A stretch of 18,713 nucleotides of DNA from Prasinococcaceae sp. CCMP 1430 (GCA_013416795.1 RQSC01001236.1:5672-24384), one strand, 5' to 3'. Counted from the first letter of the stretch, positions 1 to 18,713 are shown. The notes: generated by a model from the letters alone, not told the origin. A program made the numbers and translations.

Positions 1-1328
1 CCGCGCACCGCGAGGAGCGCGAGCGCGAGCGCGCCGCTGCAGTGGCCGCGGCCGTCGCAGCGACGGCGGCGGGTGGCGGCACGCCGCGCCACGACAGCGG
101 CAGGGAGGGCGAGGCCTCTCCTGCTGCGTCGACGCGTTCGACACCCTCCCCGTCCGCCCGCATCGTGACCTCCCCATCAGTGCAGCGCAGCTACAGCGAC
201 GGCGAGAATCGCGCGGGAGTCAACAACAGCGGCGCGCTCGCACGCGCGGCTGCGACGCCCGCGGACAAGAGGAATGAGCGCCTGGGCCTCGCGGCGACGC
301 CGTCCGCCGCGGGTGCACAGGATGGGGATCTCCCCGCCACTGTGGGCGACGAGCTGAGCTCAGCGCAGCTGGAGTCCCTGGCGATGGACCTTGCCTCCGA
401 GATGGAGGAGCGCGTGCTGGCGCCCATCCGCCAGTGGCAGGCCGCTCTGCGCGACGCTCTGCGCTCCGTGCGTGACCTCGAGCACGCGCGCCTGGAGATC
501 GACGCGCGGCGCAGGCACGTGGCCTCCCTGCGGACGACGACGGAGAGGCTGCGCGCCAAGCTCACTGACAGCGGCGGTAGCCTGGGCGATGGCTCGAGCG
601 CGGAGTCCAGGCTTGACAAGGCCTTCCGCGCCCAGCAGCACAAGGAGGCGAAGCTCGGCGCTGCCCAGTCCGCCTTCGAGAGCCTCGAGGCCGACACGTA
701 CGAGCAGCTGGCGGCGCTGGCGCGCGATAGCACGCTCTTCCGCTCGTACATCGACACGGCCATCGTGCTGCAACGCGAGGCGTATGGCAGCCTCCCGACA
801 CCTTCCCTCACGGGGGCCAGCATGCCGGCGGCGGACGCCATTCGCAACACGACTGGCGGCTTCACGCCGGTGGCGGATTCGGACGCAGGCAGCGGTGCGA
901 GCAGCGCCCTCGATGCCTCGGGCGGTCTGCCGCACGCCCGCGTGCACAGCACGCATCTGGATGCGATGGGGCGGACGCCTGGCACCACACACGTCGGTCA
1001 CCTGTACGACGAGGAAGAGTACGACCACTACCCTGAAAGCACGCCCATGGGCGGCGGCGCTGCCATCCACCCGTATGCGGCGAGCCCGCGCGCTGCAGGC
1101 CCGCGGTACAGCCACATCAGCCACTCGCCATGGCCGCAGGAGTACCACGGCAATATGCCGGTGGACTGGACTGAGAGCGAGGGCGAGGGTCCAACCCCGA
1201 GGCACTACGGCTACCAGAGCGGTGGTAGCGTGGGGAGGAAGTTTAGCGACGGGCAGTCACCTATGACGCTGCCGCCTCGCGCTCCCCTCGCTCGACGCCA
1301 GTCGGCGGCGTCCGACACCACGTGGTAG
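1..1328 (+). CDS. 5'-truncated gene: BAR-domain-like/coiled-coil protein with a long disordered C-terminal tail
   Basis: Frame is open from position 3 to TAG at 1326-1328. The amphipathic helical block EMEERVLAPIRQWQ...RDLEHARLEIDARRRHVASLR...HKEAKLGAAQSAFESLEADTYEQLAAL...FRSYIDTAIVLQREAY resembles BAR helices 2-3. The tail is S/P/G/H-rich. The start lies outside the window. Confidence 0.55.
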   Translation, partial: AHREERERERAAAVAAAVAATAAGGGTPRHDSGREGEASPAASTRSTPSPSARIVTSPSVQRSYSDGENRAGVNNSGALARAAATPADKRNERLGLAATPSAAGAQDGDLPATVGDELSSAQLESLAMDLASEMEERVLAPIRQWQAALRDALRSVRDLEHARLEIDARRRHVASLRTTTERLRAKLTDSGGSLGDGSSAESRLDKAFRAQQHKEAKLGAAQSAFESLEADTYEQLAALARDSTLFRSYIDTAIVLQREAYGSLPTPSLTGASMPAADAIRNTTGGFTPVADSDAGSGASSALDASGGLPHARVHSTHLDAMGRTPGTTHVGHLYDEEEYDHYPESTPMGGGAAIHPYAASPRAAGPRYSHISHSPWPQEYHGNMPVDWTESEGEGPTPRHYGYQSGGSVGRKFSDGQSPMTLPPRAPLARRQSAASDTTW

Positions 1329-1620
1329 GAGACAACGAGGGCCCTCGCGCCGTCGGCGCGCGCGCCGCAGTAATTGCGGCAGCGGACAAGCGGGCGGCGT
1401 GAGCAGCAAACCAACGCGCGTGATGAGAGACTTCGCTCAGAAGTGTCGCGGGCCGGAGGCGAGACTGAGAAGTAAATGAAGAGGCGCCTCTGACCAACTC
1501 GTCAGTAAGGCGCGCATCATGCGTGGCGCCGGCTGTGAGGCACGCGCGCTGGCTGGTCTCAAGTACAGTGAGATATGTTACTGGATGATGTTGTACATTG
1601 CGAGTGGGCCGCGCTCGTGC

Positions 1621-3556
1621 TCACAAGGCGGTGCCGAGCGCGTCCGCGCTGCGCAGCGCCGCGGAGAAACGCCCATCCTTGGCCCGGGCGAGCTCGGTCG
1701 GCGTGCCGCTCTCCACCACCTGCCCTCCTTCCAGGTACAGCACGCGGTCGCAACACATGGCGGCTTCGAGGCGGTGGGCCACAAGCTGCGCGCAGCGTCA
1801 GTGTCGCGAGAGACGGCGGCGGGCCAGCACGCGCGTGCGCATGGAGCGACCACGTGGCGCGCGAGACGTACCAGAATGGCCGTGCCGCTCTCCTTGCACG
1901 TCCGGACGGTCTCTTTAATGAGCCGTGACTGCGATGCGCCGTCGAGAGCGGCGGTGGGTTCGTCGAGCACGACGAGACGCGCGGTGTTGTCGTCGCCAGC
2001 ATCTGCGGGCGCGCCACCCTGGCCGTCGCCACGACCAAGGGTGCGGTAGAGCGCGCGCGCAACTCCGACGCGAGCGCGCTGGCCGCCGCTGAGCGCCGAA
2101 CCGGATTCGCCCACCGGCGCGTCGAGCCCGCCCATCGCGCGCACGAACTCGTCTGCGTCTGCGCGCTCCAGCGCCTTTTGCGCCCGCGCGCGCGCACCGG
2201 CGGCGTCGCTTGTCGCCGTGTGGCTACGGCCCAGCGCGATGTTGTCCAGCACGCTGCCCGAAAGGAGCTGCGCTTGCTGGGGTGCGAGTGCCACAAGGTC
2301 ATGCACGTCTACACAGCGGTGGTGGCGGTGGCCGGCGAGAGCAGGCGAACGCCGCACCCTCCTTCGTCAGCACCAGAGGGCCCAACTCTGCGAGCGGGCG
2401 GGCGAGCGAGCGAGAGACGCGCGCACGAACGCGACGCGCGAGCGAGCGCACCTTCGAGCTTCATGCCTTTCACGTCGCGACCGCAAAGCAGCACCTCCCC
2501 GGCCTGCGCGTCCGCGAGCCTCGCCGCCAGCAGCGCGACGGTGCTCTTGCCCGAGCCCGAGGGGCCGACCAGCGCGACGGCCTCGCCCCTCCGGACGCAG
2601 AGGGACAGGCCGCGCAGCGCCGGTTCGCGCGCGCCGTCATCCCCCGGACCCGCTGCGTTTGCGCCCTGGTCGCCCTGGCCACCGTCGCCGCCGATATCGG
2701 GCATCCGCGGGGCCGCCGCGTAGTCGAACCAGACGCCCTCCAGGCGCAGCACGTCCGAGTCGGCGTCGGAGCGGTCGCCGTGCGCGGCGGCGCCGTCCTT
2801 GACCGCGGGCTCGAGCGCCGCGAGCTCCTCGAGCCTCGCAATGGCAGGTTCGGCCTGCTTGAGCTCGTTGAAGGCGCTGCCCGCGTTCTGTATCGGCTCG
2901 ATGAGCAGGGCGAGGCACGTCACGAACGACACCAGCCCGCCGGCGCCCAGCGCGCTGGCGCGCACCGCGGCGGCGCCCGCCAGCAGCAGCGCGAGGACCG
3001 TCGCCGCGTACACGCCGGCAATGGCGCCGGTGGCGATCGCGCGCGAGCGCTNNNNNNNNNNNNNNNNNNNNNNNNNNNNNNNNNNNNNNNNNNNNNNNNN
3101 NNNNNNNNNNNNNNNNNNNNNNNNNNNNNNNNNNNNNNNNNNNNNNNNNNNNNNNNNNNNNNNNNNNNNNNNNNNNNNNNNNNNNNNNNNNNNNNNNNNN
3201 NNNNNNNNNNNNNNNNNNNNNNNNNNNNNNNNNNNNNNNNNNNNNNNNNNNNNNNNNNNNNNNNNNNNNNNNNNNNNNNNNNNNNNNNNNNNNNNNNNNN
3301 NNNNNNNNNNNNNNNNNNNNNNNNNNNNNNNNNNNNNNNNNNNNNNNNNNNNNNNNNNNNNNNNNNNNNNNNNNNNNNNNNNNNNNNNNNNNNNNNNNNN
3401 NNNNNNNNNNNNNNNNNNNNNNNNNNNNNNNNNNNNNNNNNNNNNNNNNNNNNNNNNNNNNNNNNNNNNNNNNNNNNNNNNNNNNNNNNNNNNNNNNNNN
3501 NNNNNNNNNNNNNNNNNNNNNNNNNGCCGCGGCGCGGCGGCGGCGCGCGCCGCCAT
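1621..3556 (-). CDS. ABCB29: ABC transporter B family half-transporter, ABCB29/ATH12-like (probably plastid). Exons: 3556..(gap)..2452, 2308..1872, 1785..1621
   Basis: TMD end SFVTCLALLIEPIQNAGSAFNELKQAEPAIARL is recalled as matching plant ABCB29. Also Walker A GPSGSGKST, Q-loop APQQAQLLSGSVLDNI, signature LSGGQRAR, Walker B LVVLDEPTAALD and H-loop LVAHRL. Two GT-AG introns restore the frame. The ATG at 3556 (MAARAAAAPR) is tentative because it lies across the N gap. Confidence 0.85.
1786..1871 (-). other. Spliceosomal intron (86 nt, phase 0) in the ABC gene
   Basis: Donor CTG|GTACGT, branch ACTGAC (1802-1797), acceptor CGCAG|CTT. Splicing joins TAIL to LVAHRL. Confidence 0.85.
2309..2451 (-). 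other. Spliceosomal intron (143 nt, phase 1) in the ABC gene
   Basis: Donor AAG|GTGCGC, branch GCTGAC (2371-2366), acceptor TGTAG|AC. Splicing gives GMKLE-D-VHDLVALAPQQ. Confidence 0.85.
3052..3525. other. Assembly gap (474 N)
   Basis: Run of N. It hides most of the ABC transmembrane domain and is probably shorter than the true missing sequence. Confidence 0.99.
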
Positions 3557-3663
3557 GGCGAGCGCGGGCGCAAGCGCGCGGTGTGTGCGCGGTGTGTGAC
3601 ACGCGCTCGTGCTCCTCGCGCGGTGCGGGCTGCGCAACCGGCTTCCGAGAGGCCCAACAAGGC

Positions 3664-3717
3664 CGTAAGCTTACGTAAGGGTCTACGGGTATACCCTAAC
3701 CCTAACCCAAACCTTAT
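3664..3717. repeat. Overlapping palindromes followed by short interstitial telomere-like CCCTAA repeats
   Basis: Palindromes CGTAAGCTTACG (3664-3675), CTTACGTAAG (3670-3679) and GGGTATACCC (3687-3696), then CCCTAA-CCCTAA-CCCAAA-CCTTAT (3694-3717). Confidence 0.75.
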
Positions 3718-3748
3718 CCGTTGCGCGTCCCTCCGGGAACGCGACAAG

Positions 3749-3970
3749 CTACGCGCCCGCCAAGTGATAGCGGCTCTTACCTGGCTCGTAGACGGCGTCG
3801 ACGACGACGCCCAGCTCGCCCGAATTGACGACGCCCATGGGCGTAACCAAGCTGGCCTTGCACTTGACGACGGTCTTGCTGAGCACCATGGCGGCCTCGG
3901 CGTCCTTCGCGACGGCCTCAGCGGGGCTCTTGCGATGGCCGCGCGGTTGGCCAGGAGGTCCTCGGCGAAC
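3749..3970 (-). pseudogene. Orphan coding fragment resembling part of a Pif1-family/Helitron helicase, with an apparent 1-nt frameshift near 3931
   Basis: Reads FAEDLLANRAAI/(shift)/KSPAEAVAKDAEAAMVLSKTVVKCKASLVTPMGVVNSGELGVVVDAVYEPG with strongly GC-ending codons. The end resembles the Pif1 2B-region pattern VMLxxNLxxxxGLVNGxxGxVxxIxY. Confidence 0.35.
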
Positions 3971-4589
3971 CTATCGCCTACATTTCGCCGGAATCTGTCG
4001 GGCCCAGGTGCTCGGGACGCATGAAGCTCGCAATGGCATCGCAAAGGCACGCGCAGAGCCTGCAGCCCAGTGCCAATCCCTGTGACGGCGTCGCGGTTCG
4101 ACACCGAACCCAACTGCATCGCTCTAACGCTCGCCCTCGTGCCGCTCAAAGGCAAGGATCCGATTTCGTCCAGTTTTGGGGCGGGAGCGCACGCCCGTGT
4201 GTAGGGTGAGGCTCACCTGCCCCGATATCACTGGGCAGCCGCTGCGCTCGAAGCGGCTAAACTCCGCCGTCTTCATGGCTCGACTTCATTCCGCAGTGCA
4301 AAAGTGGTGATTTGCGCGCCCGCGAGGAGCCTTTTTCAATCCACGGACACCTGCTGAACATCTCCGTATTTCTGCACATCACCATGCATCCAATCCAACA
4401 ATGTCCCGCATTACAAAAGTCCGCACGTCATCGCGCCATCTACTCGCCTTGCACCCTCTCGCTGGGAGCTATCCGTTGGCTGCCGTCGCCATCGAATCGA
4501 ACGTCCATCGCCATCGCAGCGTCGCCCGCATTGGAAGTGACCTCACTTTTTTTCTCTGTTGCAGCAGGCCATCACACACACAGGCACAC

Positions 4590-4618
4590 TGTCATTGTCA
4601 GTGTCAGTGTCAGTGTCA
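4590..4618. repeat. Hexamer tandem repeat, five TGTCA units at 6-bp period
   Basis: tgtcat tgtcag tgtcag tgtcag tgtca. Confidence 0.85.
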
Positions 4619-4718
4619 AAACACACGCAAAAAGTGGAAACGGAAATGTGAGCGGGTGGTGGGAGCGCGCGACTTCGAACAGCCGCGCGAACGCGCGCGC
4701 GCGCACGCGCGCCAACAG

Positions 4719-4759
4719 CCCCCCCCCCCTCCCCCCCCCACACACACATCACCACCACC
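4719..4759. repeat. Poly-C tract followed by (CA)n and (CAC)n low-complexity sequence
   Basis: C11-T-C9, then acacacacatcaccaccacc. Confidence 0.85.
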
Positions 4760-5036
4760 GGCAACGCGGCGAGGCCGACGCGCGACGCCAGAGCGCGCGC
4801 CGCGGGCGGCGCCGCGCGCGCGCGTCGACGCCGCGCTCGCGCGACGGGGAGGGCGGAGGGCTCCCGGCTCCGTCCTGGCGAGCGGGGCGGGCGCGCGCGG
4901 AGGGCGCGTCGAGGGCACAAGCCAAGCAGGGCCTCGAGGACTTCCCCGCGACGACGGGCCCGCGCCGCGCCGCTAGGCCTGCGCCTCGCCCTCGGGACTA
5001 GGGCGCCCGCGGGACGCGGCCGTCGGAGCGGTCGGC

Positions 5037-8000
5037 ATGTCTCAGTACTGTCTCGGCGGTGTGTACGGGCGGCGGGCGGACACGACGCGGCCCCTTCCGC
5101 ACGCCGGAGTCACACCCATGACGAGGCACTTCTCCCTCGCGCGGCGCCGGAGGCGGCACGGGCACCGCGCGGCGCAGTGCCTGGCGGCGCTGCTGCGTGG
5201 GCCGTCGGCGCGGGGCGCGCTGGGCGCGACAGTCGCGCTGCTGGTCGTTGCGGTGGCAGGCTGCGGCCTGCTCGCAGTGAGGCTCGGCGCGATGCCGTCG
5301 CTCTCGTGGTCCGCATTCCTCGGCCGAAGCGGCGGCTCGTCCCTGCTCCGTGCGCCTGGTGCCCACTTCGGCGGCAGCAGCAGCGACCTGCTGTCCATGC
5401 TGGTCCCGACGCACACGTGCGTGCGCGAGCGAGTGCGCGCCACCGCCCCAGGACTGACCCCGCGCGTGCGCAGACGCGAGGCTGACGCGCGCACGCGCGT
5501 CCTGGCGAACGGACGTGCCATTTCCACGCTGCATCCATCGCAGGGCGCAGCAGCGCGAGCCGTCCCATCGCTGCGGCGCGCCCACGCTCCCTGCCCCGCC
5601 GCCCGGCGCGCTGCCCCCTGGCGGCGCGCCCGCCGTCGGCATATGCACGCTCGTGCGCGACGAAGCGCGCGCGCTGCGTGAGTGGTTGCATCATCACGCC
5701 GCTGTCGGCGTGTCTGTCGTGTACGTGTACGACGACAGCTCAACGGACGACACGGCCGAGGTGCTGGCCCCGTACGAGGCCGCTGGCTTCGCGCGGCGCG
5801 TGCCATGGCCATCAGACCACGCCCAGGCGGCCGGGGTGGTGTGCGACGGCGGGGAGTCTGGCGAGTACAGTTATTGCCAGACCGCCGCGCTCAACGACTG
5901 CCTCGAGCGCGCCGCTGCGGGCGACATGGCGACGGGCAGCTGGCTGGCATTCGTCGACACCGACGAGTTTCTCGTGCCAAAGCTGCCGCTGCGCACGGTA
6001 CAGCAGGCGATCGAATCGTACGTCGGCATGGGCGCCGGCGCCGATGGGAGCGCGTGCGATGTGCTCGCGGTGCCTGGGGCCTTGCACGGCTCGAACGGCG
6101 CCGTCGCTCGGCCGTCCAACGGTGAGCTCGCATCGGACGCGTTCGCCGCTCGTGGGCCTTGGGAGTTCCCCAATGTGAGCGCCCGCCATGATGCCGGTGG
6201 GGAGGCCGACGGGGAAGCGCCCCTCTCCTCATCATCGTTGCCGCAGCTCGAGGCGCTCGTGCGCGCCTTCGACGGGTCGAAACGTTCGTTTGAGAAGGAC
6301 GCGATCAAGCCGAAGAGCTTCATTCGACTCAGCGACGCGGTGCGCACAGGGGACGTGAGCTTCGAGCGACTCGAAGGCCGGGAGACAGGATGTGGATCGC
6401 ACCTGCCCGTCGCCCGCAGTCGCGACGCAGCTGCGTTCGGCACGGGAGGAGGGGGCGCCGTCGTGTGCACCCTGATGCCTGCGGCGACGTGCATCGCTCG
6501 CGTCGGCGACTTCAACGAAGAGGAGGTTGCCAAGCAGGAACGGCGCCGCAGGAGGCACGCCGCATGGAAAGCCGAGGGAGGGACTCGACGCGCCACCAAG
6601 ATTCGAATACGCAGCACATCAAACCATACCCTCGACGCGACGCCCGTACGCGGTCTAGAAGACGACGCGGCTCTTGTGATGCTGCGTTTGAAGAGGAAGC
6701 AGCAGAGGCAGCGTGCTAGGCAGGCGCAGGAGCATCGTCTCCAGCGGTTGGCACGCGGCGGCTCCCTTACCGCGAGCTCCCGCGGTCTGAGGCACCTCAT
6801 GCAGGACGACGCTCGAGACGATTTTGTGGCACAAAAGTCCGCCGGAACATCTCTACCGCTTGGGCACCTGCCAGAGCCGTCGGTGATTACGCAGGGCTTC
6901 AACAAAGGCATGGCTGTGCGAGTGCTAGAGTCATCGCCTGCGGACGCGCTGCTGTGGTACAATCACTACAAGATGAAGTCCTCGGAGGACTGGGGATGGA
7001 AGCAGATCAAGGGCGTAGCGCAGGCCCGAGGTGACAACAAGTGGCGATCGGTGACGGCCAACAAGCTCGACAGAAACGAGGAGCCCGTCGACGCATCGAC
7101 GCGCGCGCTCGCCGACATCGTTGCCTCGTCGCTCGGAGGGCGCGTCTCCGACTCGGGCGGTACGCACGCCGGCACCGTCGTTGTCGTAGACTCCTCGCCT
7201 CAACCCTTCAGCCAGAGCAGCGGCGCACAGCTTATGCTCAGACTATTGCACGCTGCGGGCGCTGGCGTGGGGACAGACGCCACCCTCGGCGCGACGAGCA
7301 AGCTCGTCGACGGCCAACCTGGGCTGAGCACGCTGGCCGAACGAGCCATGTGCACCCTTCCGTCCGCACCAGCTTTCGGTGCCGGCGCACCCGAGTCGCT
7401 GGCTGCAGAGCCCGTGTCATTAGAGGCCGCTCGCTGGGGGGACGATGCAGCGCGATGGGTGCGCCAGCTCGTTCACAGCAATGCGGCACGACAGGTCCGC
7501 ACGCAGTCTGCGCCAGCACTCATCGGCTTTGATACGGCAAGAGGCGACAACGCTATCGTCGGCGGAGGCGGCGCGCTCGCGCTCACGCTGTCGCACGGGA
7601 CGCGATGGACGAGCGTGCTGCCGCCAGATTCCGTCTTTGTTGTGTCAATTGGCGAGCCCGTGGTGGTCGCCAGCGACATGCTGGCCGCCGGGTGGTGCGA
7701 CACGCTCGCGCAGGGACACGCGCTGTGGGCTGCGCTCACTGTGCTCACGCTCGATGCCGTCGCCCAGTTTCGCCACAAGCTCGTCGTGGCACCCGCGGCC
7801 AAGCACGCACCACGAGCGGTGCTGCGCGAGTGCATGGGTGCCCTTGAGGTCTTCGGCGTGTCGAGCTGCGGTGGGCTCATGACGCCGTCTGAAAAGGAGC
7901 TCGAATGGATTGCCAACTCCTCGACAGCTACCGCTGACGCGCAGCACATCGGGAGCGAGAGCGCTCCCACCGCCGCTGTCGGCCGCGGTCGTGACGTCGG

Positions 8001-11000
8001 CGATGGCGGCCGAGCGAGCGCGTCTTCGCCAATCTCGCTGGCGAACGCCCTCTTTGCGATGGCGCGAGTGGCTGCTGCTGGGACGCGCGCTTCCGCATTT
8101 GCGTCGGATGTGCGAACTTCGGATGCAGCGGGCTGGCTCGGTGGGGTTGTCGGGGACGGCGGCAGTGCCGCGACGCCACTCGACATTGCATATGCGGCAG
8201 TCAGATTATCAGGCGTCGGCGAGGCCAATCGAGGCGAGGTGCCGTTGCAGAGGACGGCCGGCACTGCGGCGGACGCGTTCGAAGCGTTGCGAGACGCACG
8301 AGACGCGCTGGCGTGGCGAGTATGCGCAGGCCGAAGCGCACACGCGCAACGTATGGCGAGGCCTTCTTCTGATGGCGAGGGTCCGACCGACAATGTTGGT
8401 GGCGCACGCGTTGGATTTGGGGGCGACGCAGCTGCGAGTGGAGACACGGACGCGGTGAAGGCAATCAATGCAGGTAGGCCCCCCTCGAACTCGAATGTCG
8501 GGTCTCTTGCAGCGCACGGTGCGCTCGCAGTCAACGCGAGTGCTTCAGCGACCCAAGTCGGCCGTCACATTGAGCAGGCGAGCGTTGGAACCCTCGAGCA
8601 CTACGACGTGCTCATCGCCCGAGGCTTTCGGTGTGCCGGAGCGCCTCTCTCGCGCTCTGAGATGCACACTCTCAACGACGCCACGCCTGTGCCAGGCCCC
8701 GAGTACTGCGCCAGCATGTGCGACGCTCTCGACGAGTGCGCGCACTTCTTGTATGCAGGCTTCGGGAGGTGCTGCCGCCTCTTCGACGCACGGGCCTGCA
8801 ATACAACGATGCCAGGCACGGGGACGCTGCAGACGTACACCAAACGTGCGCGAGCGACACAGACTCTTGCCGAAGTTGACATTGAGGCGTACATGCACTC
8901 GGTGACTGCGAAGCGCCGGGCACTGCCAGACGCCGACGCGCAGAGACTTCTCCTCACGCCTGGGGACGACATCGAGCAATCGCGAGGCCCACTGTCTCAG
9001 GTCAAAGCTGGGCTGACTCTCATGAAGGCCAACCCGCGCAGGTTTCGCGTGGTGACGCCCGTGGCCTCCGCTGCGTCCGCAGCACAGAACGAGGAGGAGG
9101 TCCGCGCCATGTCCTCTGCGGCGGTGGCAGACTCTGTCACTAGCCATGCTGACAACGGTGCAGGCATTCTTGTTGGAGACGATTCGGGTGTTCGAGGGGA
9201 CGGGGATGACACTGGTGGCGCTCACGGCGTCCCATCGTCAAACCGCGTGGGCAATGCATTCATTGGCGCGGGAGACGGCCTCGACTGCCAGCGCGGAAAC
9301 ACCACTGTGCTCATAGCAGTGATGAGCACATCGTCGCCTTCGAGTGCAGCATCGCGTGCCACCATTCGCGCGACGTGGGGCGATCGTACCACGCCGACGC
9401 GTATGAACGTGTGTGGCGTCGGTACGGCGGATGTGGTCTTCGTTGTGAGCGCCCGCGCACTTGAACGCTCGAGCGCTCTGCGAGAGGAAGCGCAGCTGCA
9501 CGGTGACATCTTAGGCGTGCACATCGAGGACTTCGGCGCCTCGTCTGCGCGCGCTGGTGGTGACGCAGCTCACGCCGTCGATGACGGACGCCCGGCACCA
9601 TCCTCGTCGCTCTTTAGGACGCCCGACCTTACCGTTTGTGCCACACATGAGAACACCACCGGCGCACCATACGGCAGCGATGAGGCTGGGGCGTGTCCGC
9701 ACACGGTGCTCGACAGAGACAGTTACCTTCACTTGCCGTACAAGCTCGCAGCGATGGTCGGGCTCTTCGCGACCGCTCCTGCATACGCCAAGTATGACTT
9801 TTTCATGAAGTTCGACGAGGACGGCGTCGTGAACGTCCCAGCAGTTCTGCGCTTGGCTGGCACTCTCGACCCGAGGCTCACGTACGCCGGCAGCTTCGTC
9901 GACTGCGCGCCGGTGCCAAGCCGCGGCAAGTGGGCAGATCCGCAGGCGGCCGCTCACGCGCGCACGTACGCAGCCCCTTATGCGCTGGGAAGCAGGGGCT
10001 ACATCCTCGGCCGCGGGGTGGTCAAGTACGCCGCTCGCAGGCTCGCCGATATGTCACCAACATCCGCGCTTGGGCTGGCGGCGACAACCGTGGCGTCGCT
10101 CTCGCGCGTCAACGAGGATGCTATGCTGGGCGCGCTGCTCGCGCCCGTGCTGCAGCACGTGCAGGTGCGGCTTGTGGATAGGGAGAGCGCGTTTGGAGCA
10201 CGTTCGGCGGGGCGGCGCGGTCGTGGACGACGTGGTATGGAAATGCAATCGCAAGGGCGCGCACTGCAACAGGTCACGTCACGATTTGCCGGGCGCGCCG
10301 CCGATGCGCCAGCAGCTGCGCTTAAGCGGCTGCGCGAACACCCCAATAAGGCGGAGCTCCTCACCGTGACGCAGCTGAAGACGCCCGAGCAGGTCGCTGA
10401 GGCATTCATTATAATCGCCGGTGACGCGAGCAGGACACGCACATCTGGCACGACTGGCGTCAAAGAGAGCCCCACGTTGGTCGAACCGCCGTCGTCGATT
10501 GCCAGGTCCATGCCAGTCGCTGTTCGCGCGGCAGAGGAGGCGCAGTCGCGCTCGGCCGCGCTGCTTCAGGCGCAGCGCGGCGATTTGTACGGCGCGCAGT
10601 GGTCCGGCCGTGGTCAAGATGCGGGCGGGTCTTTCAGACGGCGCGTGGCAGCTGAGACATTTGCGTTCGGCGGTGCATCCGCTTCGGTGACTGAGGATCT
10701 CCAGTGGAGACAGGGGGGGCATCAGCATGCGCTCCGCACGGTGCACGAGCAGCAGCGCGACTCATTGCGCGAGGCCGACGACGCTGCACCCCAAATTGCA
10801 CTCCTGGGCTTCCACCACTCAGGCACGAGCATCGCGATGCGGCTGGCCATGTTGCTCGGCATATGGGGCGGCGATTTGGAGGATTTCGAGCTGTCTCCCT
10901 CTAACCCGCTCATGAAGTTCTGGGAGCGCAGCGATGTTGTCGAGGCCAATCAGGAACTCTTTGACGCAGGCTGGGCGCACTCTGTCGCGCACGGGGTGGG

Positions 11001-13142
11001 AAGGGGCGACGCGGCAGCGCCTCCTGTACCACTGAGCTCGTGGCTTGGCTATGGCTTCGACCGCGCGAAGCTCTCAGCCAGCATGCTCACGCTGTTCGAG
11101 AGGCGCGCGGAGGCTGCGGTGGCCGAGCTCGCCGAAGGCGCGCGCGGCGAGCCGTTCGTGGTCAAGGACCCGCGCCTGTGCCTCACCCTCCCGCTGTGGA
11201 GGCCCTTGCTGCCCAACATGCAGTGCGTGATCATGTACAGAGACCCGCAGGAGCTCGTGGACTCGATGGTTGGGCTGTCAGATGTGCTCGACGATGGCAG
11301 CGGTGCAATTGCAAGGGCACTCGCATCGAGCCCCGCGAATGCCACCCTTGGCTCTTCGCGTGGCGCGACCGGTGGCAGAGGTGGGCTAGAGACCTACGCC
11401 CGCGCGCTCGCGATCGTGTCCACCGCCCCCACGAGGGGCGGCGCGGTGAAGTCCAAGGAGTTTGCGACGGACGAGCGCCTGCGCGCCGGGCTAAAATCCG
11501 GCGTGATGGAGGTCGTGGAACAGGTGCGACCGCGCGCAGTGCTGCGTGTGCCTACCAGCCAATGCGTTTGAGCGCTGCGTGTGACTGACGTCATGGTGCG
11601 CGCTACCTGAACACTCCCCTACGTCTATGCCCGCGCGTGCACGCCACCACGACACGCACGCAGTACCTGACGTCTGCACTCGAGGCGTGCGTCGGGGCGC
11701 CCACCGCGATCGTTCCGTTCGACTCGCTCCATGACCCGCGCGCGTTTGCGTTCGCTCTGCGCGAGAGATTGGTGGACGCATGGCCTGGCTTGGGCGATGT
11801 CCTTGCGACGCCCACCGACGATGCCATTGGTGAGGCGCTCTTCGGCGCCGACGAATGGGCCGCGCAACGAGCGAGTGCAACGACCAAGGGCGCGCCTGTG
11901 AAGCTGGAGCTGGGGGACCCAGCTCGAGCGGGTAGGCGGCGAGCAGAGGCGGCAGCGATGCGCGGTGCGTCGCCGGCATCTGCTGCTGTAGCAGAAGGCA
12001 GCGTCGAGATGGCCAGTTCGACAAATGATATGACAATTCGTGAGCCGTACGCAGGGTTGAGCCTCGGGCTGCAGCGCCTCTCAAAGGCGTTCGAGGGGGC
12101 ACTGGCGGCGACTGCCAGTGGCGGGCCCGACGATGCGTATGGCGATTCTTCTTCACGCGGCGAGCGGCACCCGCTCGCCCCGAGGCCTGCATCTCTCGCA
12201 GCACACGTGCTCTCCGAGGCAAGCGTCGGCGGTCATGTGCGCGTTCTGCTCTTCTGGACGACGAGCCCGGAGTCCTTCGGCGCGCAGGAGTCGAGCGTCC
12301 TCGAGAGCATCTTCTACCACCACCCGCAAGCGGAGGTGGCCGTGTTCTCCAATACACTGCCCACCGACTTCTTTGCGAGCTTCGCGCTTGCGGGCTACGC
12401 GCTGAGCGTCGAGCCATATGACCTTCGTGGCACCCTCGCGAAGCACTGGCCGGCGGACTTTGACTTTTTCAGCGCGGAGAAGTCATCGGATTTCTTTTAC
12501 TCGCACGCCACGGACGCTCTGCGCTTTGCGCTCCTGTACGAGCGCGGCGGCGTGTACATGGACTTCGATGTGGTCCTCGCCAACCCGCTCGACAACCTGC
12601 CGGAGCGATGGCTGGCCTTCCAATACTCGAAGGAGCACCCGCCGAAGCGCACCAACTGGGCGGCGCGTCTCTTCGATCCGGAGGACACCAGCACGTGGGT
12701 GGTCAACGGCGCGATGATGGCTTTCCCCCCGCGGGACCCCTTCATGGCACGCGCGCTGGAGACGGTGCCCGAGGTATGGGACCCGGAAGTGTGGTACTCG
12801 ATCGGTCCGCAGCACCTCACCAACCTGCTGCTCGACAGGGTGAATGCCCGGCGCGTCCCCGAGTGGGAGGGGGTTGCCATCCTGCCGATGGAGGCCGTCG
12901 CGCCAGTTCCGTGGTACCTCGCGGAGGCGTGCACGCGGCGCTCGGTGGGCGGGCCGGATGACTGCCCGGTCTCGTGGCTGCAGGTGAAGCACCACGCCCG
13001 CGCCTTCCATCTGTACAACAAGATCACGAGCGCCGCGAGCATCGAAGAGGGCTCGCTGTACCACCACCTCCTGACCGCCTTCAGGCTGCCGGCGCCCGCT
13101 CCCGGGGTGCTGGGGAGGAGGGGAGACGCCCGCCTCAGGTGA
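5037..13142 (+). CDS. Giant membrane-anchored multi-domain glycosyltransferase/sulfotransferase, ~2612 aa. Exons 5037..5416, 5544..11523, 11664..13142. Order: TM, GT92-like, degenerate sulfotransferase, PAN/apple, GT31, sulfotransferase, GT32
   Basis: TM: ALGATVALLVVAVAGCGLLAV after RRRRRH. GT92/GT2-like: ICTLVRDEARALREWLHHH...YVYDDSSTD...QTAALNDC...WLAFVDTDEFL...KSF...NHY. PAN: CASMCDALDECAHFLY...CCRLF. GT31: LIAVMS...RATIRATWG...EEAQLHGDIL...DSYLHLPYK...FFMKFDED...GYIL...EDAMLG. Sulfotransferase: LLGFHHSGTS...FWE...VKDPRLCLTLPLW...MYRDP. GT32: ESIFYHHP...DALRFALLYERGGVYMDFD...NGAMMAF...IGPQHLT...HLYNK. Both introns splice in frame. Confidence 0.8.
5417..5543 (+). other. Intron 1 of the giant GT gene (127 nt, phase 2)
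   Basis: Donor AC|GTGCGT, branch GCTGAC (5481-5486), first downstream AG is TCGCAG|G. Splicing joins the TM exon to the 2018-aa frame (LVPTH-T-AQQREP). Confidence 0.75.
11524..11663 (+). other. Intron 2 of the giant GT gene (140 nt, phase 0)
   Basis: Donor CAG|GTGCGA, branch ACTGAC (11584-11589), first downstream AG is ACGCAG|TAC. Splicing removes the stop at 11569-11571 and yields VVEQ-YLTSALEAC...VPFDSLHDP, which completes the sulfotransferase C-terminus. Confidence 0.8.
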
Positions 13143-13400
13143 CGTCGCGGGCCTCCCACCCGCGTGTCCGTGCAGCGCGGCGCGCGTCGGCAGACTCGGC
13201 TCGCGTGCACCGTTTGCTGTACGCAGCCAACATTAACCCTACATTTATGACCCAAAACATTTCGGTTGAAGCGTGGCGCCGAAGCCGGGGGGATCTGCGC
13301 GCGCGCGCTGGGCGGGGGCGGGCCACACCGCGCGGGGAGAGAGGAGGAGCCCCCCCCGGGGGCCGTGGGTGGCGGCGTGGCCCGCGCCGCCACCGCGGAA

Positions 13401-14334
13401 ATGGCGACGACGGGCGATGCGGGCGGCGCGCCGCGCCTCTACCACGAGCGCCAGGAGAGCGGCTTCTGCGGCGCGCACGCGCTCAACTGCCTGCTGCAGG
13501 CGCCGCTGCTCGACGAGGTCGCGCTCGCCCAGGTCGCCGCCGAGCTCGACGCCAGGGAGGCAAAGCTCAGGGAGGGGCCGGCCCTGCCGGCCGGCGGGGG
13601 CGGGCCGCCGCCGCGCGTGTCGCGCTCGACAGACACCTGGATGGTCCGCAAGCTCGAGGGGGCGGACGGCACGGCCAACGTCGACGCGGCCGGCAACTTC
13701 TCCGTGAGCGTGCTCGCGCAGGCGCTCTCGGCGTTCGGCGCCGAGCTGCTCACGCCCACCCAGGCCGACGCGCAGACGAGGCGAGCGGGCGGGGCGGCGC
13801 AGTCGGGGTGCGTCGCCGCCGCATGCCTGCGCGCGCTCCGCGCCGGCCCAAGCGCTGACGCCGGCGCGCTCGCCGCCGCCGCCGCCGCGACCTCCTGAAC
13901 GCAGCGTGCTGTCCGCGCCGCACCTGGAGCGGGGCTTCCTGCTCAACCGCGCGTCGCACTGGTACGCGCTGCGGCGCGTGCGCGGCGCGTGGTACGACTT
14001 CAACTCGCTTCTCGCTGCGCCGCAGCATCTGAGCGACTTCCACCTCGGGGCGATGCTGGCCGAGCTGGCGGACAGCGGGGGGAACGTCTTCGTCGTCCGC
14101 GGCGCGCTGCCGGACAGGGAGCCGCAGCCGGACGACGCGTGCGAGCGCGGCAGGTACTGGTCGCCGGAGGAGGCCGCCGCCGCGCTTGCCGAGGCCGTCC
14201 GCGCCGCGTCGGAGGGCGACGCCCTCGCCGCCGCGCTGGCGGCGAGCGTGCACGAGAGCCAGCGGGTGCTCGAGCGCACGGAGAGCGAGGACGCCGACCT
14301 CGCGCGCGCCATAGCGGCCAGCCTGGCGGACTGA
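13401..14334 (+). CDS. ATXN3: Ataxin-3 homolog (Josephin deubiquitinase with two C-terminal UIMs). Exons 13401..13780 and 13905..14334
   Basis: LYHERQESGFCGAHALNCLLQ (catalytic Cys), GNFSVSVL, SHWYALRR (His), WYDFNSL (Asn), VFVVRGALP. UIM-like motifs DALAAALAAS and EDADLARAIAASL. Confidence 0.9.
13781..13904 (+). other. Ataxin-3 intron, probably GC-AG (124 nt); alternative GT donor at 13808
   Basis: Donor GAG|GCGAGC, branch GCTGAC (13854-13859), acceptor ACGCAG|C. Both candidate donors are phase 2. Confidence 0.6.
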
Positions 14335-14543
14335 GCATCGGCCGCCCGGCATGTATGTATGTGCAAGTGTACAAGTAGCAGTTGGGACGGGGAGCTCGTG
14401 CGCCGCGCCCCTGCGCCTCTGCGCGCTGGGTGCCGCCGCGGCCGGCCGCGCCGCGCGTATCGCCCGCTTCGATATCGCCCGCTTCGCCTAAATTACGCCA
14501 CGCGCGCGCGCCGGCCGCGCGACTCCTACCGTCGCGCCCCCGC

Positions 14544-16623
<2,080 letters not shown>

Positions 16624-16631
16624 GCTGTTAA

Positions 16632-16681
16632 TACATGCCGGGAAAACTACACCGTACAAACAATGCTACAGTACAGTTACA
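16632..16681 (-). terminator. Cluster of TGTA-type putative polyadenylation signals, including TGTAA overlapping the ASNSD1 stop codon
   Basis: Six TGTA on the minus strand within 50 bp between convergent stop codons. UGUAA is the known chlorophyte poly(A) signal. Confidence 0.45.
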
Positions 16682-18554
16682 CGCGCTCGGCCACCGGCGA
16701 GTCTATGACGACTGTGCCGCCGTGCGCCTTGTTTGCCGCCTTGTTGCTCCCGAAGTCGCGCACGTTTCGTTGTTTGGCGATGCGCGTGCCGAAGTGCACC
16801 GCGCGCTTCACGCGAGCCGCCGCCTTGGGCAGCCCCAGCTGGCGCGCGATCGCACGGAGGCACGCCTTGTCGCCCTCGCCCGGCGGACGCGACAGGTCCG
16901 CGATCGCCCACACAGGGTGCGCCAGCATGGCGCACACGAAGTCTTCGTCCAGAAACGGCGAGCGGCACTCGCGCGAGCGGTCCGCCATGAGCCTGTCGTC
17001 GCGGCCGCAGTTTCGGCTCCAGAGCCGTTGCATGTCCAGCGCGCACTCGCGCTCCAGCGCGCCCGGCCCGCCCTCGCGGTGTTTGGTGCGGTGGCGCGAG
17101 TAGCCGCAGCACTGCTCGTCCGCGCCACCGCCGAGCAGAACCACCTTCGCCCTGCCGCGATACTCACCAGGCAACGGGTGCACAGCACCATCGCGGTATA
17201 TGGTGCACGCGCCAGCGCACGAGGCCGCCGTCCACAGTGCCGCACCAATGTTGTAGTCCATGTGCGTACGGCACGGATAGAGGGCAGCGCGCAACCGCGC
17301 CTCGGCCGCATCCACAGCGTCCAGCGTGGAGTCGACCTCGACGAGGCGAAATTCGCGCGACGGGCACGCGCGCGCGAGTTCGGCCGCGCCCTCGCGCGCG
17401 GAGAGGCGGTCAGGCGAGCTGCCGCCAGCAAAGCACACCGTCACCAGCTCAATCGCCAGCTCGGCTGGCACCTCGTCGGCGGCCAGACGCGCGACGAGCG
17501 CCGAGTCCACGCCGCCGCTGAAGAGGACAGCGACACCGGCGGCGGGCAGGGCAGGCGACGGCTCCCCGCTACCTGCGCCGCCGCAGGCACCAAGCCGCGC
17601 TCGCTCGCTCGTGCCCCCCCTCGTGCCCGCGACCACGCTGGACGCCGGCGCGTGCGCGTGCGCTCCGAGCGTCGCGCGGGCGCACCGCGCCCGAACGGCT
17701 CGCCGCAGGTACTCGAGGGCGTCGCCGGCGGCGGCTTTGCGCCCTGCCACCACCATCTCCACATCCTCGGGCGCGGAGGCGAACGCGGTGCCGTCGGCGC
17801 GCCGGTGCGCCGCGAGTGTCCTCGGCACGCTGCCTTCTGGCCACTCGAGGCGCTCCAGCTCACGCATATCCGCGGGCGTACGCTCGCCGCCCGCAGCGCT
17901 GCCCAACCCGACCCCTACGCGGCATCTGTACACGCCGGGCGGTACCTCCTCCCACGCGTCGGTCTCCGCGCCGAAGGCAATGGAAGACAGGACAAGCGCC
18001 GGTCCCCGCGCGCCGAGTTCGGGCCGAGGCCCACTTGCCGCCCGCGCTGGGCGGCGCATCTGCAGCGACCGCCGGCCGTACACGTCCCTGCCGAAGTAGA
18101 GCGTCCGCGACTGTGCGCAATAATACACCAACGCCCAAGGACCGCGGAGGGCGGCGAGCGCGGCGACAATGGCAGTGCCATCGCCGGACCGCGGAGCGGC
18201 TGCGGCAGCGTCCAGCGCGCGCAGGACGGCAACGCCGTCTCCGCGCTCCTCATCGACCTCGACGCCGCCGAAGACTTCGCCATTGTACAGCAGTGCGCTC
18301 CCCTCGACGCCCGCGAGCGGATACGACGGTGCCTCCAGCCCTGCGCCGCCGCCGCCGCCGCCGCGCAGGCGCAGAGTCGCCTGCGCGAGCGTGAGCGCGA
18401 CGCCGGCACCATCGATCTTGACGCGCGCCACTCCGAACGCGTCCGGCCCGCGCCTGCGCAGCGCCTCGCTCGCCGCGTCCAGCTCAGCCTCGCCGGCCTC
18501 GCCCCCACCAGCGCCCAGCCCCGCGGCAGAGACGACGCACACGATGCCGCACAT
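16677..18554 (-). CDS. ASNSD1: Asparagine synthetase domain-containing protein 1 (ASNSD1/YML096W-like), single exon, 625 aa
   Basis: N-terminal MCGI (class II glutamine amidotransferase Cys2), YNGE, GRDVYGRRSL, VAVLFSGGVDS, SPDR, GADEQCCGYSRH, RNCGRDDR, PFLDE, GDKACLR, KRAVHFGTR. Confidence 0.9.
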   Translation of the reverse strand: MCGIVCVVSAAGLGAGGGEAGEAELDAASEALRRRGPDAFGVARVKIDGAGVALTLAQATLRLRGGGGGGAGLEAPSYPLAGVEGSALLYNGEVFGGVEVDEERGDGVAVLRALDAAAAAPRSGDGTAIVAALAALRGPWALVYYCAQSRTLYFGRDVYGRRSLQMRRPARAASGPRPELGARGPALVLSSIAFGAETDAWEEVPPGVYRCRVGVGLGSAAGGERTPADMRELERLEWPEGSVPRTLAAHRRADGTAFASAPEDVEMVVAGRKAAAGDALEYLRRAVRARCARATLGAHAHAPASSVVAGTRGGTSERARLGACGGAGSGEPSPALPAAGVAVLFSGGVDSALVARLAADEVPAELAIELVTVCFAGGSSPDRLSAREGAAELARACPSREFRLVEVDSTLDAVDAAEARLRAALYPCRTHMDYNIGAALWTAASCAGACTIYRDGAVHPLPGEYRGRAKVVLLGGGADEQCCGYSRHRTKHREGGPGALERECALDMQRLWSRNCGRDDRLMADRSRECRSPFLDEDFVCAMLAHPVWAIADLSRPPGEGDKACLRAIARQLGLPKAAARVKRAVHFGTRIAKQRNVRDFGSNKAANKAHGGTVVIDSPVAERV

Positions 18555-18713
18555 CCCTCTCACACGCCGCGCGAGCGGATGCGCAGCGGACGCCGGAGGG
18601 CACGCGGGGGCTGAGCCGGCCGAAGAACAGCCGGTCGCGTCGGCGGGACGGTGGAGAGGTCGGGCCGGCCGCCCGGCCGGCCGGCCGGAGGCGCGCGCGA
18701 GGCGGCCCTCTCG

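Follow-up and report, generated by a model that had tools for sequence, protein, structure and literature searches.

A single gene of Prasinococcaceae sp. CCMP 1430 very likely encodes one polypeptide that carries, in order, a membrane anchor, a GT92-like domain, a pseudo-sulfotransferase (ST1), a PAN module, a GT31 domain, a sulfotransferase (ST2), and a GT32 domain, and probably only four of these six domains are catalytic. Based on sequence and structural comparisons, the protein may act in the Golgi, assembling an extended, galactose-rich glycan of the wall with mixed alpha and beta linkages and sulfating it, a reading that we regard as evenly poised. The gene lies within a window of 18,713 nucleotides (the whole stretch of DNA analyzed) and comprises the following features:

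5037..5416, + strand, exon 1, encoding a basic cytosolic tail, the membrane anchor, and the first part of the stem (ATG at 5037, ATG at 5118 likelier)
5208..5297, + strand, hydrophobic segment, inferred type II signal anchor (hydropathy peak 2.41)
5417..5543, + strand, intron 1 (127 nt, phase 2, GT donor, CAG acceptor, frame-preserving)
5544..11523, + strand, exon 2: GT92-like domain, pseudo-sulfotransferase, PAN, GT31, and most of ST2
5620..7090, + strand, GT92-like inverting GT-A domain (DTD at 5956, conserved NHY at 6961, low-complexity inserts)
7165..7950, + strand, ST1, remote sulfotransferase-family domain, probable pseudo-enzyme
8601..8850, + strand, PAN/apple module (PF00024, PAN_1, E 4.5e-4)
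9301..10430, + strand, GT31 inverting GT-A domain (DED at 9814, NED at 10111)
10781..11860, + strand, ST2, sulfotransferase domain interrupted by intron 2 (GFHHSGTS at 10807, KDPR at 11164, R-x7-S at 11236)
11524..11663, + strand, intron 2 (140 nt, phase 0, GT donor, CAG acceptor)
11664..13142, + strand, exon 3: C-terminal part of ST2, linker, GT32 domain, and stop codon
12219..13090, + strand, GT32 retaining GT-A domain of A4GALT/A4GNT type (DFD at 12561)

Splice-site and frame computation confirmed the gene model of the initial annotation, in which two GT-AG introns join three exons (380 + 5980 + 1479 = 7839 nt) with the reading frame preserved, yielding 2612 codons and a stop. Branch-like CTGAC words lie upstream of both acceptors, and intron 2, which contains stop codons in all three frames, interrupts the sulfotransferase fold of ST2. 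The open reading frame does extend from 5037 as first proposed, but translation is likelier to start at the ATG at 5118, predicting a protein of 2585 rather than 2612 aa: residues 1–27 include 4–5 sites that differ between wild strains, compared to 1–2 across the next 99 residues, and the cytosolic tail counted from 5118 has the same length as in a related species. Hydropathy identified 5208–5297 as the sole hydrophobic segment, with none in exons 2 and 3, in agreement with the type II anchor originally placed there, and in the mRNA of the related-species orthologue the equivalent hydrophobic segment is spliced to GT92.

This orthologue, which is 47–57% identical to the gene studied here, has an identical domain order within a single open frame, more than chance would produce. 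The single-polypeptide architecture initially proposed held. Two spliced orthologue contigs run from the anchor through GT32 and include all six domains in a single frame of ~2150 aa. The orthologue is without intron 2 and its alignment is flush at this point, exon 2 ending at residue 1719 and exon 3 beginning at residue 1720. Since the orthologue's own intron sits elsewhere than intron 1, the exact donor of intron 1 is a prediction. The predicted join of the exons rests on this orthologue, not on spliced reads of the organism itself: no exon–exon joint was seen in contigs from four sequencing runs searched over 7261–13250. Two RNA-type runs provided short contigs on both sides of intron 2, those listed lying within exons, while one further run is DNA, as one of its contigs extends into intron 2. 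This lack of a joint among the contigs examined, and the two ORFs given by automatic gene calls on metagenomic DNA, would also fit an intron 2 that is left unspliced here, in which case the long ORF would stop at 11571, leaving GT32 to a gene of its own or to a silent one. We consider this extremely improbable, as read-through would truncate ST2 by its final helix and strand, exon 3 would be without a membrane anchor, the splice sites are conserved and the orthologue continuous, and the RNA-type contigs flank the intron on both sides. None of the observations named beforehand in the initial annotation as counting against its architecture was encountered.

Wild populations were evaluated through six metagenomic sequences, which cover exon 2 without indels or frame breaks. 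The splice sites of intron 2 are identical in 6/6 of these, and a 1-nt insertion at 5520, within intron 1, is found in five wild sequences. Across the main domain blocks, wild strains displayed pN/pS ratios of 0.14–0.35, and the domains are 49–71% identical to the orthologue, compared to 34–37% for most linkers (53% for one). An assembly chimaera was ruled out by six independent metagenomic contigs that are colinear along the whole gene, and an apparent stop variant at 5066 was an artefact of two adjacent changes scored singly, wild sequences reading through this position.

Pfam searches were run per exon, with the related-species orthologue used wherever continuous sequence was required, and upheld the GT92, PAN, GT31, and GT32 assignments of the initial annotation, whose three DxD motifs were located intact where claimed. 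For the GT92-like domain, the profile PF01697 matched with an E-value of 1e-20 (74 bits for a cut-off of 23) over profile positions 7–127 of 249, the N-terminal half is 71% identical to the orthologue, and both DTD and NHY are kept across relatives. The best Foldseek match of the orthologue domain was poplar GalS1 (GT92, PDB 8D3T/8D3Z; E 2e-5), obtained with a low-confidence model that is confident only N-terminally; GalS1 has the DxD in common with this first domain, at an identity of only about 21% across about 166 columns. In GalS1, a CBM95 module precedes the single catalytic domain, and the product is a neutral beta-1,4-galactan, while the nematode GT92 enzyme GALT-1 transfers one Gal. 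By family, the GT92-like domain would add a beta-linked sugar (beta-1,4-Gal in characterized members).

The GT31 domain matched the Galactosyl_T profile PF01762 (E 1e-6, 28.8 bits for a cut-off of 23), with both the DxD and the xED base motif present, and is 66% identical to the orthologue with a pN/pS of 0.14. The best PDB match of its orthologue counterpart was human B3GALT6 (E 7e-7), an enzyme that makes a short linker, and we infer that GT31 adds beta-1,3-linked Gal. GT32 scored over the cut-offs of both PF04488 (E 1e-12, 48.9 bits) and PF04572 (E 2e-8, 35.2 bits), is 67% identical to the orthologue, and matched Och1 weakly. It is predicted to add an alpha-linked sugar (alpha-1,4-Gal/GlcNAc in PF04572-bearing members); A4GALT/A4GNT-type enzymes, including Gb3 synthase, usually cap chains. 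A relationship to large clostridial toxins (TcdA/TcdB, PF12919) was rejected, the similarity being clan-level (14 bits for a cut-off of 23.6, 24 residues around the DxD) and no delivery domain of these toxins being found among the Pfam matches. A metagenome scan with GT32 recovered distant matches only. The PAN module fell just below its cut-off (20.4 against 21.4 bits), and displays six Cys in both species and 51% identity to the orthologue.

Among the two sulfotransferase-like domains, ST1 is devoid of the HHSGT, KDPR, and 3'-phosphate Arg motifs, and the orthologue retains only RSG in the first loop. Scored with an HMM built from sulfotransferases of other organisms, ST1 outranks each of 1000 shuffled sequences in both species, and hhalign gave E-values of 0.005–0.008 at a probability of only 5–7%. 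The ST1 block had no Pfam match and nothing useful in an Atlas search, and the orthologue GT92+ST1 model was poor (pLDDT 44 overall, 30–65 in the ST1 part), with no sulfotransferase among the 50 Foldseek matches listed. The block is 49% identical to the orthologue, compared to 34–37% in the flanking linkers, and has a pN/pS of 0.21 from 11 variants. ST1, which had initially been described as degenerate, is probably a conserved pseudo-enzyme of sulfotransferase type whose PAPS motifs have been lost.

For ST2, structural matches supported the sulfotransferase family first assigned, whereas its end, formerly set at ~11780, reaches about 11860 across intron 2. HHSGTS lies at about 10813 and YRDP at 11236, where the R-x7-S 3'-phosphate motif fits a published consensus (PMC11625862). 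Sulfotransfer_3 matched below the Pfam cut-off (E 0.011), and both a single-sequence search and a sequence search of the PDB gave nothing useful. In Atlas features, the continuous ST2 domain of the orthologue reached 0.97 to Sulfotransfer_3 clusters, every match listed being a sulfotransferase, and the top six structural matches of the orthologue model (pLDDT 79) were all sulfotransferases (Z 10.6–11.7), followed by kinases and isopentenyltransferases at Z 8–9.8. TPST1/2, mycobacterial Stf1/Stf9, and the olefin-synthase sulfotransferase (Sulfotransfer_3 type) have their fold in common with ST2, which carries the R-x7-S motif; it differs from them by a His in place of Arg/Lys, by an identity of 12–17%, and by its fusion to glycosyltransferases. 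Since this His occupies the canonical catalytic Lys/Arg position of the 5'-phosphosulfate loop (PMC11625862), one may ask whether the sulfotransferase-fold domains of a multi-glycosyltransferase synthase serve instead as binding modules or in other P-loop chemistry, e.g., phosphorylation, without sulfate transfer. The sub-threshold Pfam score of ST2, the kinases and isopentenyltransferases next in its structural ranking, and the motif-less ST1 would be compatible with this scenario. We deem it highly improbable, however, given the sulfotransferases found by both structural and Atlas matching, and an alignment in which the His is present in 15/15 full-length rows, DPR is fully conserved, and the 3'-phosphate Arg almost completely. 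By family, ST2 is predicted to transfer sulfate from PAPS.

The architecture had initially been put forward as without a known characterized precedent, and literature searches indeed identified no paper describing the six domains together, nor such a fusion in titles or abstracts; a NCBIfam search returned nothing useful, and the portions of genome-paper supplements available as text do not mention the GT92, GT32, or sulfotransferase families. It is not isolated, however: GT92-ST-GT32 proteins are encoded by the dinoflagellate Togula jolla (EukProt EP00448, MMETSP0224; three paralogues) and by another marine organism, with the same three domains, order, and HHSGT-type sulfotransferase as in this gene. 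Described in no paper found and uncharacterized in databases, these proteins are shorter (about 1050–1180 aa), have no GT31 or second sulfotransferase copy, and begin with N-termini more like signal peptides; one paralogue also includes a PAN module, there N-terminal. Their GT32s and the one studied here form one branch (SH-aLRT 97), and we interpret the six-domain protein as an expansion of an older GT92-ST-GT32 core. An origin of the GT31-GT32 pair from other GT31-GT32 fusions was rejected, as the GT32s of these fusions branch elsewhere and only weak matches were obtained for their GT31s.

Several animal Golgi enzymes likewise combine a type II anchor with two or more catalytic domains that serve the same glycan, as proposed here, including LARGE1 (GT8+GT49), EXT1/2 (GT47+GT64), chondroitin synthases (GT31+GT7), NDST1, whose sulfotransferase domain resembles ST2 in structure (Z 9.6), and DSEL. 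These enzymes have two domains, and none of them is known to combine three glycosyltransferase families with a sulfotransferase or to include GT92 or GT32. The same principle is found in Bcs3, the capsule polymerase of Haemophilus influenzae b, with three catalytic domains and a polymer-binding domain in one chain (PMC10299916), although this bacterial enzyme performs no sulfation and is built from unrelated families (ribofuranosyltransferase, phosphatase, ribitol-phosphate transferase), making it an analogy rather than a homologue.

In the mechanism we propose, a type II Golgi membrane protein of ~2600 aa would expose six lumenal domains, and its older GT92-ST-GT32 core would pass one acceptor between beta- and alpha-transferases, generating an alternating sulfated chain. 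GT31, presumably added in this lineage, could provide priming, a third repeat residue, or a side chain, while the PAN module and dead sulfotransferase copy, presumably gained here too, may retain the chain as it grows or set the distance between active sites. The retention of GT92-ST-GT32 as a unit in distant organisms fits domains that have a substrate in common, and we consider it likely that they act on, and sulfate, one common glycan. The nearest solved relatives are a galactan synthase (GT92) and a galactosyltransferase (GT31); that all three donors are UDP-Gal is possible, though doubtful. GT92, GT31, and GT32 are polyspecific with low identities to characterized members, which counts against this reading, as do the His of ST2 and the missing spliced read; the capping role of A4GALT/A4GNT-type enzymes and the linker role of B3GALT6 would suit a short glycan just as well.

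The fusion could instead merely co-localize or co-regulate enzymes with different substrates, or the chain may be cleaved at its low-complexity linkers, which are 120–220 aa long and poorly conserved. The same modules also occur elsewhere in many other combinations (GT31-GT32, ST-GT8, GT92-ST, transporter-GT32), yet the GT92-ST-GT32 order is kept in a dinoflagellate, another marine organism, and this lineage, and there is just one membrane anchor, which makes this scenario very unlikely. The main rival is a single-pass enzyme making a short, defined sulfated oligosaccharide (e.g., beta-1,3-Gal, beta-1,4-Gal, an alpha-Gal cap, and sulfate) carried by wall glycoproteins or by glycosphingolipids, the carrier being recognized by PAN. 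Such a product would suit the linker enzyme B3GALT6 as closest relative of GT31, the PF04572 domain that GT32 shares with the capping enzymes Gb3 synthase and A4GNT, and the single Gal added by GALT-1; however, most fusions of two transferases (LARGE, EXT, chondroitin synthases) act as polymerases, as does the closest solved GT92 relative. We view the short-glycan enzyme as somewhat unlikely, and slightly favor a repeating polymer as the product. A stronger version of the polymer reading, in which a self-contained eukaryotic synthase would prime, polymerize, and sulfate a galactan whose linkages alternate between alpha and beta, is rather unlikely. Carrageenan-type backbones alternate beta-1,4- and alpha-1,3-linked galactose (PMC12223506), and a D-galactan sulfate recorded from a dinoflagellate (PMC9698436) counts in favor of the galactose-rich wall glycan of the main reading.

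Prasinoderma coloniale has a thick wall whose chemistry is stated as unknown, and synthases for cellulose, mannan, xyloglucan, and xylan are all missing (PMC7455551), which counts in favor of the main reading if the organism is this species; a G+C content of about 68% is in line with the published 69.8%. The genus Prasinoderma has neither scales nor a gelatinous envelope, its wall being thick and multilayered (PMC4860620), so the 'scales or mucilage' product initially suggested is unlikely if the organism is a Prasinoderma. Algal polysaccharide sulfation pathways have been called relatively unexplored (PMC11625862), and the protein would define a His-type sulfotransferase subfamily mostly missed by Pfam. 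With three transferases and a sulfotransferase in a single gene, the question of algal wall building can be tested directly: its four catalytic domains predict which repeat or glycan to seek, and the dinoflagellate proteins, with three domains in about 1050 aa, are compact enough for easy expression. A polymerizing protein would offer a one-gene route to defined sulfated glycans. Should the galactan synthase reading be true, the GT92-ST-GT32 core would represent an unrecognized family of one-gene sulfated-galactan synthases in this green-algal lineage and dinoflagellates, and a first candidate enzyme for a carrageenan-like backbone type.

The window DNA is G+C-rich and eukaryotic, and the three ORFs that the initial annotation had joined into one fusion gene (window 5037-13142, plus strand) are real. 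Both introns, 5417-5543 and 11524-11663, run from a GT donor to a CAG acceptor and leave the reading frame intact, the exons summing to 2612 codons plus a stop, and every motif quoted in that annotation lies where it had been placed. Across six metagenomic contigs of the same species (98-98.6% identical), which represent two main haplotypes and hence not six independent tests, all four splice sites are kept and the exons carry no indel; in five of the six, a single-nucleotide insertion lies within intron 1. Metagenomic copies with a named source come from Tara Oceans marine metagenomes. Intron 1 is less firmly placed than intron 2, because the relative's intron sits elsewhere, and translation probably starts at ATG 5118, since variation is free in the 27 preceding codons and the tail that begins at 5118 matches that of the relative. 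At 6490-6800, a low-complexity, very basic insert within the GT92-like domain is not in the orthologue; wild strains keep its frame, without indels, and it may be a hidden in-frame intron.

The claim that these exons encode a single polypeptide was borne out by a related species, through spliced transcripts and an exact exon 2/exon 3 alignment. A search with exon 2 recovered the orthologue (P0002), whose single ORF terminates in GT32. Two JGI contigs from this species (L003 and L004) match its genomic contig at >99%, except that two introns are cleanly absent, and are therefore spliced transcripts; they encode the anchor, GT92, a first sulfotransferase-like block (ST1), PAN, GT31, a second sulfotransferase (ST2), and GT32 in one frame (2146-2152 aa, 5' end incomplete). 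Exon 2 aligns up to orthologue residue 1719 and exon 3 from residue 1720; the predicted second junction thus fits to the residue, and the relative lacks an intron at this point. Since intron 2 interrupts a helix conserved throughout the sulfotransferase subfamily, an unspliced product would be without the last helix and strand of ST2. Splicing in RNA is seen in the related species' contigs, and for the window's own organism no joint was found in four sequencing runs mapped to 7261-13250; RNA-type contigs listed for this organism lie within exon 2 and within exon 3 alike. Overall, the architecture is solid and unusual, and it is most improbable that GT32 is a separate gene.

Within the window, no glycan gene cluster was found around the fusion gene; its BAR-domain, Josephin, and asparagine-synthase-like neighbors are unrelated genes of the housekeeping type. 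Features of the window and of matching contigs are:
42-1328, plus strand, BAR-domain protein gene
3052-3525, assembly gap (run of N), beside a minus-strand ABC-transporter-like ORF
13401-13855, plus strand, Josephin gene
14541-15908, minus strand, adenylosuccinate lyase gene (763-2112 in the relative's contig L001; ~85% identity between the two species)
16680-18563, minus strand, asparagine-synthase-like gene
8422-10105 in L010 and 8566-9705 in L002 (wild contigs), ankyrin gene with weak zf-MYND
The adenylosuccinate lyase gene lies downstream of the fusion gene in the window and upstream in the relative, and this rearranged local synteny supports orthology. Wild same-species sequences have the ankyrin gene (~1.7 kb) between the fusion and Josephin genes; the window lacks it (13229-13272), reflecting either a strain deletion or an assembly difference.

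When Pfam was searched exon by exon, GT92, GT31, and both GT32 profiles exceeded the cut-off, upholding the assignment of these families, PAN and Sulfotransfer_3 fell just or well under it, and nothing was recovered for ST1. The GT92-like domain has a DxD and the conserved His, with poplar GalS1 as best structural match (the predicted model being confident in its first part only). GT31 keeps DxD and xED, its nearest solved structure being human B3GALT6, and GT32 matches both A4GALT-type profiles. For ST2, the predicted fold of the orthologue sequence (pLDDT 79) best matched six sulfotransferases (Z 10.6-11.7), followed by kinases and isopentenyltransferases (Z <=9.8); language-model features also point to a sulfotransferase, and the 3'-phosphate motif agrees with the published consensus. 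A His invariant across the subfamily occupies the canonical catalytic Lys/Arg position. Subfamily alignments (A1/A3) delineate a group with this substitution that is mostly under the Pfam cut-off and often GT-fused. That the sulfotransferase folds are present but non-sulfating is quite unlikely. ST1 is, on sequence comparison, probably a remote sulfotransferase copy: in both species it outscored 1000/1000 shuffles against a profile from other organisms' sulfotransferases, and profile-profile comparison gave a probability of only 5-7%. Its PAPS motifs are lost. The block is nonetheless conserved, with 49% identity to the orthologue versus 34-37% in flanking linkers and a pN/pS of 0.21 (few variants), as would be expected of a binding or structural module.

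Searching for the same domain order recovered the six-domain form in the related species and a GT92-ST-GT32 core in others. With the C-terminal half as query, 1.84 billion cluster representatives yielded this core and no further six-domain protein. One JGI sample holds three core paralogues, one clustering with a Togula jolla entry and one with an N-terminal PAN; all three contigs start with the end of the dinoflagellate spliced leader. Another core protein is from a marine organism, and the amoebozoan Clastostelium recurvatum has GT92-ST without GT32. A core profile search gave only one further full member among 8000 candidates scored. In a quick GT32 tree (106 domains picked by similarity to the query, root arbitrary), all core proteins fall on one branch (SH-aLRT 97). 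The simplest history would be an older three-domain fusion into which the window's lineage inserted a second sulfotransferase copy, PAN, and GT31. Other fusions of related modules were also observed: a TPT-family (nucleotide-sugar-type) transporter joined to GT32 (P0063, P0054, and similar 1100-1200 aa matches), once with a polysaccharide pyruvyl transferase in between, i.e., transporter, modifier, and transferase on one chain; His-type sulfotransferase to GT8 (P0147, P0169); GT31 to GT32 (P0033, P0055, P0170, one with CBM4/9); and GT32 to GT6 (P0079).

We infer donors, linkages, and order of action from polyspecific families. As the likeliest reading, with about even confidence, we propose a protein held in the Golgi by its single anchor, in which one acceptor would be handed among two beta-transferases (GT92-like and GT31) and an alpha-transferase (GT32), ST2 would add sulfate, and PAN and ST1 would grip the chain; the product would be a galactose-rich glycan, extended and sulfated. 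The chief alternative, in which a single pass leaves proteins or lipids with a short sulfated glycan, is a weaker possibility, and the best-known members of these families fit it equally; mere co-localization of the enzymes seems unlikely.

LARGE, EXT, chondroitin synthases, and NDST are two-domain Golgi enzymes that share the multi-domain principle but not this set of families. The same principle is illustrated, again with other families, by Bcs3, a bacterial four-domain polymerase (PMC10299916). Consistent with the claim of an undescribed architecture, neither the GT92-ST-GT32 nor the six-domain form was found in the literature searched, most subscription journals lying outside it. The Prasinoderma coloniale genome paper describes walls that are thick and chemically unexplored, and reports that enzymes for cellulose, mannan, xyloglucan, and xylan are absent (PMC7455551). 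The published G+C content, 69.8%, is in line with the sequence studied here. If the organism is a Prasinoderma, the product is likely destined for the wall or wall glycoconjugates, because members of this genus have neither scales nor a gelatinous envelope (PMC4860620). With the fusion gene, an outstanding question can be tested directly.
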